This document shows, piece after piece, positions 1 through 64,000 of a DNA stretch of 64,000 bases. The first letter of the stretch is position 1, and each line of letters starts with the position of its first letter. Under the pieces are notes generated by a model. It made no database searches. It was not told where the DNA came from and saw only the letters and a list, made by a program, of their open reading frames with translations. The stretch is from IMG/VR virus record IMGVR_UViG_3300050120_000230, positions 351,410 to 415,409 of that record; one strand, given 5' to 3'. The translations under genes were made by a program, and so were the position numbers.

Positions 1-551
1 AGCAGGACGAGATCATCGAAAGTCTCATTGCTGAACCGCACGTCGCCGCGCACGAGATCGTGGATCACGGTCTCGCCTTCGGTCGGTCCCTTGAACCGCA
101 CCACGAACGGGCCGGACAGTTCGGCCATGGTGGCGCTGGCGCGAGCCATCACGTTGGTTTGATGATATTCGGTCTTGTTGCGATAGACGGAGCGGAACGC
201 CTTGCCCGGATTGGCCGCCTTTTGAGCAGCCGCATCTTCGGGGCTCATATAGCACTTGTAGGCCCGTCCGGCGGCCAGAAGGGCATCCGCCACTTCTCGG
301 TGCCGATTGGCTTGTGCGGCTTGGAAAACCGGCTCCCCGTCGATCTTGAGACCGAGCCAGTCAAGACCATCGAGAATGACCTTGACGGCTTCGTCGGTGG
401 AGCGTTCGCGATCCGTGTCTTCAACGCGCAGCAAGAACTTGCCGCCCGTATGCTTGGCATACAGGTGATTGAAGAGCGCCGTCCTCGCCGTCCCGATATG
501 CATCATACCGGTCGGCGAGGGGGCGATACGGGTCACTACAGTTTTCATCAT
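1..551 (-). CDS. gltX: Glutamyl-tRNA synthetase (or GluQ-like), N-terminal part; runs off the window edge and is absent from the ORF track
   Basis: Manual minus-strand translation from ATG 551/548: MKTVVTRIAPSPTGMMHIGTARTALFNHLYAKHTGGKFLLRVEDTDRERSTDEAVKVILDGLDWLGL, the class I HIGH-type and R.EDTD motifs. Confidence 0.9.
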   Translation of the reverse strand, partial: MMKTVVTRIAPSPTGMMHIGTARTALFNHLYAKHTGGKFLLRVEDTDRERSTDEAVKVILDGLDWLGLKIDGEPVFQAAQANRHREVADALLAAGRAYKCYMSPEDAAAQKAANPGKAFRSVYRNKTEYHQTNVMARASATMAELSGPFVVRFKGPTEGETVIHDLVRGDVRFSNETFDDLVL

Positions 552-601
552 GTCACCCTATATCAAATATCGTTTTGGTCAACGATTTTGCAGGCGCTAT
601 T

Positions 602-1183
602 TTACGCGAACAGACCCCGGAACGTCAGGCTGATCCTCGGCGTCTTGACGATGAACCCGGCCTTCGGAATCCTGTGCAAATGGGTGCTCTGCATACCCGG
701 CCGCATCAAGAACAGGGAGCCGGGCTCCAAGAACACCCGCAGCTTCGGGCCGCCGATCATCGCGCGACATTCGATATCCCGCCCGCCGCCTACAGTCACG
801 ACAGCGATGGGCCTGCTGTGATCGATGGCCGGGTCGTCGTCGGCGTGCGGGCCGAGCGAATCGGAAGCATCCTCGTAGCCGTTCAGGAAACAGCCCTCGT
901 ATTTGAAGCCCAGTTCGGCTTCAAGCGCGGTGCTCACTTCTTCAATGGCCGGGTGGGTCACCCTCGGCTCATAGGTCCGCTCGCCGTTGCCGGAACCGTA
1001 GGTGTAGGACCGTTCGAACACGTTGGTCCAATACTCCCGTCTCGGAGTATTTTCCCTGCGCTCCCAGTCTAACTCAGCCCAGAGGGCGGCGAAGACGGCA
1101 TCCGGGTTCGAGATGAACCCCGGCTTATAGTCTACCGGAAAATCTTCGATCTTCCCGGCTTCGGGTTTTACCAGAGCGTTCAT
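602..1183 (-). CDS. AlkB-family 2OG-Fe(II) dioxygenase
   Basis: LNGY...HADD...H.IPK...RISLTFR motifs. Confidence 0.85.
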   Translation of the reverse strand: MNALVKPEAGKIEDFPVDYKPGFISNPDAVFAALWAELDWERRENTPRREYWTNVFERSYTYGSGNGERTYEPRVTHPAIEEVSTALEAELGFKYEGCFLNGYEDASDSLGPHADDDPAIDHSRPIAVVTVGGGRDIECRAMIGGPKLRVFLEPGSLFLMRPGMQSTHLHRIPKAGFIVKTPRISLTFRGLFA

Positions 1184-1193
1184 GTTCAGGCTC

Positions 1194-1775
1194 CTATTCT
1201 GCGGTCACATCCCCCTTCGGATATGCGGTGGAACCACCGCTTTCGAAAATGACGTGACGTAGACCTTTGTATTCGGCGACGAATGTTCCGACGCCAGTTT
1301 CATTTCTGTCCGCTATGTAGATGCGAACCCGATCTCCACGCTTCAGACCATCAGTGGTCTCGGTGAAAATCTGATCCGCCACGTTCGCGGGCGGTTGAAT
1401 CTTGTCGAGGTAGTGGGCCACCGCTCGTGCCGATTCGACATCGACTTCGCTGAGGCCCTCTGCCTTTACGTCCCGCCGTTCCCAGAAGAAGCGCCGCCGC
1501 TTGGGTTCGCCGGGTGTAGTAAGTCGTTGCACGATTCGTGCCAGATGGTTGCCCATCGAACGCTCTCGACGAACCTGATCCTTTCGGAAAGTCGCAGGCC
1601 ATTCGTTCAGAGTACCGATTGCGTCCATGTGCAGGAAGCATGTCGGGTCGCGAAAGGGGTTTTCCGTCTTGGCAACGAGAACACCGCGCGCATGAACGTG
1701 CCCATCGCTGAAGAACACTTCGATGCGATCCCCAACGTCAGGGTTTGCTTCATGGATTTCGCGCTCTCTAGTCAT
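1194..1775 (-). CDS. Hypothetical protein
   Basis: ORF coupled to upstream stop; start uncertain. Confidence 0.55.
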   Translation of the reverse strand: MTREREIHEANPDVGDRIEVFFSDGHVHARGVLVAKTENPFRDPTCFLHMDAIGTLNEWPATFRKDQVRRERSMGNHLARIVQRLTTPGEPKRRRFFWERRDVKAEGLSEVDVESARAVAHYLDKIQPPANVADQIFTETTDGLKRGDRVRIYIADRNETGVGTFVAEYKGLRHVIFESGGSTAYPKGDVTAE

Positions 1776-2323
1776 TACTCGGCGTCCGTCGCTGCCTTTC
1801 CGGTGTCTCGGTTCTTCTGCCACTTGGCCAGCTTGCGGCTGACTTCAGCGGCGAAACTTGCCGCCACATCGGCCGGGGTCAATCCCTGCTCGATATGATC
1901 CGGCATCGGAGTGAGCGCGCAATCGACGGCGACGATCACAACGTCGGCCAGTTCTTCGCGCACGTCATCCCACGTCTTTTTCTTGCCGTTCCCGGCGCTG
2001 GTCACGTTCAGATAGGCTTCCGCCACCTCACCCATTTCCTCGACGATTTTCATGAGGCGGCGAATCAGATTGCCGTGTTGGCGAGTCGTATTGGCGTTGG
2101 AAATCGCGGTGACCACATCACCCAAAATCAGTTCGGGATGATCTTCTTTTTCGGAGATGCGGTCGGTTACCCATTTCGTGAGCGACTCATTGGCGGCCCA
2201 GCCGCGAGTATAGCCCACAAAGGAACCGATGCCGAGTCCGAGGACTAGCAGAAGGCCACCAAAGGCGATCATTTCGGCAAATGAAACTGTGCCGCCCATA
2301 GAAAAATCCCATCCTTTGTTCAA
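1775..2323 (-). CDS. MazG-like NTP pyrophosphohydrolase with N-terminal TM segment
   Basis: KIVEEMGEVAEA...REELADVV motif; hydrophobic N-terminus. Confidence 0.75.
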   Translation of the reverse strand: MNKGWDFSMGGTVSFAEMIAFGGLLLVLGLGIGSFVGYTRGWAANESLTKWVTDRISEKEDHPELILGDVVTAISNANTTRQHGNLIRRLMKIVEEMGEVAEAYLNVTSAGNGKKKTWDDVREELADVVIVAVDCALTPMPDHIEQGLTPADVAASFAAEVSRKLAKWQKNRDTGKAATDAE

Positions 2324-2401
2324 TGCCCAAGGTATAACTCCGTCCCGTTTTGGTCAACCAAATTATTGACCGCAAGTCGGACTCAGAATTAGAGTTATTT
2401 C

Positions 2402-2887
2402 ATGACTTTGGAACAGCCTGACATTGATCTCCTGCGAGATGCCCTCGACCGAGTTAATTCGGTGTGGGACGGTGATCGTGAACTCGATTGTCGCATCGCT
2501 TACGCAGTTGGTATGAACTGGTGTGATCCGCACTGGGCATATTCTGGAACATCGTCATGGCGCGACCATGTAGAGAAAAACGGCTATATCAGCGCATGGA
2601 ATAACGATCACGTATTCGACCGAGAAGATGGCGTCCCATTGTTCAGCACCAACTTGGATGCTGGGTTCAAGCTACTTCAAACTGTTCTTCCGCACCATGA
2701 TACGATCAATATCAATTGCGATCCTTCTGGTTTCGGCGCCAACGTTGGCAACTGGTATATCGGAGAGAACAAAATGTATGACTACGCTGAGAGTTCATGC
2801 GCGTCATTTCCGTTGGCCTTCGTGAGTGCAATCCTCAAGGCTTACATCGGAAAGTTGACAGACACAGGTGTCGTCAAGGACATGTAG
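2402..2887 (+). CDS. Phage ABA-sandwich-like domain protein
   Basis: DRELD..IA and VPLFSTNLDAG motifs, similar to 44309-44662. Confidence 0.5.
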   Translation: MTLEQPDIDLLRDALDRVNSVWDGDRELDCRIAYAVGMNWCDPHWAYSGTSSWRDHVEKNGYISAWNNDHVFDREDGVPLFSTNLDAGFKLLQTVLPHHDTININCDPSGFGANVGNWYIGENKMYDYAESSCASFPLAFVSAILKAYIGKLTDTGVVKDM

Positions 2888-2900
2888 GCTAAATATGCCT

Positions 2901-3515
2901 ATGCTTAAAGAAGACATCTCCCTCAATCAGGCCAAACAATTTCTTTACCGCAACGGCGTGAAGAAACTGGACGACCAAAACCTTGAGGCAGGGCTCAAAG
3001 GCAAAGACCCAGAGACCGCGAAGAAAATCACATCGCTCTTCAAGCTGGTCGTTTCGCATTCACCAGATGTCGGCCCAGCAAAGAACAATCTCCAAGGCAA
3101 CGACTACAAGGCATGGGTCAATGTAGAGACCAACGAGGTCAATGCTTTCGATGCTCACAAATCTTACTATGATGGCATTCGGCAATTTCCAAAACTGTTC
3201 GGCCAATATTTCAACAAGGGCCTGACACCACTGCGATCTCGCATAGCCATGGAACAGGCTGGATGGGTCGCTGTGGGCGTGAACCAGTCTGAGGCTGGCA
3301 TGGGCGCTGTTGTGGTCGCAATGAGCCCTGAGCACGCTCTAAAGGCCGCTAGGATGCTGTTCAAACTTCGATACAACAAAGGCGACTGGACTTCGTTGCG
3401 AATCCGAACGAACGACGACAACATCGTGCTGTCTGATCGTTTTCAAATCCGCGATTATCTCAAGACCGGCAAACCACCCGGTCAAGGTGGCAACGACGAG
3501 TATATCGACGCCTAG
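2901..3515 (+). CDS. Hypothetical protein (late, leaderless)
   Basis: TAAATA at 2890 just upstream of ATG. Confidence 0.6.
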   Translation: MLKEDISLNQAKQFLYRNGVKKLDDQNLEAGLKGKDPETAKKITSLFKLVVSHSPDVGPAKNNLQGNDYKAWVNVETNEVNAFDAHKSYYDGIRQFPKLFGQYFNKGLTPLRSRIAMEQAGWVAVGVNQSEAGMGAVVVAMSPEHALKAARMLFKLRYNKGDWTSLRIRTNDDNIVLSDRFQIRDYLKTGKPPGQGGNDEYIDA

Positions 3516-4858
3516 AACGGAATGTTGTCGTGATAGGCGGTGTCGATCATCGTTTGTATTTGATCCGGCGAAACCAGCTTGAGCACGTTCTTCGCATTCG
3601 GCCCAATCTTGCTGAGCACATCATGCACGGTCATCGGCCGGGCTTTTTTCCAAGACAGTTGTGCCTTGCGTTCGCGGCGCGTTTGTCCGTTCTGCCTGAC
3701 CGGCCGCAGCGCCCACTTCACGATGCTCTCTCCAATATCGGTCACACCGAGTTCGGCGAGAGCTTTCAAAGTGGTGGGTTCCGTCAGCAATGCGATATCG
3801 GCGCGAGTCAGATAGGCTTCCTTGATGAACTCAGGAAGATGTTCTGCGATGACAGACCAAGCCTCTTCGTGAATTTTGGCAATCTCAAACAAATGAGTCA
3901 CGGCGCCGACGCTCAACCGAATGTGAGTGAAGAACCCACTGAGACCATCGCGCACCCCACCATAAAGTTCGTCGCTCGAATAGAACGATTCGAAAAAGTC
4001 GTGCGTATTCTTCGCAGCGAAGTGCGCTGATTTTCCGGTCTTCAACAGTTCCGGCCATTCCTTCATCAGGAACTTGCCTTGTTCGTTGTCGCCACCTTCG
4101 TCATCGCCGTAGAACAGAATGCGAGACAGGTCTTCGACGGAGTCCACCATCACTGGATAGTCTCCAAACGTCTCTGCGGATTGGCGGCGGACGTTATGGA
4201 GCATCTCAGCGACACGCACCGATTGCTTGCTGAAGAACACCGCCTGCGTCGGCTCGTTGGGGTGAATGATACCCTGCCCCGTCTTGTCCGCAACGCCAGA
4301 GTATCCCAGTGCACGGAACACTTTGTTCCATGCGGCGGGGAGACTGCCGCCAAGCTGTCCTGCAACGACCATGGTCACATGCCAGATGGCGAATGCATAT
4401 GGGTTGGTGATGGTGTCGAGGGTTCGAGCCGTCGAGATCGATTTTTCGATGAATGCATCCCAGAACTCATCGTCACGATCTTCATCATAGGCGCGAGAGA
4501 ACTTGGGTAGAATGATGCTGCCATATAGGCCATGCAGCATCTCTTTGTCGGCTTCGAACTCTCCCGCAGAGTAGTGAGCGAGATCGAGAATCTTGCCGAG
4601 TGCTTCTAGGACATAGACAAAAGGACGGTCGGCTGCGAAAGGCACACTACCATGTTCGATTTGATGCCAGTACGCCTGCACAGGATAGGCGTAGATGCCC
4701 AATGGCGTGTTGTAGGTTGTCTTGGGATTGAGGCCAACCTTGGGAATGTCAACGAAGGTGATGTAGACGTTCGGGTCTGAGGCATATTTTCGCAACTCGG
4801 AGACCACGTCGGGTCTCCGTTCAAGCAAAACATTTTCGAAGAGTTCGGAAACGATCAT
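3512..4858 (-). CDS. Hypothetical protein, possibly virion-associated
   Basis: Long ORF, MIVSELFE N-terminus, TAAATA upstream at 4888-4883. Confidence 0.65.
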   Translation of the reverse strand: MIVSELFENVLLERRPDVVSELRKYASDPNVYITFVDIPKVGLNPKTTYNTPLGIYAYPVQAYWHQIEHGSVPFAADRPFVYVLEALGKILDLAHYSAGEFEADKEMLHGLYGSIILPKFSRAYDEDRDDEFWDAFIEKSISTARTLDTITNPYAFAIWHVTMVVAGQLGGSLPAAWNKVFRALGYSGVADKTGQGIIHPNEPTQAVFFSKQSVRVAEMLHNVRRQSAETFGDYPVMVDSVEDLSRILFYGDDEGGDNEQGKFLMKEWPELLKTGKSAHFAAKNTHDFFESFYSSDELYGGVRDGLSGFFTHIRLSVGAVTHLFEIAKIHEEAWSVIAEHLPEFIKEAYLTRADIALLTEPTTLKALAELGVTDIGESIVKWALRPVRQNGQTRRERKAQLSWKKARPMTVHDVLSKIGPNAKNVLKLVSPDQIQTMIDTAYHDNIPF

Positions 4859-4881
4859 TGACCCAAGCACAAATTGCTTGG

Positions 4882-5595
4882 TTATTTAGGCTGTGTGAGC
4901 ACCTTGTATTCATCGAACCCGATCATCCGACTGTAGGGTTCGCCCGTGAATCGCACGATGACCTTAGCGCCCGGTGGGGGTTCTTCACCGTTGACCTGAT
5001 AGTGGTAGGCAAAACTGGTGACATAGTTCGTAGTCGGCCGCGAGCAATGGGCACGGGTAAAACCAGCCCGTTTGATCGTGTCCCAGAAAACCCGGTCACC
5101 GGTGATCCCCTCGCGCGGGTCTTTGAAGCCCCATGACGAGAACGCGGCGAATGCTGGCTTCATGACCAGATAGCAATTCGTGTCGTTGAAGTTCACACCT
5201 TCGGACTCGGCGTCCACGCCCATGACGGTGCCATCCATGCGGATGAGCGTTCGGGTTCCGGTGACGACTTGCACACCGGTTTGCTTCTGCACATGCAAAA
5301 GCGTTTCGATGTGATCGGTCGCGAAATAATTGTCCGCATCGAGAAGGGTGATCGCCTCGGCGCCGCGATTGGAAGCGATCAATCCGGCAATAGCGCGGGG
5401 CGTATCCCCGTAATCGCCACAGGCTGGAATCTTGACGTGGACCACATCCCAATTGTCCACCTCGGGATTGGGATGACCATCGGAAACCATGATGTGCAAG
5501 ACATCGGAATGGGTCTGAGCTTTGACACTATCGTGGCATCGCTTCAAGATTTCGGTAGACTCCTTGAAATAGGGAGTCACTACAGCAACCAGCAT
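4882..5595 (-). CDS. Glycosyltransferase family 2
   Basis: VAVVTPYF...SDG...LLDADN GT-A motifs. Confidence 0.85.
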   Translation of the reverse strand: MLVAVVTPYFKESTEILKRCHDSVKAQTHSDVLHIMVSDGHPNPEVDNWDVVHVKIPACGDYGDTPRAIAGLIASNRGAEAITLLDADNYFATDHIETLLHVQKQTGVQVVTGTRTLIRMDGTVMGVDAESEGVNFNDTNCYLVMKPAFAAFSSWGFKDPREGITGDRVFWDTIKRAGFTRAHCSRPTTNYVTSFAYHYQVNGEEPPPGAKVIVRFTGEPYSRMIGFDEYKVLTQPK

Positions 5596-5620
5596 TTCTC
5601 ACCAAAGATTAACTCTGGTG

Positions 5621-6220
5621 TTATTTATCCAGTTTGCGGAATGCCTTTGCAATATCTTCCACAGTAGTCCGGTCAATAGTTTCCTCGATATACCGATCAG
5701 AGAACATTTTCGGCGGCATTCCCGCAGAAATAGCTTGTTGAATTTTCATGAGTTCATAAAGCTGTTGCTCTTTGAAATGTTTCTTCTCTTCTTCCATCTG
5801 CTGTTGGATGGATCGTTCCCGAATGATCTTGAGGATTTCCCGTGCATCGGCGTGCGTGGGAGAAGTCTGGGTAGACACACCCTTAAATGGGGGAGCAGGC
5901 GGCGGTTCCTTCTTTTCTTCCTCTGGTAGTTCGAAACCATTGAAGAACATCTTGAAGTTCACCACGTCCGCATCGCCTTCGATGTAGACCTTGATGGGCT
6001 TGGCCGACGAAGTGATGTGATAGAGCGAGTTGCACGCCTCAGCGAGCCAGTCGATGATCGTCTGCTTGATGCGAAGCATGTCGGTATTGTTCGCGCCCGG
6101 CATAGTAATCTCGGAACGATTACGCACCATGATGGTATGCAGTTCGGAGCCATGGATCGCCGCGAAGTCGTCGGCCGATAGGGCTTTCGGGGTCGAGATG
6201 ACGAGAGAGGGTGTAGACAT
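5621..6220 (-). CDS. Hypothetical protein (internal FKMFF family motif)
   Basis: ORF; IEGDADVVNFKMFF. Confidence 0.6.
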   Translation of the reverse strand: MSTPSLVISTPKALSADDFAAIHGSELHTIMVRNRSEITMPGANNTDMLRIKQTIIDWLAEACNSLYHITSSAKPIKVYIEGDADVVNFKMFFNGFELPEEEKKEPPPAPPFKGVSTQTSPTHADAREILKIIRERSIQQQMEEEKKHFKEQQLYELMKIQQAISAGMPPKMFSDRYIEETIDRTTVEDIAKAFRKLDK

Positions 6221-6256
6221 GCTTGGTCCAGTTTCGTTAACCAGATTATAACAGGG

Positions 6257-6940
6257 TTAACGCGGCAGGCAAAGACGATTTTTTGGGCGTTGGGGAACAG
6301 CCAAACCCGTTGGCTGTGACGAGATATGGTAGATCGGCTTGAACTGGACCCAGAGCCCGTCAAACTGGTCACCAGCCGCCACGCGGCTATCGAAATTGTA
6401 TCCAAAGGCAATCAGGTCTTGCGACCGCATGACTTTCTTCATGCGATTGTCGAGAACGAAATCCCCCGCATCCGTGGCTACGACCAACACGGCATGAAAT
6501 TTTTGCCCTTCGGTATAGGTCAATGTGAACAACAGGGGTGTTGAAGGAAGACCCAAGTCGATGAGGCGCCGTAGTTTCCAGAGCGCGAAACCATCGCAAT
6601 CGTCATAGAGTTTCTCGTCAACCTGACATGGGAAATCCCAGTTTTCTTCTTGACCCCATGTATCTTGATCGCTGGTCCACGTTATATTCGTGTTGCCTTC
6701 GGTGTTCACTTTCTCAAGCAAAGCGGCCAGTGCCTTGTCATAATGCAGCAATTTCGTTGATTTGTGCTTGGCCAATTCGGCGGCGAACGCTGGTTCTCGA
6801 CGAGTGAATTGCTTGGCTTCAAGAGGGCTTTGCGTAATCAACAAAATAGGCGGCATGGCGCTTGTTTGAAACACAGCGAACTCGGCCGCCGCGCTGGATG
6901 GGACAAACAGAAGGATGAAAAGCAAAATCAAGAGACGCAT
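6257..6940 (-). CDS. Transglutaminase-like cysteine peptidase (BTLCP/LapG-like), secreted
   Basis: Signal peptide; DCDGFALWK, HAVLVV, VLDN (Cys-His-Asp triad). Confidence 0.8.
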   Translation of the reverse strand: MRLLILLFILLFVPSSAAAEFAVFQTSAMPPILLITQSPLEAKQFTRREPAFAAELAKHKSTKLLHYDKALAALLEKVNTEGNTNITWTSDQDTWGQEENWDFPCQVDEKLYDDCDGFALWKLRRLIDLGLPSTPLLFTLTYTEGQKFHAVLVVATDAGDFVLDNRMKKVMRSQDLIAFGYNFDSRVAAGDQFDGLWVQFKPIYHISSQPTGLAVPQRPKNRLCLPR

Positions 6941-7071
6941 ACTGAAAATATTTAGGTGGTGCTCAGAATAGAAAAACCACTGTTAAGTATTTCTACATAC
7001 ACAATTAATTGATCTGATTGATCTTTCAGCAAGTCATCAAATATATACTTAGGAAATGCCTAAATATTGCT

Positions 7072-7515
7072 ATGCGTTATTGGGAAATCATCTCTGAAGA
7101 AGGCTTGATTGTTCCGGGCATCAACACGACGCCTGATGTTCAACCCGGTGAGACCGCACGGCAGGCGGCCAAACTTGGCTTCACCGTAGATGCGAATGGC
7201 ATCCCGCCGCTCATTTATGGAGGAAGCTCCCACTCCACCGCCACGTCACCGAAAATGCGTAGGGACAAGGGCCAAATTTTCTATGGAAAGAATGGCGCCC
7301 CGGCGAACAAGAACGCACCAAGGGTGGTTCGTGAAGGTGCTGTTCTAGAAAACTTGGTGATTGTTTGTCCAACGTGCCATGTCGAACGACATGCCGGGCA
7401 CCGCCCAAATGTTGACTATTTGGGGCAACATGTTGATTTTTATGAAGAAATTGTGGAGCTTACCGGGATCGAACCGGTCGCCTCAACCTTGCAAAGGTCG
7501 CGCTCTACCAAATGA
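7072..7515 (+). CDS. Hypothetical protein ending in an HNH-like remnant; overlaps tRNA-Ala on the opposite strand
   Basis: TAAATA at 7061; C-terminal ENLVIVCPTCHVERH. Confidence 0.4.
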   Translation: MRYWEIISEEGLIVPGINTTPDVQPGETARQAAKLGFTVDANGIPPLIYGGSSHSTATSPKMRRDKGQIFYGKNGAPANKNAPRVVREGAVLENLVIVCPTCHVERHAGHRPNVDYLGQHVDFYEEIVELTGIEPVASTLQRSRSTK

Positions 7516-7526
7516 GCTAAAGCCCC
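7454..7526 (-). tRNA. tRNA-Ala(TGC)
   Basis: GGGGCTT/AAGCTCC acceptor with G3:U70, loop TTTGCAA, TTCGATC T-loop. Confidence 0.92.
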
Positions 7527-7562
7527 TAACGCTTTCGCGCGGTAATCTATTTATCAAACTGA

Positions 7563-7640
7563 TGGCGACGTGGGTAGGGCTCGAACCTACATACCTACCC
7601 CTTGCGGAGGTAGCCCCTAACCAATTCGGAACACCGCGTC
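7563..7640 (-). tRNA. Atypical tRNA, GCA (Cys) anticodon but C33 and G73
   Basis: Cloverleaf with GTAGG-TTCGAGC-CCTAC and encoded CCA; loop CCGCAAG. Confidence 0.6.
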
Positions 7641-7689
7641 GTAACCATTCAACAGAATTAAATCTAGGGAACGAGAACTCTTGTGTCAA

Positions 7690-7935
7690 CTACTCCCGCA
7701 CGACCACCGGTAAGAAATCCAGCGTGTCGCGCAGGCCGAACTTGAGCGCGAGCACACGAAGCGCGTCGAGTTGATCGGCCAGCGAGGCTTGAATCTGCGG
7801 TTGCTGGGGAATCGCCTTGACGATGTCCATGTTCAGCGCCACGCGGTGCAGGCGCTCGGTCGGCGTCTCGCCGGGGAGAACTTCCGCTTGGATTTCACGA
7901 AGGACATCCGGGTGAATCGTCGGGGTCATGAGCAC
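7690..7935 (-). CDS. Hypothetical protein
   Basis: ORF in minus-strand gene string, GGAGG RBS. Confidence 0.55.
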   Translation of the reverse strand: MLMTPTIHPDVLREIQAEVLPGETPTERLHRVALNMDIVKAIPQQPQIQASLADQLDALRVLALKFGLRDTLDFLPVVVRE

Positions 7936-7946
7936 CTCCTGCGTAA

Positions 7947-8243
7947 TCAGAACTTCAATTCTACGTCAGGATCGGCATCCGTCAACAATATCTGAGCACA
8001 TCCGATGATAATTTCGGCTCGTTCGGCGAGTGCTTTGAGCGTCCTGAACCGATATTCTGGAATTCTACTGGGGAGCCACTCCGGTTCTTGGTGTGGATAG
8101 GGGCGTTCTGCATGAAGTTTGAATATACCAAAATGCCATGTTCCAACCGGGGCTTCCTCCCTGACATAGGGGTCAGTTTCCATGGCGACCATCTTCACGT
8201 CGAATAGCTTGAAGAGCATGTTGATCTCGACGAGGTCTTTCAT
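7947..8243 (-). CDS. Hypothetical protein
   Basis: Start overlaps upstream stop. Confidence 0.55.
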   Translation of the reverse strand: MKDLVEINMLFKLFDVKMVAMETDPYVREEAPVGTWHFGIFKLHAERPYPHQEPEWLPSRIPEYRFRTLKALAERAEIIIGCAQILLTDADPDVELKF

Positions 8244-8596
8244 TCGTCGTCAATCTCTGCCGCCATCATCAGCATGGTCATGTCGCTGACGAACGCTTGT
8301 TGATTTCCGCTTACCGACAACGTTTGATACGGCCGATCATTGTTCATGCGACTGTGGAGAAACCACGCGTCACCTTTCACTGCCCAACGACGTTCTCCAT
8401 GCCATAGAACGAAGAAGCATACCCCACCAATGGTTCGACGCATTGTGATCGAATGTCCTTCGCGAACCCAATCTCGGTCAAAACGCTGTTCGGCCGGGGA
8501 GACCGCGTTGCGACGCTCTTCCAACAGGTGGCTAACCAACCGTTGCGAGAACTGCTTGACGGATACTGATTCGACGGGGATGGCGGGCTCAGACAT
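8240..8596 (-). CDS. Hypothetical protein
   Basis: Coupled ORF. Confidence 0.55.
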   Translation of the reverse strand: MSEPAIPVESVSVKQFSQRLVSHLLEERRNAVSPAEQRFDRDWVREGHSITMRRTIGGVCFFVLWHGERRWAVKGDAWFLHSRMNNDRPYQTLSVSGNQQAFVSDMTMLMMAAEIDDE

Positions 8597-8984
8597 GGGC
8601 CATCATCACGGCAAGATCGTCTTCGAAACAGCTACCGTCCGTTTCGAGCGTGATCGTATAAAGTTCGTGCGGTTCCGGGTTGCGATCATGCTTTACCCTG
8701 AAGTCATACTGCTTGCCGTAATCAGGCACGCAGGAGACATTCCAACGGCCTTTGGAGCCGAGGAAGAAATTACCGGAGCCCACGTAGCGCAGAAGGGTGA
8801 GATGCAGCCCGGCGAAGATCACGTCCTCTTGGCTCGTGTGATCCAAGACTCGGATCACGGCGCCCGCCATACCTTCTACAAGGCCGAGACGGTCGGTTTC
8901 GATCCGCGCCGCGACCTTGTAGAGGCATAGCGCCACTTCGGGAGATGTTACATCAGCCACCGTAAGGCCCCAGAACGCCCGCAA
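8589..8984 (-). CDS. Hypothetical protein
   Basis: Coupled ORF; start uncertain. Confidence 0.5.
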   Translation of the reverse strand: MRAFWGLTVADVTSPEVALCLYKVAARIETDRLGLVEGMAGAVIRVLDHTSQEDVIFAGLHLTLLRYVGSGNFFLGSKGRWNVSCVPDYGKQYDFRVKHDRNPEPHELYTITLETDGSCFEDDLAVMMAHV

Positions 8985-9789
8985 GCGAGCCGTAGTGCTC
9001 TTCCATGCAAGTCAGCAGCACCGCCCGCAGAGCGCCCTCGTCAGGGCCATAGGGCAGCTTGCTGTCCTCATAGACCCGTTCAAGCGAAACTTCCTTTTCA
9101 GCGAAGTAGGCTTGAAGCTGATCGAGCGACCACTCGCCGCCACGGATGGCATTGAGAACAGCCACGTTCCGGCGAAGATCGAGATCACCCTCTGAGAGGA
9201 TTTGCTCGACTTCAAGCATCAGGCGGACGACGTGATAGCCGTATTTCACGTCATACCCATACTTCTCGGTCAGAGCCTTGCGCTTCTCGTTCGATTGGCG
9301 TTGGCTTCCCTTGATGGCCTTCATCTGTGAGAAAGCATAGCCCTTGAACTTGTGCCACGCTCCCTTGTGAAGGAAGAGCTTGCGGTTCGCACGCACGATC
9401 TCTGAGACCTTCGACGTGTGAATGAGGCAATCTTCCGGGGTGAATAGAACGTCCACCATGTTCGGGTTCATGCCCATGCACAGTTCGAAGAACTTCACGA
9501 TGTTGTAGATCGTGAAATCGTATTCGGTCAGGCCGTCTTGGGACTTAACGTGATGAAGCTGCCAATCCCCGAATCTTTCACCTTGGTTGCCGAAACCGAC
9601 AATGATGCCTTTGGTATGCGGGAACACCACTTCGAGCGGCGGCATACACAGGCCGACCATATCGAGATCGCTGTTGTCGGTGCTCACGCCATAGGCGGTC
9701 GAGCCGGTGATCGTCAGATAGGTCGTCGCGTCCGGCAGCCATGTCGGGCAATCGAGCAGACCTTGCTCTTTCAATTCTTGAACGATCAT
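8953..9789 (-). CDS. Pol-beta-superfamily nucleotidyltransferase (RlaP/YcgL-like)
   Basis: GSTAYG...SDLD motif, NPN, KYGYHVVRL. Confidence 0.8.
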   Translation of the reverse strand: MIVQELKEQGLLDCPTWLPDATTYLTITGSTAYGVSTDNSDLDMVGLCMPPLEVVFPHTKGIIVGFGNQGERFGDWQLHHVKSQDGLTEYDFTIYNIVKFFELCMGMNPNMVDVLFTPEDCLIHTSKVSEIVRANRKLFLHKGAWHKFKGYAFSQMKAIKGSQRQSNEKRKALTEKYGYDVKYGYHVVRLMLEVEQILSEGDLDLRRNVAVLNAIRGGEWSLDQLQAYFAEKEVSLERVYEDSKLPYGPDEGALRAVLLTCMEEHYGSLAGVLGPYGG

Positions 9790-9866
9790 GTGCCGGACTC
9801 CATTCTGGAATATTGCTCGAAGCCTACAATTGAGTTAGATTTTCGTCAACGAAAATAGGTTCATCC

Positions 9867-10196
9867 ATGACCAAGCAATTGGCTCCTACAGTTCTTCAAG
9901 GCAGTGGAATCGGAAAGATTATCGACACTCCCGAGGAACAGGATGCGTTGGACACTGCTTTGGAGCGGGCACATGAACGTGGTCGGGTCTGGCTGGCAGA
10001 GTTCAAAACGAAGTCCGAAGATGAACAGGTCGAGATCATCGCCGACTACATCTATCACTACGTTCGAGGCGGGGAGATGGGAAGTTTCGGCTTCGATGAG
10101 TTGCCACCAAAACCTCTTCGAAATGAAGATGACAAGTCAATGTGCCAAGAAGCGTATTTGGACGCTGCACGATTTGTCGCACGGCTTTATCGTTGA
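9867..10196 (+). CDS. Hypothetical protein
   Basis: ORF. Confidence 0.5.
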   Translation: MTKQLAPTVLQGSGIGKIIDTPEEQDALDTALERAHERGRVWLAEFKTKSEDEQVEIIADYIYHYVRGGEMGSFGFDELPPKPLRNEDDKSMCQEAYLDAARFVARLYR

Positions 10197-10199
10197 TCC

Positions 10200-10400
10200 G
10201 TGATACGGTCTCAAATGAACAAACCATTGTCCTATGAAACACGGAAACGCGTTGAAGCTGACATCGCGTTTGCGGAACAGCACCATCTTCAAACGATGCC
10301 GATGGTCGATGCGTCTACTGCGAAAGAACTGATCGAGGCGCTTGATCTTTGTGAATCACATAACAAAGATGCGGCCGACGCAGTTGTGCATAAGGTTTAG
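10200..10400 (+). CDS. Hypothetical protein
   Basis: Short ORF following previous. Confidence 0.4.
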   Translation: MIRSQMNKPLSYETRKRVEADIAFAEQHHLQTMPMVDASTAKELIEALDLCESHNKDAADAVVHKV

Positions 10401-11228
10401 AAACACCTCTTGTAGTGTATCGGCTAGATCGTCGAGACTACCGTTGTAATAATCGTAGTCCTGATCGTTACCACGGAATGCAGCATAGTATTTCCTACCG
10501 GCGGGACTTGCAATAGTCCTCGGGAGGGGATTGAACTTGATGCGGCCGGTCAACATATATTGGGCCAATAGTTCAAGCGTGAACTCGAACTCGTTACGAA
10601 TCTGACCGTTTCGAGCAGATCGCATGGTTCCGATTTTCTGATAGAACGCGACCATCATACGATCTTGTTCGCGAAGCGTGTCGTAATCACCTTCGTGCTC
10701 GGCCGCCCGCGACATCCCATACGCGTCCTTGAACAGCATGGCGGTTATCCGTAGGATTTCCTCGCGGGCCTGAGTGAAATCATAGACTTGGCGCTGCGCG
10801 CCCCGGCCGCGACCTTGGGACGATTGATGGCCACCTTGCCCATATTCGTATCGACTCACAACGTGGCCGAAACGATGGGCGATGATCCACCCTGTCATCG
10901 GCACACGTTCGGCGCCGGAATTGTTCGTGAATAGAAGGTTCACGGCGTCTGATTTGATGTCGAGCAACGGGGTCGTCGTCGGCATTTCTTTTTGAAGCCA
11001 CTCCGGCGTCACCATCCCAACCTCAGTGTGCTTCCGCGCCTCTGGGCTATTGATGAAATACATGTTGAAGTTGACGGGTGTCTTTTCCCATTGGGCGGTG
11101 ATTTTGGACACGGCCTTGGGGTTCGTCAGAAGCTTGCGATCCTGCTCACGATACGATGAGTTCTTGGACCAATCCCCGAGATGGGTCAGGTCTTCAATCG
11201 GAGCTTCAAAGAGATCGAGAACGCGCAT
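10356..11228 (-). CDS. Hypothetical protein (late, leaderless; possibly virion-associated)
   Basis: TAAATA 5 nt upstream of ATG; MRVLDLFE N-terminus; AHRFGH motif. Confidence 0.65.
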   Translation of the reverse strand: MRVLDLFEAPIEDLTHLGDWSKNSSYREQDRKLLTNPKAVSKITAQWEKTPVNFNMYFINSPEARKHTEVGMVTPEWLQKEMPTTTPLLDIKSDAVNLLFTNNSGAERVPMTGWIIAHRFGHVVSRYEYGQGGHQSSQGRGRGAQRQVYDFTQAREEILRITAMLFKDAYGMSRAAEHEGDYDTLREQDRMMVAFYQKIGTMRSARNGQIRNEFEFTLELLAQYMLTGRIKFNPLPRTIASPAGRKYYAAFRGNDQDYDYYNGSLDDLADTLQEVFLNLMHNCVGRIFVM

Positions 11229-11250
11229 ACACCTATTTATGGTGTATCAG

Positions 11251-11697
11251 CTAAGCGAGCAGCACCGACATCTGATAGCGGCTGGCGAACTCGTCCCAGT
11301 GACCCAATTTACGGAAGTCGATCATGATGCGATGCTTCGAGAGCAATTCGCGCATCAGAGCGATGGGGACGACGCTATCCGGCAGGGTTCCGAGTTCGGA
11401 CTCGTCCAGCGCATTGAGGCCGCCGGAGTTCCGCATGACATCGCGCACTTCCTCGGTGGAAGTTTCTGACTTGAACTGGGTGAGTAGAAAACCAAGCAGG
11501 CGATCAAGCTTGGACGCCATCCGGTCCATCGACTCGGGAAGGCGATCAGCCTTGTAGCTCGCGTTCAGAGAGACCACTTCACGCGCTTTGATGACCGCGA
11601 CAGAATATTTGTTCGCTGAAAGCGCCGTGGTGGAATTGAGGAGCGCAGCACCAGAGGTGGCGGCGGTCATCAGTCCAACAATGTCGTTTCGGTTCAT
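11251..11697 (-). CDS. Hypothetical protein
   Basis: ORF. Confidence 0.55.
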   Translation of the reverse strand: MNRNDIVGLMTAATSGAALLNSTTALSANKYSVAVIKAREVVSLNASYKADRLPESMDRMASKLDRLLGFLLTQFKSETSTEEVRDVMRNSGGLNALDESELGTLPDSVVPIALMRELLSKHRIMIDFRKLGHWDEFASRYQMSVLLA

Positions 11698-11834
11698 ACG
11701 AAGGCACCCTAGAGAAGCCGATATATGGCTTCGCTCTCTGTCCGAGAGTCACCTTATAGGTGCTTAAGGATAAGTCAACACGTCCACGTCAAATACGGTG
11801 AACTACGCCTCTGCGGCGAACTTTCGCTTAGATA

Positions 11835-12416
11835 CTACCCGGAGGTGTAGTTCGCCAGTCTTTTTTTCACTGATGTGAACCGTGGTTCCGCAATCGCAGT
11901 TCCATAGAGCCAATCGCAACCGTTCCACGACCGCACACCATACGATCCAATTTCGATCCCATCAAGTTCGATATCGATAGCCAGTGGACCGACACGTCGA
12001 ATCGTCAGGTGATGTTCCATACCCGGAAGCAATGTTCGATGGAATGCGACCACTTCGCTCACATGCCGTTGGACACAGCCCAACGGGTCGCTCATATCTG
12101 CGTCCTGATATAGCTCTACCTTCATGAAGGTGCGCTGATGCAAATCGTCAACGGTGTCCTCGTTTCTGAAGCACGGAGAACACGCGACAAACTTGCCGGG
12201 GCCAAGCTGCCCTTCTCGTTTCAGATGCATGAACGACTGTTCGGCCGATCCAACAAGATCACCCAACGACGAACTGACGATCCAGCGTTCTTCGGGGCAA
12301 GTGACACGGGTAATCTCTCCGGGGACCGACCACGGGACTTCAACGTAACGATACCCGGCGGATGTGAAATAAGCGACAGCGTCGCTTAGGTTCTTCCAGT
12401 CAACTGCGGCGTCCAT
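11835..12416 (-). CDS. Stand-alone class II aminoacyl-tRNA synthetase-like catalytic core
   Basis: Motif 1-like GYRYVEVP, GSAEQ, motif 2 SPCFRNE...FMKVE, EIGSYG, motif 3-like GTAIAEPR. Confidence 0.7.
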   Translation of the reverse strand: MDAAVDWKNLSDAVAYFTSAGYRYVEVPWSVPGEITRVTCPEERWIVSSSLGDLVGSAEQSFMHLKREGQLGPGKFVACSPCFRNEDTVDDLHQRTFMKVELYQDADMSDPLGCVQRHVSEVVAFHRTLLPGMEHHLTIRRVGPLAIDIELDGIEIGSYGVRSWNGCDWLYGTAIAEPRFTSVKKRLANYTSG

Positions 12417-13347
12417 TCTCGAATGCCCTCTTGGTCACATCGCTCATCGCCTTCAAATCCGAAAGGCTGATATCGGGATGGTGCTTCGCGAGATAGGCTT
12501 CCACCGCACCGATGGTGTCGGCCAATTCCACGAGCGCCATGATGGAAACGCCTTGTTCGGTGGCGTCCATGAACTCTTCGACTTCTTCGAAAATTTTGCT
12601 GGGTTCGCCGAGAACACCACGAGCGATGTCACGAAGATGATAGCCCGGCGCCACGGTGACGGGGAGGACGGTTGGCTTGCCTTTCAGCAGCCCGACATCG
12701 TGCCCAACGGCGTCCACATATCCCGCAGGCATCTCATGACGAGGGGCGGCGAGACGGGAGCGATCCTTTGTTTTGGGCTTCAACAGTTCGCCGATCACGT
12801 TCCAGAGTTCATCAACCGGTTTGGGATTATCGAACGGGCAAATCTCCGGTTCGCCTTTTTTGCGAATCACACGAGCAAAACGTTGTGTCGCCGGTTCGCG
12901 TGTCAGAAGAGAAACGCATTCCTTCGTCTTAGTCCGATGGAATTGCCCGGTTGGAAACGTATAGGACGAGCCAGCGTCGAACCAATAGGTTCCGGTCAAA
13001 CGAACGTTGCCGTCAGACCGCTTAGTATAGAGATCGGGGATAGGCTCATCTCCGGGTTCGCAGGAGACGTGGGCCATTTGATGTGATCCGAAAACGTGGG
13101 AAACGAAGTCCCACGTTTCGTGGTGCATTGTCCCCTTGAGAATTTGGGATGTGAATTTGTAGCGGTGGTCGTGGATTTCCTCATCGGAAACGTCCGGCGT
13201 CAGGCTCGGATGCCAAAAATGCATCCGTTCCGTCTCGTCCAATTTTAGTTGAATGAAGCCGAGACCGAACCAAGCAGGTTCGGCCCCGGTCTCACGCAGC
13301 CAGTCGATGTTCAAATAAGTTTTCTCGTAAGACGCATCAACGGGCAT
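12400..13347 (-). CDS. Cupin-like domain fused to a MazG/HisE-like pyrophosphohydrolase
   Basis: IHDH...FHR N-terminal; KIFEEVEE...VELAD C-terminal. Confidence 0.55.
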   Translation of the reverse strand: MPVDASYEKTYLNIDWLRETGAEPAWFGLGFIQLKLDETERMHFWHPSLTPDVSDEEIHDHRYKFTSQILKGTMHHETWDFVSHVFGSHQMAHVSCEPGDEPIPDLYTKRSDGNVRLTGTYWFDAGSSYTFPTGQFHRTKTKECVSLLTREPATQRFARVIRKKGEPEICPFDNPKPVDELWNVIGELLKPKTKDRSRLAAPRHEMPAGYVDAVGHDVGLLKGKPTVLPVTVAPGYHLRDIARGVLGEPSKIFEEVEEFMDATEQGVSIMALVELADTIGAVEAYLAKHHPDISLSDLKAMSDVTKRAFENGRRS

Positions 13348-13353
13348 TTCAGT

Positions 13354-14265
13354 TTAGCCTTTCCAGCCAGCAGGCGGCACGCAGCCAGTGCTCATGCCGG
13401 GGAAGGCTTGAGGTTGATTTGCCCGTGCGAGGCGCTGCTTCGACGGACGGGACAGTTCAATTCCGCGTGCCCGGAGGCCACGACTGTCGTCATAGTAGAC
13501 AACGATCATCGCCGCGAGGTCGCCACGGTTGAACTGCACTTCGGTGGTGGCGAAGTCCTGTGCCTTACCGAATGCAGTGCCGAGAGTTTGCTCAACTTCG
13601 GGGGCAGTGTTTTCGAGCACCATCGCGCGGACGCCCTTGCTCTTGGACCGAACAGTGGATGCCGTAGCCGATGAAGTCATAGACGCCGTGGCAACCGCAT
13701 CCGTGCTGTATGCCATGTTGTTGGAAACATGGCCGGTCAATTGAACGTTGTTCAGCGCGGCGCCGAAGACGGGGTCTCCGGTCGATCCACCACCAGCCCA
13801 ACCACCCACGCCCATCGGAGTCATTCCGCGAACCAATCCGCCGTGGAAAGCACCGCCACCGAACGAATGGTAAGCGGGGGTTCGGGATTTTTCGGCGAAC
13901 ACGAGAGCGCCAATGACACCGGTGTTGCGAGCAGTGCCCGTGCTTTCTTGAGCGTAGCTCTTCTTCTTGCCCGCGAACACGAAGGCGGCAACTTGTTCGT
14001 CCGTCAGTTTCCAGCCCGGAATACGGACGGATTGGAACGGCTCAACGAGGTAACCCGAGCTTGCCGGGCCTGCGTCTTTACCGTCAATAACAGACAGACC
14101 ATCCACGGAGATGACAGCTTCGATCCGAACGGCCGAGCGGTTCTTGAATTCGATTTCGAATGCGCTGCTATCCCGGCCTTCAATGAAGACTTGGCCGTTG
14201 TGCGAGTATTCGTTGATGGGGCGTCCTTTGACGAGGACGTTGATTTCGTAATTATTGTGCAACAT
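13354..14265 (-). CDS. Conserved-looking hypothetical protein
   Basis: 303-aa ORF with VISVDGLSV and NTGVIG segments. Confidence 0.65.
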   Translation of the reverse strand: MLHNNYEINVLVKGRPINEYSHNGQVFIEGRDSSAFEIEFKNRSAVRIEAVISVDGLSVIDGKDAGPASSGYLVEPFQSVRIPGWKLTDEQVAAFVFAGKKKSYAQESTGTARNTGVIGALVFAEKSRTPAYHSFGGGAFHGGLVRGMTPMGVGGWAGGGSTGDPVFGAALNNVQLTGHVSNNMAYSTDAVATASMTSSATASTVRSKSKGVRAMVLENTAPEVEQTLGTAFGKAQDFATTEVQFNRGDLAAMIVVYYDDSRGLRARGIELSRPSKQRLARANQPQAFPGMSTGCVPPAGWKG

Positions 14266-14276
14266 GATTTGGTTCC

Positions 14277-14936
14277 TTATCGAGCAGCGTTGAAGAAATC
14301 GGTATCGGCGTCAGCAGCCTTGGTGGCGCTGCGCGTGGCCCGATATGCTGTGGTGGCTTTGGCGAGACCTTGCATGGTCTCGCGCATTTTCGAACTCGCG
14401 AATGACTTGATATTCCCATCTGGGAAACCAAGACGATTGGCGACTTCCAAGGCGTCCTGATCGGCGCCCAGATACACGAAGGTCCAGCCTTCTTGCATGT
14501 AGGACTTCAGAGCGGCCTTGATGACTGGTTCAGAGAATTCGCGACTGGCGTTGTCGTCCCCATCCGTCATCACCACGAAGAGCACATTCGGTTTCACCGA
14601 CCACGTCTCAAGTCGTTGCTTGAGAGAAGCTAGTCGAGCACCAATTGTATCGCGGAGATTTGTCCCACCACCGGGAATGAACCAGTCGTCGATCATGCCG
14701 GGAACCATACGGACATCGATGTCCACATAGGGGGTCTTTTGACCACCGGTGTCGAATTTGGTGAGGGAGAGGAGGCAAGAGCCAGACTGAGCTTGTTGTT
14801 CAGTCAGAAAATCGTTGAACCCAGCGACGGTAGAGTTCTTGCAAGAACCCATCGAGCCAGTTTCGTCCAACAGAAACTCGATAATAGTAGGTGTATATTG
14901 TGCCGCAATAGCGGTCACGGGCTTTCTACGAGCCAT
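14277..14936 (-). CDS. von Willebrand factor A domain protein
   Basis: LLDETGSM MIDAS, GGTNL, VMTDG. Confidence 0.85.
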   Translation of the reverse strand: MARRKPVTAIAAQYTPTIIEFLLDETGSMGSCKNSTVAGFNDFLTEQQAQSGSCLLSLTKFDTGGQKTPYVDIDVRMVPGMIDDWFIPGGGTNLRDTIGARLASLKQRLETWSVKPNVLFVVMTDGDDNASREFSEPVIKAALKSYMQEGWTFVYLGADQDALEVANRLGFPDGNIKSFASSKMRETMQGLAKATTAYRATRSATKAADADTDFFNAAR

Positions 14937-15121
14937 TTTACTTCTCCTTGCAGGTCTTACCGCCTCGCCTACTTGCGAGGACTTCCGCCTGCGATGATGG
15001 ATAGAGCTAATTCTCGATCCACCTGTATTTAGTTAACCACAATGACATCTTCCGTCGCAATATTTTCGTTGACCAGAATCAGAGTCATGAGACTATCTAG
15101 AAAACGGCACAGGAGTTCCCC

Positions 15122-15433
15122 ATGCACACCGCGCTTTGCCAGACTGTCGCCCGCATCCGTCGCGGTGAGTTGGTGACCGTCCAAATCGAAGTCGGAATGG
15201 GTGAAGTTACCGGCCTGCTCACGGGTTTGCCTGATTACGGCATCGAACCCCGCGTTGTCGCTGCCACGCAGGTAAAGACGATGGGCGATGCGGCGTTCGT
15301 TGAAATTCTCAACGACATTCGTCTCCGCGACCAACTGCTGATCCTCACCGGAGAAGACGCCGAAGATACGCGCTATAACGTGGAGCAATGCTTCACCCGG
15401 TTTGGTGGCCGGGCCGTGATGGTGACCCACTGA
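15122..15433 (+). CDS. Hypothetical protein
   Basis: AGGAG RBS. Confidence 0.6.
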   Translation: MHTALCQTVARIRRGELVTVQIEVGMGEVTGLLTGLPDYGIEPRVVAATQVKTMGDAAFVEILNDIRLRDQLLILTGEDAEDTRYNVEQCFTRFGGRAVMVTH

Positions 15434-15675
15434 TGAAAAACGCAAAAACCGTTGGCGATCTGATGGACCGCCTCGCTACGCTCCCGCGAGATATGCCGCT
15501 GCATCAACGTGGCAAGACGCTAGGTAGCTTCGATGTCGGGGTCACGGCGAGGGTAACGCGACTGGCACCGCACGAATCCGAGCCGGGTTTTCATGCCGAT
15601 CTGTCTGATCGCATCTGGGGCAAGACCGGCCGGAAAGGGTTCGGCGAACCGTTCGAGGCGCTCGTAATCGAATGA
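15433..15675 (+). CDS. Hypothetical protein
   Basis: TGATG coupling. Confidence 0.55.
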   Translation: MKNAKTVGDLMDRLATLPRDMPLHQRGKTLGSFDVGVTARVTRLAPHESEPGFHADLSDRIWGKTGRKGFGEPFEALVIE

Positions 15676-16076
15676 CGCCGTCTGATCTCGATAACGCCAT
15701 GATTTGGCGGGCGATGCTACTCGTCCGCGATAAAAGCAATTGGACCGGAAATCGTTTCGAAGTCCAAATCGCGGGTGTCGCATACACGCTTCAGCGGCGT
15801 GGTCGCCGAGAGGTGGAAGGTGGTCTCAAAAAGAAATTCAACGATACATTTTTCGCTCGGAACGACCACGGCTGGGTTATCATCGCTCGCGATTACAATT
15901 TCCAAGACATACCGCTGCCCAATGTGCTCGATTCAACCCCGTTCAAACGCCAACGATTCGACACCTGTCGTGAGCAAATGTGCGATCTCTTCATGAAGAA
16001 AAAGATCGATTTCATCGGGGATTTCGATCTGTTCGGGCGAGACTTCGTGATGCTCAAAATGTTCGGTGGAGAGTGA
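15672..16076 (+). CDS. Hypothetical protein
   Basis: ATGA coupling. Confidence 0.55.
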   Translation: MTPSDLDNAMIWRAMLLVRDKSNWTGNRFEVQIAGVAYTLQRRGRREVEGGLKKKFNDTFFARNDHGWVIIARDYNFQDIPLPNVLDSTPFKRQRFDTCREQMCDLFMKKKIDFIGDFDLFGRDFVMLKMFGGE

Positions 16077-16081
16077 CCGAG

Positions 16082-16426
16082 ATGAAGTCGGTGAAAACGG
16101 CGGTCGATAAGTGGATGGAACCAAGAGAGAAACCGCTGTCATGGTCGCGAATTGATCGATGGCCAAACCAACTGGCCGAACGGACATTCGAAGGGCGGTT
16201 TCCGGTCATCATCAGATCGGATGCCTACAAGGCTGAACAACGACAGGGTGTCGAGAATTTCTGCACCGATGCATTCGGTGACATCGGTGATCGGTGGCAA
16301 CGCTATTGTGGATTTCGTTTCACACACATGCGCGGCTCTCACAAAACCGTCAGTTCAATCACCTTGGGTTTCCGCAACGAAGGTGACATGGCCTTGTTCA
16401 TGGTCGGGTTTGACCACACGGTCTAG
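16082..16426 (+). CDS. Small motif-family protein
   Basis: C-terminal FRNEGDMALFMVGF. Confidence 0.55.
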   Translation: MKSVKTAVDKWMEPREKPLSWSRIDRWPNQLAERTFEGRFPVIIRSDAYKAEQRQGVENFCTDAFGDIGDRWQRYCGFRFTHMRGSHKTVSSITLGFRNEGDMALFMVGFDHTV

Positions 16427-16537
16427 AGGGCGTATCGTTGCCCTACCTTGCGAAAGGGTCCTTTGCTCAAAGGAAGTGGTGCGCGGGCCGCAACCTCGTT
16501 TGAGGAATCTGCCTCCCGTGTCAGAGTAGCTCGCGCA

Positions 16538-17404
16538 TCACACCTTGGCGCCTTGGGCGCGGGCGAACGTCAGCAGTTTCTTGTCCAGTTCAACCAGATA
16601 GCCGCCGCCATACGGACCCTGTTCCAGATTGCGATAGAGCGCCGGGGGAAGATCGTCCGGCATCTCGGTCAAGCTCGCGGCGAACATTGCGATGGCCGAG
16701 ACCGTATCCACGTCCCCACCAAAGCTCACAGCGATCCGAAGAACTTCGCGCAGGCTGTTGCCGCGACGAACGGCGGTGATCGCGGCGTGAGCGCACGGGA
16801 TGCCTTGAACGCTGACCCATTCATCCCAATCTTCGTTCCACGCCCATCCCTGATGATGATCGCAGATAAAGTCGCCGACTTCGGATTTGGGACCGAGACG
16901 ATAGGCGAAATAGTGATTCATCAACGCAACAGCACAAGCCGCGCCCATGCCTTCGGGCGTATCGTGCGTGAGCATGGCTTGGAGAATTGAAAGTCTCTTG
17001 ACCATTTTCAGGTCTTTGTAGAGCCCAATCGGTCCCACCCGCATGGCTGCACCGCTGCGCGTGGAATTGGGATCGAGCCTTTGCAGAAGCTCTTCGCCGC
17101 TCTTCACAGTCGTGAGCAACTCATAGAAACGGCTGCCATACCCCTTGCGGGGATCGCGCGTGAAAGTATCGAACACCCGAGGCGCGAGTTCTTCTGGCAG
17201 GAACTCACCACCGGCCAGCAACGCTTCGGCGATGCAGATGGTCATCTGGGTGTCGTCGGTATACCGGCCACCGCCGATGTCGATCTCGGGGTGTTTGTAA
17301 TAGGTCTCCGTGTCGTTGACCATGCCCTTGGCTTTGGCAACTTCGGGCGTGACAAATTCCCAGCCCGCACCGTAGGCGTCGCCGAGGGCCATCTCAACCA
17401 GCAT
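16538..17404 (-). CDS. ADP-ribosylglycohydrolase (ARH/DraG family)
   Basis: GDAYG, TDDTQM, GAAMR, THD, GGDVDT motifs. Confidence 0.9.
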   Translation of the reverse strand: MLVEMALGDAYGAGWEFVTPEVAKAKGMVNDTETYYKHPEIDIGGGRYTDDTQMTICIAEALLAGGEFLPEELAPRVFDTFTRDPRKGYGSRFYELLTTVKSGEELLQRLDPNSTRSGAAMRVGPIGLYKDLKMVKRLSILQAMLTHDTPEGMGAACAVALMNHYFAYRLGPKSEVGDFICDHHQGWAWNEDWDEWVSVQGIPCAHAAITAVRRGNSLREVLRIAVSFGGDVDTVSAIAMFAASLTEMPDDLPPALYRNLEQGPYGGGYLVELDKKLLTFARAQGAKV

Positions 17405-17804
17405 GTATCGTTCTCCATCGAGACGCTTGCTCTTCGCGGCGTAGCCGTTCTTCGTGTTCTCGCACAGCCCGAGCCGCATCGCGTTTCTCTCGGGCGAGGG
17501 TGGCGCTGGACTTGATCCCGGTGAGGGGCAGACCGAGAAGTTCGCACACCTCATCGGTCATGTCTTCGATTTCGCAACCGCCGTTGAAATAATCGCACAG
17601 ACCAAGATAGAGGCCGTGCAGGAAATCTTCATCGGCCATCTCGCGAACGGAGGTGAACCGTTGGCGATTGGCGATCACGCCGCGCAGTTGGTTCGCATAG
17701 AGATAGGGGACATCGTCCAAAACTCGAATGGTCCACGCGCGGGCGATCTCACTGTCAATGCAGTGGTCGGTAGCAACGCCGGAGATCATCCAAACTTGTT
17801 CCAT
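17394..17804 (-). CDS. Hypothetical protein
   Basis: ORF overlapping ARH start. Confidence 0.55.
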   Translation of the reverse strand: MEQVWMISGVATDHCIDSEIARAWTIRVLDDVPYLYANQLRGVIANRQRFTSVREMADEDFLHGLYLGLCDYFNGGCEIEDMTDEVCELLGLPLTGIKSSATLAREKRDAARAVREHEERLRREEQASRWRTIHAG

Positions 17805-17853
17805 GCCCTAAAATATCTCGCAAACGAGAAAGCGTAAAGCACTAAATACCTTC

Positions 17854-18504
17854 ATGTTCAGTATGCGCTACCTCGTAAATCTGGTGGATTCCTACGCCGA
17901 TGAGACCGACACAGTCGAGTCCACGCGTTTGGAAACCAACATTAATTTGGAAGTGGGTGCATTCAAAGACGAAAACGATCAACTGGCGGGCGAGTTTGTC
18001 ATCGACGATCCGGCTATCAGGAAAGCAATCAAACACTATACCCACGAGTCATCCATCAATGACGAACTCATCCGGGCTGAGGGTGACGTGTCTCGTCTGC
18101 CGGAAGATTCTCAGATCGAGTATAAGCAACTCATCAGCCTCAAAGGTGTGCCGATGGCCGAAGGTCATCATACCTACTGTGGCACAGGTACGTTCAATCC
18201 CATGGAAGTCACGCAAGGTGGCATCTTCCAGACCCCCGCCTTTCTCAGCACATCGCTTAGTCTGAAAGTTGCAGTCAAGACCACTAACTACAGACGGGAT
18301 CACGATCACGCGGTGGAAGATCACGTCATCCATTTCATCCTGCCGGAGGGTTTTGCCGGAGGTTTCTACGTGGCGCCATATTCCAACGATCCCGAAGAAC
18401 TCGAATATCTTGTCTTCCCGCAAGAAAACTTCCGGCACGTTGGATCACAGGTTCTTCCGCTAGATGGCGTAAAACGCCACGTTCATAGCTTCAAACCGAG
18501 TTGA
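17854..18504 (+). CDS. ADP-ribosyltransferase (VIP2/Alt-like exoenzyme domain)
   Basis: YT...IN..L, FLSTS and ELE motifs; TAAATA at 17843. Confidence 0.7.
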   Translation: MFSMRYLVNLVDSYADETDTVESTRLETNINLEVGAFKDENDQLAGEFVIDDPAIRKAIKHYTHESSINDELIRAEGDVSRLPEDSQIEYKQLISLKGVPMAEGHHTYCGTGTFNPMEVTQGGIFQTPAFLSTSLSLKVAVKTTNYRRDHDHAVEDHVIHFILPEGFAGGFYVAPYSNDPEELEYLVFPQENFRHVGSQVLPLDGVKRHVHSFKPS

Positions 18505-18796
18505 ATCGTGTGCGGGTATTCGCCAAATATTGGGTCTCGATCCAGAATGGTTCGATCACGGACCAAAGTCTCTCGATATTTGCGTAAGCCTCCCGCCGAC
18601 AAGCCGACCGGTTCTGTGTTTTCAGTAGAGAAATGGCTTCGCTTACGGAAGTGGAATCGCCTGTATTGGCGACGCCAAACACTTCACAAGCGAGCACGAT
18701 AAGTTCTTCTTCAGTTTTGATAAACTGAATCTGGCAGCCATATCCATGTAGATGCCCGAAAAGCCCTCTAGCTCCTCGATTTTTTCGCCACTCCAT
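18491..18796 (-). CDS. Hypothetical protein
   Basis: ORF. Confidence 0.4.
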   Translation of the reverse strand: MEWRKNRGARGLFGHLHGYGCQIQFIKTEEELIVLACEVFGVANTGDSTSVSEAISLLKTQNRSACRREAYANIERLWSVIEPFWIETQYLANTRTRFNSV

Positions 18797-18950
18797 ACTC
18801 TGAAATATAGAACTACTTCACCTATATTTCAACATGTTTAACATTCAAGTGCTTGATCTCGAAACAAAATCAGAGATTGTTCACGTTTTTGCTGGACAGA
18901 ATTACACATGGTGGTAAGTTTGAATCAAGTTCGGCACAGGAGATTTTCAT

Positions 18951-19664
18951 ATGGCTCTTTCGATTGAAGACAAAGCCCGTCTGGTTCAACTCTCTTCGGA
19001 CCTTTCTCCTGAAAATCTCCACTGCGACGGCGAGATCAGCCGCGCGGCGGCCGAGCGCAAGCGTAAGATAATCATGCGTGAGTGGCGCGAGCTTGAGGCC
19101 AAGCATGGCCAAGAACTCGACGAAGAGGATGCCTCGCGTTTCTTCAACGAAGTTCGTCGGTGGCGCGAGACACAACGCACGACCGAAATGGCCCAATTGC
19201 CGCGCCATCCTCTGGTCGCCAGCAAGAACCCCGGCGTCTACGTTCGCGAGGGCAAGAGCGGTAGCGCGGCCTATTACATCTGGGGTCCGGGTCATGGCAG
19301 CGCCGTCGAGTTCGAACTGTTCAGCGAGTTTGCCTACAAGTTCGGTCTGGCCGAACGGATCGCCAAGTTCAAGACGCTTGATCTGGCCGTCGAGGCGGGC
19401 GAAGCCTTCCTCGCCACGGTCGGCCCGGAAATGATCCTCGCCAAATATCCGCGCAGCACCCCCGAGACCATCAAGCGCGAGCTTGAGCGTCTGCCGGAAG
19501 GTTATGCCCCGGCGCTCCCCGAGATGCCGCCGGTGACCGGCTTCGATCTGCGGGTTGGTAACGAGGTGATCGCTCATAACGTGAAGGCCGAAGATGTCGG
19601 CGGCATTCTCGTCAAGACACTGATCGAGCGAGGCCAGCACTGCAACGTCACGTCGGTGGGCTGA
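18951..19664 (+). CDS. Hypothetical protein
   Basis: AGGAG RBS, strong codon bias. Confidence 0.7.
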   Translation: MALSIEDKARLVQLSSDLSPENLHCDGEISRAAAERKRKIIMREWRELEAKHGQELDEEDASRFFNEVRRWRETQRTTEMAQLPRHPLVASKNPGVYVREGKSGSAAYYIWGPGHGSAVEFELFSEFAYKFGLAERIAKFKTLDLAVEAGEAFLATVGPEMILAKYPRSTPETIKRELERLPEGYAPALPEMPPVTGFDLRVGNEVIAHNVKAEDVGGILVKTLIERGQHCNVTSVG

Positions 19665-19705
19665 ACTAGTTTGCGGGTGCCGAAAGGCATCCGCAAACAA
19701 AGTGG

Positions 19706-19900
19706 TTGACTATCCCTTAAACGCACACTAAATAGGTTTCATGACCTACTATTAGAACCACCTAACTGAACTCCTGAATTCGGCCACCCGCCGGACTTCG
19801 ACCGCTGCTGCGCGCATTCTGCGTGCCTCTGGTCAGTCCGCTGCGGGTTTTTTCATGTCCATTTTTCAGCCCGCCGCGCGTGACAACGCGAGCGGGTTTT
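19706..19900 (+). promoter_or_regulatory. Promoter plus putative attenuator: MTYY-amber uORF and two tandem terminators
   Basis: TTGACT-N17-TAAATA; ATG ACC TAC TAT TAG at 19741-19755; hairpin+U tracts at 19787-19853 and 19870-19900. Confidence 0.55.
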
Positions 19901-19923
19901 GTGCATTCAATCAAGGAATTACT

Positions 19924-20253
19924 GTGTCCAATCAACTGACTACCCAAGTCGATCTCGATGACGAGGACGACGATGACGATTTTGAAGACGCTTACGGCGA
20001 CATGCTCGGTGAAGAGCAATGGGAAGACAACCCAGCCGCCCAAAAGCTTTACGCGGCCATGCCCAAGGGCTGGGTGATGGTGAAGTGCGTGAACTTCACG
20101 TTCCGCTCGATGGGCGAGATGGAACGCTGGCTGAAAGCCGAATGCCGCTCCGACTACAAACAAGTCGGCTTCAAAACTGGATGTTCCTACAACGTCGCGG
20201 TCCAGTTCAAAGACATAGTGGACGCGACAATGTTCAAGCTTCGGTGGAGATAA
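19924..20253 (+). CDS. Small motif-family protein with acidic N-terminus
   Basis: AAGGA RBS before GTG; ends FKDIVDATMFKLRWR. Confidence 0.65.
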   Translation: MSNQLTTQVDLDDEDDDDDFEDAYGDMLGEEQWEDNPAAQKLYAAMPKGWVMVKCVNFTFRSMGEMERWLKAECRSDYKQVGFKTGCSYNVAVQFKDIVDATMFKLRWR

Positions 20254-20256
20254 GCA

Positions 20257-20562
20257 ATGCAGATCGAAGAAGGCATGATCGATGTTCCTCTAGTTCCCGG
20301 CCGGAAGCTCATGCGACCGCCGGAAATGGACCACAAAGATTTCATGCTGATGCAGAAATCCGAGTGGCCCGAGTTCCACAGAATAATCATTGGCCGGTGG
20401 TCTAGCGACTACCACAAACGAAAGGAGATCGATTGGTGGTGTAACGACAATATCTACGGTCGCTGGTTCCACAGCGAAGGATACGAAGTCTACTACTTTG
20501 AAAACGAAAACAGCGCGGTGCACTTCAAGCTGAAATGGTTCAGCGAAATCGCCGCAACTTAA
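20257..20562 (+). CDS. Small motif-family protein
   Basis: FENENSAVHFKLKWF. Confidence 0.65.
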   Translation: MQIEEGMIDVPLVPGRKLMRPPEMDHKDFMLMQKSEWPEFHRIIIGRWSSDYHKRKEIDWWCNDNIYGRWFHSEGYEVYYFENENSAVHFKLKWFSEIAAT

Positions 20563-20572
20563 GGAGATACCA

Positions 20573-20848
20573 ATGTCTATCGAAATCAACTTCACGAACC
20601 GCGAAACCTACATCACTTGGCGTGCCAATTGGCGAGCGGCCTACAAGGAATTGTCGGCCGAAATCCGCCAAGGCAAGCTGGCGCTGTCCAACGCCTTCCG
20701 GTCCAACGACCCGAAAGCTGGGGGCATCCAATCGGAACTCTCGTTCAACCGCAAGATGGCTGCGCGGATGATGGAGACCCGGATGGAGGCTAAGGAACTG
20801 GTCAAGGTCCAACGCGAGCAGCACTTCGCTGAGCAAAAGGCCGCCTAA
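20573..20848 (+). CDS. Helical hypothetical protein (paralogue of next gene)
   Basis: RBS; F.xRE.Y..W.A.W...YKELSA shared with 20999-21562. Confidence 0.7.
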   Translation: MSIEINFTNRETYITWRANWRAAYKELSAEIRQGKLALSNAFRSNDPKAGGIQSELSFNRKMAARMMETRMEAKELVKVQREQHFAEQKAA

Positions 20849-20853
20849 CCCGA

Positions 20854-20982
20854 GTATCCGGCCATAACCGGACATTGCCGGACATTTGCTGGACATCCCG
20901 TTCAGTAAATTATCCAGCAAAATCAATACATGTTTGGAAGTATCCGGCCGAAGCCGGACATAACCGGACATCAACCGGACAT
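20854..20982 (+). repeat. Two clusters of three CCGGACAT direct repeats
   Basis: Copies at 20868, 20878, 20889 (CTGGACAT), 20954, 20964, 20975; each cluster preceded by GTATCCGGCC. Confidence 0.8.
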
Positions 20983-20998
20983 CACAGGAGAAAACCAA

Positions 20999-21562
20999 AT
21001 GTCCGCAAACGCAATGAAACCCGGCTTCATCGACCGCGAGGGCTACCTCCGGTGGAAGGCTGAATGGAAACTGGTCTACAAGGAACTCTCGGCCCAGATC
21101 GCGGCCGGGAAGCGCAAGGTCGCTATCGCACACCGCGAGAATGATCCGGCGGCGCCTGAGATGCAGCGCGAGCTTCAATACAAGCGCGTCATGGCTCACA
21201 AGATGATGACGCTCATGGAAGAAGCCAAGCTGCGGCGGGATCGCATCCTTGAGATGCACAAGCAACTGGCCGAGCAGAACGCTCAGTTCCCGTTGGTGCT
21301 CGACGACTGCCGTATCATCGACTTCCACTTCAACAAGGGCTCGTTGGAATATCCGTTCCTGCCCATGTGGACGCTGAAGACGAAGGGCAAGTCGTTCTAC
21401 ATCAACCACATCGAAGCCAATATCCCGTGGAGCACGCGAGAGCTTCCCGAGGGTTCCACCCGTGGCATGATCCGTCTGCGTAATGGTGAGATCACCATCG
21501 ACGCCGAAGGCACGGCCACGATCAACCAGAAGGCGGTCAAGCCGATGCTGCAAGCTGCTTAG
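20999..21562 (+). CDS. Hypothetical protein (paralogue of 20573-20848 with C-terminal extension)
   Basis: AGGAG RBS before ATG 20999. Confidence 0.7.
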   Translation: MSANAMKPGFIDREGYLRWKAEWKLVYKELSAQIAAGKRKVAIAHRENDPAAPEMQRELQYKRVMAHKMMTLMEEAKLRRDRILEMHKQLAEQNAQFPLVLDDCRIIDFHFNKGSLEYPFLPMWTLKTKGKSFYINHIEANIPWSTRELPEGSTRGMIRLRNGEITIDAEGTATINQKAVKPMLQAA

Positions 21563-21628
21563 AAGGAACAGGTCAACTAATCCCCGGTCTCCGGGGTGAA
21601 CTTTTTCGGTCTCCCCGGAGACCAATAC

Positions 21629-21702
21629 GACGAGGTAGCTCAGGGGTTGAGCGTTTGGGCGTGAAGCTCGAAAGGTCGGTGGTTCGAATCCATCTCTCGT
21701 CA
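21629..21702 (+). tRNA. tRNA-like gene with 7-bp anticodon stem and GTGAA loop
   Basis: GACGAGG/TCTCGTC acceptor, GCTC/GAGC D-stem, GGTGG-TTCGAAT-CCATC T-arm. Confidence 0.65.
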
Positions 21703-21703
21703 C

Positions 21704-21810
21704 GGTCGAATAGCTCAGTGGTAGAGCAGCGCGATAATGGAGGGCTCCGATACGTAAGCGGTCCTGTGAAGTTATCGCGTGTGTCGGTGGTTCGAACCCA
21801 TCTTCGACTT
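21704..21810 (+). tRNA. tRNA-like gene with about 35 extra nt in the anticodon arm
   Basis: Canonical acceptor/D/T arms; 10-bp GCGCGATAAT/GTTATCGCGT stem enclosing 32 nt. Confidence 0.7.
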
Positions 21811-21820
21811 CTATTTTTCG

Positions 21821-21848
21821 TTGACGAAAAAATGTGATCCTCTATTAT
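21821..21848 (+). promoter_or_regulatory. Sigma70-like promoter
   Basis: TTGACG-N16-TATTAT ahead of tRNA genes. Confidence 0.55.
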
Positions 21849-21859
21849 GAGGTTGCGTT

Positions 21860-21972
21860 GATTCCGTAGCTCAGTTGGTAGAGCAGCGAACTCATCTAAT
21901 CCCTCCCATGAGGTTACGGGAGGTATTACTTAAATTCGCGGGTCCTCGGTTCGAGTCCGAGCGGAGTCACCA
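21860..21972 (+). tRNA. tRNA (possibly CAT anticodon) with 37-nt insert or intron in the anticodon loop
   Basis: GCGAA/TTCGC stem encloses 44 nt starting CTCAT and ending AA; encoded CCA. Confidence 0.7.
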
Positions 21973-21975
21973 AAT

Positions 21976-22063
21976 GCCCCCGTGGGCCGAGCGGTCGAAG
22001 GCCACGGTCTCTAAAACCGATGGAGAAATCCCAGCGCAGGTTCGAATCCTGTCGGGGGTGCCA
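21976..22063 (+). tRNA. Amber suppressor tRNA (CTA), type II, G73
   Basis: Loop CTCTAAA in CGGT/ACCG stem; long variable arm; GCAGG-TTCGAAT-CCTGT; CCA. Confidence 0.85.
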
Positions 22064-22064
22064 A

Positions 22065-22451
22065 TCAGAAAATCTGCCACCAGTGCTTCTTCACGGGCGC
22101 GGGCGGCTTCTGGTTCATCGGTACGAAGTCTGCCGGGGGTTTCGGATAGGACTTCGGAGGCGTGAGCTTTGCAGTCACAACATCCGCTTTCTTTTTCACC
22201 TTTGCCAGTTCCGCATCTTCCTTCTTCAGGTCGGCTTCGAGCGTGGCGATCTTCGCCGCATTGTCGTCGATCTGCTGTTGAGCATCGTTCAACTGGGAAG
22301 AGTTGGAGTTCGAAGTGTGGAGCGCCGTTTTTGCCCAGTCGCGAACCTTACTGAACTCGCTATTCGAGGTGAGCGAGCAATAGGTGAGCACCACGAGCAG
22401 AGCTATTCCCGTGCCGTAATGCTTCAGTTTCTTCTTGAGTTTGGTATCCAT
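22065..22451 (-). CDS. Membrane-anchored coiled-coil protein (spanin-like candidate)
   Basis: N-terminal TM, coiled coil, Pro-rich tail; TAAATA upstream. Confidence 0.55.
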   Translation of the reverse strand: MDTKLKKKLKHYGTGIALLVVLTYCSLTSNSEFSKVRDWAKTALHTSNSNSSQLNDAQQQIDDNAAKIATLEADLKKEDAELAKVKKKADVVTAKLTPPKSYPKPPADFVPMNQKPPAPVKKHWWQIF

Positions 22452-22546
22452 GAAAATATTTAGGGCAGAATGTCGCAGGCGTAAGGGACGACTTTTCGTT
22501 TACGAAAATACTGGCCACCTCGATATGAGCGCGGTATAATTCGCTC

Positions 22547-23041
22547 ATGGTCAATGTTTTTCTCGATCTCGATGGGGTGCTTGGCGCCTTTGACGAGCAC
22601 GTCGAAGCTCTCTGGGGCGCGGGTCCTCGCGAACTGGGAGACGTGAAACTGTGGGAATTGGTGTCCGGCCATCCTCCGTTTTGGATCGACAGTCCGTTGA
22701 AGCCCGGCGCCCAAGAACTATTCGACGTGGCCGCGCCCTACAACCCCACGATCCTGACTGGCTGCCCGACGACAGGCTTCGATCATGCGGTTGAGCAAAA
22801 GCGCCTATGGATCGACAAGCACTTCGGTACGCATGTCCCGGTGATCGCCTGCTTGTCTCGGGACAAACCGCTTCACATGACGCAACCCAAAGACATCCTC
22901 GTCGATGACTTCATCGTCAACATCAAGCGGTGGCAAAAGGCTGGTGGAACAACTGTCTGGTATCAGACGGCCGACCAAGCTATTGCTGATCTGAAGAGAA
23001 AACTGGAAAACGCGCGTGTCCGAGAAGAAACCCTCGCCTGA
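22547..23041 (+). CDS. 5'(3')-deoxyribonucleotidase (HAD, NT5C-like)
   Basis: FLDLDGVL, ILTG, K..W, ILVDD. Confidence 0.85.
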   Translation: MVNVFLDLDGVLGAFDEHVEALWGAGPRELGDVKLWELVSGHPPFWIDSPLKPGAQELFDVAAPYNPTILTGCPTTGFDHAVEQKRLWIDKHFGTHVPVIACLSRDKPLHMTQPKDILVDDFIVNIKRWQKAGGTTVWYQTADQAIADLKRKLENARVREETLA

Positions 23042-23663
23042 GTCTCTGTCCTATCCGGGGCCTCCGGTGCCGAGCCCGCCTCCTCCACCTCCCCCGCCGC
23101 CCCCTCCTCCTTCGTGGGAGAAGGAAAGTCTGGGAAAGGGGGCGATCCTGAACTTCATCGGCGAGAGCATCTATGCGATTCGGTTCACCTTGGTGCCGAT
23201 GTATATCATGCTGTGGGTGGCGATCATCGCCTACAACGTGCAGTTCGCCCGCGAGATTTTCGACTTCTTGTTCGTCTCGGGTGGGTTCGGCTTCCGAACG
23301 AATGACTCGACCCATTACCTGATCTGGATTTTGAGCCTCATCGACATCACGATGATCGGCAACCTCGTGGTCATGACGACCATCGGTGGCTATTCGACCT
23401 TCGTGAAGGAGTTCGATCTCAAGAAGCTTGAGGGTCGTCCGCGCTGGATGAACGGTCTCGATAGCACGGCGCTGAAAAACAAGATGGGTATGTCCCTGAT
23501 TGGCGTCTCGGCGATCCACCTTCTCAAGACGTTTATGGAGAACGTCGAGAACTTCAACGGGCTCTACAAACTCGCGTTGACGCACGAAAACGTCTGGTTG
23601 CCAGCTTCCATGCTCATGGTCAGCACCGGGCTTCAAATCGTCACTCACCTTGTCTTCACATAA
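23016..23663 (+). CDS. YqhA/UPF0114-like membrane protein with poly-Pro N-terminus
   Basis: LSLID..MI.NL...GGY..FV; LK.K...S.I..S.IHLLK.F. Confidence 0.75.
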   Translation: MSEKKPSPESLSYPGPPVPSPPPPPPPPPPPPSWEKESLGKGAILNFIGESIYAIRFTLVPMYIMLWVAIIAYNVQFAREIFDFLFVSGGFGFRTNDSTHYLIWILSLIDITMIGNLVVMTTIGGYSTFVKEFDLKKLEGRPRWMNGLDSTALKNKMGMSLIGVSAIHLLKTFMENVENFNGLYKLALTHENVWLPASMLMVSTGLQIVTHLVFT

Positions 23664-24015
23664 GTTCGTCGAAGCCGTCCATGTAGATAGATTCGTTGAA
23701 CGACACACCTGTTTTGATGTGCGGTAGCCAGTTTGCTGCGTCCAGCATCATGGCGGACAGCATCACGACAAACCCTAGCGCAACGAGGCCGGTGACTGTG
23801 AGAAGAGGAATGGCCCAGAGAGGGACTTTCGATGACGATGAAACTTCGGTCCAACCCATGTCGCGTTCCAACCGTGCGACGATGGAATCAGCCACACCTT
23901 GCGACTTGGTGTAGACAGTGACATCGACGCAGACGCCGCTCTTGGTCTGGAACGACTTCGCGAACTTTGTCGGGCTGCTGTCCACCGGAATGATGATCGG
24001 AATGATGGTGGTCAT
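23656..24015 (-). CDS. Hypothetical membrane protein
   Basis: One TM segment. Confidence 0.5.
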   Translation of the reverse strand: MTTIIPIIIPVDSSPTKFAKSFQTKSGVCVDVTVYTKSQGVADSIVARLERDMGWTEVSSSSKVPLWAIPLLTVTGLVALGFVVMLSAMMLDAANWLPHIKTGVSFNESIYMDGFDELM

Positions 24016-24017
24016 GT

Positions 24018-24491
24018 TTAGCCACCCATCGCTTGGCGGATGGCTTCGTTCGGAACCTGCACCTTGTGGCCGCCAATGAACAGATCGGAGACCCGCGAAC
24101 CGGGATAGCCGATCTTGGCGTCGAGGTTGATGGTCGTTCCGGCGCGATCCGCTTCCATGCGGGGTGTGACGATCACGTTCATTTGGGTGTCGCTGGTCGT
24201 ATGGGTGTTCGAGCCACCCGTTTGGGAGTTGGTCGAATTGCCGCCATTCCCTTGCGACGAACCCACCGAATTGCCGTTATGGTTGTCGCCGTTGCGGTCG
24301 TTGCGGAATAGATCGCGGGTAGTGGACTGCGTGGCGATTCGCGCCTTGGTCTCGTGAATCAGAGTTTCCACGTCATCGCGGTCGAAACCCGGCATAGCGG
24401 GGAACGCGTTGGCGGTGGCGGACGGAATGGCGTCGATGTATTCCAGCGCGGCTTCAAGGGCCGTCAGAAGGCGTTGTTCGCGCGAAATCAT
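24018..24491 (-). CDS. Hypothetical protein with N/G/S/T-rich segment
   Basis: AGGAG RBS. Confidence 0.55.
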   Translation of the reverse strand: MISREQRLLTALEAALEYIDAIPSATANAFPAMPGFDRDDVETLIHETKARIATQSTTRDLFRNDRNGDNHNGNSVGSSQGNGGNSTNSQTGGSNTHTTSDTQMNVIVTPRMEADRAGTTINLDAKIGYPGSRVSDLFIGGHKVQVPNEAIRQAMGG

Positions 24492-24549
24492 GTGCCACTC
24501 CTTTTGTTATCTTGGAGTAATAATATCATCGCTTTCTATCTGGTCAACG

Positions 24550-24576
24550 AAAAAGGGCGACCCGAAGGCCGCCCCT
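24550..24576 (-). terminator. Intrinsic terminator
   Basis: GGGCG...CGCCC hairpin followed by U tract on the minus strand. Confidence 0.6.
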
Positions 24577-24596
24577 AAACGCTGCTGATGGTTGAC

Positions 24597-24788
24597 TTAG
24601 ATCAGGCCGAAAACGGCCCCGGTGCCAGCGCCCGCCATGAGCCCGCCAAGACCGAAGAACGTCCCGGCTAAAGTCATGTCCCGCTTCCGGGCAAACTGCC
24701 GCCAGCGAGGATCGTGAATGCCGCGCCCGAGGTAGGCCAAGCCTAAACCTAAAAGCACGCCGGTGATGTAGATGAACTTGATTAACAT
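24597..24788 (-). CDS. Small two-TM membrane protein
   Basis: AGGAG RBS before MLIKF; two hydrophobic segments. Confidence 0.5.
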   Translation of the reverse strand: MLIKFIYITGVLLGLGLAYLGRGIHDPRWRQFARKRDMTLAGTFFGLGGLMAGAGTGAVFGLI

Positions 24789-24864
24789 GAAACGTCTCCT
24801 GTTGTGGTTGAAATGAAAAGGGCCGGAGTCTCCCCCGGCCCTCTCACTTGGTATCGAGCTTGGC

Positions 24865-26205
24865 TTAGCCGTGCTCACCGGGCGGCGGCAGGGTCACCGG
24901 CGCGGCCACGGGGGCAGCGGCCGGGGGAGCCGGAGGGGCCGGGGGAGCGACGACCACGGTCGTTGCGACCACAGCCACCGGCTTGCAGGAACCACCGGCG
25001 CGACGCATCGCTTCGGCAACGTCCTTGTCTTCGGCGAGAAGCTCGCAGGCGACTTGCGTCATGCCCATCGAGTTCAGTTCGCGCGAATTCTTCAGACGGA
25101 CGCAGTTCCGGTCGGTCCAAGTGCTGGCCGCCGAGAAGCCGAAGGTGATGCCTTGGCCACCGACCGAGGACGAACCCATGCAGGTATCGACACCGGCCGT
25201 CAGCGGGGCGGCGTAGGCGGTGCCGACCGGGTTGCGCTTCTGCGCTTCGTTGCTGATGTTGACGCTCGTGCTGGTGTTCTGCGCGGCGTTGTTACCGGCG
25301 TTCGACTGGGTGTTGGTCGAGTTGCCGGAGTTCTTGGTGCCGCTGACAGCCGTCTGCGCTTGGCTGTTGTGGGCGTCCTGCGACTGGCCTTGGCTGGCGT
25401 TGCCGGAGTCGGCGATGCCTTGCTGTTGGCCTTGGCCTTGACCTTGGACATTCTTGTTGTCGTTGGCAGAGTTGCCCGACGCCAAAACCGACGACGACGT
25501 GTTGTCGGAGTTCAGCTTGGTGGTGTTGCCGTTGTTGCCGTTGTTACCGGCATTGACGGTGCCCGAGTTCGTGGTCGCGGTGCCGCCCTTGACGCTGGCG
25601 TCGGCGTGGTTGTCCACGTTGCCGGAGTTGTTGCCGCCGAGATTGGTGTTGTTGCCGCCGAGATTGGTGGTGGTGTTCGTGCCGGTCAGCGTGTTGCTGC
25701 CGTTGGTGTTGGTCTGGGTGCCGCCCTTGACGCTGGCATCACCACCAGTGGTGTTGCCGTTGTTGGAGCCGCCGGTCACGTTGCCCGAGCCATGGGAATC
25801 CACGTTGCCGGAGGCGATGGCCGAGCCGTTGGCGTTGGTGACCGCGCCGCCGACAGTGTTTCCGACAGTGCCGCCGGTCACATCAGCGTGGCCGCTGTTG
25901 GTGTTCAGATTGGCCGACGACGTGGCGGTGTTGGTGATCGGAGCCGCCGCCGTGATCGCGGTGTTGTTCGAGCCTTGGTTGGCTTGGATCGTCCCGGTCT
26001 GGGAGTTGCCGATGGCCGAGGCCGACGACAGACCAGACGAGTTGGTGATCGGAGCCGAAAGGGTCGGCGACTCATTGTTCGTCAGCGTGGAGCCGAGCGA
26101 GTTGGAGCCGGTGTTGGTTTGCGTGACACCGGGGTCGGTGGCGAACGCCGGGCTGGCGATCAGGGCGATGGCCGCTGACGCGATGAGGAGCTTTCTGAAA
26201 TTCAT
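24865..26205 (-). CDS. Secreted low-complexity N/G/S/T-rich protein with Cys-containing C-terminal domain
   Basis: Signal peptide ending AFA; repeated DASVKGGT and TNLGGNN; strong codon bias. Confidence 0.75.
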   Translation of the reverse strand: MNFRKLLIASAAIALIASPAFATDPGVTQTNTGSNSLGSTLTNNESPTLSAPITNSSGLSSASAIGNSQTGTIQANQGSNNTAITAAAPITNTATSSANLNTNSGHADVTGGTVGNTVGGAVTNANGSAIASGNVDSHGSGNVTGGSNNGNTTGGDASVKGGTQTNTNGSNTLTGTNTTTNLGGNNTNLGGNNSGNVDNHADASVKGGTATTNSGTVNAGNNGNNGNTTKLNSDNTSSSVLASGNSANDNKNVQGQGQGQQQGIADSGNASQGQSQDAHNSQAQTAVSGTKNSGNSTNTQSNAGNNAAQNTSTSVNISNEAQKRNPVGTAYAAPLTAGVDTCMGSSSVGGQGITFGFSAASTWTDRNCVRLKNSRELNSMGMTQVACELLAEDKDVAEAMRRAGGSCKPVAVVATTVVVAPPAPPAPPAAAPVAAPVTLPPPGEHG

Positions 26206-26509
26206 GTTTGTTTCCCGTGTTGAACTTCTGGCGAGATTGCCGTGACGAGTCCCCGCCCGGCAATTCGTGTGCCAAAATCTAAAATGGCACTAACGACCCG
26301 CTTGGTGGGTATAAGTCAAACGATGTCGTATATCAGAAACCTCATAAGTCAACAGCTTTGCCATGAGGACGTATAGAAAAACCGTTTTGACGGTGTTGTT
26401 CTAACGTCCTGTGATAAAAATATTTCACTACCGGCCGCACATCCCGTCGTTTGGTTGGCCTTGGTATAGTGTGCCGCAATGTTTCGGCATTCACCTCACG
26501 AGGACTGCC

Positions 26510-26728
26510 ATGAACCATCCGCTCGAACAAGCAGCCAACATCATCGCGACATATATCGAGACCCTGAACGCAACGAAATCCATGTGCGAATGCTGCGGGC
26601 TGACGAAATACGAAAACTTCGATCATGCTCAATCGCGCACGGAATTGAACTCGATGGTCATCAAATTGAGACGCAAGGCTATTTCGAACGAGATCAGCCG
26701 ATCAAAGATGCCCCAGACTGAGACATAA
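26510..26728 (+). CDS. Hypothetical protein (CxxC-like motif)
   Basis: GAGGA RBS before MNHPL. Confidence 0.5.
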   Translation: MNHPLEQAANIIATYIETLNATKSMCECCGLTKYENFDHAQSRTELNSMVIKLRRKAISNEISRSKMPQTET

Positions 26729-26770
26729 ACTGGAACGATTACGGGGTCAGGTTCGACCGTAAATATCGGT

Positions 26771-27109
26771 ATGAACCTGATCCAAAAAATCAACGAGTTT
26801 GTAGCCGCGCGAGCCACACTGCTGATGAGCACGATGTGGTGCGTCTACGTTTTCCTGATTTGGAGTCTGCTGCCGCTCGCGTTTCCACACCTTCAAGCAG
26901 TCGTCTTCTATGTGAGCGGTGGCGTGATCCAACTCGTGGCGCTGCCGCTCATCATGGTGGGTCAGGATGTGTTGAGCCGAAAATCAGAGACAAGGGCTCA
27001 AGAGGATCACGACACCATCATGGCCGCGTTCGAAGAGATCAAGGCTATGCACAAAGAACTTCAACTTGTCCTCGTGCCGAGCCCTGATCCCATCGAGCCT
27101 ATAGAATAG
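26771..27109 (+). CDS. DUF1003-like membrane protein
   Basis: Two TMs then LPLIMVGQ...RAQED; TAAATA at 26760. Confidence 0.65.
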   Translation: MNLIQKINEFVAARATLLMSTMWCVYVFLIWSLLPLAFPHLQAVVFYVSGGVIQLVALPLIMVGQDVLSRKSETRAQEDHDTIMAAFEEIKAMHKELQLVLVPSPDPIEPIE

Positions 27110-27188
27110 TGGCGGTGCGAACCCACGGAGGGCTTTCGCCCTCTTCCGCTTTCAAGGCGGACGCCATAAGCCTCTCGACCACAGCACC
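27110..27188 (-). pseudogene. tRNA-Ser(TGA) with T-arm/acceptor deletion
   Basis: Intact D, anticodon and variable arms, but GTGGGTTCG joins directly to CACCGCCA (about 11 nt missing). Confidence 0.7.
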
Positions 27189-27197
27189 GTATACTAA

Positions 27198-27274
27198 TGG
27201 GGTGATCGACGGGGCTCGAACCCGCGACCTGAAGATTCACAGTCTTCCGCTCTACCAACTGAGCTACGACCACC
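27198..27274 (-). tRNA. tRNA-His(GTG), canonical G-1:C73 type
   Basis: G-GTGGTCG...GAAGA CTGTGAA TCTTC...CGATCAC-C-CCA. Confidence 0.92.
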
Positions 27275-27317
27275 ATAAATGTCGGCTTGACCCGACAAGA
27301 AACGACTTCCTGTCAGT

Positions 27318-27936
27318 TCAAGGCGACAACGCCAGAAGCAGACGGTCGATGCCAATGGCCCAACCCACGCCTTCGGCGTATCGGCCGCCTCCGGCAATCT
27401 GCTTTTGTGCACCGAGCGCCGAACACTCAACCTCGAATCCATCCTCGACGTAGTAGGTCAAGCCACGCTTAACCGAATCGTTGAAGGTGTAATCTAGGCC
27501 GAGCTTGTCGAGACAGTTCCGCAAAAGCCCAGAGGCTTCATCGGCGCCATTCTCAACGTTCCCGAGAATTTCGATCCCAAACTGGGTGAACTCTCGATAG
27601 CGCCCGGCTTGCGGCCGTTCGTAGCGGTAGCAGCGGGAGACATAGAAAATGCGCTTGGAGGCACATTTCTTTGCCCACGACTCTCGCCAGATTTCCTGCA
27701 CCAGTCCAGTCACCTCGGGGATCAAGCAGACCGGGCGGCCTCCTTTGTCCTCGAAAGACCACATCTGATTCACGATCTCCGGCCCGGCCTTGTCAATGAA
27801 GGTCTGCTGACCCCACAAAGCCGGAAGAATTACTTCATCGAAGCCTGCTTCAATGAACCAACCCCCGGAGGATTTCGATGGTCTGGGTATAGGCTCTCGC
27901 CTCATCCCCTTCGATCAATCGTGTTCCACGCAACAT
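27318..27936 (-). CDS. hisS: Minimal histidyl-tRNA synthetase catalytic core; frameshift at G5 run 27866-27862
   Basis: MLRGTRL start after GGAG RBS; CLIPEVT, YRYERPQAGRYREFTQFGIE, RGLTYY, GGGRY, GWAIGIDRL. Confidence 0.75.
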
Positions 27937-27959
27937 TTTCTTCTCTCCAAAAAATTACC

Positions 27960-28068
27960 AAGCTGGGCAGGATTTGAACCTGCGGTTCCCACTCTCGAAC
28001 GGTTATGCGCGACCGATTTGAGCAAGAACTAGCGCATCAGAGCCCTTAGACCTCTCGGGCACCGGCTT
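27960..28068 (-). tRNA. tRNA-like gene with expanded anticodon arm
   Basis: AAGCCGG/CCAGCTT acceptor, CCC/GGG D-stem, GCAGG-TTCAAAT-CCTGC; central insert with TGCGC/GCGCA helix. Confidence 0.6.
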
Positions 28069-28073
28069 GGAAA

Positions 28074-28241
28074 TTATGCATTGCGAAGTTGTGCCTTCAG
28101 TTCAGCAATCTCTTGCATGATCTTCGGGACGCTGACTTCGCGTGATGTTGAATCCTTCTTACCCAATGAGGTACGAAGGAACTGCTCAAGATCGATGATC
28201 CGGTCATGTAGCTTGAGCTTCTTCTTGTCGATGCGGCTCAT
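28074..28241 (-). CDS. 55-aa basic helical protein (not in ORF track)
   Basis: MSRIDKKKLKLHDRII...AQLRNA; ATGA-coupled to upstream ORF. Confidence 0.55.
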   Translation of the reverse strand: MSRIDKKKLKLHDRIIDLEQFLRTSLGKKDSTSREVSVPKIMQEIAELKAQLRNA

Positions 28242-28459
28242 ACGTCGGTCGCCTTCCTGTGATTGCGATAGTCGCGCTCACGCTCGGCCACGATCTTGGA
28301 ATCGACCGTCCCACGAAAAACCTTCATCACTCGCCATCCACGACCTTCGTCGTCGAAATCGAGAATCCTGCCTTCGACCGCGAACTTGGAAGGAAGCCAC
28401 GACGTGAACTCGTCTCCGTTCGCTCGCTTTAGTTTGCATTGCGTATGAGTAGCCATCAT
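28238..28459 (-). CDS. Hypothetical protein inside tRNA operon
   Basis: AAGGAGG RBS. Confidence 0.65.
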   Translation of the reverse strand: MMATHTQCKLKRANGDEFTSWLPSKFAVEGRILDFDDEGRGWRVMKVFRGTVDSKIVAERERDYRNHRKATDV

Positions 28460-28497
28460 GACTGCCTCCTTTGTTATGGCCCGCAGGCCGGTTGAAT

Positions 28498-28571
28498 TGG
28501 TACTGACTGTAAGAATCGAACTTACATAAGCGGTTCCACAAACCGCCGCTCTACCATTGAGCTAAGCCAGC
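28498..28571 (-). tRNA. tRNA-His(GTG), alphaproteobacterial type (no G-1, A73)
   Basis: T-GCTGGCT...GCGGT TTGTGGA ACCGC...AGTCAGT-A-CCA. Confidence 0.9.
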
Positions 28572-28579
28572 ATAGACAG

Positions 28580-28661
28580 TGGAGAGGGCTAGGACTCGAA
28601 CCTAGCATAGCTCTATTGGCAACGGCTGGCTGGCCGCCGGGCTCCGCGCCCCATCCTATCC
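28580..28661 (-). tRNA. Degenerate tRNA-like element, anticodon not assignable
   Basis: CTAGG-TTCGAGT-CCTAG T-arm, GGATAGG/CCTCTCC acceptor, 6-nt anticodon loop. Confidence 0.45.
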
Positions 28662-28677
28662 GTAAAGTGCGGTTGCT

Positions 28678-28761
28678 TGGTGGGCCGGGTTGGATTCGAA
28701 CCAACGCGTCTTTCGAAACCGGGTTACAGCCGGTCGCCTTCAACCACTCAGCCACCGTCCC
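28678..28761 (-). tRNA. tRNA-Tyr(GTA)
   Basis: ACCGG CTGTAAC CCGGT; A73-CCA. Confidence 0.92.
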
Positions 28762-28785
28762 ACTAAGGAACCGCACTTTAGTATT

Positions 28786-28862
28786 TGGAGTTCACGGTGA
28801 GACTCGCACTCACTTTAACGAGGGTTGCAATCTCGTGCCTCGGCTTCTTCGGCCTCGTGAAC
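28786..28862 (-). tRNA. tRNA-Cys(GCA)
   Basis: Loop TTGCAAC; U73-CCA; variant T-loop TGCGAGT. Confidence 0.85.
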
Positions 28863-28865
28863 ATA

Positions 28866-28950
28866 TGGTGGGTAGGTGCCGGATCGAACGACTCCCCGCT
28901 AGAGAAGGGATTTACAATCCCCGTGTCAGAACCACTGACTTTACCTACCC
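28866..28950 (-). tRNA. tRNA-Tyr(GTA), second divergent copy
   Basis: GGGA TTGTAAA TCCC; GGGTAGG/CCTACCC-A-CCA. Confidence 0.85.
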
Positions 28951-28954
28951 GTAT

Positions 28955-29040
28955 TGGCGGAAAATGGAGGCATCGAACCTCTGACCTTTCGGTCACTACG
29001 AGTTAGCAACTCGCTCGGGGAGCCAACCCCAGCATTTTCC
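28955..29040 (-). tRNA. tRNA-Ser(GCT)
   Basis: CGAG TTGCTAA CTCG; long variable arm; G73-CCA. Confidence 0.88.
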
Positions 29041-29041
29041 G

Positions 29042-29127
29042 TGGCGGACGGTGGAAGCATCGAACTTCTGACCTTGCGGTCACTACACGCTTCCAACGTG
29101 TTCGGGGAGCCAACCCCAGCACCGTCC
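29042..29127 (-). tRNA. tRNA-Ser(GGA)
   Basis: CACG TTGGAAG CGTG; long variable arm; G73-CCA. Confidence 0.88.
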
Positions 29128-29135
29128 GTTTGTAT

Positions 29136-29223
29136 TGGAGGAAGGTGGAGGCATCGAACCTCTGACCCTTGCAGGTCACTACTGTTTTCGAAACAGTTTG
29201 GGGAGCCGACCCCAGCACCTTCC
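29136..29223 (-). tRNA. tRNA-Ser(CGA)
   Basis: CTGT TTCGAAA ACAG; long variable arm; U73-CCA. Confidence 0.85.
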
Positions 29224-29236
29224 ATAGGAGAATTAA

Positions 29237-29321
29237 TGGCGGTAGGTGAAGGAATCGAACCCTCAACCTTTCGGTTGGGACGGTGTTCAAAACCGCTTGA
29301 CCACCTTGGCCCCCACCTACC
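29237..29321 (-). tRNA. tRNA-Ser(TGA)
   Basis: GCGGT TTTGAAC ACCGT; long variable arm; G73-CCA. Confidence 0.88.
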
Positions 29322-29376
29322 CTCATTAATTCTCCTAGCCTACTTTTTCGTCATCCTTTCCGGCCGCATGGCCAAT

Positions 29377-29405
29377 AAAAAACCCGGTCCTTTGAAGGAA
29401 CCGGG
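29377..29405 (-). terminator. Attenuator terminator 2
   Basis: CCCGGTTCCTTCAAAGGACCGGG-TTTTTT on the minus strand. Confidence 0.85.
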
Positions 29406-29411
29406 AGCATT

Positions 29412-29439
29412 AAAAAACCCGGCGTCCTTGGGAGCCGGG
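29412..29439 (-). terminator. Attenuator terminator 1
   Basis: CCCGGCTCCCAAGGACGCCGGG-TTTTTT on the minus strand. Confidence 0.85.
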
Positions 29440-29467
29440 TGAGAAGTTTTTGAGACCTTTGGGAACC

Positions 29468-29563
29468 TTAGATTTTGGTTCCAGCATCGCTCATACGCTT
29501 CGCACCCTTGCTCGAAGAGCAATGGCTGGAATAGCAATACGAGTATGAACTGATAGCGATCAT
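29468..29563 (-). CDS. Ser/Tyr/Cys/His-rich leader peptide of the tRNA operon (31 aa; not in ORF track)
   Basis: AGGAGG-N7-ATG; MIAISSYSYCYSSHCSSSKGAKRMSDAGTKI*. Confidence 0.85.
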   Translation of the reverse strand: MIAISSYSYCYSSHCSSSKGAKRMSDAGTKI

Positions 29564-29632
29564 GATACTGCCTCCTGCTCGGGTTGACGTTGCGTTAAAA
29601 AGTTGAACGGCCCAAAGCCGCTCTGGAATTTG

Positions 29633-29663
29633 TATTTATGCACGGACTTCAAACGCCGGTCAA
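29633..29663 (-). promoter_or_regulatory. Promoter of leader/tRNA operon
   Basis: TTGACC-N17-CATAAATA on the minus strand. Confidence 0.6.
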
Positions 29664-29691
29664 CATGTTTCGTTGCACGAAAGAAAATTAA

Positions 29692-29925
29692 TCAGAGCCA
29701 GAACATTTTGAAGAGGGCGGCGTCCTCAGAGAACGAGAATTGCAGTTCACATCGGGTCATTTGTTTTTTGATACGAACTGGGTTACCCAACTTATCTAGC
29801 CACTCTTGAACATCCGACGACGGCGTGACCACAAACCACATACTTCGTGGGTTTTCCTCATCTCGGCATCTTGTGAGGAGATGCGGGAACTCCAACTGTC
29901 TCACAAGAATAGTTCGTCTAGACAT
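29692..29925 (-). CDS. Small motif-family protein
   Basis: FSEDAALFKMFWL. Confidence 0.6.
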   Translation of the reverse strand: MSRRTILVRQLEFPHLLTRCRDEENPRSMWFVVTPSSDVQEWLDKLGNPVRIKKQMTRCELQFSFSEDAALFKMFWL

Positions 29926-29928
29926 AGG

Positions 29929-30126
29929 AGACGGTCGATCCCACCAAAAGCAATCCGGCCGAGCACGCAGCCACTAGCATTGTAAAACTCCCCGCTACCG
30001 CTGTGTAGAACAACGGACCTTACACGGGGTCGTGGCTAATCTAGCGGTCTTTCGACCTTCTCATTCAGTTGCAAAGTCCCCGGTATGTGTCTGATGTTTA
30101 ATCCCGAGGAATGGAACCAACCGTCT
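29929..30126 (-). ncRNA. Structured RNA candidate, about 200 nt
   Basis: 17-bp closing helix with G-U pairs; GGTC-GAAA-GACC; nested AGCCAC/GTGGCT, CCCCG/CGGGG, CCGTTGT/ACAGCGG. Confidence 0.55.
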
Positions 30127-30137
30127 TCTACTTTGTA

Positions 30138-30464
30138 TCAGAGCCAGAACAATTTGAACAGCGCGGCATCTTCTACCTTCTCGAACGAGAGGCGGCAGTT
30201 GGACATTCCCGGTCGGACAGTCACCAGACCCTTCATATTTTGAGAACACCATTGCTCAACATCGTGATTGAGCTTGGAAAGAATAAAGACATTTTGATCG
30301 TGCGGATCATCTTGCTCATACGTTTCGAGCAAACGTTCATGCTCGCGGCCGAACAGGCTGATGAGACGATCAGCGGGCGTCATGAGAACCGCTAAATCCC
30401 CGTAGGCAAACCCTTGCGAAATCACTTTCGTTACACTGCCCATTGTTGTTCCAAGCGCATACAC
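30138..30464 (-). CDS. Small motif-family protein
   Basis: FEKVEDAALFKLFWL. Confidence 0.6.
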   Translation of the reverse strand: MYALGTTMGSVTKVISQGFAYGDLAVLMTPADRLISLFGREHERLLETYEQDDPHDQNVFILSKLNHDVEQWCSQNMKGLVTVRPGMSNCRLSFEKVEDAALFKLFWL

Positions 30465-30542
30465 ATCTATCGCCTACAATGTGAACGACAAATAGGGGAG
30501 GCGACCCCGATACGAGTTGCACCCATTGAAATAGACCAACCA

Positions 30543-30956
30543 TCAAGGTCTTTGAAAGGTAGCTAGGCGTTTTTTGACTTCTGTCGCCCGAGCATGGAGT
30601 TGGATCAACATCTCTTTGTTGATTTCCTCCAAGAGGATCGCTGACAGTTCATCTTCCATCGGCAGACTGGTAGGCACCGGCGCGGGTGCTTCAGTGCAAA
30701 CGTAATCCTCGTCGTCGCTCAGGAAAAACTCGCCCCAAAGAAGGCGAATGGTCTCATCGTTTTCGGGTTCGACGAACGACCAGCTATGCCAAGGCCAATC
30801 ATCGTGCTGATAGCCAAGGGTCTGTGTATTGAGCCATTCGTAAAACTTGATGTAGGTCGGACCCGTGCCCCTCGCTCGGAATCTGCGTGTGGTGGCGCCC
30901 TCAAACGTTGTGTGCTTCCACGAAATGATCCCGAGAACGTCAGACACCACGAACAC
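30543..30956 (-). CDS. Hypothetical protein
   Basis: ORF overlapping exonuclease stop. Confidence 0.55.
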   Translation of the reverse strand: MFVVSDVLGIISWKHTTFEGATTRRFRARGTGPTYIKFYEWLNTQTLGYQHDDWPWHSWSFVEPENDETIRLLWGEFFLSDDEDYVCTEAPAPVPTSLPMEDELSAILLEEINKEMLIQLHARATEVKKRLATFQRP

Positions 30957-31419
30957 CTTCGATCAAACTCCGATGACCCTTTTCAATGGCCATATCGTTG
31001 AGCAAATTAAACACCAATTTGGTCAACCTGCAATCCCGCTCACAGTAGATGGACATCGATTTCGACCATTTGGTGAAGTCGGTATGATCGCCCTTGGGGA
31101 AATCAAACAGTTCGCCCCATGACTTCAGCTTGTGGTTCTTCATGCTGACGTAGCGGCGACTCAGATCGAGACACTCAACGATCTGTTCGGGACGAAAAAT
31201 GACCAAACCTTCGGTGAGGCGCTCGATCACAGGCACATCATAGCCTTTGCCGTTGTAGAAAACGACCCGGTCGGCTTCCGCCAGACGCATGAGCCCATCC
31301 ACAACTTCATCGCCATGGTAGTCGTAGAATTCGTCGGACTCGTAATCGAGCACACCAACCATGTGGATAACGGAGGGTCGCAAGGAATCGCATTCCAAAT
31401 CGGCAATCAAAATGGTCAT
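30940..31419 (-). CDS. Stand-alone 3'-5' exonuclease (DEDDy, Pol A proofreading-like)
   Basis: ExoI ADLE, ExoII YNGKGYD, ExoIII YCERD. Confidence 0.8.
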   Translation of the reverse strand: MTILIADLECDSLRPSVIHMVGVLDYESDEFYDYHGDEVVDGLMRLAEADRVVFYNGKGYDVPVIERLTEGLVIFRPEQIVECLDLSRRYVSMKNHKLKSWGELFDFPKGDHTDFTKWSKSMSIYCERDCRLTKLVFNLLNDMAIEKGHRSLIEGVRGV

Positions 31420-31526
31420 AAGGAAATCTGCTTGGTTTCAATTCGACCACCATAAGTCGGTGACGCAGCAGAAATCCATATTTGAGTCATATGGAGCAGG
31501 AAGCCATGCGGCTCCCTGTGCTGATA

Positions 31527-32220
31527 TCCGACTCACTCGCTGTCGCTCGTTCCGTCGTTCATCAGCGTTTCTGAGGAAAGATGAACATCCATCCTTCAGA
31601 AACCTTTTCTTTATATCCTAGATTTCACGTCACTTTCTCCCCCAGACGATTTCTCGAAACGAGAAGGTCTGAGAGAGAATGCGCTACATCCTGAGTTTGT
31701 AGTCGCTCGACAAGCCACGATCCGCGTCTATAGCGGCGGCTGGCGGTTTCCCGATACCAGCTTGTAGCGGCCCCATCTCGGCACGCCCCACCGAAGTTGT
31801 CCGCGTCTAGGGGTTATGTGGCTGGATGTGACAAGCAGTCTTTTGCATCCGCCACGCCTTGCGTCGCGTGGTGAGCGTCTAATGCCAAACGGTTATGAAG
31901 TTGTGGTTCAATCTCGTGCACCTAGCTGTCGAGGAACCGGTGCACGCGGGTGGCTGTCAAATGGATCAAGACAGATTCCACCCTCATTATTTAAGTGCCT
32001 TTTTCGAGACGTTTGTCTCGACGAGCGGCAGCGGGGTCACACGCGAAACCGGGAATTGCACCCGGCCGGGCTTAGCACACAATCTCGGTCGGCCACGCAG
32101 CCTCATAGTCCCGGTCTGCGGCCGAAGCCTAGTATGTCCCGGTGACAGGTTTGCGGTGGGGTGCCGCTATAACCCCGCGTGTATGTCGTGGCTCTTTCGA
32201 GCCGGTTCTTGAGAGTCGGA
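31527..32220 (-). ncRNA. Large structured ncRNA candidate, about 700 nt (strand tentative)
   Basis: No credible ORF; long-range helices 31527-31534/32213-32220 and 31705-31737/32163-32202; many internal hairpins; TAAATA at 32273-32268. Confidence 0.6.
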
Positions 32221-32353
32221 CAGTAGAATCGTTCGAATGACTGAGTCAAAATGATTCACCGGGACGATATTTAGCATTAAGACCACAGTCCTAAATATCG
32301 TTGACTATTCAATATGATATGTTACTCTCAGGGATAAACAAAAGGACTCGGCA

Positions 32354-32855
32354 CATGATCCATCCCATTCTCGATCAGCACGAAGCCATCGCGTGGGACA
32401 TGGACCAGACCCTTGTTGATGGGCCGAACTCCGCGTTTTTCCTCGATTACATTACGCATACTCCCCACAAACGTCACCATGTCGTGACATTCCGCAATAA
32501 AAGCTGGGCGAATACGGCGTGGGCTGAACTCAGAGAGCTTGGACTCGACTCCGCGAAGCTGATCCGCTCGGTCGAAAACTGCCCGGAACCGATCCACGAT
32601 TGCTTCATGATCGACAAGAAGTTCGCCGGGCGCGACGAACGTCACCGCTATTACAACGGCCCGGCGCTGACGCGCGAAGAGTTCGACACCAATTCCAGTC
32701 TTTTCCCTTTATGGAAGGCGGAACGTGCGAAGCAGATCGGCTGCACCATCCTCGTGGATGATATGCCGCAATGGGTGAAGGCCGGATGTGATCTGCATGG
32801 GGTGCAGTTCCTACATGCCTTCGACGCCGTGCCAGAGGCCGCTCAGAGCCGTTAA
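32354..32855 (+). CDS. HAD-superfamily phosphatase-like protein
   Basis: AWDMDQTL, VVT, K, ILVDD. Confidence 0.7.
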
Positions 32856-33208
32856 CGGACTTTTCTGCGGGTCAGGTGGAGTCGGAACGCCCCGCCGCCG
32901 TTGAGGGCTTGTAGGCCGCGCACGGGGGTAAGATTTTCAACCCATAGCGGGAACTCGCGGCGGATCGGCCCACTGAGCCCTGTGATGATGACAACAGACT
33001 TGGCGCCATGCTGCTGAGCGGCGACCACGAAACGTTGGGTCTCGATATGGGCCTGCGCGAGCGTCAGCCCATGCAAATCTAAGGTCTGCCGAAAGGTTTC
33101 GCGCAGACTGGGGGCCACCGGCCGCATCACCGGTGCCACGGAGCCAAACACCAGAGGCAGAATGCTCTCGGTGACTTGCTTCCAAATTTTGTGATCGTCG
33201 GGCGTCAT
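32852..33208 (-). CDS. Smr/MutS2-domain protein
   Basis: LDLHGLT..QA, VIITG, GGGAF. Confidence 0.85.
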   Translation of the reverse strand: MTPDDHKIWKQVTESILPLVFGSVAPVMRPVAPSLRETFRQTLDLHGLTLAQAHIETQRFVVAAQQHGAKSVVIITGLSGPIRREFPLWVENLTPVRGLQALNGGGAFRLHLTRRKVR

Positions 33209-33222
33209 AACGCCCGTATTTA

Positions 33223-33759
33223 CTACCTCAGCATCCGCACATAGATGTGGGCGCCGATGTATTGATGGATCGGGGAGCGATGAGCCCACCGAGGCACGCC
33301 GATTTTGCGGGAAAAGAAGCTGTCCGCTCCCCCGGTCGGGTCGATCTGATCGTCGTCCGTGACGATCTGGCGAGCGTAGTCGAGCATTCGACTCCATGAC
33401 GCTTTCTCCCGTGGCAGGATGCCGGAAACGCCCCTCGTGGTCCAAACGTATTGGCCACGTTCCCAAATGGTCGCGCAATAGTCCTGCGCGGGGCTCTTCA
33501 GAACACGATTGCGCGTCGAGTAGCCTACGGCCTTGATGTCGGCCTCGGTGCTACCGCGAGCTTCGTGGTATTGATTCAGTGCCAGACAGATAATCTGGTT
33601 TTGAGTAGAAACCTCCAAGTCGTCAAAAGTTGCGGGGACGTAGTTTGCCTGTATTGCGGTGAGGGTTTGCTTGAGTGTTGCGGATTTTGCTGGCGTGCCG
33701 AGACCCACGAAGGTGAGAAGTAGCACAGCGATGGCAGCAGCGGTCTTGCGGGATCGCAT
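33223..33759 (-). CDS. Cell wall hydrolase (SleB/Hydrolase_2)
   Basis: Signal peptide; CLALNQYHEARG, NRV, QY.W, DPTGGA..F, IGAHIY. Confidence 0.85.
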   Translation of the reverse strand: MRSRKTAAAIAVLLLTFVGLGTPAKSATLKQTLTAIQANYVPATFDDLEVSTQNQIICLALNQYHEARGSTEADIKAVGYSTRNRVLKSPAQDYCATIWERGQYVWTTRGVSGILPREKASWSRMLDYARQIVTDDDQIDPTGGADSFFSRKIGVPRWAHRSPIHQYIGAHIYVRMLR

Positions 33760-34096
33760 AATTTCTCCTGTAAGTGTTGATGAGACTGCCGATTAAGACG
33801 GTCGGGAGGTCGCCTGTCAACCTCAAAACGTTCCAATTGGGCACGAAAAAGCTCGCGCAAAAAGTCAGGCTATTGATATTTATCAATAATCTGACACAGC
33901 TTAACAACAGATATTGCACTGCAACCGGGAGTTTCGAGTTTCGTTGACCATATCTCATTGATTTTGGTGGACGATTTTTATTGAGAAAGACCCTTGACAA
34001 AAGGTATTGTTGCAACTGGGGAAGAATACTGCGACCACCCGGCGGTACTTCGTTTGAACCCCCATTTCGGGTGACACCATTGTTCTAGGCATTGAA

Positions 34097-34429
34097 ATGA
34101 CTAAGGAAAATAAGGGCCGCCCCGAAGGCAAGCGCGCCCCACGCCGTGTTACGAGCACGGCGGAACTGAAGGACTTGGAAAATTGGCTGGGGACTATTCA
34201 GATCGGCGTCAAGCCGTCCGTGAAGGTCAACGGCTCGCACCATCCCACCGCTCTGCTGGTGGTTGATCTCGGCCAGCCGGTCAAGCAGATTCGGCTCAAC
34301 TCGGAACAGTCCGGCGAACTGGGCCAACGCCTGCGTCGGACGGCCCGTGAGCTTCTCGGCGGACGCGATGTGTCTATTCGTGTCTCGGCTGACAATAGCC
34401 ACGGTATTCACTGGGCCAGCGTTGCGTAA
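34097..34429 (+). CDS. Hypothetical protein
   Basis: ORF. Confidence 0.55.
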   Translation: MTKENKGRPEGKRAPRRVTSTAELKDLENWLGTIQIGVKPSVKVNGSHHPTALLVVDLGQPVKQIRLNSEQSGELGQRLRRTARELLGGRDVSIRVSADNSHGIHWASVA

Positions 34430-34472
34430 ACGCTGAATGGGGCGGTCGGGGTAACTCGACCGCCTTTCCTGT

Positions 34473-34796
34473 ATGATTATCGACGACACAGGCGAACTCT
34501 GCGTGGTTGGGAATATATTTCCCGGCCCGGAATGGGGTGGCGTCGTTAATGTCGAAAATGAAAATGTATCGACCGAGTGGGAGCCCTACAAACTGCATCA
34601 TATGGACAATCCGGTCTTCATAGAACGGTTTGCCGAGATGCACGAATGGTTGACCATTCAAACATCGGCGTTCCGTATGAACCCGGTGACGATGACAAGT
34701 TTCAACACGCGTGAGGCGCCGCAAGTGCTGGCGCTCATGATCCAGCTACCCGAAACTCTCGGTGTGCTGTTCAAGCTTTACTGGTATTCGGACTAG
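34473..34796 (+). CDS. Small motif-family protein
   Basis: LGVLFKLYW. Confidence 0.55.
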   Translation: MIIDDTGELCVVGNIFPGPEWGGVVNVENENVSTEWEPYKLHHMDNPVFIERFAEMHEWLTIQTSAFRMNPVTMTSFNTREAPQVLALMIQLPETLGVLFKLYWYSD

Positions 34797-34836
34797 ACGT
34801 AGTTGACGAGTTTCGTTCCCGTGATACTATCGTGGG

Positions 34837-35058
34837 ATGATGAATTTTGCCTTATACTTTTCCGCGCTGATCTGCACCATCTGTTGGTTCGTCTATAGGG
34901 CGTTCACCGGTATGAATGGTTGGGCCGCCACGGGTCTATGTATTCTGTCCCTGATCGGCATCACGGTTCTTGCGATTGCGCTGGTGTTTTTCACAGCGCA
35001 GATCGGCCCGCGTTCTGGGCAAGACAAATACAATAACCACAACAGGTCAGGAACTTAA
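34837..35058 (+). CDS. Small two-TM membrane protein
   Basis: TTGACG-N16-TACTAT promoter just upstream; hydrophobic. Confidence 0.5.
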   Translation: MMNFALYFSALICTICWFVYRAFTGMNGWAATGLCILSLIGITVLAIALVFFTAQIGPRSGQDKYNNHNRSGT

Positions 35059-35070
35059 GCTCTGAAATAG

Positions 35071-35442
35071 CTAGAACCATCGCATCTTGAAGTGAATGGC
35101 TTGTGCCGCATCTACGAAGATCAGCAGAAGGTCTTCTTCGAATTCCAATACGCGAGTTTCTATCTTCATTTCCGGCGTATGAGCAGCTACCCATGCTTGC
35201 ACTTCGGGATTCAGAGATGAATCGTCATCGAACTGCCAAGTCATGATGTCTTTATGATCGGCATAGAGTAGAGGCACTTCCACTTTCTCAAGTCGAGTAG
35301 GGCACGGTGGCAGGCCATCAGTTTCGAACTCAGGTCGGCCAGCCCCACACCATCGATTCGGTGGCGCCCGTCCATCTTGCGTGAAGATGCGCTCGCCTTC
35401 CATAATCCAATTGCAAAGATAGCAATCGTCGAAAACGATCAT
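35071..35442 (-). CDS. Small motif-family protein
   Basis: FVDAAQAIHFKMRWF. Confidence 0.6.
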   Translation of the reverse strand: MIVFDDCYLCNWIMEGERIFTQDGRAPPNRWCGAGRPEFETDGLPPCPTRLEKVEVPLLYADHKDIMTWQFDDDSSLNPEVQAWVAAHTPEMKIETRVLEFEEDLLLIFVDAAQAIHFKMRWF

Positions 35443-35771
35443 CCAAACCAGCGCATTTTGAACAGAAGAGCATCGTATTCGCTATCGAATACGATTTGCA
35501 TGTAGGTTGAAGAAATCATCTGATCCCACTCCCCATTTTTACGACGAAATTGGTCAATTCTGAGAGAGTGGGGGTTGGGGCACCCCCAGTCGCGGCCGGT
35601 TCGTTTGCTCTTTCCCGCAACCTGTTGTTCGCTTGTGAACACAAGTTTCCACGGAGAACGCAGGTTTTCGCCAGCCCAATCTAGGATGTCATCTCGTAGG
35701 GCGAAAAATCTCTTATTCGGATCGTCACCATAATCTTCGTAGAAAGTGCGATCAAGAAAGAGGATGTTCAT
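35439..35771 (-). CDS. Small motif-family protein
   Basis: FDSEYDALLFKMRWFG. Confidence 0.6.
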   Translation of the reverse strand: MNILFLDRTFYEDYGDDPNKRFFALRDDILDWAGENLRSPWKLVFTSEQQVAGKSKRTGRDWGCPNPHSLRIDQFRRKNGEWDQMISSTYMQIVFDSEYDALLFKMRWFG

Positions 35772-37324
35772 CCAAGTTTCAGCTTCTTCAGTTCTTCGAG
35801 TTCGTCGTTGTAAACGGCCTTGAGACGATCCGGGGACGCGAGAATAGCCTCGTATTCAGCGATGGCAAGGTTCAGTTCACCGATTTTGGTGTTAACATCC
35901 TGCTCGAAGGCTTTGGTCCACCGATAGGTCGGCAGGCTCACAACCCGATCCAATTGCTTGTCATCGAGCTTGAGCTTTGCCTTCGTGACCACCGAAGTCA
36001 CATCGGTTTCCACTGCGTTGCGATCAGCGAACGTTCCAAGGCGTTTGGTGAATTGATCCTTGAACAGCGCCGCCAGAGCGTGCCAGTAGTTGCGCTCATA
36101 GATCGTGTCGGCTCGCAGTTTCTCGAACCGCTTGGTATACCAGCCCAACCGCCAGACTGTGAAGTCCTGAACGAGTTCTTCGGGCGTGGCGTAGGTGCGG
36201 ATAGCGTTACCGCCCCAGCCGATCACGACAATGCGCTCCGTGGTTTTCTCGGCGAGCTTGAAGAATTTGATAGCCTCATCTTCGGTCCATGCTTTGCGAG
36301 CCGGGATGCGGTTCTTGAACTTTTTGCCCTGATCGACGTATTCCTCGACGCGAGCAGCTTGCGGGCCAAGATAGCCGCGCTTGAACTTCACGGTGATGTC
36401 GATGCAATCGGTGGAGCGATCCGTGAAACCCATGACCGGGTTCTCGTTCTCGTCTTCCATTTTGATGAGCTTCGAACGGAAGCTGTCGATCTTTTCACCC
36501 GGCGGCAATTCGGTGATCTGGATAGTCGAGGTGTCCAAAATCTTCAGCTTACCGGTGAACTCCCACTGATTTGGACCGAGATTCTTCACACCGACGTTGT
36601 AGCGGGCGAAGTGGGGTTCGAGGCCCTTGATCGGCTTTCCGGCCAACGCATCCTGTGTCGCTTGGATGATGTTCTTGAGAGAACGCGGTAGGATTTCAGT
36701 GCTCCAACCCACAGCCACGCCCGCCACGCCGTTGAGAAGCACGGTGGGGATCAACGGGAGGAAATGCACCGGTTGCACGTTCGATCCGTCGTAGTTTTCT
36801 TCCAGCGGAACGAGATCAAGATCGCGATAGAGGAAAGCTTCGGCCGCCTTGGCGCGGCGAACCTCTGTATAGCGAGGGGCGCCAATGCCTTCCACGGGCG
36901 CCACACGGCTACCGAACTGACCAAGCCCTTCGATCAGGGGCACGTTGTTCTTGAACGGGGCGGCCAATTTACCGATGGCGTCGTTCGCCGACACTTCGCC
37001 GTGGACGTATAGGCGCTCGAAACCCATGAGCCCTGAGAGGGCGAACGTCTTGATTTTGTCCGCACGATGCCGCAGCAGCCACAGAGCGATGCGTTGACCG
37101 GACTTCAGGCCATCTTCCACAGAAGGAATGGCCCGCGTCGAACAGACGTAGATCGCATACTCCCGGCTATCCCGCAGGAGATAATCCGTGGGCTTCGGTT
37201 GAATCTTGGTCTTCTGGTTGGCCGCGAAGTCTTTCCACTCGGCGTCGGTCAGTCCGAATTGGGACAGGGACGTGCCGAAAGGCAGAGTCGGGGCGGGAAC
37301 GGTTTTGGGCATAATGGCTTTCAA
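35768..37324 (-). CDS. Type II DNA topoisomerase, breakage-reunion subunit (T4 gp52/GyrA-like)
   Basis: RAIPSVEDGLKSGQR, YVHGE, G.FG, APRYT catalytic Tyr, ITELP. Confidence 0.93.
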   Translation of the reverse strand: MKAIMPKTVPAPTLPFGTSLSQFGLTDAEWKDFAANQKTKIQPKPTDYLLRDSREYAIYVCSTRAIPSVEDGLKSGQRIALWLLRHRADKIKTFALSGLMGFERLYVHGEVSANDAIGKLAAPFKNNVPLIEGLGQFGSRVAPVEGIGAPRYTEVRRAKAAEAFLYRDLDLVPLEENYDGSNVQPVHFLPLIPTVLLNGVAGVAVGWSTEILPRSLKNIIQATQDALAGKPIKGLEPHFARYNVGVKNLGPNQWEFTGKLKILDTSTIQITELPPGEKIDSFRSKLIKMEDENENPVMGFTDRSTDCIDITVKFKRGYLGPQAARVEEYVDQGKKFKNRIPARKAWTEDEAIKFFKLAEKTTERIVVIGWGGNAIRTYATPEELVQDFTVWRLGWYTKRFEKLRADTIYERNYWHALAALFKDQFTKRLGTFADRNAVETDVTSVVTKAKLKLDDKQLDRVVSLPTYRWTKAFEQDVNTKIGELNLAIAEYEAILASPDRLKAVYNDELEELKKLKLG

Positions 37325-37363
37325 AAATAACGAGGTAGGAAAATAAAATTGGTAAACGAGATA

Positions 37364-37714
37364 TTAGGACCAACGGAGTTTGAAATGCAAGGCGTCCGTT
37401 GCGCTCTCAAAATAATAGATCGGTTTCTTCATGTCGGAGGATCGCATCCAAAGCTGCCATCCTGAACCGATATGCTGTGTCATCCAGTCGTCGAACAGCT
37501 TCGTCGCTTCATCGTCGTCAAATACCCCGTGCGGTAGAACAGGGATCACATTGAAAGGGAACAAGAACTCAAGGAAGCGAACCAAATCATTCGGGTTGTG
37601 CTCAGACGGTGCGAAGCCCATATCGAGAACTTCTTGACGGATTTTACCGTCTTCGTCCCAGATATACTCCCAGCGCATCCGATGGCGTTCGTCGAGGTAA
37701 GCGGCGGGGATCAT
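37364..37714 (-). CDS. Small motif-family protein
   Basis: FESATDALHFKLRWS. Confidence 0.6.
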   Translation of the reverse strand: MIPAAYLDERHRMRWEYIWDEDGKIRQEVLDMGFAPSEHNPNDLVRFLEFLFPFNVIPVLPHGVFDDDEATKLFDDWMTQHIGSGWQLWMRSSDMKKPIYYFESATDALHFKLRWS

Positions 37715-37989
37715 GCGGACAACAACTTGAACATGGCGGCATCCTGCATTCTGGCAAACCAGAACGTATATTGAAAGTAGCCATCGCTGAAATTGCGCTG
37801 TCTCGACGGATAATGTTGTCGAGAACCCTTGGCATCCTTGAACTTGGTCTTGGAAAAGAACACGTTGCCCCGAGAGTTCGTGCGAACTGAATCGATCAAT
37901 TCTTCCTCAGTTTCGAACTTTCGTCCATCGACTTCCACTTTCCAGAACCGTCCCTTGGGTGGAGTCTTCGTAAAGGTCACGCTCGACAT
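37711..37989 (-). CDS. Small motif-family protein
   Basis: FARMQDAAMFKLL. Confidence 0.6.
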   Translation of the reverse strand: MSSVTFTKTPPKGRFWKVEVDGRKFETEEELIDSVRTNSRGNVFFSKTKFKDAKGSRQHYPSRQRNFSDGYFQYTFWFARMQDAAMFKLLSA

Positions 37990-37992
37990 TGG

Positions 37993-38214
37993 CTACTTGC
38001 CGCTCCAAAAAAGCTTGAAGAGGGCGGCGTGGTGCTTACTCGTGAACGTGGCGCGGATGACGTGCAGATTGTTGTTCGTCTCCCGCGCGGTCATGTTTGG
38101 ATGAAGATCAGTTGGGACGTTTTCGGCACACCAATCCTGCACAGCGACGATGTCGCTGACCACGACGATGACTGAAAATTTCTCCGCGCTATTTTCCATC
38201 ACATCCCGATCCAT
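37993..38214 (-). CDS. Small motif-family protein
   Basis: FTSKHHAALFKLFW. Confidence 0.55.
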   Translation of the reverse strand: MDRDVMENSAEKFSVIVVVSDIVAVQDWCAENVPTDLHPNMTARETNNNLHVIRATFTSKHHAALFKLFWSGK

Positions 38215-40103
38215 TCCTTGCGCTTATCAGCGAGCTTCGGGTTGAACAACAGATCAAGGCCGCTGGACAGCTTCCCATCGTCGGTGACGGCCCGCGCCTT
38301 CGGGTTTTCGAGAACCCAGCGCCAGTCATCGCGCTTCAGTGCAGCGAGGCCCTTGGCGCGAGTGATCTCCCATCCCTTGTGTGCGTCCGAATCGAAGTCG
38401 TGATAGTTCTCGTTATACCAGTATTTCCGAACCTTGCCTTTGACCGCGACGATCAGAGGGGTGTCGAAAAGATAGACGAACGGCGGCCGAGCCGGATCGA
38501 ACAGTTCGGGCCAGAGCGTGTAGAAGAAGTTCACGAGAAGCGCGGCGATGTTCTTCCCGTCTTCGTCCGCATCGGTCGTGATGTAGACCTTGCCGTAGCG
38601 AAGCAAGTGACGGTTGACGCGCTCACCGGGCACCAGACCGATAGCGGTCATGATCTTGGCAAGAGCTTCGTTTTCCAGAACGCTCTTCGGGCTTTCGCCA
38701 AAAACGTTCAGCACTTTGCCTCGAAGCGGCAAGCCGCCATGAATGTTCGGATCACGCGCTTCGACCATGCCGGAGATGGCGCTCTTGCCTTCGCCGAGGA
38801 AGAGGATGCACTTCGAACGATCACCGCCGCAGGCGTCTTCGAGGTCTTCCACCTTGGTGCGAAGGTTTTTCTTCGCCAGTTTCTTGGCGTCGTCGTTGTC
38901 TTTCTTCTGAGTCCGCTCCGCGCATCGCGCATAAACGTCCTCGATCCATTCCGGGTTCTTACGAATGACACCCTTGAAGAAATCGGTGTCGTCGAGCGCA
39001 CGCTTGATGATCGCGCCGACTTCTTCGTTGATGAGTCGGGTCTTCGATTGGCTATCGAAGGACGGCTCATCCATTTCGGTGATGTTGTAGAGCAGCAAGC
39101 CATCAGCCAAATCCGACCGGTTCGGAGTCAGTTTGCGCTTCTTGCTCTCACGTTCAAGGCTCGAAAGCATCCCGCTGAAGAAAATGCGTCGGAACGTTTC
39201 GATGTGGATGCCACCGCTGAATGTCGGAATGGCGTTGACGAGACTGTGGTTGAACTCGGAGATCGCCGAATTCGTGGAGTCGAAGAACTGGGGAACCAGC
39301 CAGAACCGGCTTGAGAAGCCGGGTTGGGTGATCTCGATGGTGATCGGCTTCACGCCGGGGAACAGGGTTTTCTCGACCCCACCCTTCGCGATCTGCACGC
39401 GCTCACCGTTGTAGAACACCTTCAGTTCTGGATAGCACAGCGCCACTTCGGTCATCCGGGCGCGGATGAACCGTTCCGGCAACCGCCGGTCATGGAAAAC
39501 GTGCTCACTGAGACGAAACTCAATGCGCGTCCCATGGTCGCCTTTGAACTTGGTTTTCAGCGGAACGATGAAGGGGTCTTCGATCATCAGGTCGCCTGAT
39601 TTCGGATTGTCTCCCTCAGAGAACCGCTGACTGAAGTGCTTGCCGTCTCGACGAATATCCATCTGAAAATATTCGGAGCAGAAATTGACGATGGAGCCGC
39701 CGACGCCGTTCAGGCCGCGTGTGGCGCCACGGTTTTCCTCGAAGTTCCGACCAGCTTTCGTCTCGGTAAGAGCCATCGTGGCTTCATACTGCTTGTGCTT
39801 CTTGTCGAACTCGATGGGGATGCCCCGACCGTTATCCTCGACCACCACGGTCAAAGTGACGGGGTCAAACGTGATTTCGAGCTTGTCACCCTGCTTGTGA
39901 GTGACAACCTCGTCGATGGCATTGTCCATCACTTCACGGAAGGCCGTGAAGAGCGCAGGAACCCACGTTGTCTCACGAGCGACGGGCTTGCCGTCCTCGT
40001 ATTCCAAAACCGTTTGGGTATGCGGGTCTCGCGAGCCGAGATACATCTCGGTACGCAGACGGGCGTGCTGGAAATCGTTGAGCTTCTTAATACGCTCGTT
40101 CAT
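38199..40103 (-). CDS. Type II DNA topoisomerase ATPase/TOPRIM subunit (T4 gp39+60/GyrB-like)
   Basis: EVMDNAIDE, DNGRGIP, GLNGVG, EGKSA, PLRGK, TDADEDG, KGL. Confidence 0.93.
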   Translation of the reverse strand: MNERIKKLNDFQHARLRTEMYLGSRDPHTQTVLEYEDGKPVARETTWVPALFTAFREVMDNAIDEVVTHKQGDKLEITFDPVTLTVVVEDNGRGIPIEFDKKHKQYEATMALTETKAGRNFEENRGATRGLNGVGGSIVNFCSEYFQMDIRRDGKHFSQRFSEGDNPKSGDLMIEDPFIVPLKTKFKGDHGTRIEFRLSEHVFHDRRLPERFIRARMTEVALCYPELKVFYNGERVQIAKGGVEKTLFPGVKPITIEITQPGFSSRFWLVPQFFDSTNSAISEFNHSLVNAIPTFSGGIHIETFRRIFFSGMLSSLERESKKRKLTPNRSDLADGLLLYNITEMDEPSFDSQSKTRLINEEVGAIIKRALDDTDFFKGVIRKNPEWIEDVYARCAERTQKKDNDDAKKLAKKNLRTKVEDLEDACGGDRSKCILFLGEGKSAISGMVEARDPNIHGGLPLRGKVLNVFGESPKSVLENEALAKIMTAIGLVPGERVNRHLLRYGKVYITTDADEDGKNIAALLVNFFYTLWPELFDPARPPFVYLFDTPLIVAVKGKVRKYWYNENYHDFDSDAHKGWEITRAKGLAALKRDDWRWVLENPKARAVTDDGKLSSGLDLLFNPKLADKRKEWIGM

Positions 40104-40246
40104 CAAACGGTTACCTAAAAAGTTACGAACCCATTTATCCATGACGATGGGTGAATGGAATATGATTTTCGTTACACCAAATTAGCCGAGGGGGTCAAGC
40201 CCCGCCGTTTTGCATAAATACTCGACAATCTTTTGGGAGATCAGCC

Positions 40247-40813
40247 GTGCTGAGCACCTTCTATCGCGTTTCCATCGCTGGCATCACCGGTTCGGGCGAC
40301 AGCGCAGGCTTCATCGACAACAAGACCGTCGAGCAATACATGTCCAACGGTGGCGCCGCCCCCGCAACGCTGACTACCAGCACGAACAAGGTTCGCGCCA
40401 ACGTCCGCTATAAGGAAGTGTTCGAGAACCTCCAATTGATGGGAAACCTCTATGTTTCCAACGTCATTGTCTCGGGTGCGACCGTGGATACTGCTCCCAG
40501 CAGCATCGCTTTCACGCTCGAAGCCGAACGTGGTGACGAAATTTTGACAACCCGTGATGAAACCAATAACGGTGTTGAGATCAGTGGTGCGAATGCTATC
40601 ACGCGCTGCATCGCGCGCGGCCTCATGGAAGCACGCATTGGTAAAGTCTCTCCGGTCTACGATCCGACCGTTTCGACTGCACCGAACGGCCCCGGCGCCG
40701 CGAATGCCATCGCCCGCGCTGGTAGCGTGACGATCACGTTCAACGTCGGTGCACTTTCGAACTCGATCTCCACCGCCGAAGCGACCGTGTCGGTCACCAA
40801 GCTCGCCGTTTAA
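40247..40813 (+). CDS. Hypothetical protein (late; possibly structural)
   Basis: TAAATA at 40215, GGAG RBS, A/G/S/T-rich. Confidence 0.6.
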   Translation: MLSTFYRVSIAGITGSGDSAGFIDNKTVEQYMSNGGAAPATLTTSTNKVRANVRYKEVFENLQLMGNLYVSNVIVSGATVDTAPSSIAFTLEAERGDEILTTRDETNNGVEISGANAITRCIARGLMEARIGKVSPVYDPTVSTAPNGPGAANAIARAGSVTITFNVGALSNSISTAEATVSVTKLAV

Positions 40814-40839
40814 CTCTCGACAAGACTGGTTTCAATTAG

Positions 40840-41220
40840 ATGCAAGAACTTGACCACCGACATATGGTCGGAACTGTTTTCGTGTCCCGCCCTCCCCTCA
40901 CGGCTGAAGAAGGGGAACAGTGGATGCGTGAACTCGTGGACAAGATCGGGATGAAAATCTTGATCCAACCTCAAGCCATCGTTTGCAATACGCTCGGCAA
41001 CGAGGGTGTCACGGGTATCGTTTGCCTCGAAACGTCTCATGCCAGTTTTCATAGCTGGTCTTCCGTCGAGCAACCTTTCATCAATTTCGATGTCTACTCG
41101 TGTAAGCATTTCGATGCTGCAACTGTCATTGAACATTTCTCGTGCTTTGAGCCGGTTAGCCATCGCTTTGTGGTTCTGGATCGAAATGCGGAAATTGAAG
41201 AGGTGGAGCGTTTCGGCTAG
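40840..41220 (+). CDS. speD: S-adenosylmethionine decarboxylase proenzyme
   Basis: GVTG...LETSHASFHSW...DVYSC. Confidence 0.8.
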   Translation: MQELDHRHMVGTVFVSRPPLTAEEGEQWMRELVDKIGMKILIQPQAIVCNTLGNEGVTGIVCLETSHASFHSWSSVEQPFINFDVYSCKHFDAATVIEHFSCFEPVSHRFVVLDRNAEIEEVERFG

Positions 41221-41247
41221 TCTGAAACTCTACTCTCTGGACATTTC

Positions 41248-42402
<1,155 letters not shown>

Positions 42403-42434
42403 TTCTATAGTAAGCATTTTATGGATTTCATAAC

Positions 42435-43754
42435 ATGAGTAGTGAAATTGACAAAGACAACCTGCACTGTTCTTTCTGTGGAAAGAACACTACTGAAGTC
42501 AAGAAGCTCATCCAAGGTCCCGATGTTTACATCTGCGACGAATGCATTGACCTGTGCTACGACCTTCTGAGGCCGGGTGAACGCAAGAATGGTTCTCCGG
42601 CCACGGCTGATGGAGACATCGTCCTCGCCGAACCGGAAGAGGAAGAAGATGGCATCCCCACCCCTCGCGAAATCCGCGATCACCTAGATGAATATGTGAT
42701 CGGTCAGGAAGCAGCAAAGATGACCATTGCTGTCGCCGTCTACAATCACTTCAAGCGTCTCGAAACTCCGGTCGTGAACGGGATCGAGATCGAAAAATCC
42801 AACATCCTCATGGTTGGCCCCACGGGTTCGGGTAAGACTTTGATCGCCCAAAGCATTGCCCGGATGCTTGATGTGCCATTGGCCATCGCCGACGCCACTT
42901 CATTGACTGAGGCTGGTTATGTTGGTGACGATGTGGAGAGCATCATCTCCCGCCTGCTGCAATCGGCAAACAACAACATCAAAGCTGCCGAACGCGGGAT
43001 CATTTTCATCGACGAGATCGACAAGAAACGCGGTAAGGGTGGCGACGGTTCCGGCACTCGCGACGTGTCCGGTGAAGGCGTCCAACAAGCTCTCCTGAAA
43101 CTCCTAGAGGGCTCTGACATTCTCGTTCCGGCTTCCGGCAAACGGACTCCCGGTTCAGAGATGGTGAAAATCAGCACTAAGAACATCTTGTTCATCGTCG
43201 GCGGCGCCTTCGTTGGTTTGGAAAAAATCATCGCCCGCGCGCAAACCAAGGATGCCTCCGGTATTGGATTCAGCGCCAAATCGGTCGGCCCAAACAAGCT
43301 GACCAACGACATGCTGTTGACCAAGATGGAACCAGAGCACCTCGTGAAGTTTGGAATGATCCCCGAGATCATCGGCCGCCTGCCGGTCTACGCGACCCTG
43401 ACCGAACTCACCGAAGAGCAACTTGTGCGGGTTCTGACGGAACCCAAGAACGCCGTGACTAAGCAGTTCCTCGCTCGGTTCAGTCTCGATGAGATCGAAT
43501 TGGAATTTACCCCGGAGGCGCTTCTAGATATCGCGAAGACGGCGAGGGTTCGTAAGACCGGCGCGCGCGGCCTGCGTAGCGTGATTGAGAATGCACTCAC
43601 CAAAATACAGTTCGAGCTTCCCGAATTGGCCGAGCGTGGTGTTTGTAAAGTCATCATCGGTCGAGGGGTCATAGAGGGCACTACCGAACCCGAGTATGTC
43701 TACACGGGAGCAGTTGTTGAAGAGACTGAACAAAAGGCTCTTCCGGCTGAGTAA
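42435..43754 (+). CDS. clpX: ATP-dependent Clp protease ATPase subunit ClpX
   Basis: CSFCGK zinc finger, GPTGSGKT, DEIDK, RDVSGEGVQQALLK, IGF loop, TGARGLR. Confidence 0.96.
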   Translation: MSSEIDKDNLHCSFCGKNTTEVKKLIQGPDVYICDECIDLCYDLLRPGERKNGSPATADGDIVLAEPEEEEDGIPTPREIRDHLDEYVIGQEAAKMTIAVAVYNHFKRLETPVVNGIEIEKSNILMVGPTGSGKTLIAQSIARMLDVPLAIADATSLTEAGYVGDDVESIISRLLQSANNNIKAAERGIIFIDEIDKKRGKGGDGSGTRDVSGEGVQQALLKLLEGSDILVPASGKRTPGSEMVKISTKNILFIVGGAFVGLEKIIARAQTKDASGIGFSAKSVGPNKLTNDMLLTKMEPEHLVKFGMIPEIIGRLPVYATLTELTEEQLVRVLTEPKNAVTKQFLARFSLDEIELEFTPEALLDIAKTARVRKTGARGLRSVIENALTKIQFELPELAERGVCKVIIGRGVIEGTTEPEYVYTGAVVEETEQKALPAE

Positions 43755-43839
43755 ACACCTGACTAAATACACATGAATATTGCGGACACCTAGTAGTCTC
43801 TGTATTCTGATGTCAATTAGCTCATGGAGTTTCTAGCTA

Positions 43840-44073
43840 ATGTCTTCCCACCGTACCGGCCCGTTTGAAAACAAGCGTGGTCTCTCCGTCGATGTCCGAA
43901 ACAACAACATCGAGGGCGCCATCCGCACTCTGGGCCGCAAGGTCAAGCAAGAAGGTCTGATCCGTGAACTGCGGCAGCGGACCTACTATGAGAAGCCGAG
44001 CACCGTTCGCCGCCGCGAACGCGCCGAGGCAGTCTCTCGGGCTCTGAAGGCGAACCGTCGCAAGGACGGATGA
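43840..44073 (+). CDS. rpsU: Ribosomal protein bS21
   Basis: VDVRNNNIEGAIR.L.RK...ELRQR.YYEKPS. Confidence 0.9.
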   Translation: MSSHRTGPFENKRGLSVDVRNNNIEGAIRTLGRKVKQEGLIRELRQRTYYEKPSTVRRRERAEAVSRALKANRRKDG

Positions 44074-44312
44074 GCTACGGCTTTAGCCCCAATTCTCCTC
44101 AAGCATTGGCCATGGGCCGCCGGTTGTTCTGGCACCATGGGCAGTCTTGGGAGAACGTGAGGCAAAATGCTGTTCTCTCTCCGAGCGGCGTCTATATCGT
44201 CTCGCCGATCCCGGCCGATTGCACATGCGGATGCCAAAGCATTGCTGTGCCAGCACGAGTTAGAACCCTTCGTCAACGACTAGGTAACTGGTTGTTGGGA
44301 GTATCAGGATGA
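44070..44312 (+). CDS. Hypothetical protein
   Basis: ATGA-coupled on both sides. Confidence 0.5.
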   Translation: MSYGFSPNSPQALAMGRRLFWHHGQSWENVRQNAVLSPSGVYIVSPIPADCTCGCQSIAVPARVRTLRQRLGNWLLGVSG

Positions 44313-44662
44313 GTCAGCCCGGCCCTCTGATGGATAGTGCAATTGCCCGTAAGGTTTGGCGGGCGATAGTCGTGGCTGACATCGAAACCGGTGAAAGCTA
44401 CATGGTCGAACAGACCGACCATTCTAAGGTCCCGGTGCCTGCGTTCAGCACTGATCTGGATGAAGCTCACAAAGTCGTAGAGTTCTTCCAAGCCAAGGGT
44501 TGGACTTTCCGCGTCCGAAGTGTTCCCGAGGACGATAATTTCCAAGCCTGTTTCTATAGAGATGATAGCCAAAACTACAGGTTCATGAAAGCGGACACCA
44601 TGCCAATGGTGATCTGCGAGGCCGCGATTGCCGCCATCAATGGCACCAACATCATCCGCTGA
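44309..44662 (+). CDS. Phage ABA-sandwich domain protein
   Basis: VPAFSTDLDEAHKVVE...ICEAA. Confidence 0.65.
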   Translation: MSQPGPLMDSAIARKVWRAIVVADIETGESYMVEQTDHSKVPVPAFSTDLDEAHKVVEFFQAKGWTFRVRSVPEDDNFQACFYRDDSQNYRFMKADTMPMVICEAAIAAINGTNIIR

Positions 44663-44767
44663 TGCCACTTACATTTTGGCTAATCTATCCGGGTGTGTAT
44701 AGAATGCTCTTATTGAACTGGCTCTCGGGCACTCCGATGAAGCCGAATATTGAAAAGATCATTTCAC

Positions 44768-45205
44768 ATGACTGATATTGAACCCGCGACGACCGAACAA
44801 GATCGCTTGGATTCCGACTGCTACGCCCTCAACGACCTGTCCAAGATCATTCACGAGCGCAATGTGACCGCTGGTTGGTGGACCGACCTCGCCACCGGCA
44901 CCGATCTGCGCGGCAAGGATGCCAACGGCCGAGACCTTCGCAACGTGCCGGAACTGTTGTGTCTCATCCACAGCGAAGTTTCTGAGGCCATGGAAGGCTA
45001 TCGGAAGAATCTGATGGATGACAAGCTGCCCCACCGCAGCATGTTCGAAGTCGAACTCGCCGACGTGTTCATCCGCATCTTCGATCTCGCGGGCGCGCAT
45101 GACCTTGACCTTGGCGGCGCCATCCTTGAAAAGTTGGCCTACAATACCAACCGCGAAGACCACAAGGTCGCCAATCGTCTGAAGGCGGACGGAAAGAAGT
45201 TCTGA
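44768..45205 (+). CDS. MazG-like NTP pyrophosphohydrolase
   Basis: LIHSEVSEAME...VELADVFIRIFD...K..YN..R. Confidence 0.8.
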   Translation: MTDIEPATTEQDRLDSDCYALNDLSKIIHERNVTAGWWTDLATGTDLRGKDANGRDLRNVPELLCLIHSEVSEAMEGYRKNLMDDKLPHRSMFEVELADVFIRIFDLAGAHDLDLGGAILEKLAYNTNREDHKVANRLKADGKKF

Positions 45206-45207
45206 TT

Positions 45208-45966
45208 ATGCAGACCCTCGTCGAGCACGCTCTTGTCGAAAATACCAAAAGACATGCGAAGACGCGGGCAACAACCACTGCGTTGGCTAATAGCTTCATC
45301 GAAACAGATGTTATCGTCAACATAACCGAAAGACTTCTTGCCAAGCGCGGCAAGGAGCTTTTCGGTCATGGCAAGGTCATGACCGGGCCTATGACAATGC
45401 TTGACGGCGTTACCATTTCTGCGGGCTCCCGAGCATTACGAGCGAATTATTCGTTTGAAATGGCACAAGATGCCCAGACGAAAGGAACGCTCGACGAGGA
45501 ACTCTTCGATATTTTGTGCGAAGAGTTCTACGCTGAATTCTGCCTTGAAATAGTTCGGCTATCTGCTCTTGGCCTCATCATGGTTCCTTACATCCTGCTT
45601 GATGGAGCTATCAGCATGGACCCCATGACGTTTTCGCCGATCATGTCGTTCAAGACCCGCTATGGCACGATGCCCACCCCCAAGGGATATACGATCTCCC
45701 CAACGGTCCAAGCGACGGTAGATAAAATCTTGGCGGGCGCGACTTACGTTATTCCTCCGCTCGGCTCCCCCACAATTCGGGTGACAGATGAAGCCGCAGC
45801 CGACGCGCAAGCTTTGATCGCGGATATGCCCGCCGAACAATTCAGAGAGTTTCTTGAAAACTCAATTCGATTTGCGAATAGAAACCGACTGACTATTGAC
45901 AAAACAGTCACGGCCAATCCTGATGGTTCTCTCAAGGACAGCTATACGCTCAAGTTTCAAAAATGA
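45208..45966 (+). CDS. Protein containing T4 gp23 major-capsid-like segments
   Basis: SRALRANYSFEMAQD and PYI...DPMTFSPIMSFKTRYG. Confidence 0.55.
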   Translation: MQTLVEHALVENTKRHAKTRATTTALANSFIETDVIVNITERLLAKRGKELFGHGKVMTGPMTMLDGVTISAGSRALRANYSFEMAQDAQTKGTLDEELFDILCEEFYAEFCLEIVRLSALGLIMVPYILLDGAISMDPMTFSPIMSFKTRYGTMPTPKGYTISPTVQATVDKILAGATYVIPPLGSPTIRVTDEAAADAQALIADMPAEQFREFLENSIRFANRNRLTIDKTVTANPDGSLKDSYTLKFQK

Positions 45967-46214
45967 GTAGAGTTGTCTCTGTTGACATCGACGAGTCTGC
46001 GTTTGCTGTTCCACTTGCAGCAAACGCGTGTCCTGTTACTTTCAAACATATGCACGCGACCAAGGATGATGCGTTCCTTCAGCGAAATAGCGTATATCAT
46101 TCCTCGTCAAAATATGTCGCAGAACTCAACGTGTATCGTTGTGAGCACTGCGATACTTGGCACATCGGTAATCAACAGAAAAAGAAACGACGTATCCGAA
46201 CGGTGAGACGATGA
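45963..46214 (+). CDS. Small Zn-finger-like protein
   Basis: VYRCEHCDTWHIG. Confidence 0.55.
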   Translation: MSRVVSVDIDESAFAVPLAANACPVTFKHMHATKDDAFLQRNSVYHSSSKYVAELNVYRCEHCDTWHIGNQQKKKRRIRTVRR

Positions 46215-46462
46215 ATACTGAACTGACTATGGAAATTGCTTCGATCATCGTCAGTGGGCGACACGATGAATTGTCTTCATCTCGTATCGCGTATCAGATC
46301 ATGGAACATCTCGAACGTAAGGCGGCCAGTCAGAAAAAGCCGAGACGAGGTATCGGCGCTGTCAGTCAAGCCGATCTCCTGCGGGGCTTGTGAGACCCCT
46401 TTTAATTTGCGTTCGTTAACCATACTTCCTAAGATGCAACTATCATCAAAGGGGGATTTCCC

Positions 46463-47107
46463 ATGGCGACTACGCCGATCCAAGACACCATCAATTTCCA
46501 GCTTCGCGCCGACACAGTCGTGGTCAGCGACACCGTGAAGATCATCGTGCACATCAATGCACTCGTTCCGTCCGACAGCACTGAAAATGCTCTGCGCGCC
46601 GAGATCAAGGCCGCCCTCGCGTCGTTCCTGCCGACTCAGTGGCAAATCAACGGGATCGAACGCGCCTCTGACGACAGCGGCTTCGAGCGTGTTCAGATGC
46701 GCGCGACGGCGCGGGTGAACGAAACCGAGAACTACAATCTGGAAGGTCGGGCCAAGGCAGTGTCGCGCCAAGGTCTCCAACTGGGCGACGTGGAAGTGGA
46801 TAGCACCGTCCCGGCGCCCATGCTGGAAGAAGCCGAGAAGGCGCTCCGTGCAACCATACTGAAGAACGCCAAGGAAGAAGCAGCGGCGCTCGCTGATGTG
46901 ACCGGCCGGAACTATCGCGTCGGCGCGGTGAACTTCCAAAACCAAGGCGATCCGGCCATCCGTAAAATGGCCATGGCCAGCACCACAGCCAACGCAACGC
47001 CTTACGGTTCGGGTTTCGCCGCCGGTGGTGGTGATGACGAAAGTCTCGCGAACGCCCAGAAGGTTTCGCTCTCTGCCAATGTCACGTTGATGGTCATCGT
47101 CCAATAA
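46463..47107 (+). CDS. SIMPL/DUF541-like protein
   Basis: A.....NAK..A..LA...G pattern, C-terminal beta strand; followed by terminator-like hairpin. Confidence 0.5.
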   Translation: MATTPIQDTINFQLRADTVVVSDTVKIIVHINALVPSDSTENALRAEIKAALASFLPTQWQINGIERASDDSGFERVQMRATARVNETENYNLEGRAKAVSRQGLQLGDVEVDSTVPAPMLEEAEKALRATILKNAKEEAAALADVTGRNYRVGAVNFQNQGDPAIRKMAMASTTANATPYGSGFAAGGGDDESLANAQKVSLSANVTLMVIVQ

Positions 47108-47213
47108 GCTGCGGCAAAATGGACTGTTGAGGGGCGGCCTGCGGGTCGCCCTTTTTCGTTGACGAGAACTTAAAATCTCGTTACCGGTTACAGATTGTCG
47201 CGAGAGAGTTTCC

Positions 47214-47510
47214 ATGCCCGCAACTGACACCAGTGTCGTCGAGAAAACCAAGATCAAGGAAACGGTTCTGTGGACCGTGGTCCTTCACAACGACGACTAC
47301 ACCCCGCAAGAGTTCGTGACCGCGATTCTGTCGGAGGTGTTTCATCTCGATGATGTCACGGCCCACACCATCATGATGACGGTGCACAACGAGGGCAAGG
47401 CGCCGGTCGGAAAGTTCACCAAGGAAATCGCCGTCACGAAGGCGTCGCACGTCTGTCAACTGGCAGAAAAATGCGAGCATCCGCTTCTCGCCACGGCCGA
47501 AGAAGCCTGA
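47214..47510 (+). CDS. clpS: N-degron adaptor ClpS
   Basis: VVLHNDDYTP.EFV...MM.VH.EGKA...EIA.TK...HPL. Confidence 0.93.
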   Translation: MPATDTSVVEKTKIKETVLWTVVLHNDDYTPQEFVTAILSEVFHLDDVTAHTIMMTVHNEGKAPVGKFTKEIAVTKASHVCQLAEKCEHPLLATAEEA

Positions 47511-47866
47511 TGTCGAACCCGCGCCATGACAAGGTGCTGGTCATCGTCGAAGAGACTGTTCAGCACGTCTATCTGATGGACCCTGATTCCACGGCCACCG
47601 TGGAAGTTTTTCACGTTTTGCCCAAACTCTTGATGGGCGAAGCCTTGGAGACACTTCCGATGGCTTGGGACAAGCCGCCAACGATTCTGGGTCACCGCGC
47701 CAAGAAAGGCGCCCCGATGCCACTTCTCATGACCCAAAAAGAGGAAGCGGCCAAGTTCAGTCGGTTTACCGGTGTCACAATCGTCATCCCCGACGAGAAT
47801 GGCGATCCTTCGGAAGAGTTCAAGTATACAACTACAACCATGACTCGCAAGCCGGTTAAGAAGTAA
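47510..47866 (+). CDS. Hypothetical protein
   Basis: TGATG-coupled to clpS. Confidence 0.55.
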   Translation: MSNPRHDKVLVIVEETVQHVYLMDPDSTATVEVFHVLPKLLMGEALETLPMAWDKPPTILGHRAKKGAPMPLLMTQKEEAAKFSRFTGVTIVIPDENGDPSEEFKYTTTTMTRKPVKK

Positions 47867-47944
47867 AGTAGTTTCTCCTAAGCTACCGGGATAAATAAGT
47901 GCGGATCGAGTGATTGATCCACACTTATTTTACTTGGGTGGCTT

Positions 47945-48241
47945 ATGTCGAGACCGAAACCTTCAATTTTGTTGAATTACACTGATCCGAAGACTTACAA
48001 GTCGGAACAGGTGTTGAAGGCTGACGCAATCTATGCGGTGTTTTTCGATGGACAACCCATCAATCTACGTTCTCTGAACTCGCTGCTCGACTATCCGGGT
48101 CCGAAATACAAGAAGGTTTCCTTCTCCAACCCCGGCCACGCATTCAACCTCGCCGAAAAGCTGAACAAGCTCTTCAAAAGCGACAAGTTCGAAGTGCACA
48201 TGTTGACGCAGGGCAAGAAGGTCAACGAAACGGACCTATGA
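47945..48241 (+). CDS. Hypothetical phage protein
   Basis: TAAATA at 47892; clean ORF. Confidence 0.65.
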   Translation: MSRPKPSILLNYTDPKTYKSEQVLKADAIYAVFFDGQPINLRSLNSLLDYPGPKYKKVSFSNPGHAFNLAEKLNKLFKSDKFEVHMLTQGKKVNETDL

Positions 48242-48645
48242 GCCAGCACACGCAGATCGTGCAATTTTTGCGTGATAGCGTAGCCAAAGACCAAAACGAT
48301 CTCGGGAAGCACTTGCGTGGTTTCACCGACGAACAGGTTTTCCACAAGCTGTTCATGAGTTTCCGTGGCAAATCAGACGAGTCCAAGGGGCTGCGTCTGA
48401 CATGGCTCGGGTATCGTCTCCTGAGCACCTACACCCAGTCGTTTGAAGTGAGTATGCCGGAGGCATACAGGCTGGGCTCTCGTGACCTTCTCTATCTCGA
48501 TGCGCGCGCCAAAATGCCCTATTACATCGGCCGTGGTGAAGACGAAGATGGTGGCACCCGGCTCATTGTGTTTGAGGCCAAGCTCGGCATCATGCTTAAG
48601 CTCGCTGACGGGATGATTAGCAACCTCCGTGAGATGGAAGCCTAG
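48238..48645 (+). CDS. Hypothetical protein
   Basis: ATGA coupling. Confidence 0.6.
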   Translation: MSQHTQIVQFLRDSVAKDQNDLGKHLRGFTDEQVFHKLFMSFRGKSDESKGLRLTWLGYRLLSTYTQSFEVSMPEAYRLGSRDLLYLDARAKMPYYIGRGEDEDGGTRLIVFEAKLGIMLKLADGMISNLREMEA

Positions 48646-48845
48646 TCCTCTCAATCCGCAGCCAACGTCGTTTGGACGAATAAAATTTGGTTGACGGAAA
48701 TCAACTCCTCCCCCATGCTCTGCGAAGAAATCAGAAAGCGATTGGGCAACCGGCGTTTTTCATTTTCAGATATATTTTGGTTGACGAAAAGCAATTTGTC
48801 GGCGACCGTCCATCAAACGCTTAGTAGCAGAGGAATAAGCGCAAC

Positions 48846-50207
48846 ATGACAACCACCAGCAAATCAAAGTCCAAGGTCGAGACGCTGACCTTGAAGCCCT
48901 CGGAATGTGCTGCGGCTATCCGCGCCATGATCCCGACCGGTCTCTCGCTCTTCATCTGGGGTCCTCCGGGCATCTCCAAGTCGGCGACCGCCAAGCAAGT
49001 CGCCACGTCCGAAGGCATGGCCTTCATCGACGTGCGTCTCTCGCAGATGGACCCCACCGACCTTCGCGGCATCCCCTACCCGGTCGCCGAAGAAGAAGGC
49101 GTCCGCTGGTCGGCGCCCATCGTGCTGCCGCGCGATCTGAATGACAATCGCGTCGTCGAGATCGCCGCCATCGAGCAGACGGTGAAGTTCCGCAATCCGC
49201 AGGGTTCGAACCGCATCTACTACGTCGTCGAGCCGAAGATCACGGTCACCGCCGTCGATCCCGACCTGACCGCCGAACTCGTGTCCGAAGGCCCCGACCG
49301 CTTCGTGGTCTGCCTGAAGGACGCCAGCGGCAAGCTCCAAGCCGGTCAAGTCCACTACACGGCGACCGGCCTCGCTCGCGGCATTCTGGCGCTGGAAGAA
49401 TTCAACTCGGCGCCGCCGTCCGTGCAAGCCGCCGCCTACCAACTGGTGCTGGACCGTGCGCTCGGCGAATACGAAGTGCCGGACGGCGTGACCATCGTCG
49501 GCATGGGCAACCGTGACACCGACAAGGGTGTCACCTTCAAGATGCCCACGCCGGTCATGAACCGCTTCACCCACATCGAAATGCGGTCGGACTTCGAAGA
49601 CTGGCAGCGTTGGGCGCTCGGCGCGAAGATCAACGCCGAAGTGGTCGGCTACCTGACCGCCTTCAAGAACAAGCTGTTCGAGTTCGAGCCCGGTTCGGCC
49701 GCTCGCGGCTTCGCCACCCCGCGTTCGTGGTCCTTCGTGTCCTCGATCCTGAACAACAACGACGACATGCCGGAAATGGTGGCCCTCGGCCTCACCACCG
49801 GCGCGGTCGGCGATGCCTCGGGTATCGAGTTCATGGAGTTCCGCAAGATCGCTGGCGATCTGCCGGAAGCCGAAAGCATCCTGAACGGCAGCCTTCAGAA
49901 GATGGCGAAGAAGGTCGATGTGGCTCTGGCCTACGCCCTGACCACCACGCTCTGCTACGAACTGAAGGAACGGGCCGACGACGTGAAGCGCAAGGGCGGC
50001 ACCAACTGGCTGAACTCGCCGGAACGCACCCGCTGGCTCAAGGAAGCCGACAACTTCCTCGAATTCATCATGCAGAACTTCCAGCCGGAAATCTGCATCA
50101 TGGGCGCCAAGGCCGCGATCTCGGTGCACAAGCTGCCCTTCGACACCCAGAAGATGAAGCACTTCGACACTTTCGCGGGCAAGTTCAAGGAACTCATCAT
50201 GAGCTAA
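48846..50207 (+). CDS. MoxR-like AAA+ ATPase with about 80-aa insertion
   Basis: GPPGISKS, DVRLSQMDPTDLRG, ILALEEFN, GNR, NRF, TPRSW. Confidence 0.88.
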   Translation: MTTTSKSKSKVETLTLKPSECAAAIRAMIPTGLSLFIWGPPGISKSATAKQVATSEGMAFIDVRLSQMDPTDLRGIPYPVAEEEGVRWSAPIVLPRDLNDNRVVEIAAIEQTVKFRNPQGSNRIYYVVEPKITVTAVDPDLTAELVSEGPDRFVVCLKDASGKLQAGQVHYTATGLARGILALEEFNSAPPSVQAAAYQLVLDRALGEYEVPDGVTIVGMGNRDTDKGVTFKMPTPVMNRFTHIEMRSDFEDWQRWALGAKINAEVVGYLTAFKNKLFEFEPGSAARGFATPRSWSFVSSILNNNDDMPEMVALGLTTGAVGDASGIEFMEFRKIAGDLPEAESILNGSLQKMAKKVDVALAYALTTTLCYELKERADDVKRKGGTNWLNSPERTRWLKEADNFLEFIMQNFQPEICIMGAKAAISVHKLPFDTQKMKHFDTFAGKFKELIMS

Positions 50208-50476
50208 GCCACGATGGGGCGGCGAAGGTGGGACTTGTTCCCGCCAAGCCGCCCTGCCCTTGGCTTGTGATGCTGACGCCCTCTCCGGTCCTCTGCTCGG
50301 GGAGGGCGTTTTCTTTGAACCAACGAAAGACTATCGATGAAATCTTTCAAAAAATTTCTCGAAGCGGCGGGCGAAATCGTATGGCCGCTGGCTATCGGCC
50401 TTGTGGCCATTCTGGCATTGGGAGCCTTCGCGCTCGCCAACAAGTTCGTCGAACACATCAGCTTTTGAGCCCCACA

Positions 50477-50676
50477 TGCAACAACTCATTCTGGCACTCC
50501 CGCTGTTTATCGTCGTGCTTCTGGGCACCGCGTATCTGGTGTGGGTCGCAACCCTGAAGATCGTGGGCAATCTACAATCCACGACTGTGGCGTCTTTGGT
50601 CGCCCTACTGGGTGTTGTAACGGGCGCCGTGTTGCTGTCCGTCGAGACCGGCCTTTCCGCAGCCCTACTGTCGTAA
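50477..50676 (+). CDS. Small two-TM membrane protein (start approximate)
   Basis: Hydrophobic ORF from MQQLIL. Confidence 0.4.
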
Positions 50677-50690
50677 CAACGGTTGAACCA

Positions 50691-51476
50691 ATGAACCGCA
50701 TTCGCTCCATCCTTTTCACCGCCGTCTACTACGTCGTCAGCATTCTCTACGTGCTGTTGGCGGCACTGTTTCTCGCCCTTCCCGGCCGCAAGGCTGTCGG
50801 ATGGATCGTCCGCCGCTACGCTCGCCGCATGGTGCAAGCGATGTGGCTGTTCGCGGGGATCAAGCTGAAGGTGGTCGGGCGTGAGAAAGTCCCGGCGGCC
50901 TGCATCATCGCCGCCAAGCATCATAGCTGGTTCGACGGATTCTCCTGCTACAGCCAGTTTGACGACATGGCGTTCGTCACCGGCGACCATCTGGAAAAAG
51001 TGCCTCTGTTGAGCGGTGTGCTGCACAAGCTCGGAGCCATCGTCGTGGATAGCTGCGGTGGCCACAAGGCCCGCGCGTCCCTGCAACAGAACGCTGCCAA
51101 GGCGAACGAAGAAGGGCGACGCATTCTGATCTACCCCGAGGGGCACCTTGCGAAGGCCGGTGAGCGGTTCCGCTACAAGACCGGCGTCTACCACATGTAT
51201 AAGAACTTCGGCCTCCCTGTGGTGCCCGCCGCGACGAATCTGGGTGTGTTCGCGCCGCAGCAAGGCTTGGACAAGTTCCCCGGCACCGCGACTCTTCAGT
51301 TCCTCGATCCAATTCCGCCCGGCCTGTCGAAGGCCGACTTCATGAAGCGTCTGGAAGACGCCATCGAAGGCCAGAGCGATATCCTGATCGCCGAAGCTTG
51401 CCGCCAGCCCGTCGTTCCGTCGAAGCTGGTTCCCGATCCCCTGACGTTCGCCCAAGCGATGACTCAGTTGTCCTGA
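50691..51476 (+). CDS. plsC: 1-acyl-sn-glycerol-3-phosphate acyltransferase-like
   Basis: KHHSWFD (HX4D), IYPEG, PVVP. Confidence 0.8.
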   Translation: MNRIRSILFTAVYYVVSILYVLLAALFLALPGRKAVGWIVRRYARRMVQAMWLFAGIKLKVVGREKVPAACIIAAKHHSWFDGFSCYSQFDDMAFVTGDHLEKVPLLSGVLHKLGAIVVDSCGGHKARASLQQNAAKANEEGRRILIYPEGHLAKAGERFRYKTGVYHMYKNFGLPVVPAATNLGVFAPQQGLDKFPGTATLQFLDPIPPGLSKADFMKRLEDAIEGQSDILIAEACRQPVVPSKLVPDPLTFAQAMTQLS

Positions 51477-51544
51477 TTATCGTTGACAGTTTTGGGCGTC
51501 ACCCGTAATCTCGTAAACGAGAAATATTTTTTGGAGGCACAACC

Positions 51545-52765
51545 TTGAGCGACCTATCTGATCCAGTCTACAAAGAGATCGTCACCGCTCGGGTGAAGCT
51601 GCTCTTCGAAAAGCCGTTCTTCGGCCAACTGGCCGCCCGCATGGTCGCCATCGAGGCGCCGTGGTGTAAGACCGCCGCGACCGATGGGCGCCATTTCTAC
51701 TACAATCGCGAGTTCATCAAGGGCCTGAACAAGGCCGAGCTTCTGTTCCTCATCGGCCACGAAGTCCTGCACTGCGTCTATGACCACCTTGGTCGGCGCG
51801 GCGGCCGTGATCCGAAGATTTGGAACATGGCGAACGACTACATCGTGAACTGGACCCTGAAGGACCAGCAAGTCGGCCAGATGCCGTCGATGGGTCTCTA
51901 TGACCCGAAATACACCGACGACATGCACTCGGAAGAGCTTTACGAGCTTCTGAAGAAGAACTCGGTCACCATCAAGATGCCGCTCGACGAACACCTCGAC
52001 GTGACGGGGCAAGAGGGCGACGGCGACGAAGATGGCAAGCAGCCCGGTAGCCAAGGCACGGTCGATGTGACCGTCATGGGCAAGGATGGCCCGCCGAAGC
52101 TGACCGAAGAAGACCTGCAAAAGATCAGGAACGAGATCAAGGCGGCGGTCATCCAAACCGCGCAGCAAGTCGGCGCGGGCAAGGTCCCGGCTGGCGTGCG
52201 TCGCATGATCCAAGAACTGATCGAACCCAAGATGGATTGGCGGGCGCTGCTCGACGCGCACATCCGATCCTCGATCAAGGACGACTACACGTTCCGCCGC
52301 ATCGGCCGCCGGTCGTGGGGTTCGGGCTTCGTGCTGCCCGCGCAGGACTTCATGGACACCATCGATGTGGCCGTCTCCATCGACGCGTCCGGCTCGATGA
52401 GCGAGACCATGCTGCGCGACATCCTCTCCGAGGTGAAGGGCATCATGCAGACCTTCCGCGACTTCAAGCTGAAGCTGTGGACGTTCGATACCGCCGTCTA
52501 TTCCTACAAGGAGTTCACGCCGGAGAACCTCGACGAGATCGACGAATACGCTCTCGGCGGCGGCGGCGGCACCCTGTTCGAATGCAACTGGGAACACATG
52601 AAGAAAGAGGGGCTTGAGCCCCAACGCTTCATCATGTTCACTGACGGCTATCCCGGCGGCTCGTGGGGCGAAGAGAACTACTGCGATACCCTCTTCGTGA
52701 TCCACGGCAACGACTCCATCGTCGCGCCGTTCGGTATGACCGCCTACTATGAGGCCAAGGACTGA
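51545..52765 (+). CDS. DUF2201-type metallopeptidase-VWA partner of the AAA+ ATPase
   Basis: TAATDG, HEVLH, WNMANDY, IDASGSM, GGGGT, FTDG. Confidence 0.88.
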   Translation: MSDLSDPVYKEIVTARVKLLFEKPFFGQLAARMVAIEAPWCKTAATDGRHFYYNREFIKGLNKAELLFLIGHEVLHCVYDHLGRRGGRDPKIWNMANDYIVNWTLKDQQVGQMPSMGLYDPKYTDDMHSEELYELLKKNSVTIKMPLDEHLDVTGQEGDGDEDGKQPGSQGTVDVTVMGKDGPPKLTEEDLQKIRNEIKAAVIQTAQQVGAGKVPAGVRRMIQELIEPKMDWRALLDAHIRSSIKDDYTFRRIGRRSWGSGFVLPAQDFMDTIDVAVSIDASGSMSETMLRDILSEVKGIMQTFRDFKLKLWTFDTAVYSYKEFTPENLDEIDEYALGGGGGTLFECNWEHMKKEGLEPQRFIMFTDGYPGGSWGEENYCDTLFVIHGNDSIVAPFGMTAYYEAKD

Positions 52766-52971
52766 TGGAACAGGCGAGACACATCATCGGTGGGGCGTTG
52801 ATCGTCCTGCCGATGCTTGCCCTCGCCATCGCCGTGATGGTATTCGCACACGGCGCCACTAACCGCCGCATGTCTAGCATCGATTCCGACATCAAGGATT
52901 GGTTGCTGGATCGCGAGGATGAACGCCTCGGACACCGTCCCGACCCATTGCGGCGCCGTGTGAAATGCTGA
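52765..52971 (+). CDS. Small membrane protein
   Basis: TGATG coupling, one TM. Confidence 0.5.
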   Translation: MEQARHIIGGALIVLPMLALAIAVMVFAHGATNRRMSSIDSDIKDWLLDREDERLGHRPDPLRRRVKC

Positions 52972-53492
52972 GCCTCGAACGTCTGGAAACTCTGGCTGAA
53001 CAGTGCCGGACGCTTGAAGAGTCCAATCGTGAAGTCGATGCCCTCGTGACGCTGGCGACGCTGGCGCGGCCCACCGCCAACCCGCGTATCTGGACGTTGA
53101 TCGAAAAGCCTTCCCAGCCGGTCTGTATGACGTGGGATAAGCAATTCGACGAGAAGCTCATGGCGCGTCTTCGACGTTCGGATGATTTCGAAGAACAAGA
53201 AGTGTTGCATTTCAAGTTCGACGAGGGGGTCTGGCTGCATTTCGTCAGTCGCACTGTGCCGGAGTTCACCAGCGACGTGAGCATGGGTTTGCAATATCTG
53301 CCCATCATCGCGCCAAGTTTTCCCAAGTGGAAAATGGATTCTTCTGGGTTCGTGACGTTGTGGAGCGAAGCTCACAAAGAGAATATTATTTTCGAAAATA
53401 CAATTCCCGCCATCTCTATGACCGGTGCTATTTTGAAGGCTAAGATATTTGAACTGCGAGATTTGAATGAGCGAGATTCCGTTCGGGATTGA
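52965..53492 (+). CDS. Hypothetical protein
   Basis: Coupled ORF. Confidence 0.55.
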   Translation: MLSLERLETLAEQCRTLEESNREVDALVTLATLARPTANPRIWTLIEKPSQPVCMTWDKQFDEKLMARLRRSDDFEEQEVLHFKFDEGVWLHFVSRTVPEFTSDVSMGLQYLPIIAPSFPKWKMDSSGFVTLWSEAHKENIIFENTIPAISMTGAILKAKIFELRDLNERDSVRD

Positions 53493-53754
53493 TACTGAAA
53501 TCGAGCGACTACAACAGCGTTCCATAGAACTCACTCAACTGAAGATCAAACTGCTGGCCGAACCTGATCTGTATGCTCCGTTTATTGAGCAGGCAACGAG
53601 GGTTTGGGGTGGCGACGCCGAGTTAATCTGGACTTGGTTCTGCCGCCCGATGCTGCGGCTCGATGACCGGACACCGCTTGCGATGATCGCGGCCGGTGAA
53701 GGACAACGGGTCAAGGATGTTCTCGGGGCTCTGGAATACGGGGTCTACCTGTGA
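53467..53754 (+). CDS. Xre/MbcA/ParS antitoxin C-terminal domain protein
   Basis: A..VWG...WF..P...L..RTPL.....G...V..VL..LEYGVY. Confidence 0.7.
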   Translation: MSEIPFGIDTEIERLQQRSIELTQLKIKLLAEPDLYAPFIEQATRVWGGDAELIWTWFCRPMLRLDDRTPLAMIAAGEGQRVKDVLGALEYGVYL

Positions 53755-54065
53755 TCCCAGCGTTCGTGCGCTACACAGGTGGATTGGTAGTCGAACCTCG
53801 GCGGGTCATTTGCCGCCGCCTGAAGGCTCCTACTCCCCCGAAGTGGCTCCGGCACCAATTCGTGGTCGAAGGGTCCTACACGGACCCGGAATGGCCTCTG
53901 TGTGGGTGGTTGGAAAACAACCTTGTCGGCCGCTGGTCGGTCAATGTCCAATCCACGACCGATGGTATTTTGGTCGTCGTGGCTTTTGAAGAAGATACCG
54001 ATGCTGTGATGTTCCGCCTCATGGATGGCGAAACAGCATGGCGTGAAACTGTCATTATTTCGTAG
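53751..54065 (+). CDS. Small motif-family protein
   Basis: FEEDTDAVMFRL. Confidence 0.6.
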   Translation: MIPAFVRYTGGLVVEPRRVICRRLKAPTPPKWLRHQFVVEGSYTDPEWPLCGWLENNLVGRWSVNVQSTTDGILVVVAFEEDTDAVMFRLMDGETAWRETVIIS

Positions 54066-54074
54066 GAAATTATT

Positions 54075-55052
54075 GTGAACAATCTCGTTTTTACCAACGG
54101 CGCTTGGGACACCAACTTCACCCACAATCACGCGAAAAGTAACGCGTTCGAATCGTTCGGTGGAAATGTCGAATTGACCATCGGCCTCGATCTGAACTTC
54201 AACGACACGGTGTTCGGCATCTTGCAGAGCTTGGGACAAGCTGTCCCCGGCGTGGTGAAACCGACTACCAGCGCCGGGTTCATCATCTCCAATTTTACCC
54301 TGTTCATGGAAGGCGTGATCCAAGAAGTCACCGATCCTTTCGACAATATTGTTCGCGCCGTCAAAGTGAACATCTCCGGCGATGCCAAGAGCGTCGAAGA
54401 ACTCTACCAAAAGCTGGAAAAATATATCAAATCGAATGATGTCTTCGTCCATTGGTGGTTCAAGGCCAAGGATGAACTGTCGAGCGTTCGTTTCACTCTT
54501 GAGGACTCGAAGTCCTTCAAAAGCGAACACTATCCGTTCCTGCCCGATGCCGGGCAGTTCATCAACGATTTCATCGCGTCTCCGGCCAACATCCTCATTC
54601 TTCTCGGAGAGCCGGGCACGGGCAAGACCAGTTTCATCCGCCATCTGCTGAAGACATCTGGCTCTGAGTGCTTCGTCACCTACGACGAAAACGTGATGAT
54701 GAACGACCAACTCTACACGACCTTCCTGACCAATCGTGAAGCCAAGTTCCTTGTGCTCGAAGACGCCGATCTGATTATGACCGACCGCCAGCGAGACGGA
54801 AACCGGATCATGTCCAAAATCCTGAACGCGGCGGACGGCCTGATCTCGTTCCAACAAAAGAAGATCATCTTCACGGCCAATATTCGAGACACGGGCAAGA
54901 TCGATGACGCTCTGATGCGGCCGGGTCGCTGCTTCGGTGTCGTCAATTTCCGAGAGCTTGATACTCAAGAAGCACAAGCCGTCGCGCAGATTCACGAAAT
55001 CACTTTGAAGACCGCCAAACCCCATACTCTCGCACAACTTTTTAATCAGTAA
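54075..55052 (+). CDS. AAA ATPase
   Basis: [29 protein letters not shown]. Confidence 0.88.
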
Positions 55053-55066
55053 AGGTATCCATCATT

Positions 55067-55666
55067 ATGGCTCTCGTGCCCATGGTTCTCGAACAGGACG
55101 GTCGTTCTGAGCGTTCGTTCGATCTCTACTCTCGTCTGCTTCGCGACCGGATCATCTTCCTGACCGGAGGCGTCGAAGACCACATGTCTCAGATCATCTG
55201 CGCTCAGCTTCTCTATCTCGAAAGCGTCTCGCCGGACCAAGACATCTCGCTTTACATCAATTCTCCGGGTGGCGTGGTCACGGCCGGTCTCGCGATCCGC
55301 GACACGATGAACTTCGTCAAGTGCGACGTGTCCACGATCTGCTTGGGTCAAGCATGTTCTATGGGAGCCATGCTTCTGACGGCAGGCGCCAAGGGCAAGC
55401 GGTTCATTCTTCCTGACGCCCGTGTCATGTTCCACCAACCGTCCGGTGGCGCGCAGGGCATGGCATCGGATATCGAAATCCAGTTCAACGAAATCCAGAA
55501 GATGAAAACCCGCCTGAACAACATGGTCGTTGAAGGCACCGGCCAATCGCTCGAAGTGGTTCAGAAGATCATGGATCGCGACACCTTCATGAGCGCGGAA
55601 GAAGCGGTCGCCTTCGGCGCCGTGGATCGCATCATCAAGCACCGCAGCGAAATCGAAGCCGCCTAA
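55067..55666 (+). CDS. clpP: ATP-dependent Clp protease proteolytic subunit
   Basis: DLYSRLL.DRII, YINSPGG, ACSMG, HQP, DRD. Confidence 0.96.
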
Positions 55667-55753
55667 AATCCCGTCGCCCAGAGCCCTGCCACACCGTGGG
55701 GCTCTGGAACCGGCCCTCTTCTCCAACGTTCCGTCTCATGCATAAATATCAGC

Positions 55754-56062
55754 GTGGGATCGCGAATGCGTCACAGGGCCGGAAGCGAAGCGTCGCTTCG
55801 TTACAACTTAAGCCTCAATCTGATAAGAGCGGGGCTGGATGAGCCACGCTCCGATCTCCTAAGTCGTTTCATCGAGTTCTGGTGCCAGAAGAACTGCAAT
55901 GGCGATTGGCGAATCGAAGAGACCACGCTGTCGCTAACCGTTTGGTTCGATCTTGCCCGAGACGTGGTGCTCTTCAAGATCAGCGACGAATACGACTATT
56001 TCGACTCGGCGCGACTGGTCACCAATCAGGAAGAACCGATCCTGCAATTTTTGGCAGCGTGA
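55754..56062 (+). CDS. Small motif-family protein
   Basis: FDLARDVVLFKI; TAAATA at 55743. Confidence 0.55.
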   Translation: MGSRMRHRAGSEASLRYNLSLNLIRAGLDEPRSDLLSRFIEFWCQKNCNGDWRIEETTLSLTVWFDLARDVVLFKISDEYDYFDSARLVTNQEEPILQFLAA

Positions 56063-56438
56063 CCCAAACCGTGTTGTCCCAATCCAGCACGCCGATCACG
56101 AAGCCCTGAAAGAACATCGCGATGAGAACTGCCTCTTCGCGCTCAGCCACGTAGCAGCTTCCACTTTCGAATCGCGCCCTGTCCCCGGTCATATTTTTCA
56201 TCACCGGCACGGCTTCTCGCGACCACCAGTAATTGAATGCGTCTAAGCTGCGTGACGCACACATATGGTTTGCCCGAAACGAAATTTCATAACGAGCAGG
56301 CTTTCCCTTGTGCGGCCGAGCCATTTCCTGTCGCAGCAAATCAAGCTGGCTTGGGACGGAAGGGATCGGAGCGATTTTCACTAGAAAGGGGTCTTTCAGC
56401 GTTCGTTGGAATGCAATTTCCAGTGAATACCATAGCAA
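56019..56438 (-). CDS. Hypothetical protein
   Basis: ORF; weak family motif. Confidence 0.4.
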   Translation of the reverse strand: MLWYSLEIAFQRTLKDPFLVKIAPIPSVPSQLDLLRQEMARPHKGKPARYEISFRANHMCASRSLDAFNYWWSREAVPVMKNMTGDRARFESGSCYVAEREEAVLIAMFFQGFVIGVLDWDNTVWVTLPKIAGSVLPDW

Positions 56439-56468
56439 AGACGCATTTTAGGTCCAGCTAAATATCGA

Positions 56469-56789
56469 ATGCGCTGGAAAGAAATCAACGAAACTCCCAT
56501 TGCTTATCCTCTGGCAGATGATGGTGAGTGGTATGGTAATCGAAATTATGCCGACCATGGCGGTAAGATGGTGAGCATGAGTCCAGAAGAATATCTATCC
56601 AAAGTGAGACCATTGGATATCGATGACGTATCTCGTGACAACATCGATGATTTGAAGTCTCATATCCAAGATGGAAGAACTCTTGATCCATTGATTATCT
56701 ACCCAGATGGTAAAGAAGACGGCCGCCACCGCGCCCATGCGGCCATGGAGCTTGGGATAGCTAAAGTTCCGGTCATCGTGTTCAACTGA
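56469..56789 (+). CDS. ParB/Srx-like domain protein
   Basis: DGRHRAHAA..LGI..VPV; TAAATA at 56459. Confidence 0.7.
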   Translation: MRWKEINETPIAYPLADDGEWYGNRNYADHGGKMVSMSPEEYLSKVRPLDIDDVSRDNIDDLKSHIQDGRTLDPLIIYPDGKEDGRHRAHAAMELGIAKVPVIVFN

Positions 56790-56844
56790 TTTTGGTTCAC
56801 GAAATGAAATTGCGTGGTATGGTGCTTTGAAATAGGAGGCGCCC

Positions 56845-58173
56845 ATGCGTTACGAATTTCCGGCAGACATCACGCTTGACGAAGTTCGTCGCGCTGTAGC
56901 CAACGCCAACGCGCGTTTCGCGAAGAACGTGCCCCTCGACGGCTATCCGACTGATCCCGACCCGGAGTTCACCCCGGAAGAAATCGAGCAGGGCTATCGC
57001 ATTTCGACTCCGAATTTCTTCATCGAGGCCGAGCGTGGCGATCACACGATTTTCAACTATATCGTGGCGTTCGAAGGTTCCTTCCCGTCACCGACGACCG
57101 GTGAGACGGCGCTTGACCGCGAATACGCGATTCTGCGCGAGTGCCGTGGTCTAACGTTCTGCTCGACTACCGGCCGGATCATCGCGCGCAAATACGCGAA
57201 GTTCTTCAATCTGAACGAAAAGCCGGAGACGCAGGCGAACATCATCGACTGGACGCAGCCGCACGACATCCTCGAAAAGCTCGATGGCAGCATGATTACG
57301 CCGTTCTATGTCGGCGACATGGAAGAGATCACCCCGGAGAAGATTCGTTGGGCGACCAAGATGGGCCTGACCGATGTCGCCAAGCCGGTGGACGAATGGG
57401 TCGAGCAGCACCCGCACTACGCGGCGTGGGCCGCCCACACGATGTATGCCGACTTCACGCCGATCTTCGAATGGTGCTCGCGTCAGCAGCGCATCGTCAT
57501 CGACTATCCCGAAGATCGGCTGGTTCTCACGGCTATCCGCAACAACAAGACCGGCGAGTATCTGTCGCGCGAAGCCATGCTCGCGGCCGAACGGTCGGGG
57601 ATCGAGATCGTGCGGGCGCTGCCGGGCTCCGTCGAGAACATCGAAACCTTCATGCAGGAAGCCTATGATCTGGAAGGGGCCGAAGGTTACGTGGTTCGTT
57701 TCACCGATGGGCACATGCTCAAGGTGAAAGGTGCGTGGTATTGCCAAATCCACAAGACCAAGGAACTGCTGACGTTCGAGAAGGACGTGCTGTCTCTGAT
57801 CTTGGAAGATCGACTGGATGACGCCAAGGCGTTCATGGACGACCAAGATCGTGCGCGCGTGGAAGCGTTCAATGAAGCTTTCACTGCGGCCCTTATCGAG
57901 ACCGGGGAACGCCTGCGTGCCATCGCCGCCGAAGGTGCCCGTGTGACCGGTGGGGACAAGAAGAAGTTCGCCACCGAATTCATGCCGTCGCTGGCGCTCG
58001 CCGACCATGAAGCGACGATTGTCTTCCGTATCAACTCGGGTAAGGACCCGGTTGAACAAATCCGCATGACGCTCATGAAGAACGTCGGCACGCAGCCGCG
58101 TGTCAACGGCATTCGGCATCTGCTCGGCGGCCTGCGGTGGGATGCATATCGTGATCCGGTGGTTGAAGAATGA
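56845..58173 (+). CDS. RNA ligase 1 (T4 RnlA-like)
   Basis: RECRG, KFFN, EKLDGS, FE, EGYV, KVK..WY. Confidence 0.88.
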   Translation: MRYEFPADITLDEVRRAVANANARFAKNVPLDGYPTDPDPEFTPEEIEQGYRISTPNFFIEAERGDHTIFNYIVAFEGSFPSPTTGETALDREYAILRECRGLTFCSTTGRIIARKYAKFFNLNEKPETQANIIDWTQPHDILEKLDGSMITPFYVGDMEEITPEKIRWATKMGLTDVAKPVDEWVEQHPHYAAWAAHTMYADFTPIFEWCSRQQRIVIDYPEDRLVLTAIRNNKTGEYLSREAMLAAERSGIEIVRALPGSVENIETFMQEAYDLEGAEGYVVRFTDGHMLKVKGAWYCQIHKTKELLTFEKDVLSLILEDRLDDAKAFMDDQDRARVEAFNEAFTAALIETGERLRAIAAEGARVTGGDKKKFATEFMPSLALADHEATIVFRINSGKDPVEQIRMTLMKNVGTQPRVNGIRHLLGGLRWDAYRDPVVEE

Positions 58174-59246
58174 CTATCTACACCGACAAGATGCGCGGCC
58201 CCCTCGCCGGAGACCCCATTGAGCGTAGGATTTCGGAACCGGGATACGTTCAGGGGTCTTGCCTGTGGGTAGATCGCGAGCGTTACCTAGAAGTGGAAAC
58301 CGAAGTTATCGCGTGGGCCAAGATGGCTCGTGGAGACATTTTCTTTCATAATCTGGCGCCGTGGACCCTCGCGACCTCAGATCATCCTTCGCGCCCGTTT
58401 GCTGTGCCTCCGTTTTTCGGAGTAGAGTTCACCTCCGCCGAAGATTACGCCCTCTTTTCGGCCCGGTTCTATAGCTATCTGGTCAAAAACAACACCTACG
58501 AGACCCTCAGCACCCAGAAACTTGACAAGTGTGACGAACCACACCCGTCACTTCCACCGGGCTTCTGGCTAAGTTTCCCTACCGGCGTGGCTCCCCGCTC
58601 CTATTTCCTACCGAACGATATTCATTGGTTCTCGGGATCGGCGTTCGATCTCATCGTGGACATGGGCTTCGAGTTGGAACGCGGGAAGGTGAAGAACCTC
58701 ATCTCGTTCGCCAACGGTGACATCAATCTCTGGTATTATCTCTCGATGATGCCGAAGGAATGGCGCGCAGCCCTCGGCGACGAATGGATGAACTTCGTCC
58801 TCGGCCCCATGGCTGCGACACTGAAGCTCAAGGGCCTCGGATTCTCCGGCCGAGATGAGATCATCCACCCCGGTGGTCTCATGATGCTGTTCGAGGCCAT
58901 GCACCTTGAATTGGTGCCGCCCGGCAAACGCAAGAACCTTTATGAAGCTCTCATCACCCGGTTCAATGCGGAAGCCGTGTTCCATCACGGCTATCTGTCG
59001 GAAATCGAAGCCCGTGTGGCGTTCTATTCGATCCTCACTGACATTCTGGCGCCGATTTTCGACGAAGCATCGGGTGATGAACTGACTGCCATGATCGTCA
59101 AGGCGTTGGCCGACAATCCGAAGCAGGCCGAAGAAGCCAAAACGGACCCCAAGGTGGTCGGTTGGCTGATGGGACAGGTCATGCGAGCCAGCCCCACCAA
59201 ACTAGACCCCAACACCGTCCGCGCGGCGATCATCGAATTGCTGTGA
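58170..59246 (+). CDS. Protein with C-terminal GatB/Yqey-like domain
   Basis: L..NP......K..GWLMGQVMR.....DP. Confidence 0.65.
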   Translation: MTIYTDKMRGPLAGDPIERRISEPGYVQGSCLWVDRERYLEVETEVIAWAKMARGDIFFHNLAPWTLATSDHPSRPFAVPPFFGVEFTSAEDYALFSARFYSYLVKNNTYETLSTQKLDKCDEPHPSLPPGFWLSFPTGVAPRSYFLPNDIHWFSGSAFDLIVDMGFELERGKVKNLISFANGDINLWYYLSMMPKEWRAALGDEWMNFVLGPMAATLKLKGLGFSGRDEIIHPGGLMMLFEAMHLELVPPGKRKNLYEALITRFNAEAVFHHGYLSEIEARVAFYSILTDILAPIFDEASGDELTAMIVKALADNPKQAEEAKTDPKVVGWLMGQVMRASPTKLDPNTVRAAIIELL

Positions 59247-59503
59247 CGCCGACTCCTGTCCCTTCGAATGTGATTTTTGTTTCGCCTCGTTATTTTGTGA
59301 TGCGAGACCGAGAGACCGGTTTGCGACAACTCAAACCCGACATCGAACTTTGGTGTTCCAGAAATCTGCGATCCAAATGGCACTTCGAGAACGTACTCTT
59401 TGGATACGATGATCTTGGGCGGCGGGTGTTCAAGAAAGCGATTCGGTTCACCGACGACGTGGACTATCTGATCTTCAAGATGACGTGGGCTGAAAAATTG
59501 TAA
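59243..59503 (+). CDS. Small motif-family protein
   Basis: FTDDVDYLIFKMTW. Confidence 0.6.
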   Translation: MTPTPVPSNVIFVSPRYFVMRDRETGLRQLKPDIELWCSRNLRSKWHFENVLFGYDDLGRRVFKKAIRFTDDVDYLIFKMTWAEKL

Positions 59504-59832
59504 TGGATTTTCGTTTCTCTCTTCGAACACCCGGCATGTTTGTGCCACAGTCCTTGTGGCTCTCGGTCTATGACTATCCGAAATATTCGGAAGAGTTCAT
59601 CGAATGGGCGAAGGTGACTTTTCCGCAAGGGCACTCTGCGACGCTGGACGGAAAAATGGTTCGATCATCGCGCGGCGCCGGAAATCGCGGAGGATGGGAG
59701 TTCAAGCCATACTGGATGGTGTTTCATTTCGAGCGTGACTCCGAAGCGATCCTCTTCAAAATGAAGTGGGGGCATCTCGCGATCCAACCCGCCGTGAAGA
59801 AGAAAAGAGATCGTTTTGCTCTCGCTGCCTAA
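59503..59832 (+). CDS. Small motif-family protein
   Basis: FERDSEAILFKMKW. Confidence 0.6.
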   Translation: MDFRFSLRTPGMFVPQSLWLSVYDYPKYSEEFIEWAKVTFPQGHSATLDGKMVRSSRGAGNRGGWEFKPYWMVFHFERDSEAILFKMKWGHLAIQPAVKKKRDRFALAA

Positions 59833-60184
59833 GCCTTTTGGTTGGCCGAACGGCATCGGTATCTCGATGCGCGCCAGAGTGCCCGTAAACGGCTCTGTAG
59901 TGGCCGGTGTTGCCCTTGGCTTCGGATGCCCTCCCTTCATACTCCCGCGCGTTTCCGCCTGTATGGAGGCATCTGGGAGGTACGATTGCCGGGTTACCGT
60001 GAGTAGAGAGGCACTCAGCAACTTGAAAATGATTCTCGAACAACTGAACGTCGAACTGGTGATCCTTGATAAGGACGGTGGATTTCGAGATCACTCGGAC
60101 ATCGACTACAGATAGGTCGATTATCGTTGCCTAAAGGCGCTTCAGTGGTATTTTCATGGTGAGTTCCACTTGAGGGAGATCACC

Positions 60185-60574
60185 ATGCGCTTCGAAGGTT
60201 ATCACAGCGACTCGGCTCTTCCGATCAAGCGCGGCCAGAAGGTCATGATCCCGGCCGGTGTAGCCGTTCGTTCCACCAATCCGAGCCGCCCGTCCTATGT
60301 GACCAAGCGCGCGCAGATGGTCACCGTCCGTATCATCCTCCCCGGCCAAAGCGTTCCCAATCACTGGGCGCTGGGCGACAAGGACTATCGCCGCCCGCTC
60401 GAAGCCAAGGGCTTCGATTTCGCTCCGCTGGAAGCCCTCCGCGCCTCCAACAGCCCGGAATACTATAACGGCCATGTGGCCGTTTCGAACCCCATGGTCA
60501 CATGGGCTGGCGCCGGTGGCTACTGGTGCGAAGTGGACATCAATGATCTGATCGACGAGGCGGTGGCTGCGTGA
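60185..60574 (+). CDS. Hypothetical protein
   Basis: GGAG RBS. Confidence 0.6.
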   Translation: MRFEGYHSDSALPIKRGQKVMIPAGVAVRSTNPSRPSYVTKRAQMVTVRIILPGQSVPNHWALGDKDYRRPLEAKGFDFAPLEALRASNSPEYYNGHVAVSNPMVTWAGAGGYWCEVDINDLIDEAVAA

Positions 60575-60945
60575 GCGAACTTTCGCCTCATGATCTGATT
60601 GCCTCTTACGAGGGCCGTGCCGGGCTGCTGGCGCGGTGCATCTTGTTCGGGCTGGTCGAACCTGACGTAGAAATCGACCCCAACGTCATGATGACGCTTG
60701 CCTACACGATTGTGGATGAACTCCGCACCACGGCCGAAGAAACGCCCGGCCGCTTTGGCTCGCGCGCCGAAAAGGCATTGCAGTGGGCTGTTCGATCAGA
60801 CGTGGCGCCGGAAGCCGCCGCGTTCATGGTGCAAATGCTAATCAATGATCCGATGACAGGTCCGGCCTTGGCTGAAGCGGAAACCATGCAAGGCGCGGCG
60901 TGGATAGCGTTCAATGCCCAGTTCAAGGATATTCTCTTTGGATGA
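60571..60945 (+). CDS. Hypothetical protein
   Basis: GTGA coupling. Confidence 0.55.
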   Translation: MSELSPHDLIASYEGRAGLLARCILFGLVEPDVEIDPNVMMTLAYTIVDELRTTAEETPGRFGSRAEKALQWAVRSDVAPEAAAFMVQMLINDPMTGPALAEAETMQGAAWIAFNAQFKDILFG

Positions 60946-61240
60946 GTTCGAAGAGTTTGCCAAAGAGGTGAAGGCTCTCAAGAAGGTCGTTGACCTGTCG
61001 GAGCTTCGACTCTGTGAAGAGGATGTGGAACTGCATCCCCTGACCCCGAAGACGGTGGTTTTCAAGGGCGTGTGGGGCCAAACAGCCTACGTCAACAAGA
61101 TCGCGCCCATGATCGGCGAATTGGCAACCAAGGTCGTCAGCATGGGACTTCGCGAAGAAGGCATTGCGATCACCTTCAAGACCAAGCGGGACGCCAGCCT
61201 TGTTCGGCTGTTCTATCCCGGTGAGACATTGACCGCCTGA
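60914..61240 (+). CDS. Small motif-family protein
   Basis: FKTKRDASLVRLFY. Confidence 0.55.
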   Translation: MPSSRIFSLDEFEEFAKEVKALKKVVDLSELRLCEEDVELHPLTPKTVVFKGVWGQTAYVNKIAPMIGELATKVVSMGLREEGIAITFKTKRDASLVRLFYPGETLTA

Positions 61241-61563
61241 TGGAACCGCTAACTGTCGCCGTTCTCTATTCTTCTATTGAGGGTGCGACCAATCGTTCGG
61301 CTGACGACCCACCCCCGATCCTGATCCGTGGAACAACCTACGAGTATCGCTGGGAACGCCCGGTGGACATGCTGGATACCCTTGACCAGATGTATCCCAC
61401 TGTCCGTCCCTATCTCGCCGAACAACCATTCACATGGCGGGCACACTCGGGGCTAGTCTTCACCGAATTTGAACAATGGCTGATTGCGTTGTATTTTACC
61501 TTTGATCGTCCGGGTGAGGGCATCGTCTTCAAGATGTGGCACGCATCGCAAGGATTCAAATGA
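61240..61563 (+). CDS. Small motif-family protein
   Basis: FDRPGEGIVFKMW. Confidence 0.55.
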   Translation: MEPLTVAVLYSSIEGATNRSADDPPPILIRGTTYEYRWERPVDMLDTLDQMYPTVRPYLAEQPFTWRAHSGLVFTEFEQWLIALYFTFDRPGEGIVFKMWHASQGFK

Positions 61564-61844
61564 CTGCCAACAACACGTTCGAACTTTGCCGTTGCATTCT
61601 TCATCCCGACACTCGTCGAGAAGATTTGCACGACACCATGCTGCGAGTGTTCGACAACATGGACCAGAACGTCCGTAAGTTCATGCAAGAACAAAACGTG
61701 CAAGGCATCTTTACTTCGGCTGTGGTGGGCTACGATGGCGATCCCACTAAGCCCAACAAACAAGACCCAGTCTGTGCTCTTTTTTTGACTATCCCTGACG
61801 ACGCTAAGGCCATCTACTTCAAAATGTGGTTCGAAACAAAATGA
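61560..61844 (+). CDS. Small motif-family protein
   Basis: DDAKAIYFKMWF. Confidence 0.55.
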   Translation: MTANNTFELCRCILHPDTRREDLHDTMLRVFDNMDQNVRKFMQEQNVQGIFTSAVVGYDGDPTKPNKQDPVCALFLTIPDDAKAIYFKMWFETK

Positions 61845-61874
61845 AGATTGGTGATGCTCGCGTTATACTAACGC

Positions 61875-62204
61875 ATGAGTTCCCAATACATCTATGTCAT
61901 CTGTGAAGAGGTAGCCACGTCCTCGACAGTCAAGATCGGCTTTAGCGCAGACCCAGAACGGCGCCTGCGGCAATTGCAGACGGCCCAATCAAACCCTCTG
62001 GTTCTGATCCACAAGGAAGAAGTCCCGGCCGCCAGCGTGCGTGCGCTAGAGCGTCTGATCCACAAGGAATTACGGCATCGCAAGGCGCGGGGTGAGTGGT
62101 TCACGATGAGCCCGGAGGATGCTATCGCCGAGATCAAACACGCGATGATCCGCTATGGCGACATTGAAAATCTCGCGCAGAGGGTGCGGTCAAGGACCGC
62201 ATGA
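61875..62204 (+). CDS. GIY-YIG-like T5orf172/MUG113 domain protein
   Basis: YIYVI...KIG....PERRL..LQT...E..IH.......GEWF. Confidence 0.8.
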   Translation: MSSQYIYVICEEVATSSTVKIGFSADPERRLRQLQTAQSNPLVLIHKEEVPAASVRALERLIHKELRHRKARGEWFTMSPEDAIAEIKHAMIRYGDIENLAQRVRSRTA

Positions 62205-62489
62205 GAACTCGTTTACCAGATTGACGTGGCTCTTTCGGCGTTCCATAAATAGCTCATTAGTTCAGTGCATTTTGAGTGATTTCATGAGCGAGATCGATGT
62301 TGGCCATATTGTTGGCTGGGGTAGTGACATGCCCTTGTGCGACCATCTCTATTGCGAAGGTCGCGTTATGGCGAGGCACGGGGATTTCTTGGTGATCCTC
62401 AACGAGGAATTGCTGACGCGCATCACGCACGCTCAGCCGTTCACAATCCGCCGAACAGATCATGTCTGGCTCGTCGAAGGGAAGAATGA

Positions 62490-62756
62490 ATGCCACTCGG
62501 TCGATGCGACTGTTACGGCGGATGCTGGGGCGACCATTCAGTAGACTGGCCGAGCATAAAACTCTCGCTTGCTCTTATGGAAGAAGGGCGCCTGAAAAAT
62601 CCACGCTATCCCTCTTCGGCTATCGGCAACCGCATCTTGCGTGAGGCCAATGTCCCTTACGGGTGTGCAGTGGTCATGCCCGATTCGATCCGCCTTGAGA
62701 CTCCCGAGTTTTTGGCTGCGGTTCTCGACGTAATCAACGAGTTGAAGTTCGCATGA
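62490..62756 (+). CDS. Hypothetical protein
   Basis: ORF coupled to next gene. Confidence 0.4.
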   Translation: MPLGRCDCYGGCWGDHSVDWPSIKLSLALMEEGRLKNPRYPSSAIGNRILREANVPYGCAVVMPDSIRLETPEFLAAVLDVINELKFA

Positions 62757-63382
62757 TCGATCCAACAGACGTGACGAAGTTCGACCGCACAGACGCCGAA
62801 CTTGAAGAATGGTGGTTGTTCTCCACCATCGTGGCTGGGAAGACGGCAGCGACCCAATCGCGGTTGTTGAATAACTTCCTCACGCACGCGGCAAAGAACC
62901 CTCGGTTCAAAGGTGGCGAAGGCCCCTTTGAAATCGTTCGTGCTCTGTCCGTAGGGCCGAAGGCTTATGACACGGCGGGCAATCCGGTGGTGCTCGACTA
63001 CGAGCCCCGAACCCCTTTGCGAAATTACATGGAGACCGCCCACATCGGCCAATACACCCGCCTTGAGCGATGCTGGCGTGAGAGCCTGAGTCTCGATCTC
63101 CGCAATGATCCCGTGGAAGCGTTCGAGGCGATCCATGGCGTCGGACCCAAGACCGCTCGCATGTTCATCATGCATAGCCGTCCAGATCAGCGCCTAGCGG
63201 CCATTGACACCCATGTGCTCAAGCACCTAGCCGCACAGGGCCACCCGGTTCCCAAGGCCACTCCACCGGGCGGGAAATTGTATCGTGAGTTGGAAGAGAA
63301 GTTCCTCGCACTCGCAGATGCGGCCGGGGAGTCCCCGGCCGACTATGATCTGCGAGTTTGGAAGAGCTATGCGCGCGCCTGA
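62753..63382 (+). CDS. HhH-GPD family DNA glycosylase (Ogg-like)
   Basis: IHGVGPKTARMF...AAIDTHV...Y..LE..F. Confidence 0.75.
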   Translation: MIDPTDVTKFDRTDAELEEWWLFSTIVAGKTAATQSRLLNNFLTHAAKNPRFKGGEGPFEIVRALSVGPKAYDTAGNPVVLDYEPRTPLRNYMETAHIGQYTRLERCWRESLSLDLRNDPVEAFEAIHGVGPKTARMFIMHSRPDQRLAAIDTHVLKHLAAQGHPVPKATPPGGKLYRELEEKFLALADAAGESPADYDLRVWKSYARA

Positions 63383-63957
63383 ATGGCCTTGCGGAACTTA
63401 GCGAGAGAGGCTTCGGTCTCGCCCATCTTGGCCGCCCATTCCGGGTAGAGCAGGCAAGCTTCGTCATACGGGCGCCGTTCGCAGCCGAGAATGATGTCCT
63501 TGAACCGGTTGGCAAAGATGTCGAACGACGGCATCTTCATCGTGTTCAGCGGAATCTTTTCGACGGAAAGCATTCGCTTGGCGATGGCGATGGGGATGAC
63601 GATGTCCAGAAGGGATTGCAGCCCTTCGATGGTCAGGGTGTCCGCCTTGAGACGCCCGTCGAATAGGTCGCTCACTTGATAATGCGCTTCGCGCGTCTCT
63701 TCACCGACGAAGTTTTCCATCACGTAGGCCAGCAGAACGTCTGCGTCGGTCGTGAGTTGGGCGTGCATGGTAGTGACCCGCGCCGGATAGATACGGCGGC
63801 CATCGACACCCCATGACACTGCACGGGGTGTCGGCGCGATCTTGCCGGTACGTTCGAGATATTTCTGGGCCGACGCCTGCACCAGTTCGCGACAGCGCAG
63901 GTTCTTGGCGTAGAGGTCTTGCTGAAGCTTGATCGCCATGGCGTAGCGACCCAGCAC
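63367..63957 (-). CDS. Hypothetical protein (may extend beyond the window)
   Basis: ORF near window edge. Confidence 0.5.
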   Translation of the reverse strand: MLGRYAMAIKLQQDLYAKNLRCRELVQASAQKYLERTGKIAPTPRAVSWGVDGRRIYPARVTTMHAQLTTDADVLLAYVMENFVGEETREAHYQVSDLFDGRLKADTLTIEGLQSLLDIVIPIAIAKRMLSVEKIPLNTMKMPSFDIFANRFKDIILGCERRPYDEACLLYPEWAAKMGETEASLAKFRKAIQARA

Positions 63958-64000
63958 CGGGTCAGCCAGTGCTTCGGTGCTAACGGAGACGGTCGTGCCG

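What the first reader, a model, noticed from the sequence alone, without database searches (positions are those of the whole stretch)
19706..22063. Second leader of similar layout: M-T-Y-Y-amber uORF plus two terminators ahead of the region ending in an amber-suppressor tRNA
Seen in sequence: TTGACT-N17-TAAATA, then 6 nt later ATG ACC TAC TAT TAG (19741-19755). Two CCCG...CGGG-TTTT terminators follow (19787-19853, 19870-19900), the same stem ends as in the Ser/Tyr/Cys/His attenuator. Past the TAG the frame stays open through both hairpins and joins gene 19924-20253 in frame. The downstream plus-strand run ends in three aberrant tRNA genes and a CUA tRNA. Inference: amber read-through, or stalling at Tyr-Tyr or the stop, could control termination and couple suppressor or RF1 activity to this operon. 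Caveat: a separate promoter at 21821 could drive the last two tRNAs independently.
Basis: partly seen in the sequence, partly recalled or inferred. Interest (0 to 1): 0.75.

Follow-up and report, generated by a model that had tools for sequence, protein, structure and literature searches.

The report
Amber-codon-gated leader in a megaphage
A giant phage and its relatives keep a four-codon mini-gene ending in an amber (UAG) stop ahead of two transcription terminators, with the frame behind the stop kept open, so the phage's own amber-suppressor tRNAs probably decide whether the downstream genes are switched on.

Summary
The window belongs to a 415-kb fragment of a roughly 570-kb peat megaphage. 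A promoter (TTGACT-N16-CTAAAT) sits 7 nt before ATG ACC TAC TAT TAG. It belongs to a genome-wide promoter class that puts ATG 5-7 nt after the -10 element, which implies leaderless mRNAs.

In 13 distinct leaders (the window plus 12 metagenomic relatives):
- The mini-ORF has 3-4 sense codons, and its stop is always TAG.
- The first terminator starts 28-31 nt after the TAG in 11 of 13.
- Both terminator hairpins are conserved, with compensatory changes.
- The frame after the TAG is stop-free to the gene start in 12 of 13. The other two frames carry stops in 25 of 26 cases.
- The frame is in phase with gene 1 in 10 of 13.

The Tyr codons are not conserved. Neither this phage nor a complete 578-kb relative recodes TAG genome-wide. 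The CUA tRNA pair has its own conserved sigma-70-type promoter.

Best reading: a pyrBI-like, ribosome-mediated antiterminator gated by amber suppression. Release at UAG lets T1 and T2 form. Read-through carries the ribosome across them into gene 1. No transcript, TSS or ribosome data could be obtained, so the mechanism is inferred. I rate it a new variant of leader-peptide attenuation, of high interest.

The parts
19706..19733 (+). Promoter: -35 TTGACT (19706-19711), 16-nt spacer, phage-type -10 CTAAAT (19728-19733)
   Evidence: Both hexamers are conserved in all the relatives whose contigs reach far enough upstream, while the spacer and the 6-8 nt before the ATG vary freely. The motif class is enriched genome-wide.
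19741..19755 (+). Putative leaderless mini-ORF M-T-Y-Y-amber. The A of the ATG is the likely transcription start.
   Evidence: The ATG lies 7 nt after CTAAAT, as in 48 leaderless-type genes of this genome. Sequence conservation among relatives begins exactly at the ATG. TAG is invariant in 13 of 13 leaders.
19741..19762 (+). Conserved, G-poor, unstructured 5' block ATGACCTACTATTAGAACCACC
   Evidence: Alignment A2. Predicted unpaired or only weakly paired. The base before the TAG is always T, and the base after it is A in 12 of 13.
19756..19923 (+). Read-through frame: 56 sense codons crossing T1 and T2, in phase with gene 1
   Evidence: Stop-free to the gene start in 12 of 13 leaders, against 25 of 26 closed alternative frames. 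P(open) in shuffles is 0.11-0.39 per leader. There is no 3-periodicity in the substitutions.
19786..19853 (+). Terminator T1: long hairpin 19786-19847 plus U6
   Evidence: The base of the stem and the U run are conserved, with compensatory pairs, in 11 leaders. It starts 28-31 nt after the TAG in 11 of 13.
19868..19900 (+). Terminator T2: hairpin plus U4
   Evidence: Present in all 13 leaders, with covarying pairs, for example AU in 6 and GC in 5 at one position.
19913..20253 (+). SD AAGGA (19913-19917) and gene 1 (GTG 19924-20253, 109 aa, acidic N-terminus, unknown function)
   Evidence: 25 homologues at 65-99% identity, one of them the window's own product. No Pfam or PHROG hit. The model has a small alpha/beta fold with no informative match.
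20257..20848 (+). Genes 2 (20257-20562, 101 aa) and 3 (20573-20848, 91 aa), unknown function
   Evidence: Syntenic in the relatives. By inspection of the sequence, gene 3 resembles the N-terminal half of gene 4; this was not aligned formally.
20849..20998 (+). Intergenic region with 5 exact CCGGACAT repeats and ATCCGGCC repeats around an AT-rich core
   Evidence: Conserved in 7 relatives. Possibly an operator or internal promoter, so gene 4 may not depend only on the leader.
20999..21562 (+). Gene 4 (187 aa): long helical hairpin plus a small beta-barrel, unknown function
   Evidence: A distant homologue exists in Sinorhizobium phage Phosso.
21582..21625 (+). Two GC hairpins after gene 4, the first followed by a short T run: a leaky terminator or a processing site
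21629..21810 (+). Two tRNA-like genes with abnormal anticodon arms: t1 (21629-21703) and t2 (21704-21810)
   Evidence: t1 orthologues follow gene 4 in L070, L071, L075, L076 and L079. A t2 orthologue is present in L072.
21821..21848 (+). Separate sigma-70-type promoter TTGACG-N16-TATTAT for the CUA tRNAs
   Evidence: An equivalent TTGACC/G-N16/17-TAnnnT stands before the CUA tRNA pair in all 8 loci inspected for it, and in L079 as well.
21860..21972 (+). t3: class-I tRNA(CUA) interrupted by a 37-nt hairpin insert (21894-21930) within the anticodon (CTC|insert|TAAA)
   Evidence: With the insert removed it is 91% identical over 57 nt to an intact CUA tRNA of G001, and it shares its anticodon arm with those of L067 and L072.
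21976..22063 (+). t4: intact class-II tRNA(CUA), long variable arm, G73
   Evidence: Class-II orthologues in L072 and L076; class-I versions with the same acceptor and anticodon arms in L067, L070, L079 and L080.

Best explanation
This is an amber-suppression-gated, ribosome-mediated transcription attenuator.

1. Transcription starts at or next to the A of ATG 19741, giving a leaderless RNA. This step is inferred.
2. A 70S ribosome translates Met-Thr-Tyr-Tyr and meets UAG.
3. If a release factor (RF1) wins, the ribosome leaves about 31 nt before T1. That is too far to hinder the hairpins, so T1 and its back-up T2 stop RNA polymerase and the operon stays off.
4. If the phage's tRNA(CUA) wins, the ribosome goes on in an open frame across T1 and T2 behind the polymerase and keeps the hairpins from forming. 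It is delivered to gene 1 either in phase, as an N-extended protein, or by terminating within about 30 nt of the gene's start codon.

The tRNA(CUA) genes are t4 (intact) and t3 (interrupted by an insert). They are expressed from their own promoter. The module therefore reports the suppressor/RF1 balance and switches on genes 1-3, and perhaps gene 4 and the two tRNA-like RNAs.

What is shown: the anatomy and its conservation. What is inferred: the transcription start, translation of the mini-ORF, read-through, and the effect on termination.
For: 1. Promoter class and leaderless geometry. Of 136 [ACG]TAAATA motifs, 48 have ATG 5-7 nt after the TAAAT opening a real-sized ORF, against 3 of 79 controls. 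The complete relative G001 shows the same, 57 of 175. In the leaders the -35 and -10 are conserved and the 6-8 nt before the ATG are free, and conservation starts at the ATG.

2. TAG is invariant in 13 of 13 leaders, although only 21% of this genome's genes end in TAG. The sense codons vary: MTYY, MTNR, MNHR, MPYR, MSY.

3. The frame after the TAG is stop-free to the gene start in 12 of 13. In the thirteenth it ends after T2, 14 nt before the start. The other frames carry stops in 25 of 26 cases. Shuffles give P(open) of 0.11-0.39 per leader, and the product over five independent leader types is about 8e-4.

4. Leader lengths differ (138 to 201 nt), yet 10 of 13 are multiples of 3. The three exceptions end the read-through frame at -14, +11 and +29 nt from the start codon.

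5. Substitutions show no codon periodicity, so what is kept is passage of a ribosome, not a peptide sequence.

6. T1 and T2 are conserved with compensatory changes and U runs.

7. The TAG-to-T1 distance is 28-31 nt in 11 of 13. In E. coli a ribosome at a stop codon stops repressing a terminator beyond about 27-30 nt, and moving the stop to within a few bp of the terminator cuts its efficiency from about 90% to under 10% (PMC4824070).

8. CUA tRNAs with their own conserved promoter lie within about 1.5 kb of the operon in 9 of 13 loci.

9. There is no genome-wide TAG recoding that would otherwise explain the suppressors.

10. The same phages carry leaderless mini-ORFs rich in Arg or Thr codons just ahead of tRNA-Arg and tRNA-Thr genes.
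Against: - No transcript, 5'-end, Term-seq, Ribo-seq or proteomic data exist. No RNA run could be listed.
- T1 ends only about 112 nt from the presumed start, so a ribosome must load and catch up very fast. In PMC4824070 terminators in the first ~100 bp of a coding region could escape ribosomal repression unless the polymerase pauses. No pause site could be tested here.
- The -10 lacks the canonical final T, and which RNA polymerase or sigma factor uses it is unknown.
- Leaderless translation efficiency in the unknown host is not known.
- One of the two CUA tRNA genes in this phage is interrupted by a 37-nt insert.
- Three of 13 leaders are out of phase with gene 1.
- In the L068/L073 type the first hairpin is weak.
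- Relatives share ancestry, so the 13 leaders are not 13 independent trials.
- The CCGGACAT-repeat region suggests an internal promoter, so the extent of the regulated unit is uncertain.
Confidence: 0.5

Rival explanations
1. Programmed amber read-through that makes two protein isoforms. The real point would be an N-terminally extended gene-1 protein, started at the leaderless ATG and needing tRNA(CUA), alongside the SD-initiated 109-aa form. In this reading the hairpins are mRNA structures, and control of termination is secondary or absent.
For: 10 of 13 leaders are in phase with gene 1 despite different lengths. Gene callers annotated extended products of 126-156 aa in several relatives.
Against: Three lineages are out of phase, yet they still keep the frame open across the terminators. 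The extension shows no codon-periodic conservation. Its conserved residues are simply the translated terminator arms and U runs. GC hairpins followed by U runs are conserved as structures.
Confidence: 0.15
2. Promoter-proximal terminators overcome by a phage antiterminator, Q/N/put-like or a phage RNA-polymerase property. The conserved 5' block would be an RNA or DNA recognition element and the mini-ORF would not be translated.
For: The layout (strong promoter, short transcript, terminator, then genes) resembles lambda PR'-tR'. The conserved block extends 7 nt beyond the TAG (AACCACC), which a pure coding argument does not require.
Against: It does not explain why the stop is always TAG, why the frame after it is stop-free in 12 of 13 while the other frames are closed in 25 of 26, or why lengths are multiples of 3. 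No known cis-regulatory RNA family matched.
Confidence: 0.15
3. Classical stall-type attenuation or an RF1 sensor. A ribosome waiting at a 'hungry' UAG (low RF1, low suppressor) would change folding or RNA-polymerase pausing and so raise or lower termination, giving negative feedback on amber decoding.
For: The other leaders of this phage carry codons matching the downstream tRNAs, as in amino-acid operon attenuators. The phage has an RF1-type gene. The TAG-to-T1 spacing is constant.
Against: No conserved antiterminator or anti-antiterminator pairing was found. A ribosome at the UAG is 28-31 nt from T1 and should not touch it. The CUA tRNAs are not in the regulated unit. The open frame remains unexplained.
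Confidence: 0.1
4. The promoter plus T1 make a stable small RNA of about 110 nt as the main product, comparable to lambda oop or 6S RNA. Gene 1 would be expressed only by leaky read-through.
For: A strong promoter, a very stable hairpin and a U run define a discrete short transcript.
Against: The interior of T1 is poorly conserved and varies greatly in length; the distance from the TAG to the end of T1's U run ranges from 65 to 98 nt. T1 is absent or weak in the L068/L073 type. The frame and phase constraints are unexplained.
Confidence: 0.07

Closest known systems
E. coli pyrBI (and pyrE) attenuators
   Same: The leader ORF runs through an intrinsic terminator. A ribosome close behind RNA polymerase prevents the hairpin from forming. 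No alternative antiterminator structure is required (textbook knowledge; cited in PMC4824070).
   Different: In pyrBI the input is UTP-dependent polymerase pausing. Here the gate is a stop codon at codon 5 (codon 4 in L074) that must be read by a suppressor tRNA. The mRNA is leaderless, there are two terminators, and the frame is mostly in phase with the first gene.
trp/his/thr/leu-type leader-peptide attenuators
   Same: A short ORF with 'regulatory' codons, followed by a terminator, followed by the operon. Sister leaders in this phage carry codon runs matching the downstream tRNAs.
   Different: No conserved 2:3 antiterminator was found. The regulatory codon is a stop. The expected response is reversed: efficient decoding gives read-through transcription.
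Mycobacterial polycysteine leaderless short-ORF attenuators (bioRxiv 10.1101/834739; background in PMC4633059)
   Same: A leaderless short ORF serves as the first cistron and controls the downstream operon through its translation (abstracts).
   Different: Those sense Cys-tRNA supply at sense codons in a bacterial chromosome. This one is in a phage, has 3-4 sense codons, and is gated by UAG.
prfB (RF2) autoregulatory in-frame UGA
   Same: An early in-frame stop codon acts as a sensor of the termination-versus-alternative-decoding balance (established knowledge, from memory).
   Different: prfB uses a +1 frameshift and acts on translation only. Here the frame does not change, and terminators are placed in the read-through frame.
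Stop-codon-recoded phages with suppressor tRNAs (bioRxiv 10.1101/2021.08.26.457843; PMC9523058)
   Same: A phage-encoded tRNA(CUA) is proposed to time the expression of phage genes (abstracts).
   Different: There is no genome-wide TAG recoding here or in a complete relative. In the two genomes scanned, only this leader pairs a leaderless mini-ORF ending in TAG with a read-through frame that reaches a gene; in the window's genome that frame is 165 codons long.
Lambda PR'-tR' / Q antitermination
   Same: A promoter-proximal terminator lies ahead of the genes it controls.
   Different: No Q-like element was identified. The coding-frame constraints point to the ribosome rather than a polymerase modifier.

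Membership tests
Ribosome-mediated transcription attenuator (leader-peptide type) | A short ORF at the 5' end of the transcript, ahead of the structural genes | tested here: met
   ATG 19741 to TAG 19755, conserved in 13 leaders.
Ribosome-mediated transcription attenuator (leader-peptide type) | An intrinsic terminator between the leader ORF and the first gene | tested here: met
   T1 and T2 hairpins with U runs, showing covariation.
Ribosome-mediated transcription attenuator (leader-peptide type) | Mutually exclusive antiterminator and terminator pairings (trp type) | tested here: not met
   No conserved alternative helix appears in the single folds or in the alignment fold.
Ribosome-mediated transcription attenuator (pyrBI type) | The leader reading frame extends through the terminator | tested here: met
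   Met only if the UAG is read through. The frame is then open across T1 and T2 in 13 of 13 leaders.
Ribosome-mediated transcription attenuator (any type) | Termination depends on translation of the leader | not testable with these tools
   No RNA runs could be listed. This needs reporters or in-vitro coupled assays.
Leaderless mRNA | The transcript starts at or within a few nt of the AUG | tested here: inconclusive
   The geometry fits: the -10 ends 7 nt before the ATG, there is no SD, and 48 genes share the layout. Conservation starts at the ATG. No 5'-end mapping exists.
Stop-codon-recoded phage (TAG as sense, code-15-like) | Many genes carry in-frame TAG, and coding density is low under the standard code | tested here: not met
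   Coding density is 89% under code 11. Read-through extensions after TAG resemble those after TAA and TGA. Only 8 in-frame TAG-joined neighbouring gene pairs were found, each with a start codon from 3 to 69 nt after the TAG. G001 behaves the same.
Stop-codon-recoded phage (TAG as sense, code-15-like) | A phage-encoded suppressor tRNA(CUA) | tested here: met
   t4 is intact and t3 is interrupted. Most relatives have pairs of CUA tRNAs.
T-box or other known cis-regulatory RNA | A match to a curated covariance model | tested here: not met
   Rfam scans at gathering and permissive thresholds found only tRNA in 19650-22100.
Lambda Q-type promoter-proximal antitermination | A Q-like protein with its binding or pause element at the promoter | not tested
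   No search for Q-like proteins was made. Only the promoter-then-terminator layout is shared.

The most novel reading that the evidence does not exclude
These megaphages may use their own amber-suppressor tRNAs as a trans-acting inducer rather than as part of a recoded genome. A UAG at codon 5 of a leaderless leader would turn the suppressor/RF1 balance into a transcriptional on/off decision. This amber leader would be one member of a genome-wide set of leaderless mini-ORFs (Arg, Thr, Ser/Tyr/Cys/His, Leu/Arg/Lys, Ile/Val/Ala and others), each reading out the cell's decoding capacity for the codons served by the neighbouring phage tRNA genes. That would amount to a translation-sensing regulon for a phage that brings almost its whole tRNA set.
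Probability: 0.35. Interest if true: 0.9.

Novelty: new variant of a known kind. Interest (0 to 1): 0.8.

Why it matters
Phage suppressor tRNAs have so far been explained by genome-wide stop-codon recoding. Here they occur in a clade of ~570-kb phages that does not recode. The clearest conserved in-frame UAG found sits in a leader built like an attenuator.

If the model holds, three things follow:
- It gives suppressor tRNAs a regulatory function.
- It adds a stop codon to the list of 'regulatory codons' used in attenuation.
- It offers a compact, orthogonal switch (UAG plus terminator plus suppressor tRNA) for synthetic biology.

It also points to a wider, undescribed system in which huge phages monitor decoding capacity through leaderless mini-ORFs placed ahead of their tRNA genes.

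Tried and rejected
- **Close phage relatives in INPHARED.** Only two short, irrelevant matches. The Phosso locus is not syntenic.
- **IMG/VR scans.** Scans with gene 1, with the upstream gene and with the exact leader sequence gave nothing syntenic. The gene-4 relative L003 is not syntenic either. The metagenome scan only re-found L070. The useful relatives came from the protein search, the contig look-ups and one profile scan of IMG/VR with alignment A1, which found L078.
- **Genome-wide TAG recoding.** Rejected for this phage and for the complete relative G001.
- **Tyr-Tyr stalling.** Rejected, because the Tyr codons are not conserved.
- **Peptide-level selection on the read-through extension.** No codon periodicity.
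- **trp-type alternative pairing.** None is conserved.
- **Known RNA families.** Only tRNA matched.
- **Function of the regulated proteins.** Pfam, PHROGs, the ESM Atlas, two AlphaFold models and four fold searches gave nothing informative.
- **RNA-seq evidence.** No RNA run could be listed. Only DNA runs were found, from a peat and a freshwater metagenome.
- **Complementarity of AACCACC to the GGTGGTT T-arm of t1 and t2.** Noticed, but not testable, and treated as coincidence.


Full report
**Where the window comes from.** The window is bases 351,410-415,409 of a 415,409-bp IMG/VR phage contig. CheckV puts it at 72% complete, GC is 55%, and the DNA is held by a peat metagenome run. ARAGORN finds 52 tRNA genes. 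Relatives include contigs of 568-578 kb, one of them complete with terminal repeats (G001, 578,292 bp, 69 tRNAs). This is therefore a roughly 570-kb 'megaphage'. A tmRNA-like gene in two-piece layout and a weak match to a Sinorhizobium jumbo phage hint at an alphaproteobacterial host. That host assignment is not established.

**The observation.**
- TTGACT lies at 19706-19711. TAAATA lies at 19729-19734, which reads better as CTAAAT at 19728-19733 with a 16-nt spacer.
- ATG ACC TAC TAT TAG lies at 19741-19755.
- T1 is a long hairpin at 19786-19847 followed by U6. T2 is a hairpin at 19868-19898 followed by U4.
- The only stop between ATG 19741 and the stop of gene 19924-20253 is the TAG, and the two are in phase, 183 nt apart.
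- GTG 19924 has a good Shine-Dalgarno sequence (AAGGA, 6 nt upstream). The ATG at 19741 has none.

**The promoter is real and implies a leaderless RNA.** A generic sigma-70 scan missed it, but the element belongs to a phage-specific class.
- [ACG]TAAATA occurs 136 times in the genome. In 48 cases an ATG lies 5-7 nt after the TAAAT and opens an ORF of at least 40 codons. Control motifs give 3 of 79.
- The complete relative G001 shows the same pattern, 57 of 175.
- A subset of 13 promoters also has a TTGAC -35 element, against 2 in a reversed-sequence control. This subset includes the promoters of the tRNA clusters, the tmRNA-like gene, an RF1-like gene and our leader.
- With the -10 ending 7 nt before the ATG, the transcript should begin at or next to the A of the ATG.

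**Comparative evidence.** Gene 1 (109 aa) has 25 homologues at 65-99% identity, one of them the window's own product. I recovered 12 further distinct loci with their upstream DNA.
- *Promoter conservation.* The -35 and -10 are conserved wherever the upstream DNA is available, while the spacer and the 6-8 nt before the ATG vary freely. Conservation begins exactly at the ATG.
- *The mini-ORF.* It reads MTYY in nine leaders, then MTNR, MNHR, MPYR and MSY in one each. The stop is TAG in all 13, although only about 21% of this phage's genes end in TAG.
- *Stop-codon context.* The base before the TAG is always T. The base after it is A in 12 of 13. From memory, that is the context that favours amber suppression in E. 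coli.
- *Terminators.* T1 and T2 are conserved as structures, with compensatory changes and U runs. T1 begins 28-31 nt after the TAG in 11 of 13 leaders, even though its own length varies widely.
- *The open frame.* The frame that continues from the TAG has no stop up to the gene-1 start in 12 of 13 leaders. In the thirteenth it ends after T2, 14 nt before the start. The other two frames carry stops in 25 of 26 cases. Shuffling gives P(open) of 0.11-0.39 per leader. Taking only five clearly different leader types as independent, the product is about 8e-4.
- *Phase with gene 1.* The distance from the ATG to the gene start is a multiple of three in 10 of 13 leaders (138, 153, 171, 180, 183, 183, 189, 189, 192, 201 nt). 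The three exceptions end the read-through frame at -14, +11 and +29 nt from the start codon.
- *What is being selected.* Substitutions show no codon periodicity. What is preserved is an unobstructed path for a ribosome, not a peptide.

**The tRNAs.**
- t4 (21976-22063) is an intact class-II tRNA(CUA).
- t3 (21860-21972) is the orthologue of an intact class-I tRNA(CUA) in the relatives, but it carries a 37-nt hairpin insert inside the anticodon loop, arranged as CTC|insert|TAAA. In L071 the other CUA tRNA carries a 24-nt insert at the same place.
- t1 and t2 are conserved tRNA-like RNAs with abnormal anticodon arms.
- The CUA pair has its own TTGACC/G-N16/17-TAnnnT promoter in all 8 loci inspected for it, and in L079 too. 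In several relatives opposite-strand genes lie between it and the operon. The suppressors are therefore an input to the leader, not its output.

**No recoding.** Under the standard code the coding density is 89% in this genome and 89.5% in G001. Read-through extensions after TAG look like those after TAA and TGA. In-frame TAG-joined neighbouring genes are not enriched. A scan for leaderless mini-ORFs found this leader to be the only one ending in TAG whose read-through frame reaches a gene, 165 codons long in the window's genome. It also found the Thr leader in both genomes and the Arg leader in G001; the window genome's own Arg leader had been found earlier.

**Mechanism.** The best fit is a pyrBI-like attenuator gated by amber decoding.
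- If release happens at the UAG, the ribosome is left about 30 nt short of T1. Experiments on lambda tR2 in E. coli showed that a ribosome at a stop codon ceases to repress the terminator beyond about 27-30 nt. Moving the stop codon to within a few bp of the terminator cut its efficiency from about 90% to under 10% (PMC4824070).
- If tRNA(CUA) reads the UAG, the ribosome crosses T1 and T2 and arrives at gene 1.
- The phage's RF1-type gene has a PPT recognition motif and a GGQ motif, lacks domain 1, and carries a conserved in-frame TGA. It would oppose the suppressors, so the leader could integrate both activities.

The weak points are these. T1 lies only about 112 nt from the presumed start, so fast leaderless initiation or polymerase pausing is needed. 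The polymerase and sigma factor that use this promoter are unknown, as is the host. No expression data of any kind exist. I give this model about 0.5. The rivals are two-isoform read-through, a protein antiterminator acting on an untranslated RNA element, stall-type sensing of RF1, and a small RNA product. All are listed with their tests.

**What the operon does** remains unknown. None of the four proteins gave an informative sequence or fold match. A conserved array of CCGGACAT and ATCCGGCC repeats between genes 3 and 4 suggests a second, protein-controlled entry point.

**Novelty.** Ribosome-mediated attenuation, leaderless regulatory short ORFs (10.1101/834739) and phage suppressor tRNAs (10.1101/2021.08.26.457843) are each known. 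I found no description of a stop codon serving as the regulatory codon of an attenuator read by a phage suppressor tRNA, nor of leader ORFs ahead of phage tRNA operons. I file this as a new variant of a known kind, with high interest.

Noticed in passing
Whole genome. Window examples: CTAAAT/GTAAAT motifs at about 2889 (+), 7060 (+), 11240 (-), 17842 (+), 22463 (-) and 26759 (+): A phage-specific promoter class, [ACG]TAAATA, places an ATG 5-7 nt after the TAAAT in 48 genes. This implies widespread leaderless mRNAs. Many of these genes start with MR(D/E)(F/W)I.., suggesting a paralogous family. The class is also present in the complete relative G001.
   Followed up: partly
Window about 29670-29380 (-). 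Genome positions 52400 (+), 162120 (-), 166584 (+), 268983 (+). G001 positions 42172 (+) and 262203 (-).: Leader mini-ORFs carry codons that match the tRNA genes just downstream. Examples: a Ser/Tyr/Cys/His-rich leader before the Ser, Tyr and His tRNAs; an Arg-rich leader before tRNA-Arg(UCU, CCU); a Thr-rich leader before tRNA-Thr; a Leu/Arg/Lys-rich leader; and an Ile/Val/Ala/Thr/Pro/Phe/Gln/Asn-rich leader. The Arg and Thr leaders are leaderless, and the same idea is conserved in G001 with different sequences. This looks like attenuation control of phage tRNA operons, which I did not find described.
   Followed up: partly
Window 21894-21930 (inside t3); L071:7117-7215; genome about 269,170-269,340: Short hairpin-containing inserts of 37, 24 and about 100 nt interrupt the anticodon loops of otherwise normal tRNAs. 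Two are CUA suppressors, interrupted at the same position, and one is a Thr(UGU)-like tRNA. The inserts are far smaller than group I introns. They could be mini-introns, a regulatory block, or decay.
   Followed up: partly
Window 21629-21703 (t1) and 21704-21810 (t2). Orthologues at L070:5226-5306, L075:5295-5373, L079:2741-2817, L071:6487-6564 and L072:5184-5294.: Two conserved tRNA-like RNAs have normal acceptor, D and T arms but abnormal 'anticodon' arms: 5-9-nt loops containing GUGAA or UGAA in t1, and a stem extended by 4-5 extra base pairs with a large loop in t2. They always follow gene 4. Function unknown.
   Followed up: partly
Genome 265,441-266,1xx (+), outside the window; G001:29997-30266 region: The phage encodes a release-factor homologue of RF1 type (PPT motif, GGQ) that lacks domain 1. 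It has an in-frame TGA at codon 36, where Trp is expected. The TGA is also present in the 578-kb relative. Its promoter is of the same TTGAC-plus-CTAAAT subtype as the amber leader.
   Followed up: partly
Window 20849-20998: Five exact CCGGACAT repeats plus one variant, together with ATCCGGCC repeats, flank an AT-rich core between genes 3 and 4. They are conserved in seven relatives. This is probably a protein-binding array or an internal promoter.
   Followed up: partly
Genome about 112,180-111,800 (-), outside the window: Behind a TTGACT-N17-CTAAAT promoter lies a tmRNA-like gene in two-piece (permuted) layout, with a tRNA-like 3' end followed by a tag reading frame ending ...YALAA*. ARAGORN did not call it.
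   Followed up: no
Window 16538-17554 (-), 17854-18504 (+), 27318-27905 (-): An ADP-ribosylglycohydrolase and a weak ADP-ribosyltransferase (ADPrib_exo_Tox) homologue lie side by side and are syntenic in relatives. A 195-aa fragment resembling the HisRS catalytic core sits among the tRNA-His genes.
   Followed up: no
Window 19670-19699: A 13-bp GC hairpin with no U run lies directly upstream of the -35 element of the leader promoter, after the stop of gene 18951-19664. It is not conserved in relatives, whose upstream genes differ.
   Followed up: no

Follow-up and report, generated by a model that had tools for sequence, protein, structure and literature searches.

Why would a giant phage place a tiny open reading frame (ORF), apparently translated and made of a narrow panel of codons, together with two transcription terminators, in front of a block of its own tRNA genes? 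The question is raised by a locus on the minus strand of a 64,000-nucleotide stretch of the virus record IMGVR_UViG_3300050120_000230 (the whole stretch analysed, referred to here as the window). The initial annotation proposed that this is a ribosome-stalling attenuator, whose sensor codons mirror the anticodons of the tRNA operon that it gates. We first asked whether the elements are present, and the answer is that they all are, in the following arrangement, listed in the order of transcription.

29635-29663, minus strand: σ70-like promoter, TTGACC (29663-29658), 17-nt spacer, CATAAA (29640-29635)
29605-29623, minus strand: 5'-UTR hairpin just after the predicted transcription start, possibly acting in stability or pausing
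29571-29576, minus strand: Shine-Dalgarno (SD) sequence AGGAGG, 7 nt upstream of the ATG at 29563
29468-29563, minus strand: leader ORF, 31 codons plus TAA, MIAISSYSYCYSSHCSSSKGAKRMSDAGTKI
29510-29551, minus strand: regulatory codon run (codons 5-18)
29498-29513, minus strand: region 2, the predicted 5' strand of the antiterminator (GAGCAAGGGUGCGAAG)
29462-29482, minus strand: hairpin spanning the stop codon (GGAACC...GGUUCC), a possible RNA polymerase pause or spacer element
29412-29446, minus strand: region 3 plus terminator 1 (T1), with the antiterminator 3' strand 29446-29432 overlapping the T1 hairpin 29440-29417, then the U-run to 29412
29377-29405, minus strand: terminator 2 (T2), hairpin 29405-29383 plus U-run
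28955-29321, minus strand: tRNA-Ser(UGA) 29321-29237, Ser(CGA) 29223-29136, Ser(GGA) 29127-29042, Ser(GCU) 29040-28955
28498-28950, minus strand: tRNA-Tyr(GUA) about 28950-28866, tRNA-Cys(GCA) 28862-28789, tRNA-Tyr(GUA) 28761-28678, a tRNA-like element with a 6-nt anticodon loop 28661-28579, tRNA-His(GUG) 28571-28498
28074-28459, minus strand: two small overlapping ORFs inside the operon (73 aa, 28459-28238; 55 aa, 28241-28074)
27953-28066, minus strand: 114-nt class-II-like tRNA-shaped element with a 21-nt insert in the anticodon loop
27318-27936, minus strand: HisRS-like catalytic-core gene split by a conserved +1 frame break, N-terminal ORF 27936-27850, core 27905-27318
27110-27273, minus strand: tRNA-His(GUG) 27273-27198 and a degenerate tRNA-Ser(UGA)-like element 27188-27110; end of the operon, with a convergent gene beyond

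The promoter was missed by a strict scan because position 6 of its -10 element is A, but it was recovered by direct reading and by pattern matching, and it is conserved, at the same position, as TTGACG-N17-CATAAA in L045 (the related jumbo-phage contigs and their leaders are referred to here by L numbers). TTGAC-type sites are found 61-127 nt upstream of the ATG in 10 of 12 leaders, and σ70-type promoters are enriched in the window, with 14 found against 2.65 expected. This evidence is at the level of consensus only. All relatives have an SD-like purine run 7-14 nt before their start codon. The 5'-UTR hairpin was flagged as terminator-like by the terminator scan and is present in the minimum free energy (MFE) fold, while the hairpin spanning the stop codon has a compensatory version, GGGACC/GGUCUC, in L045.

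Of the tRNA genes, ARAGORN recognized four for Ser (tga, cga, gga, gct), one Tyr(gta) and two His(gtg). Rfam adds a tRNA at 28862-28789, carrying UUGCAA, which is read as Cys(GCA), the segment at about 28950-28866 folds as a Tyr(GUA) cloverleaf (z = -3.1), and the Ser(UGA)-like element at the end of the operon is sub-threshold, at 23.9 bits. The initial annotation omitted two tRNA-like elements with unreadable anticodons as well as the two small ORFs. One of the former, at 28661-28579, is 76% similar to the L046 tRNA-Ser(UGA), while the other, at 28066-27953, is conserved at 88% over 110 nt at the same position in L045. The two small ORFs gave no Pfam or PHROG hits. The protein gene, described in the initial annotation as a mini-HisRS, matches the catalytic core only (Pfam tRNA-synt_His, profile positions 24-143 of 308, E = 1.5e-17). 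The protein is about 205 aa, it has no anticodon-binding domain, and it needs a +1 frame change, the frame break being conserved in L045, L025, L026, and L046. Thus, it does not satisfy the description of a histidyl-tRNA synthetase with a class II catalytic core and a C-terminal anticodon-binding domain in one reading frame, and we refer to it as HisRS-like.

As to the codon run, codons 5-18 are AGT TCA TAC TCG TAT TGC TAT TCC AGC CAT TGC TCT TCG AGC, which amounts to eight Ser codons covering all six Ser codon types, three Tyr codons covering both types, two Cys TGC and one His CAT, and nothing else. The six-frame frequency of Ser, Tyr, Cys, and His taken together is 0.176, so 3.4e-6 runs of 14 are expected in the window by chance, and the next-longest mixed run anywhere in the window is 6. 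The match between the run and the array holds in both directions: all 14 codons are decodable by the array tRNAs, and all 7 anticodon species of the array are probed by at least one codon.

Is this match retained in relatives? In related jumbo-phage contigs, we found at least 12 such leaders, in eight amino-acid families, each tracking its own array. Examples of the runs are SSSSHCSSSHS, with an array for Ser/His/Cys and no Tyr on either side; LYPMPCYP, with Tyr/Pro/Leu/Met/Cys; HDHDWHDD, with Asp/Trp/His; LPLPLHHLPLYP, with His/Pro/Tyr/Leu; YHYEYEREY, with His/Tyr/Glu; and QQQQSQSSQSSSS, with Gln/Ser. By contig, the sets are {S,Y,C,H} in the window, L045, L002/L025, and L046; {S,H,C} in L003/L026, which have no Tyr codon and no tRNA-Tyr, and whose Cys tRNA was verified; {L,Y,P,M,C} in L010/L033; {Q,S} in L016/L039; {H,D,W} in L122; {L,P,H,Y} in L095/L083; {H,Y,E} and, separately, {L,N,P} in L032; and {L,H,S,Q,P,Y} in L030. 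Over 13 runs, 146/158 codons are decodable, and every array anticodon species is probed in 11 of the 13. Some matches are imperfect, however: L016 has all six Ser codons but only Ser(GCU) in the immediate array, and L032b has three Val codons, with no tRNA-Val found. In an unbiased scan upstream of 186 arrays, 9 same-strand runs were detected at log10P <= -5, against 0 on the opposite strand, although one of the nine, L041, was later rejected as lying inside a CDS, and a permuted-array test gave P = 0.0005. Substitutions between relatives stay inside the permitted codon set (for example, Tyr7 to His), while the C-terminal half of the peptide is not conserved. Interestingly, three independent leaders use all six codons of a six-fold amino acid within 7-8 draws (Ser in the window, Ser in L016, Leu in L030), for which our own arithmetic under a uniform null gives 0.114 x 0.054 x 0.054. 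The device is not universal, as other tRNA clusters in the same window (7640-7453 and 21629-22063) sit directly behind promoters, with no leader.

Could a ribosome on this run control termination? One or two terminators are present in every relative, and in 12/12 leaders a segment directly 3' of the run is predicted to capture the 5' arm of the terminator, the pairing being lost once the ribosome footprint passes the run. In the window, region 2 is predicted to pair with 29446-29432 when a ribosome is stalled on codons 5-13, capturing 8 of 10 nt of the T1 5' arm (dG -32.4 kcal/mol, against a shuffle mean of -20.2), with 0/300 shuffles doing as well; the pairing is lost from codon 16 onward, with 0/10 captured at codon 16 and at the stop codon. 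Across the 12 leaders, the numbers of shuffles doing as well were 0, 5, 2, 0, 0, 8, 0, 0, 0, 0, 7, and 1 of 300. In the window, a single antiterminator is predicted to disarm both terminators through a relay, as the 5' arm of T2 can pair with the freed 3' arm of T1 (the 4:5 relay, -13.8 kcal/mol). In the free-RNA MFE structure of the window leader, the codon run pairs with region 2, and both terminators form. In these predictions, the ribosome was modeled simply as a block on all RNA 5' of its leading edge, and equilibrium MFE folding of the full-length RNA switches cleanly in only some leaders (the window, L003, L009), while in L010, L016, and L002 the switch appears only in the nascent-RNA, co-transcriptional proxy. 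Finally, the scans found no promoter between the terminators and the first tRNA, and in relatives this spacer can be as short as 10 nt (L032a) or 23 nt (L122), leaving no room for a second promoter, with 46-67 nt in five others; L030, in contrast, has 640 nt and a weak promoter-like site before its first tRNA.

Taken together, these data support the central inference of the initial annotation, and the locus is most likely a ribosome-mediated (leader-peptide) transcription attenuator gating a phage tRNA operon, to which we assign a probability of roughly 0.78, the evidence being entirely computational. In the proposed mechanism, a host-type RNA polymerase starts at the promoter near 29663 and transcribes the leader, and a ribosome loads at AGGAGG/ATG and reads the 14-codon panel. 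If all the cognate aminoacyl-tRNAs are plentiful, the ribosome runs through the panel, region 2 is covered or left behind the ribosome, T1 forms, with T2 as a back-up, and transcription stops before the tRNA genes. If any one of these aminoacyl-tRNAs is scarce, the ribosome stalls inside the panel, region 2 stays free and pairs with the 5' arm of T1, the released 3' arm of T1 pairs with the 5' arm of T2, and, with neither terminator formed, the polymerase reads into the genes for Ser x4, Tyr, Cys, Tyr, His, the HisRS-like protein, His, and the degenerate Ser. The products would relieve the stall, closing a negative-feedback loop on tRNA supply with codon-level resolution. Translation of the leader, the direction of regulation in vivo and the coupling of transcription to translation in this phage are inferred, and attenuation could not work if the phage separates the two processes, as nucleus-forming jumbo phages do. 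The candidate triggers are phage codon demand, decay of host tRNAs during infection, tRNA-cleaving defenses, and starvation. With somewhat less assurance, it seems probable that jumbo phages carry a previously unrecognized class of regulatory element, modular "tRNA supply meters," in each of which a translated panel of codons, one or more per isoacceptor, gates transcription of exactly the matching tRNA genes, the panel evolving in step with the array. Such elements would let a virus monitor the decoding capacity of the host codon by codon, and they would respond to any loss of specific tRNAs, including cleavage by anticodon-nuclease defenses, by making replacements on demand.

Of the alternatives, the one that survives best refines this reading rather than replacing it. 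The initial annotation suggested an inducible counter-defense or starvation response, and in the narrower, counter-defense version the attenuator would be a tripwire for host anticodon nucleases or other tRNA-depleting immunity, switching on replacement tRNAs only under attack. Every isoacceptor is sampled separately, which is what a sensor for loss of a single tRNA species would need, phage tRNAs appear able to rescue infection from tRNA-cleaving systems, and the tight double terminator suggests that the array is kept off by default. However, the amino-acid sets differ widely between phages (S/Y/C/H, H/D/W, L/P/H/Y, Q/S, L/Y/P/M/C) and do not map onto the target set of any one known nuclease, and no defense or anti-defense genes were linked to the locus here. 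A plain feedback loop of supply and demand explains the one-to-one codon/anticodon match more simply and includes the counter-defense reading as a special case, and a purpose specifically in counter-defense, while possible, remains doubtful.

Less likely is that the leader is translated and senses the same tRNAs but that the output is not intrinsic termination, with stalling instead altering Rho access, RNase processing or transcript stability, or with the terminators mainly overridden by a phage antitermination factor at a set time in infection. The full-length MFE, which does not switch in every leader, leaves some space for this view, but canonical GC-rich hairpins followed by U-runs are present in all leaders, together with statistically supported competing helices that overlap the 5' arm of the terminator. 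A translation-independent sensor, in which the run pairs directly with tRNA anticodons, is improbable. While codon/anticodon covariation and a choice between terminator and antiterminator are also the hallmarks of T-box leaders, in every case the run is in frame with an SD-preceded start codon and ends at a stop codon, there are 8-19 contiguous in-frame codons rather than one specifier, Rfam finds no T-box or other riboswitch in 26500-30200 at E <= 1, and the position of the antiterminator just 3' of the run fits a ribosome footprint. The weakest alternative, of an independent gene for, for example, a Ser/Tyr/Cys/His-rich peptide with its own terminators and a coincidental codon match, can point to the layout of promoter, ORF, and terminator as a complete small transcription unit and to a very weak promoter-like site just before the first tRNA (ATGACG-N18-ATTAAT, 29354-29325, read by eye), but it is strongly disfavored by the recurrence of the match with eight different amino-acid sets, by the unrelated C-terminal halves of the peptides, by the short spacers in some relatives, and by the fact that the weak site would start transcription inside the tRNA.

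How does this element compare with known systems? Phage tRNA arrays, such as those of T4, T5, mycobacteriophages, and the "huge phages," are likewise clusters of phage-encoded tRNAs, often with homing endonucleases and synthetase fragments nearby, and are thought to compensate for codon-usage mismatch, host tRNA decay or tRNA-targeting defenses. To our knowledge, and in full-text literature searches, their expression has been described as promoter-driven and temporal, not as gated by a codon-matched leader peptide. T-box riboswitches also couple codon-anticodon specificity to a terminator/antiterminator decision for tRNA-related genes, but they bind tRNA directly, without translation, through Stem I and the T-box bulge, none of which is detected here. 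The pheST attenuator (pheM leader) of E. coli applies leader-peptide attenuation to a gene of the translation apparatus, sensing charged tRNA, and the operon described here also contains a synthetase-like gene and a His codon in the leader; however, pheM senses one amino acid and controls a synthetase, while here the main cargo is 9-13 tRNA genes and the codon set mirrors the whole array. The classical leader-peptide attenuators of amino-acid biosynthetic operons in Enterobacteria (trpL, hisL, pheL, leuL, and the multivalent thrL and ilvL) share with it a promoter, an SD plus short ORF, a run of regulatory codons, a region-2/3 antiterminator competing with a region-3/4 intrinsic terminator, region-1/2 pairing in untranslated RNA, and a read-out by ribosome speed on specific codons, and, as in thrL and ilvL, several amino acids are sensed by one leader. 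What differs is that the regulated genes are the tRNAs themselves, plus a HisRS-like gene, rather than biosynthetic enzymes, that the panel samples each isoacceptor, using all synonymous codons, instead of repeating one codon, that up to six amino acids are mixed, that the element is encoded by a phage, and that, in the window, a single antiterminator controls two tandem terminators through a 4:5 relay.

The 415-kb contig to which the window belongs, IMGVR_UViG_3300050120_000230 in IMG/VR, is a jumbo-phage genome. Reading its minus strand from 29800 to 27000 of the window confirms, base for base, the initial annotation of a leader ORF and tandem terminators placed in front of a Ser/Tyr/Cys/His tRNA operon. 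The elements discussed below are as follows.

29663-29635 (-): TTGACC-N17-CATAAA promoter
29623-29605 (-): stable hairpin, GAGCGGCUUUGGGCCGUUC, at about +5 to +23 of the predicted leader transcript, followed by AACUUUUUAA; it may be a 5' stabiliser or a pause element
29576-29571 (-): AGGAGG, seven bases before the ATG at 29563
29563-29468 (-): 31-codon leader ORF encoding MIAISSYSYCYSSHCSSSKGAKRMSDAGTKI, codons 5-18 of which (the panel) are AGT TCA TAC TCG TAT TGC TAT TCC AGC CAT TGC TCT TCG AGC
29513-29498 (-): region 2, GAGCAAGGGUGCGAAG, predicted antiterminator strand
29440-29412 (-): terminator 1 (T1), GC-rich hairpin with a U-run
29405-29377 (-): terminator 2 (T2), GC-rich hairpin with a U-run
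about 28950-28866 (-): Tyr(GUA) cloverleaf
28862-28789 (-): tRNA read as Cys(GCA)
28661-28579 (-): tRNA-like gene with a 6-nt anticodon loop
28066-27953 (-): 114-nt class-II-like tRNA-shaped element
27936-27318 (-): HisRS-like gene
27188-27110 (-): sub-threshold Ser(UGA)-like element

Downstream of the terminators, ARAGORN identifies Ser(UGA), Ser(CGA), Ser(GGA), Ser(GCU), Tyr(GUA) and two His(GUG), while Rfam adds the tRNA at 28862-28789, whose loop reads UUGCAA, so Cys(GCA), and the element at about 28950-28866 folds into its cloverleaf with z = -3.1. The anticodons of two tRNA-shaped elements cannot be read. One of these, at 28661-28579 (ARAGORN 'tRNA-???', anticodon 'gc'), is 76% similar to the tRNA-Ser(UGA) of L046 (loci examined for comparison are designated by L numbers), and it may be degenerate or an unusual decoder. 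The other, at 28066-27953, has normal-looking D and T arms but a 21-nt insert in the anticodon loop and no CCA end, and it is conserved at 88% over 110 nt at the same position upstream of the HisRS-like gene in locus L045 (4879-4988); it could be an intron-containing tRNA or a tRNA mimic. The operon also holds two small ORFs, of 73 and 55 aa, without Pfam or PHROG hits, and a HisRS-like catalytic-core gene (Pfam tRNA-synt_His, E = 1.5e-17), and a convergent gene ends the unit at about 27110. Interestingly, the HisRS-like gene is split by a +1 frame break that is conserved in five phages (the window; L045, ~5000-5160; L025, ~9960-10120; L026, ~9960-10120; L046, ~2660-2830). A ~28-codon N-terminal ORF (MLRGTR...LRGLVH*) is followed by the catalytic core in the +1 frame, and skipping one base after a conserved CUN-CGG-(G/A) site restores ...LR-G-WFIEAGF..., which matches HisRS motif spacing. 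This looks like programmed +1 frameshifting rather than a sequencing error or a pseudogene, and a motif scan found the break in 7 of 18 homologues and no intact version. Immediately upstream of the leader's promoter lies one of three small paralogous ORFs (29925-29692, 30464-30138 and 38202-37993, all on the minus strand; 77, 108 and 69 aa, respectively) that end in the same motif, ...AALFK(M/L)FW(L/SGK); the 77-aa ORF has no Pfam or PHROG hits.

The composition of the panel is not expected by chance. The codons for S, Y, C and H together make up 17.6% of six-frame codons in the window, which gives 3.4e-6 expected runs of 14, and the next-longest mixed run anywhere in the 64 kb is 6. At the codon level, all 14 panel codons can be read by tRNAs of the array, 9 of them by Watson-Crick pairing at the third position, and, conversely, all 7 anticodon species in the array are probed by at least one panel codon.

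The decisive test is presented by the relatives. A DNA search of GenBank phages with the whole locus recovered no close relative, only tRNA and HisRS-like hits. The HisRS-like gene was used as an anchor to retrieve 20 other jumbo-phage loci from IMG/VR and 80 from metagenomes. The same module, consisting of a TTGAC-type promoter, an SD, a short ORF, one or more terminators and a tRNA array, recurs in these, and its codon panel follows the array. Over 13 runs, 146 of 158 panel codons are decodable by the cognate array.

Table. Leader panels and the tRNA arrays behind them in related loci.
Locus	Leader panel	Array behind it
L045	SSHSYCYSSHCSSS	Ser x4, Cys, Tyr x2, His x2
L002/L025	SSHSYCYSSSYHS	same amino-acid set
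L046	YSSYSHCYSSHSSY	Ser, His, Tyr, Cys
L003/L026	SSSSHCSSSHS (no Tyr codon)	Ser x4, His x2, Cys (the Cys was missed by ARAGORN); no tRNA-Tyr
L010/L033	LYPMPCYP (CTT TAC CCA ATG CCG TGC TAT CCC)	Tyr(GUA), Pro(UGG), Leu(GAG), Pro(CGG), Met, Cys, Pro(GGG)
L122	HDHDWHDD	exactly Asp, Trp, His
L095/L083	LPLPLHHLPLYP	13 tRNAs, only His, Pro, Tyr, Leu
L032 (a)	YHYEYEREY	His, Tyr, His, Glu x3, Tyr x2; four of them read by eye (one also an Rfam hit)
L032 (b)	LNLVLNPVNLLGLNPNQLP	Leu, Pro and three Asn; Val unmatched
L016/L039	QQQQSQSSQSSSS	three tRNA-Gln and a probable Ser(GCU)
L030	two runs using all six Leu codons plus Ser, Gln, His, Pro, Tyr	only Gln, Tyr, His, Leu, Pro, Ser

A first scan for low-diversity ORFs was far too noisy and was replaced by scans anchored on the arrays. 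An unbiased scan of 900 nt upstream of 186 distinct arrays, for runs drawn only from the amino-acid set of the array, gave 9 hits at log10P <= -5 on the coding strand and none on the opposite strand, although one of the nine ('RRRKRQRR' in L041) was rejected as lying off-frame inside a longer CDS with no terminator. Likewise, a candidate in L007 ('MPLLPLIP', 7866-7940) was rejected as lying inside a tRNA-like sequence. Permuting arrays among candidate ORFs gave P = 0.0005, which is conservative because related leaders inflate the null. Formal covariation statistics on five related leaders were precluded by too few sequences and too many indels. Between close relatives, substitutions inside the panel stay within the permitted set (Tyr7 to His, for example), while the C-terminal halves of the peptides diverge freely, a pattern that is predicted by selection on codon identity rather than on a peptide. 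In addition, three independent leaders use all six codons of a six-fold amino acid within 7-8 occurrences, with probabilities, by our own arithmetic under a uniform null, of 0.114, 0.054 and 0.054. Cys/His-rich ORFs that, judged by eye only, look like HNH homing endonucleases are inserted between tRNA genes inside the attenuated arrays of L003 (~4740-5205) and of another locus, L009 (10876-11405), recalling the homing endonucleases in the T4 tRNA region.

Of the cultured relatives, only Sinorhizobium phage Phosso (PV764938.1; L125) carries the HisRS-like gene, and its first 30 kb contains dispersed single tRNAs and no leader. Its annotated 'hypothetical protein 599' (L125 281-445, within 195-500; 54 codons, GTG start, SD AAGGA) lies behind TTGACA-N16/17-TATAAA, is followed by a -18.7 kcal/mol terminator and then a large tRNA array, and has a C-terminus (...GGTKII*) resembling that of the window leader. 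However, it uses 19 amino-acid types, and two σ70-like promoters lie between its terminator and the array; it could be a broad-panel relative in a cultured phage, but it remains only a candidate.

As to the mechanism, each leader was folded with the ribosome modelled as a block extending up to 12 nt past the A-site codon, using the nascent RNA up to the loop of terminator 1. In the window, with the A site on codons 5-13, 8 of the 10 nucleotides of the 5' arm of T1 are predicted to be captured by region 2, through the helices GAGC:GCUC, GGGUG:CACCC and GAAG:CUUC, with a dG of -32.4 kcal/mol against -20.2 +/- 3.2 for shuffles, and 0/300 shuffles do as well. At codon 16, and again with the ribosome at the stop codon, none of the arm is captured, and from codon 16 on T1 forms. 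The same behaviour appears in all 12 leaders tested, the antiterminator being positioned directly 3' of the panel and lost once the footprint passes it, with the counts of shuffles doing as well at 0, 5, 2, 0, 0, 8, 0, 0, 0, 0, 7 and 1 of 300. Full-length equilibrium folding, however, switches cleanly only in some leaders (the window, L003 and L009, but not L010, L016 or L002), and the structural case thus rests on the co-transcriptional proxy and the shuffle controls, not on probing. For the tandem terminators of the window, the freed 3' arm of T1 is predicted to pair with the 5' arm of T2 in a 9-bp helix at -13.8 kcal/mol, against -14.0 for T2 itself, and therefore one upstream decision would disarm both terminators; L045 and L025 retain an equally stable 4:5 duplex. 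In untranslated RNA, the panel is predicted to pair with region 2 and both terminators form, which is the classical default-off state.

No promoter between the terminators and the first tRNA was found, either by a strict promoter scan or by a relaxed scan of the spacers in ten loci. The spacer is 10 nt in the first leader of L032, 23 nt in L122 and 46-67 nt in five others, and in those phages the tRNAs can only be reached by read-through. In the window the only weak candidate, read by eye, is ATGACG-N18-ATTAAT at 29354-29325, which would start transcription inside the tRNA. Promoters of the σ70 type are strongly enriched in the window, 14 found against 2.65 expected, which fits transcription by host-type polymerase and hence coupling to translation. 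Not all of the tRNAs of this phage are attenuated, as other tRNA clusters in the same window have plain promoters and no leader. One example is the tRNA-Cys(GCA) and tRNA-Ala(UGC) pair at 7640-7453 (-), which sits directly behind a near-consensus promoter (TTGACA-N17-TAGATT) with no leader or terminator, so that the phage has a second, ungated Cys tRNA. Another is the cluster at 21629-22063 (+), only partly called by ARAGORN, in which, read by eye, two tRNA genes have inserts in the anticodon region (about 21706-21810 and 21862-21975), and a class-II tRNA has the anticodon CUA (21976-22063), a potential amber suppressor. CUA tRNAs also occur in L002 (two copies) and in Phosso, where one is annotated as tRNA-Pyl(cta).

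Overall, the interpretation of the locus as a ribosome-stalling attenuator is supported in silico. Stalling on any panel codon should lead to read-through, more of exactly those tRNAs, relief of the stall and then termination, a closed negative-feedback loop on tRNA supply with isoacceptor resolution, and this is the simplest reading of a one-to-one match between panel and array. The counter-defence role proposed in the initial annotation is a special case of this loop that the data neither support nor exclude; the amino-acid sets vary widely between phages and do not match the target range of any single known nuclease. A T-box is dismissed, as neither a T-box nor another riboswitch was recognized by Rfam (a weak 'anti-hemB' match at the terminators, 25 bits against a gathering score of 49.5, is a generic double-hairpin resemblance), and as the codons lie in a frame inferred to be translated.

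If confirmed, this regulation would show that phage tRNA arrays are controlled on demand rather than simply carried, which bears on the question of why large phages hoard tRNAs, whether for codon usage, host tRNA decay or escape from tRNA-targeting immunity. It would also provide a natural, compact and multiplexed sensor of individual aminoacyl-tRNA pools, with panels that are short, modular and apparently re-programmable by evolution, and thus attractive as reporters of decoding capacity, and the relay by which one antiterminator disarms two terminators would be a new piece of RNA logic. The covariation, in turn, gives a simple computational signature for annotating such leaders, which gene callers currently miss or label as hypothetical proteins.

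In comparison with known systems, the defining features of a leader-peptide attenuator that can be assessed from sequence are present or predicted here. Leader-peptide attenuation has been a textbook mechanism for fifty years, with amino-acid biosynthesis, a few synthetase genes and resistance genes as its known targets. What appears to be new is the target, tRNA genes, the owner, phages, the isoacceptor-sampling panel, and the two-terminator relay, nothing describing such an element having been found in full-text searches, albeit limited to open-access papers and preprints. The closest analogues are the multivalent thr and ilv leaders, which sense several amino acids, and the pheST leader, which regulates a gene of the translation apparatus.

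Follow-up and report, generated by a model that had tools for sequence, protein, structure and literature searches.

A predicted minimal histidyl-tRNA synthetase of a huge phage, free of histidine and apparently gated by a +1 frameshift at its only histidine codon

Introduction

The closest described arrangement to the one analyzed here is the autoregulatory +1 frameshift of prfB, the gene for release factor 2, in which a Shine-Dalgarno (SD)-like run and a 3-nt spacer precede a slippery CUU codon in the P site and a slowly decoded UGA in the A site, whose decoder depends on the gene's own product. The frame-0 dead end is short, and there is no downstream RNA structure. In the locus studied here the layout is the same, but the A-site codon is a sense codon (His, CAU or CAC) rather than UGA, the sensed molecule would be an aminoacyl-tRNA rather than a protein factor, the P-site codon is GUU in about a quarter of cases, and the cassette has arisen at three positions in one gene family.

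Ribosomes stalled at His codons report the level of His-tRNA(His) in the his operon attenuator. Likewise, low cognate aminoacyl-tRNA in the A site raises +1 shifting at slippery sites, and hungry A-site codons, slippery P-site codons and upstream SD-like sequences are the established promoters of +1 shifting (PMC2377451). Hungry-codon shifting has been treated as an error or a laboratory tool, and its natural use is called unclear in a major review (PMC5009743). Here it would be a dedicated, conserved switch, with frame choice rather than transcription termination as the output.

Full-length bacterial HisRS (TIGR00442; PDB 1KMM, 1ADJ and 4RDX) shares with the present protein the catalytic fold, motifs 2 and 3, the HisRS-specific LxPExT and RGLxYY motifs and the motif-2 loop of the G-1:C73 type. 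The present protein is about half the size, has no insertion domain, no 11-residue motif-3 loop and no anticodon-binding domain, carries Gln in place of Glu64 and is essentially free of histidine. HisZ, the HisRS paralogue that regulates ATP phosphoribosyltransferase, is also a HisRS-derived protein without an anticodon-binding domain, and databases give the mini-HisRS this name. However, HisZ is about 300-390 aa long, keeps the insertion region, lacks adenylation activity (PMC9437257) and works with HisG, whereas the mini-HisRS keeps the catalytic residues and sits beside tRNA-His genes. Finally, a man-made pair consisting of a G-1-type synthetase and a G-1:C73 tRNA works without cross-charging in a cell whose own system lacks G-1 (PMC3875453, PMC3064791). 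That pair uses a full-length enzyme and carries a CUA anticodon, while the pair proposed here would be natural, phage-borne, minimal and frameshift-gated.

Results

Two types of tRNA-His flank a HisRS catalytic core

The DNA analyzed (the window) is a stretch of 64,000 nt from the virus record IMGVR_UViG_3300050120_000230. A first-pass annotation had described in it two tRNA-His genes of different identity type and, directly upstream of the G-1:C73 one, a HisRS of roughly 205 aa without an anticodon-binding domain and most of the insertion domain. This observation was confirmed. The features are as follows.

27198 to 27274, minus strand: tRNA-His(GUG) of the canonical bacterial type, with an encoded G-1 (27274), G1:C72, C73 and an encoded CCA; it begins 43 nt after the mini-HisRS stop codon and is probably cotranscribed.
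27318 to 27854, minus strand: +1-frame part of the mini-HisRS, 178 codons plus a TGA stop, containing LIPEVT, motif 2 (RCYRYERPQAGRYREFTQ), RGLTYY and motif 3 (GGGRY), with no His codon.
27850 to 27936, minus strand: frame-0 leader, with ATG, 27 sense codons homologous to the N-terminal helix of in-frame relatives, then CAT (His) and a TGA stop; the termination product is a 28-aa peptide.
27853 to 27866, minus strand: +1 frameshift cassette GGGGG TTG GTT CAT, with the SD-like run (27866-27862), a 3-nt spacer, the P-site GUU (27858-27856) and the A-site His codon CAU (27855-27853); C27855 would be skipped.
27943 to 27948, minus strand: ribosome-binding site GGAGAG, 6 nt before ATG 27936.
28498 to 28571, minus strand: tRNA-His(GUG) without G-1, with U-1, G1:U72, A73 and an encoded CCA.

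ARAGORN placed the tRNA-His(GTG) genes at 27198-27273 and 28498-28571, both on the minus strand, and Rfam scored them at 68.2 and 67.8 bits, respectively. The ends were read from the sequence. The first tRNA is g|GTGGTCG...CGATCAC|C|CCA, with an 8-nt D-loop, and has all the features of canonical bacterial tRNA-His. The second is t|GCTGGCT...AGTCAGT|A|CCA, and it shows the absence of G-1, the A73, the G1:U72 and the GUG anticodon of the RRCH clade (Rhodobacteraceae, Rhizobiales, Caulobacterales, Hyphomonadaceae) of alphaproteobacteria (PMC3064791). However, it lacks two further features of that type, C3:G70 and a 9-nt D-loop with U20a, having instead U3:A70 and a 7-nt D-loop, AAUGGUA.

The gene between them starts at ATG 27936 and reads 27 codons in frame 0 (MLRGTRLIEGDEARAYTQTIEILRGLV). 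It then needs a +1 shift at GTT CAT (27858-27853) and continues from ATT 27854 to the stop at 27320-27318, giving 27 + 178 = 205 aa, in agreement with the first-pass estimate. The leader was assigned by comparison with the in-frame homologues P0050, P0062, P0066, P0105, L011, L016 and L021 (L numbers designate mini-HisRS loci).

The product is a HisRS core by sequence. Pfam found only tRNA-synt_His (E 1.5e-17), and NCBIfam hisS scored 139.6 bits (below the curated cut-off of 286.75) against 74.8 bits for hisZ (cut-off 271.65). The protein aligned with Thermus thermophilus HisRS residues 34-156 and 242-316 only and ends after motif 3; the insertion domain, an 11-residue motif-3 loop and the whole C-terminal domain are therefore absent. 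Motif 2 (fRxERPq.GRyRqF) and motif 3, with their arginines, were invariant in a 15-sequence family alignment, as were P73, E74, T76, R162, G163, L164, Y166 and Y167 of the histidine-binding motifs, for which LIPEVT and RGLTYY align to the T. thermophilus enzyme. The ATP-, histidine- and tRNA-end-contacting residues considered were conserved family-wide, with the exception of Glu64 (T. thermophilus numbering), reported as essential for aminoacylation, which is Gln in the window (NQMW) and in every family member (Q57 of alignment A1). An AlphaFold model (pLDDT 84) had HisRS catalytic domains as its best matches, with query-normalised TM-scores of 0.80-0.85. A search of PHROGs returned no family match.

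A +1 frame transition is conserved at a His codon

The first-pass annotation treated the frame break as something to correct. In contrast, comparison of 67 nonredundant mini-HisRS loci indicated a conserved programmed +1 frameshift, the most interesting part of the locus. Thus, 47 of the 67 need a +1 shift, and all 47 carry (C/G)TT CA(T/C) in the only interval where the shift can occur, which in L006 is 9 nt wide. The loci come from independent assemblies, including huge phages, the cultured Sinorhizobium phage Phosso and isolate genomes of Pseudomonas, Paraburkholderia, Burkholderia, Chromobacterium, Thalassospira and Azospirillum. The cassette occurs at three different codon positions, about 27, 19 and 70, and the codon-70 case is nested in an in-frame clade with 95% branch support (SH-aLRT).

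Both parts of the gene are under codon-level purifying selection. Per-site entropy by index mod 3 was 1.11/0.72/1.66 upstream and 1.60/0.79/0.61 downstream, so that the wobble phase moves by +1 exactly at the site, while the heptamer itself is invariant. Among 41 aligned codon-27 genes the P-site codon was CUU in 29 and GUU in 12, and the next base was always C, so +1 re-pairing gives UUC. GUU, used in the window, re-pairs less well in +1 than CUU. A stop follows the His codon directly in only about 60% of genes.

The SD-like run usually lies three bases upstream of the P-site codon. Its predicted duplex energy with the anti-SD had a median of -9.3 kcal/mol in shifted genes, compared with +0.6 kcal/mol at the same codons of in-frame relatives (p 1.6e-6). 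All 12 GUU sites have a strong run (<= -9.3), whereas CUU sites range down to none, as in L012 and L042. Consensus folding revealed no conserved downstream structure (alifold -0.41), as in prfB. L036 reads CGG GGG TAT CTT CAT, and in L040 a phage release-factor gene with CGG GAG CGT CTT TGA C lies about 1 kb from the mini-HisRS.

The A-site codon is His in 47 of 47 genes, while the translated path is almost free of His, with 0 in 1066 leader codons and 3 in 8507 downstream residues. For comparison, His makes up 2.25% of the window's long ORFs, 0.66% of in-frame minis and 1.22% of full-length HisRS. It should be noted that CAY is partly forced once TTC is followed by an A-initial codon, and that all these statistics ignore phylogenetic nonindependence. 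Within the window the cassette pattern occurs once, in this gene, a single match that is not significant on its own (0.81 expected by chance).

Proposed pairing of the mini-HisRS with a G-1 tRNA-His

According to the first-pass annotation, one tRNA serves the host enzyme while the other is charged by an acceptor-stem-only phage enzyme, independent of the host and perhaps tolerant of altered anticodon arms. This interpretation was only partly supported, and indirectly. The enzyme keeps the canonical G-1-type residues, namely the Gln of the motif-2 loop (RPQ), replaced by Gly in the RRCH clade (PMC3937112), the Arg pair (R..R) and the GG pocket (DKGGR; PMC4357726), although the pocket is only partly kept across the family (DKGDR, DKADR). 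The co-occurrence of mini-HisRS and G-1 tRNA-His, proposed beforehand as a check, was examined in 22 mini-HisRS loci with a tRNA-His within 3-4 kb. Of these, 19 carry a G-1 type, often directly abutting the gene, while L010 and L069 have only a no-G-1 tRNA-His nearby. Phosso infects Sinorhizobium meliloti, whose clade lacks G-1, yet it has a G-1:C73 tRNA-His next to its mini-HisRS; no second tRNA-His was found in the first 58 kb of its genome, a search that left out the remaining ~410 kb. Published kinetics show that the two systems do not cross-charge (PMC3064791, PMC3875453) and predict mutual nonrecognition.

On the other hand, no evidence was found for tolerance of altered anticodon arms. 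The amber suppressor tRNA in the window, considered as a His-type substrate of an anticodon-blind enzyme, was rejected because it has G73 and a long variable arm and is Ser-like. Moreover, the family also lives in phages and bacteria whose tRNA-His is canonical, such as Pseudomonas and Paraburkholderia. Orthogonality is therefore a special case and not the reason the family exists.

Discussion

Most likely, the locus is a self-contained histidine-charging module of a huge phage, an explanation that we hold with moderate confidence. In this view, a class II catalytic core of 205 aa would histidylate tRNAs through the acceptor end (G-1:C73) alone, and it would be made only when a ribosome shifts +1 at GUU_CAU. 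With plenty of His-tRNA(His), the CAU would be read and translation would stop one codon later, giving the 28-aa peptide. With little His-tRNA(His), the A site would stay empty, the P-site tRNA would slip to UUC, and the enzyme would be completed. Since neither the leader nor the enzyme contains any other His codon, it could be finished without histidyl-tRNA, in a negative feedback loop on charged tRNA-His. Host-type His-tRNA would also read the sensor codon in an infected cell, and thus the loop would report total His-tRNA and not the phage tRNA alone. The G-1:C73 tRNA-His downstream would be the enzyme's own substrate, whereas the tRNA with U-1, G1:U72 and A73 would imitate the host type and be charged by the host enzyme, the host being inferred to be a Rhizobiales-like alphaproteobacterium. 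What the sequences themselves establish is the anatomy of the locus, the conservation of the frameshift and its cassette, the absence of His codons and the linkage to tRNA-His. In contrast, ribosomal slippage as the mechanism, its dependence on the His-tRNA level, the activity and specificity of the enzyme and the nature of the host are inferences without experimental support. Besides the loss of Glu64, the insertion domain that clamps the acceptor stem is absent, and hence activity may be weak or the substrate may differ.

The best-surviving alternative, although unlikely, is that the frameshift is programmed but constitutive, setting a fixed, low yield of enzyme or a fixed ratio of 28-aa peptide to enzyme without responding to His-tRNA, in which case the His codon and the absence of His elsewhere have other causes. 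In agreement with this, P-site slippage is modelled as the dominant factor in +1 shifting, with an A-site effect of about 2-fold (PMC2377451), and in-frame relatives are also His-poor (9 of 17 have no His), so that some of the depletion predates the cassette. However, the A-site codon is invariably His at three independent positions, residue 28 is not conserved in in-frame relatives (R, V, T, F, M), and the one remaining His codon on the message is exactly the one that is skipped. The gene product would make the molecule that reads that codon, the same logic as in prfB.

Less likely still, the protein might not charge tRNA, being instead a HisZ-like regulator or sensor, or an adenylate-forming enzyme that passes histidine to another acceptor, as amino-acid:carrier-protein ligases and other truncated synthetase paralogues do. 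RefSeq names the Burkholderia copy "ATP phosphoribosyltransferase regulatory subunit," two domains and Glu64 are missing, and the chromosomal copies in Pseudomonas and Paraburkholderia have no tRNA nearby. Against this stand the higher hisS score, the retention of the motif 2 and motif 3 arginines, RGLxYY, the acceptor-end contacts (Glu114, Arg115, Arg120, Arg122) and, at least in the window, the G-1 pocket glycines, the lack of adenylation activity in HisZ (PMC9437257) and the tight linkage to G-1 tRNA-His genes in phages. In addition, a catalytic-domain fragment of E. coli HisRS is reported to stay active (Augustine and Francklyn 1997).

An assembly error, a decaying pseudogene or a split gene is very improbable: although the shift in this window lies next to an assembled run of five G, a typical place for a sequencing error that would in any case change only this one copy and not the family pattern, most relatives have no homopolymer at the site (for example, CGG AGC TAT CTT CAT), the same break occurs in dozens of independent assemblies and isolate genomes, and both halves are under selection. 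Transcriptional slippage was likewise rejected, as most sites have no homopolymer. Independent initiation of the downstream part was rejected because there is no conserved start, +1-frame stops lie just before the site, many loci (L005-L009) have no start codon in the +1 frame after its last stop, and the codon-70 variant would cut the enzyme inside the CLIPE strand. A shift at CAU with the following stop in the A site was also rejected, since in L009, L010, L012, L017, L064-L068, Phosso and the Pseudomonas copies the next codon is CCA, CGA, CGC, CAA or GGA.

If the sensing model is correct, which we consider about as likely as not, a widespread family of histidine-free minimal HisRS enzymes, in huge phages and in Pseudomonas and Burkholderia chromosomes, would be translated only when His-tRNA(His) runs short, and this would be the first aminoacyl-tRNA synthetase autoregulated by frameshifting at its own cognate codon. 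It would extend the prfB principle, in which a gene's product decodes the very codon that gates its synthesis, from a stop codon to a sense codon and from a protein factor to an aminoacyl-tRNA, and would give hungry-codon frameshifting a physiological role. In phages of Rhizobiales-like hosts, the enzyme and its G-1:C73 tRNA would form a natural orthogonal charging pair, showing how a huge phage could keep histidine decoding running independently of the host HisRS. A natural HisRS of about 205 aa that presumably reads only the acceptor end would be a counterpart of engineered catalytic fragments and of ideas about primordial synthetases. The cassette is a compact candidate sensor for the charging level of one tRNA, and the enzyme and tRNA are a candidate small orthogonal pair.

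No previous description of this frameshift or of a mini-HisRS was found in the literature; a "tRNA synthetase" +1 cluster in PMC3711429 is classed there as phase variation and is not identified as HisRS. About 2,500 database proteins of this family are mostly mis-started or named HisZ, because gene callers do not model the shift.

Neighboring tRNA-like sequences

Megablast of the region against cultured phages matched only a tRNA-Ser fragment, and blastn of the no-G-1 tRNA against phages gave only partial matches to mycobacteriophage tRNA-His. Two tRNA-like elements, whose membership in the unit is uncertain, border the mini-HisRS and the G-1 tRNA-His.

27955 to 28066, minus strand: tRNA-like element directly upstream of the mini-HisRS, called by neither ARAGORN nor Rfam, with recognisable acceptor, D and T arms but an anticodon arm with a ~21-nt loop; it may be a processing site.
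27110 to 27188, minus strand: weak tRNA-like element of type II, Ser-like, just downstream of the G-1 tRNA-His (Rfam tRNA 23.9 bits, E 0.26, below the gathering score).

Two tRNA-His genes and an intervening HisRS-like gene

The window forms part of a 415-kb viral contig (IMGVR_UViG_3300050120_000230). ARAGORN and Rfam agreed on the presence of two tRNA-His(GUG) genes on the minus strand, between which lies a HisRS-like gene. The features of this region are as follows.

27198-27274, minus strand: tRNA-His(GUG) with an encoded G-1 opposite C73, G1:C72, an 8-nt D-loop and an encoded CCA.
28498-28571, minus strand: tRNA-His(GUG) with U at position -1, G1:U72, A73 and an encoded CCA.
27948-27943, minus strand: a good ribosome-binding site (GGAGAG).
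27936, minus strand: ATG start codon of the HisRS-like gene, preceded by that ribosome-binding site.
27852-27850, minus strand: TGA that closes frame 0, which reads MLRGTRLIEGDEARAYTQTIEILRGLVH.
To 27321, minus strand: the rest of the protein (IEAGFDEVILP...), in the +1 frame.

When both frames were joined at GTT|C|ATT, the product was 205 aa. The first-pass annotation, which had described two types of tRNA-His and a minimal HisRS of about this size in need of a frame correction, was therefore accurate in what it observed. tRNA-like elements flank the unit formed by the mini-HisRS and tRNA-His. The upstream one (27955-28066, minus strand) has good acceptor, D and T arms but a 21-nt anticodon loop, whereas the downstream one (27110-27188, minus strand) is a weak Ser-like type II match (23.9 bits); they may be processing signals or decayed tRNAs.

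Sequence and predicted structure of the protein

The protein matched the Pfam family tRNA-synt_His (E value, 1.5e-17) and scored 139.6 bits with the NCBIfam hisS model, compared with 74.8 bits with hisZ, both values being far below the cut-offs because half of the protein is missing. Against solved structures, it aligned to residues 34-156 and 242-316 of Thermus thermophilus HisRS, and three parts were absent: the insertion domain, an 11-residue loop in motif 3, and the whole anticodon-binding domain. For their part, LxPExT, motif 2 (RCYRYERPQAGRYREFTQ), RGLxYY and GGGRY are kept and are invariant in the family. Residues that contact the acceptor end in the HisRS-tRNA structure are also present, namely, Glu114, Arg115, Arg120, Arg122 and, in this window, the Gly-Gly pocket for G-1, whereas Glu64, reported as essential, is an invariant Gln. 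The motif-2 loop retains the Gln that characterizes G-1-type enzymes, which has been replaced by Gly in the RRCH alphaproteobacteria (Rhodobacteraceae, Rhizobiales, Caulobacterales and Hyphomonadaceae) (PMC3937112). An AlphaFold model of the in-frame relative P0050, which is 71% identical to the 195-aa ORF of the window in the family alignment, showed a pLDDT of 84 and a pTM of 0.81. Its best structural matches were HisRS catalytic domains, with query-normalized TM-scores of 0.80 to 0.85.

Distribution of the family

A total of 2,548 database proteins of 100 to 317 aa matched. In a library clustered at 50% identity, the top ∼40 hits were proteins of ∼200 aa matched end to end, and full-length HisRS appeared only from about 1e-36. 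The genes lie in huge-phage contigs of 250 to 600 kb, usually inside tRNA arrays, and they also occur in isolate genomes. Thalassospira, Azospirillum and Pararhizobium have copies, some with tRNA arrays. Two such isolate assemblies, those of Thalassospira xianhensis (locus L065, contig1, 423 kb) and Pararhizobium sp. BT-229 (locus L069), carry tRNA arrays next to a mini-HisRS and are possibly huge phages or episomes carried by the strains. L069 contains an in-frame mini-HisRS, a no-G-1 tRNA-His with G73, and a tRNA with the anticodon AUG that ARAGORN calls His.

Pseudomonas, Paraburkholderia, Burkholderia and Chromobacterium have stand-alone chromosomal or megaplasmid copies of the frameshifted gene (loci L071 to L088 and L145) in ordinary, nonphage surroundings, with no tRNA or phage genes nearby and with neighbors that include GNAT acetyltransferases, LysR regulators and a T6SS gene. 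In the tree, which was poorly resolved, the family was monophyletic against the sampled full-length HisRS sequences (support of 99), and the Pseudomonas/Burkholderia clade (support of 100) was nested among phage sequences. RefSeq gives the Burkholderia copy (L145) the HisZ name "ATP phosphoribosyltransferase regulatory subunit" and starts it out of frame. PHROGs showed no family for it, and a 2022 review of synthetase paralogues lists only HisZ for HisRS. Our literature searches, which did not extend to most papers in subscription journals, found no description of the frameshift or of the family.

Conservation of the programmed +1 frame break

To study the frame break, the relatives were translated. 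The same break was observed in loci L001 to L010, L012 and L013, while others were in frame. Across 67 nonredundant loci, 47 need a +1 shift, 19 are in frame and one is degraded. Every shifted gene has (C/G)TT CA(T/C) at the one place where the shift can happen; in L006, a +1-frame TAG and the 0-frame TGA leave only GTA GTT CAC TGA. Of the 120 closest database proteins, 106 lack the in-frame N terminus, because gene callers start them elsewhere.

The cassette sits at codon 27 in most genes, whereas it sits at codon 19 in L017, L018 and L046 (CGG AGG CGT CTT CAT). In L016, it is located at codon ∼70, inside the CLIPE motif (GTG TGT CTT CAT CCC TGA), and the nearest relatives of L016 are in frame (95% SH-aLRT support). 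In 41 aligned genes, the most variable codon position upstream was the third position of frame 0 (entropy of 1.66, compared with 1.11 and 0.72), while downstream it was the third position of frame +1 (1.60, compared with 0.79 and 0.61). The T of codon 27 and the CA of codon 28 never vary. For the family, as judged from assembled sequences, these results exclude readings of the break as an error, a pseudogene or a split gene.

The cassette is that of prfB

Three bases upstream of the P-site codon lies CGG AGG, AGG GGG or CGG AGC. The predicted pairing with the 16S tail showed a median of -9.3 kcal/mol, compared with +0.6 kcal/mol at the same codons of in-frame relatives (P = 1.6e-6, not corrected for relatedness; as in the other statistics, related sequences were treated as independent). 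The Arg24 codon is CGG or AGG in 38 of 41 shifted genes, whereas it is CGT or AGA in in-frame genes. All 12 genes with the poorer slippery codon GUU, including that of this window, have a strong SD-like run, while CUU genes range down to none. No downstream structure is conserved.

The published prfB consensus is CTT_TGA_C with an upstream SD-type stimulator (PMC3711429). Among the mini-HisRS loci, L036 reads CGG GGG TAT CTT CAT. In the phage contig L040 (IMGVR_UViG_3300013099_002757), a short release-factor gene (PCRF and RF-1 domains, GGQ motif) carries the classical prfB cassette CGG GAG CGT CTT TGA C (positions 4607-4622) and lies about 1 kb downstream of the mini-HisRS of that phage, which has the His-codon version, CGA GAG TAC CTT CAT C.

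The His codon as a probable sensor

The A-site codon is His in all 47 genes and at all three positions, whereas in-frame relatives have R, V, T, F or M at residue 28. The codon after it is a stop in only about 60% of genes, so the shift cannot depend on termination. The translated path avoids histidine almost completely, with 0 His in 1,066 leader codons and 3 in 8,507 downstream residues; 44 of the 47 genes have none, and neither does the protein of the window. For comparison, His accounts for 2.25% in the long ORFs of this window, 0.66% in in-frame mini-HisRS proteins and 1.22% in full-length HisRS. Canonical His positions are replaced: FRHERPQ becomes YRYERPQ, and FHQ becomes FTQ. The only His codon on the message is thus the one that is skipped in the productive path.

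Hungry A-site codons, slippery P sites and upstream SD-like sequences are the three established promoters of +1 shifting (PMC2377451). We propose a loop in which ample His-tRNA would lead to decoding of CAU and a 28-aa dead end, whereas scarce His-tRNA would lead to a stall, a +1 slip, and an enzyme that needs no His-tRNA to be completed and that makes His-tRNA. While the conserved break, its cassette and the scarcity of His codons are read directly from the sequences, this loop, including slippage of the ribosome, its response to His-tRNA and the charging activity of the protein, is inferred and not shown.

The two tRNAs and the possibility of an orthogonal pair

Of 48 nonredundant loci, 22 have a tRNA-His within 3 to 4 kb, and 19 of these are G-1 types. 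Some directly abut the gene, as in L002, L018, L006, L023, L029 and this window, at 43 nt. The no-G-1, G1:U72 type appears in L001, L002 (with U73), L003, L010 and L069. Both types occur together in L001, L002 and L003, and these three lie in the same poorly resolved clade as the cultured Sinorhizobium phage Phosso. Phosso (469 kb; host, Sinorhizobium meliloti) has the gene, the cassette CGA GGT TGT CTT CAT, and a G-1:C73 tRNA-His 220 nt upstream, and its annotation starts the CDS out of frame. The topoisomerase II large subunit of the window is closest, among cultured phages, to those of Phosso and Agrobacterium phage Atu_ph07, at about 54%, which is a weak pointer to a Rhizobiales-like host.

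Published work shows that Caulobacter crescentus HisRS depends on the anticodon and U72 (U72C costs 91-fold) and does not charge Escherichia coli tRNA, that G-1-type enzymes lose more than 100-fold without G-1, and that the E. coli pair is orthogonal in Caulobacter. The proposal of the first-pass annotation, according to which one tRNA serves the host enzyme and the other is charged by an acceptor-stem-only phage enzyme, is therefore plausible for this clade. However, it is not the general role of the family, which also occurs where tRNA-His is canonical, and the no-G-1 tRNA lacks C3:G70 and U20a. Nothing supports the additional suggestion that the enzyme tolerates altered anticodons. The interpretation is only partly supported.

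Other features of the window

The window contains an amber-suppressor tRNA(CUA) (21976-22063, plus strand) with a long variable arm and G73, so it is Ser-like. A relative (L002, positions 8379-8534) has two class-I tRNA(CUA) genes. Together, these genes may indicate TAG recoding in these phages. Two further tRNA genes (21704-21810 and 21860-21969, plus strand; Rfam scores of 46.6 and 53.5 bits, respectively) have insertions of about 40 nt in the anticodon loop that are too short for group I introns, and ARAGORN did not call them as such. A T4 Rnl1-type RNA ligase (56845-58173, plus strand; Pfam RNA_lig_T4_1, E value of 2.3e-30), the kind of enzyme that repairs tRNAs cut by host anticodon nucleases, was also found, together with topoisomerase II subunits (35768-40142) and a ClpX-like ATPase (42435-43754). 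Finally, a 446-aa ORF (24865-26205, minus strand) is extremely rich in Asn, Gly, Thr and Ser, with a Pro/Ala-rich C terminus.
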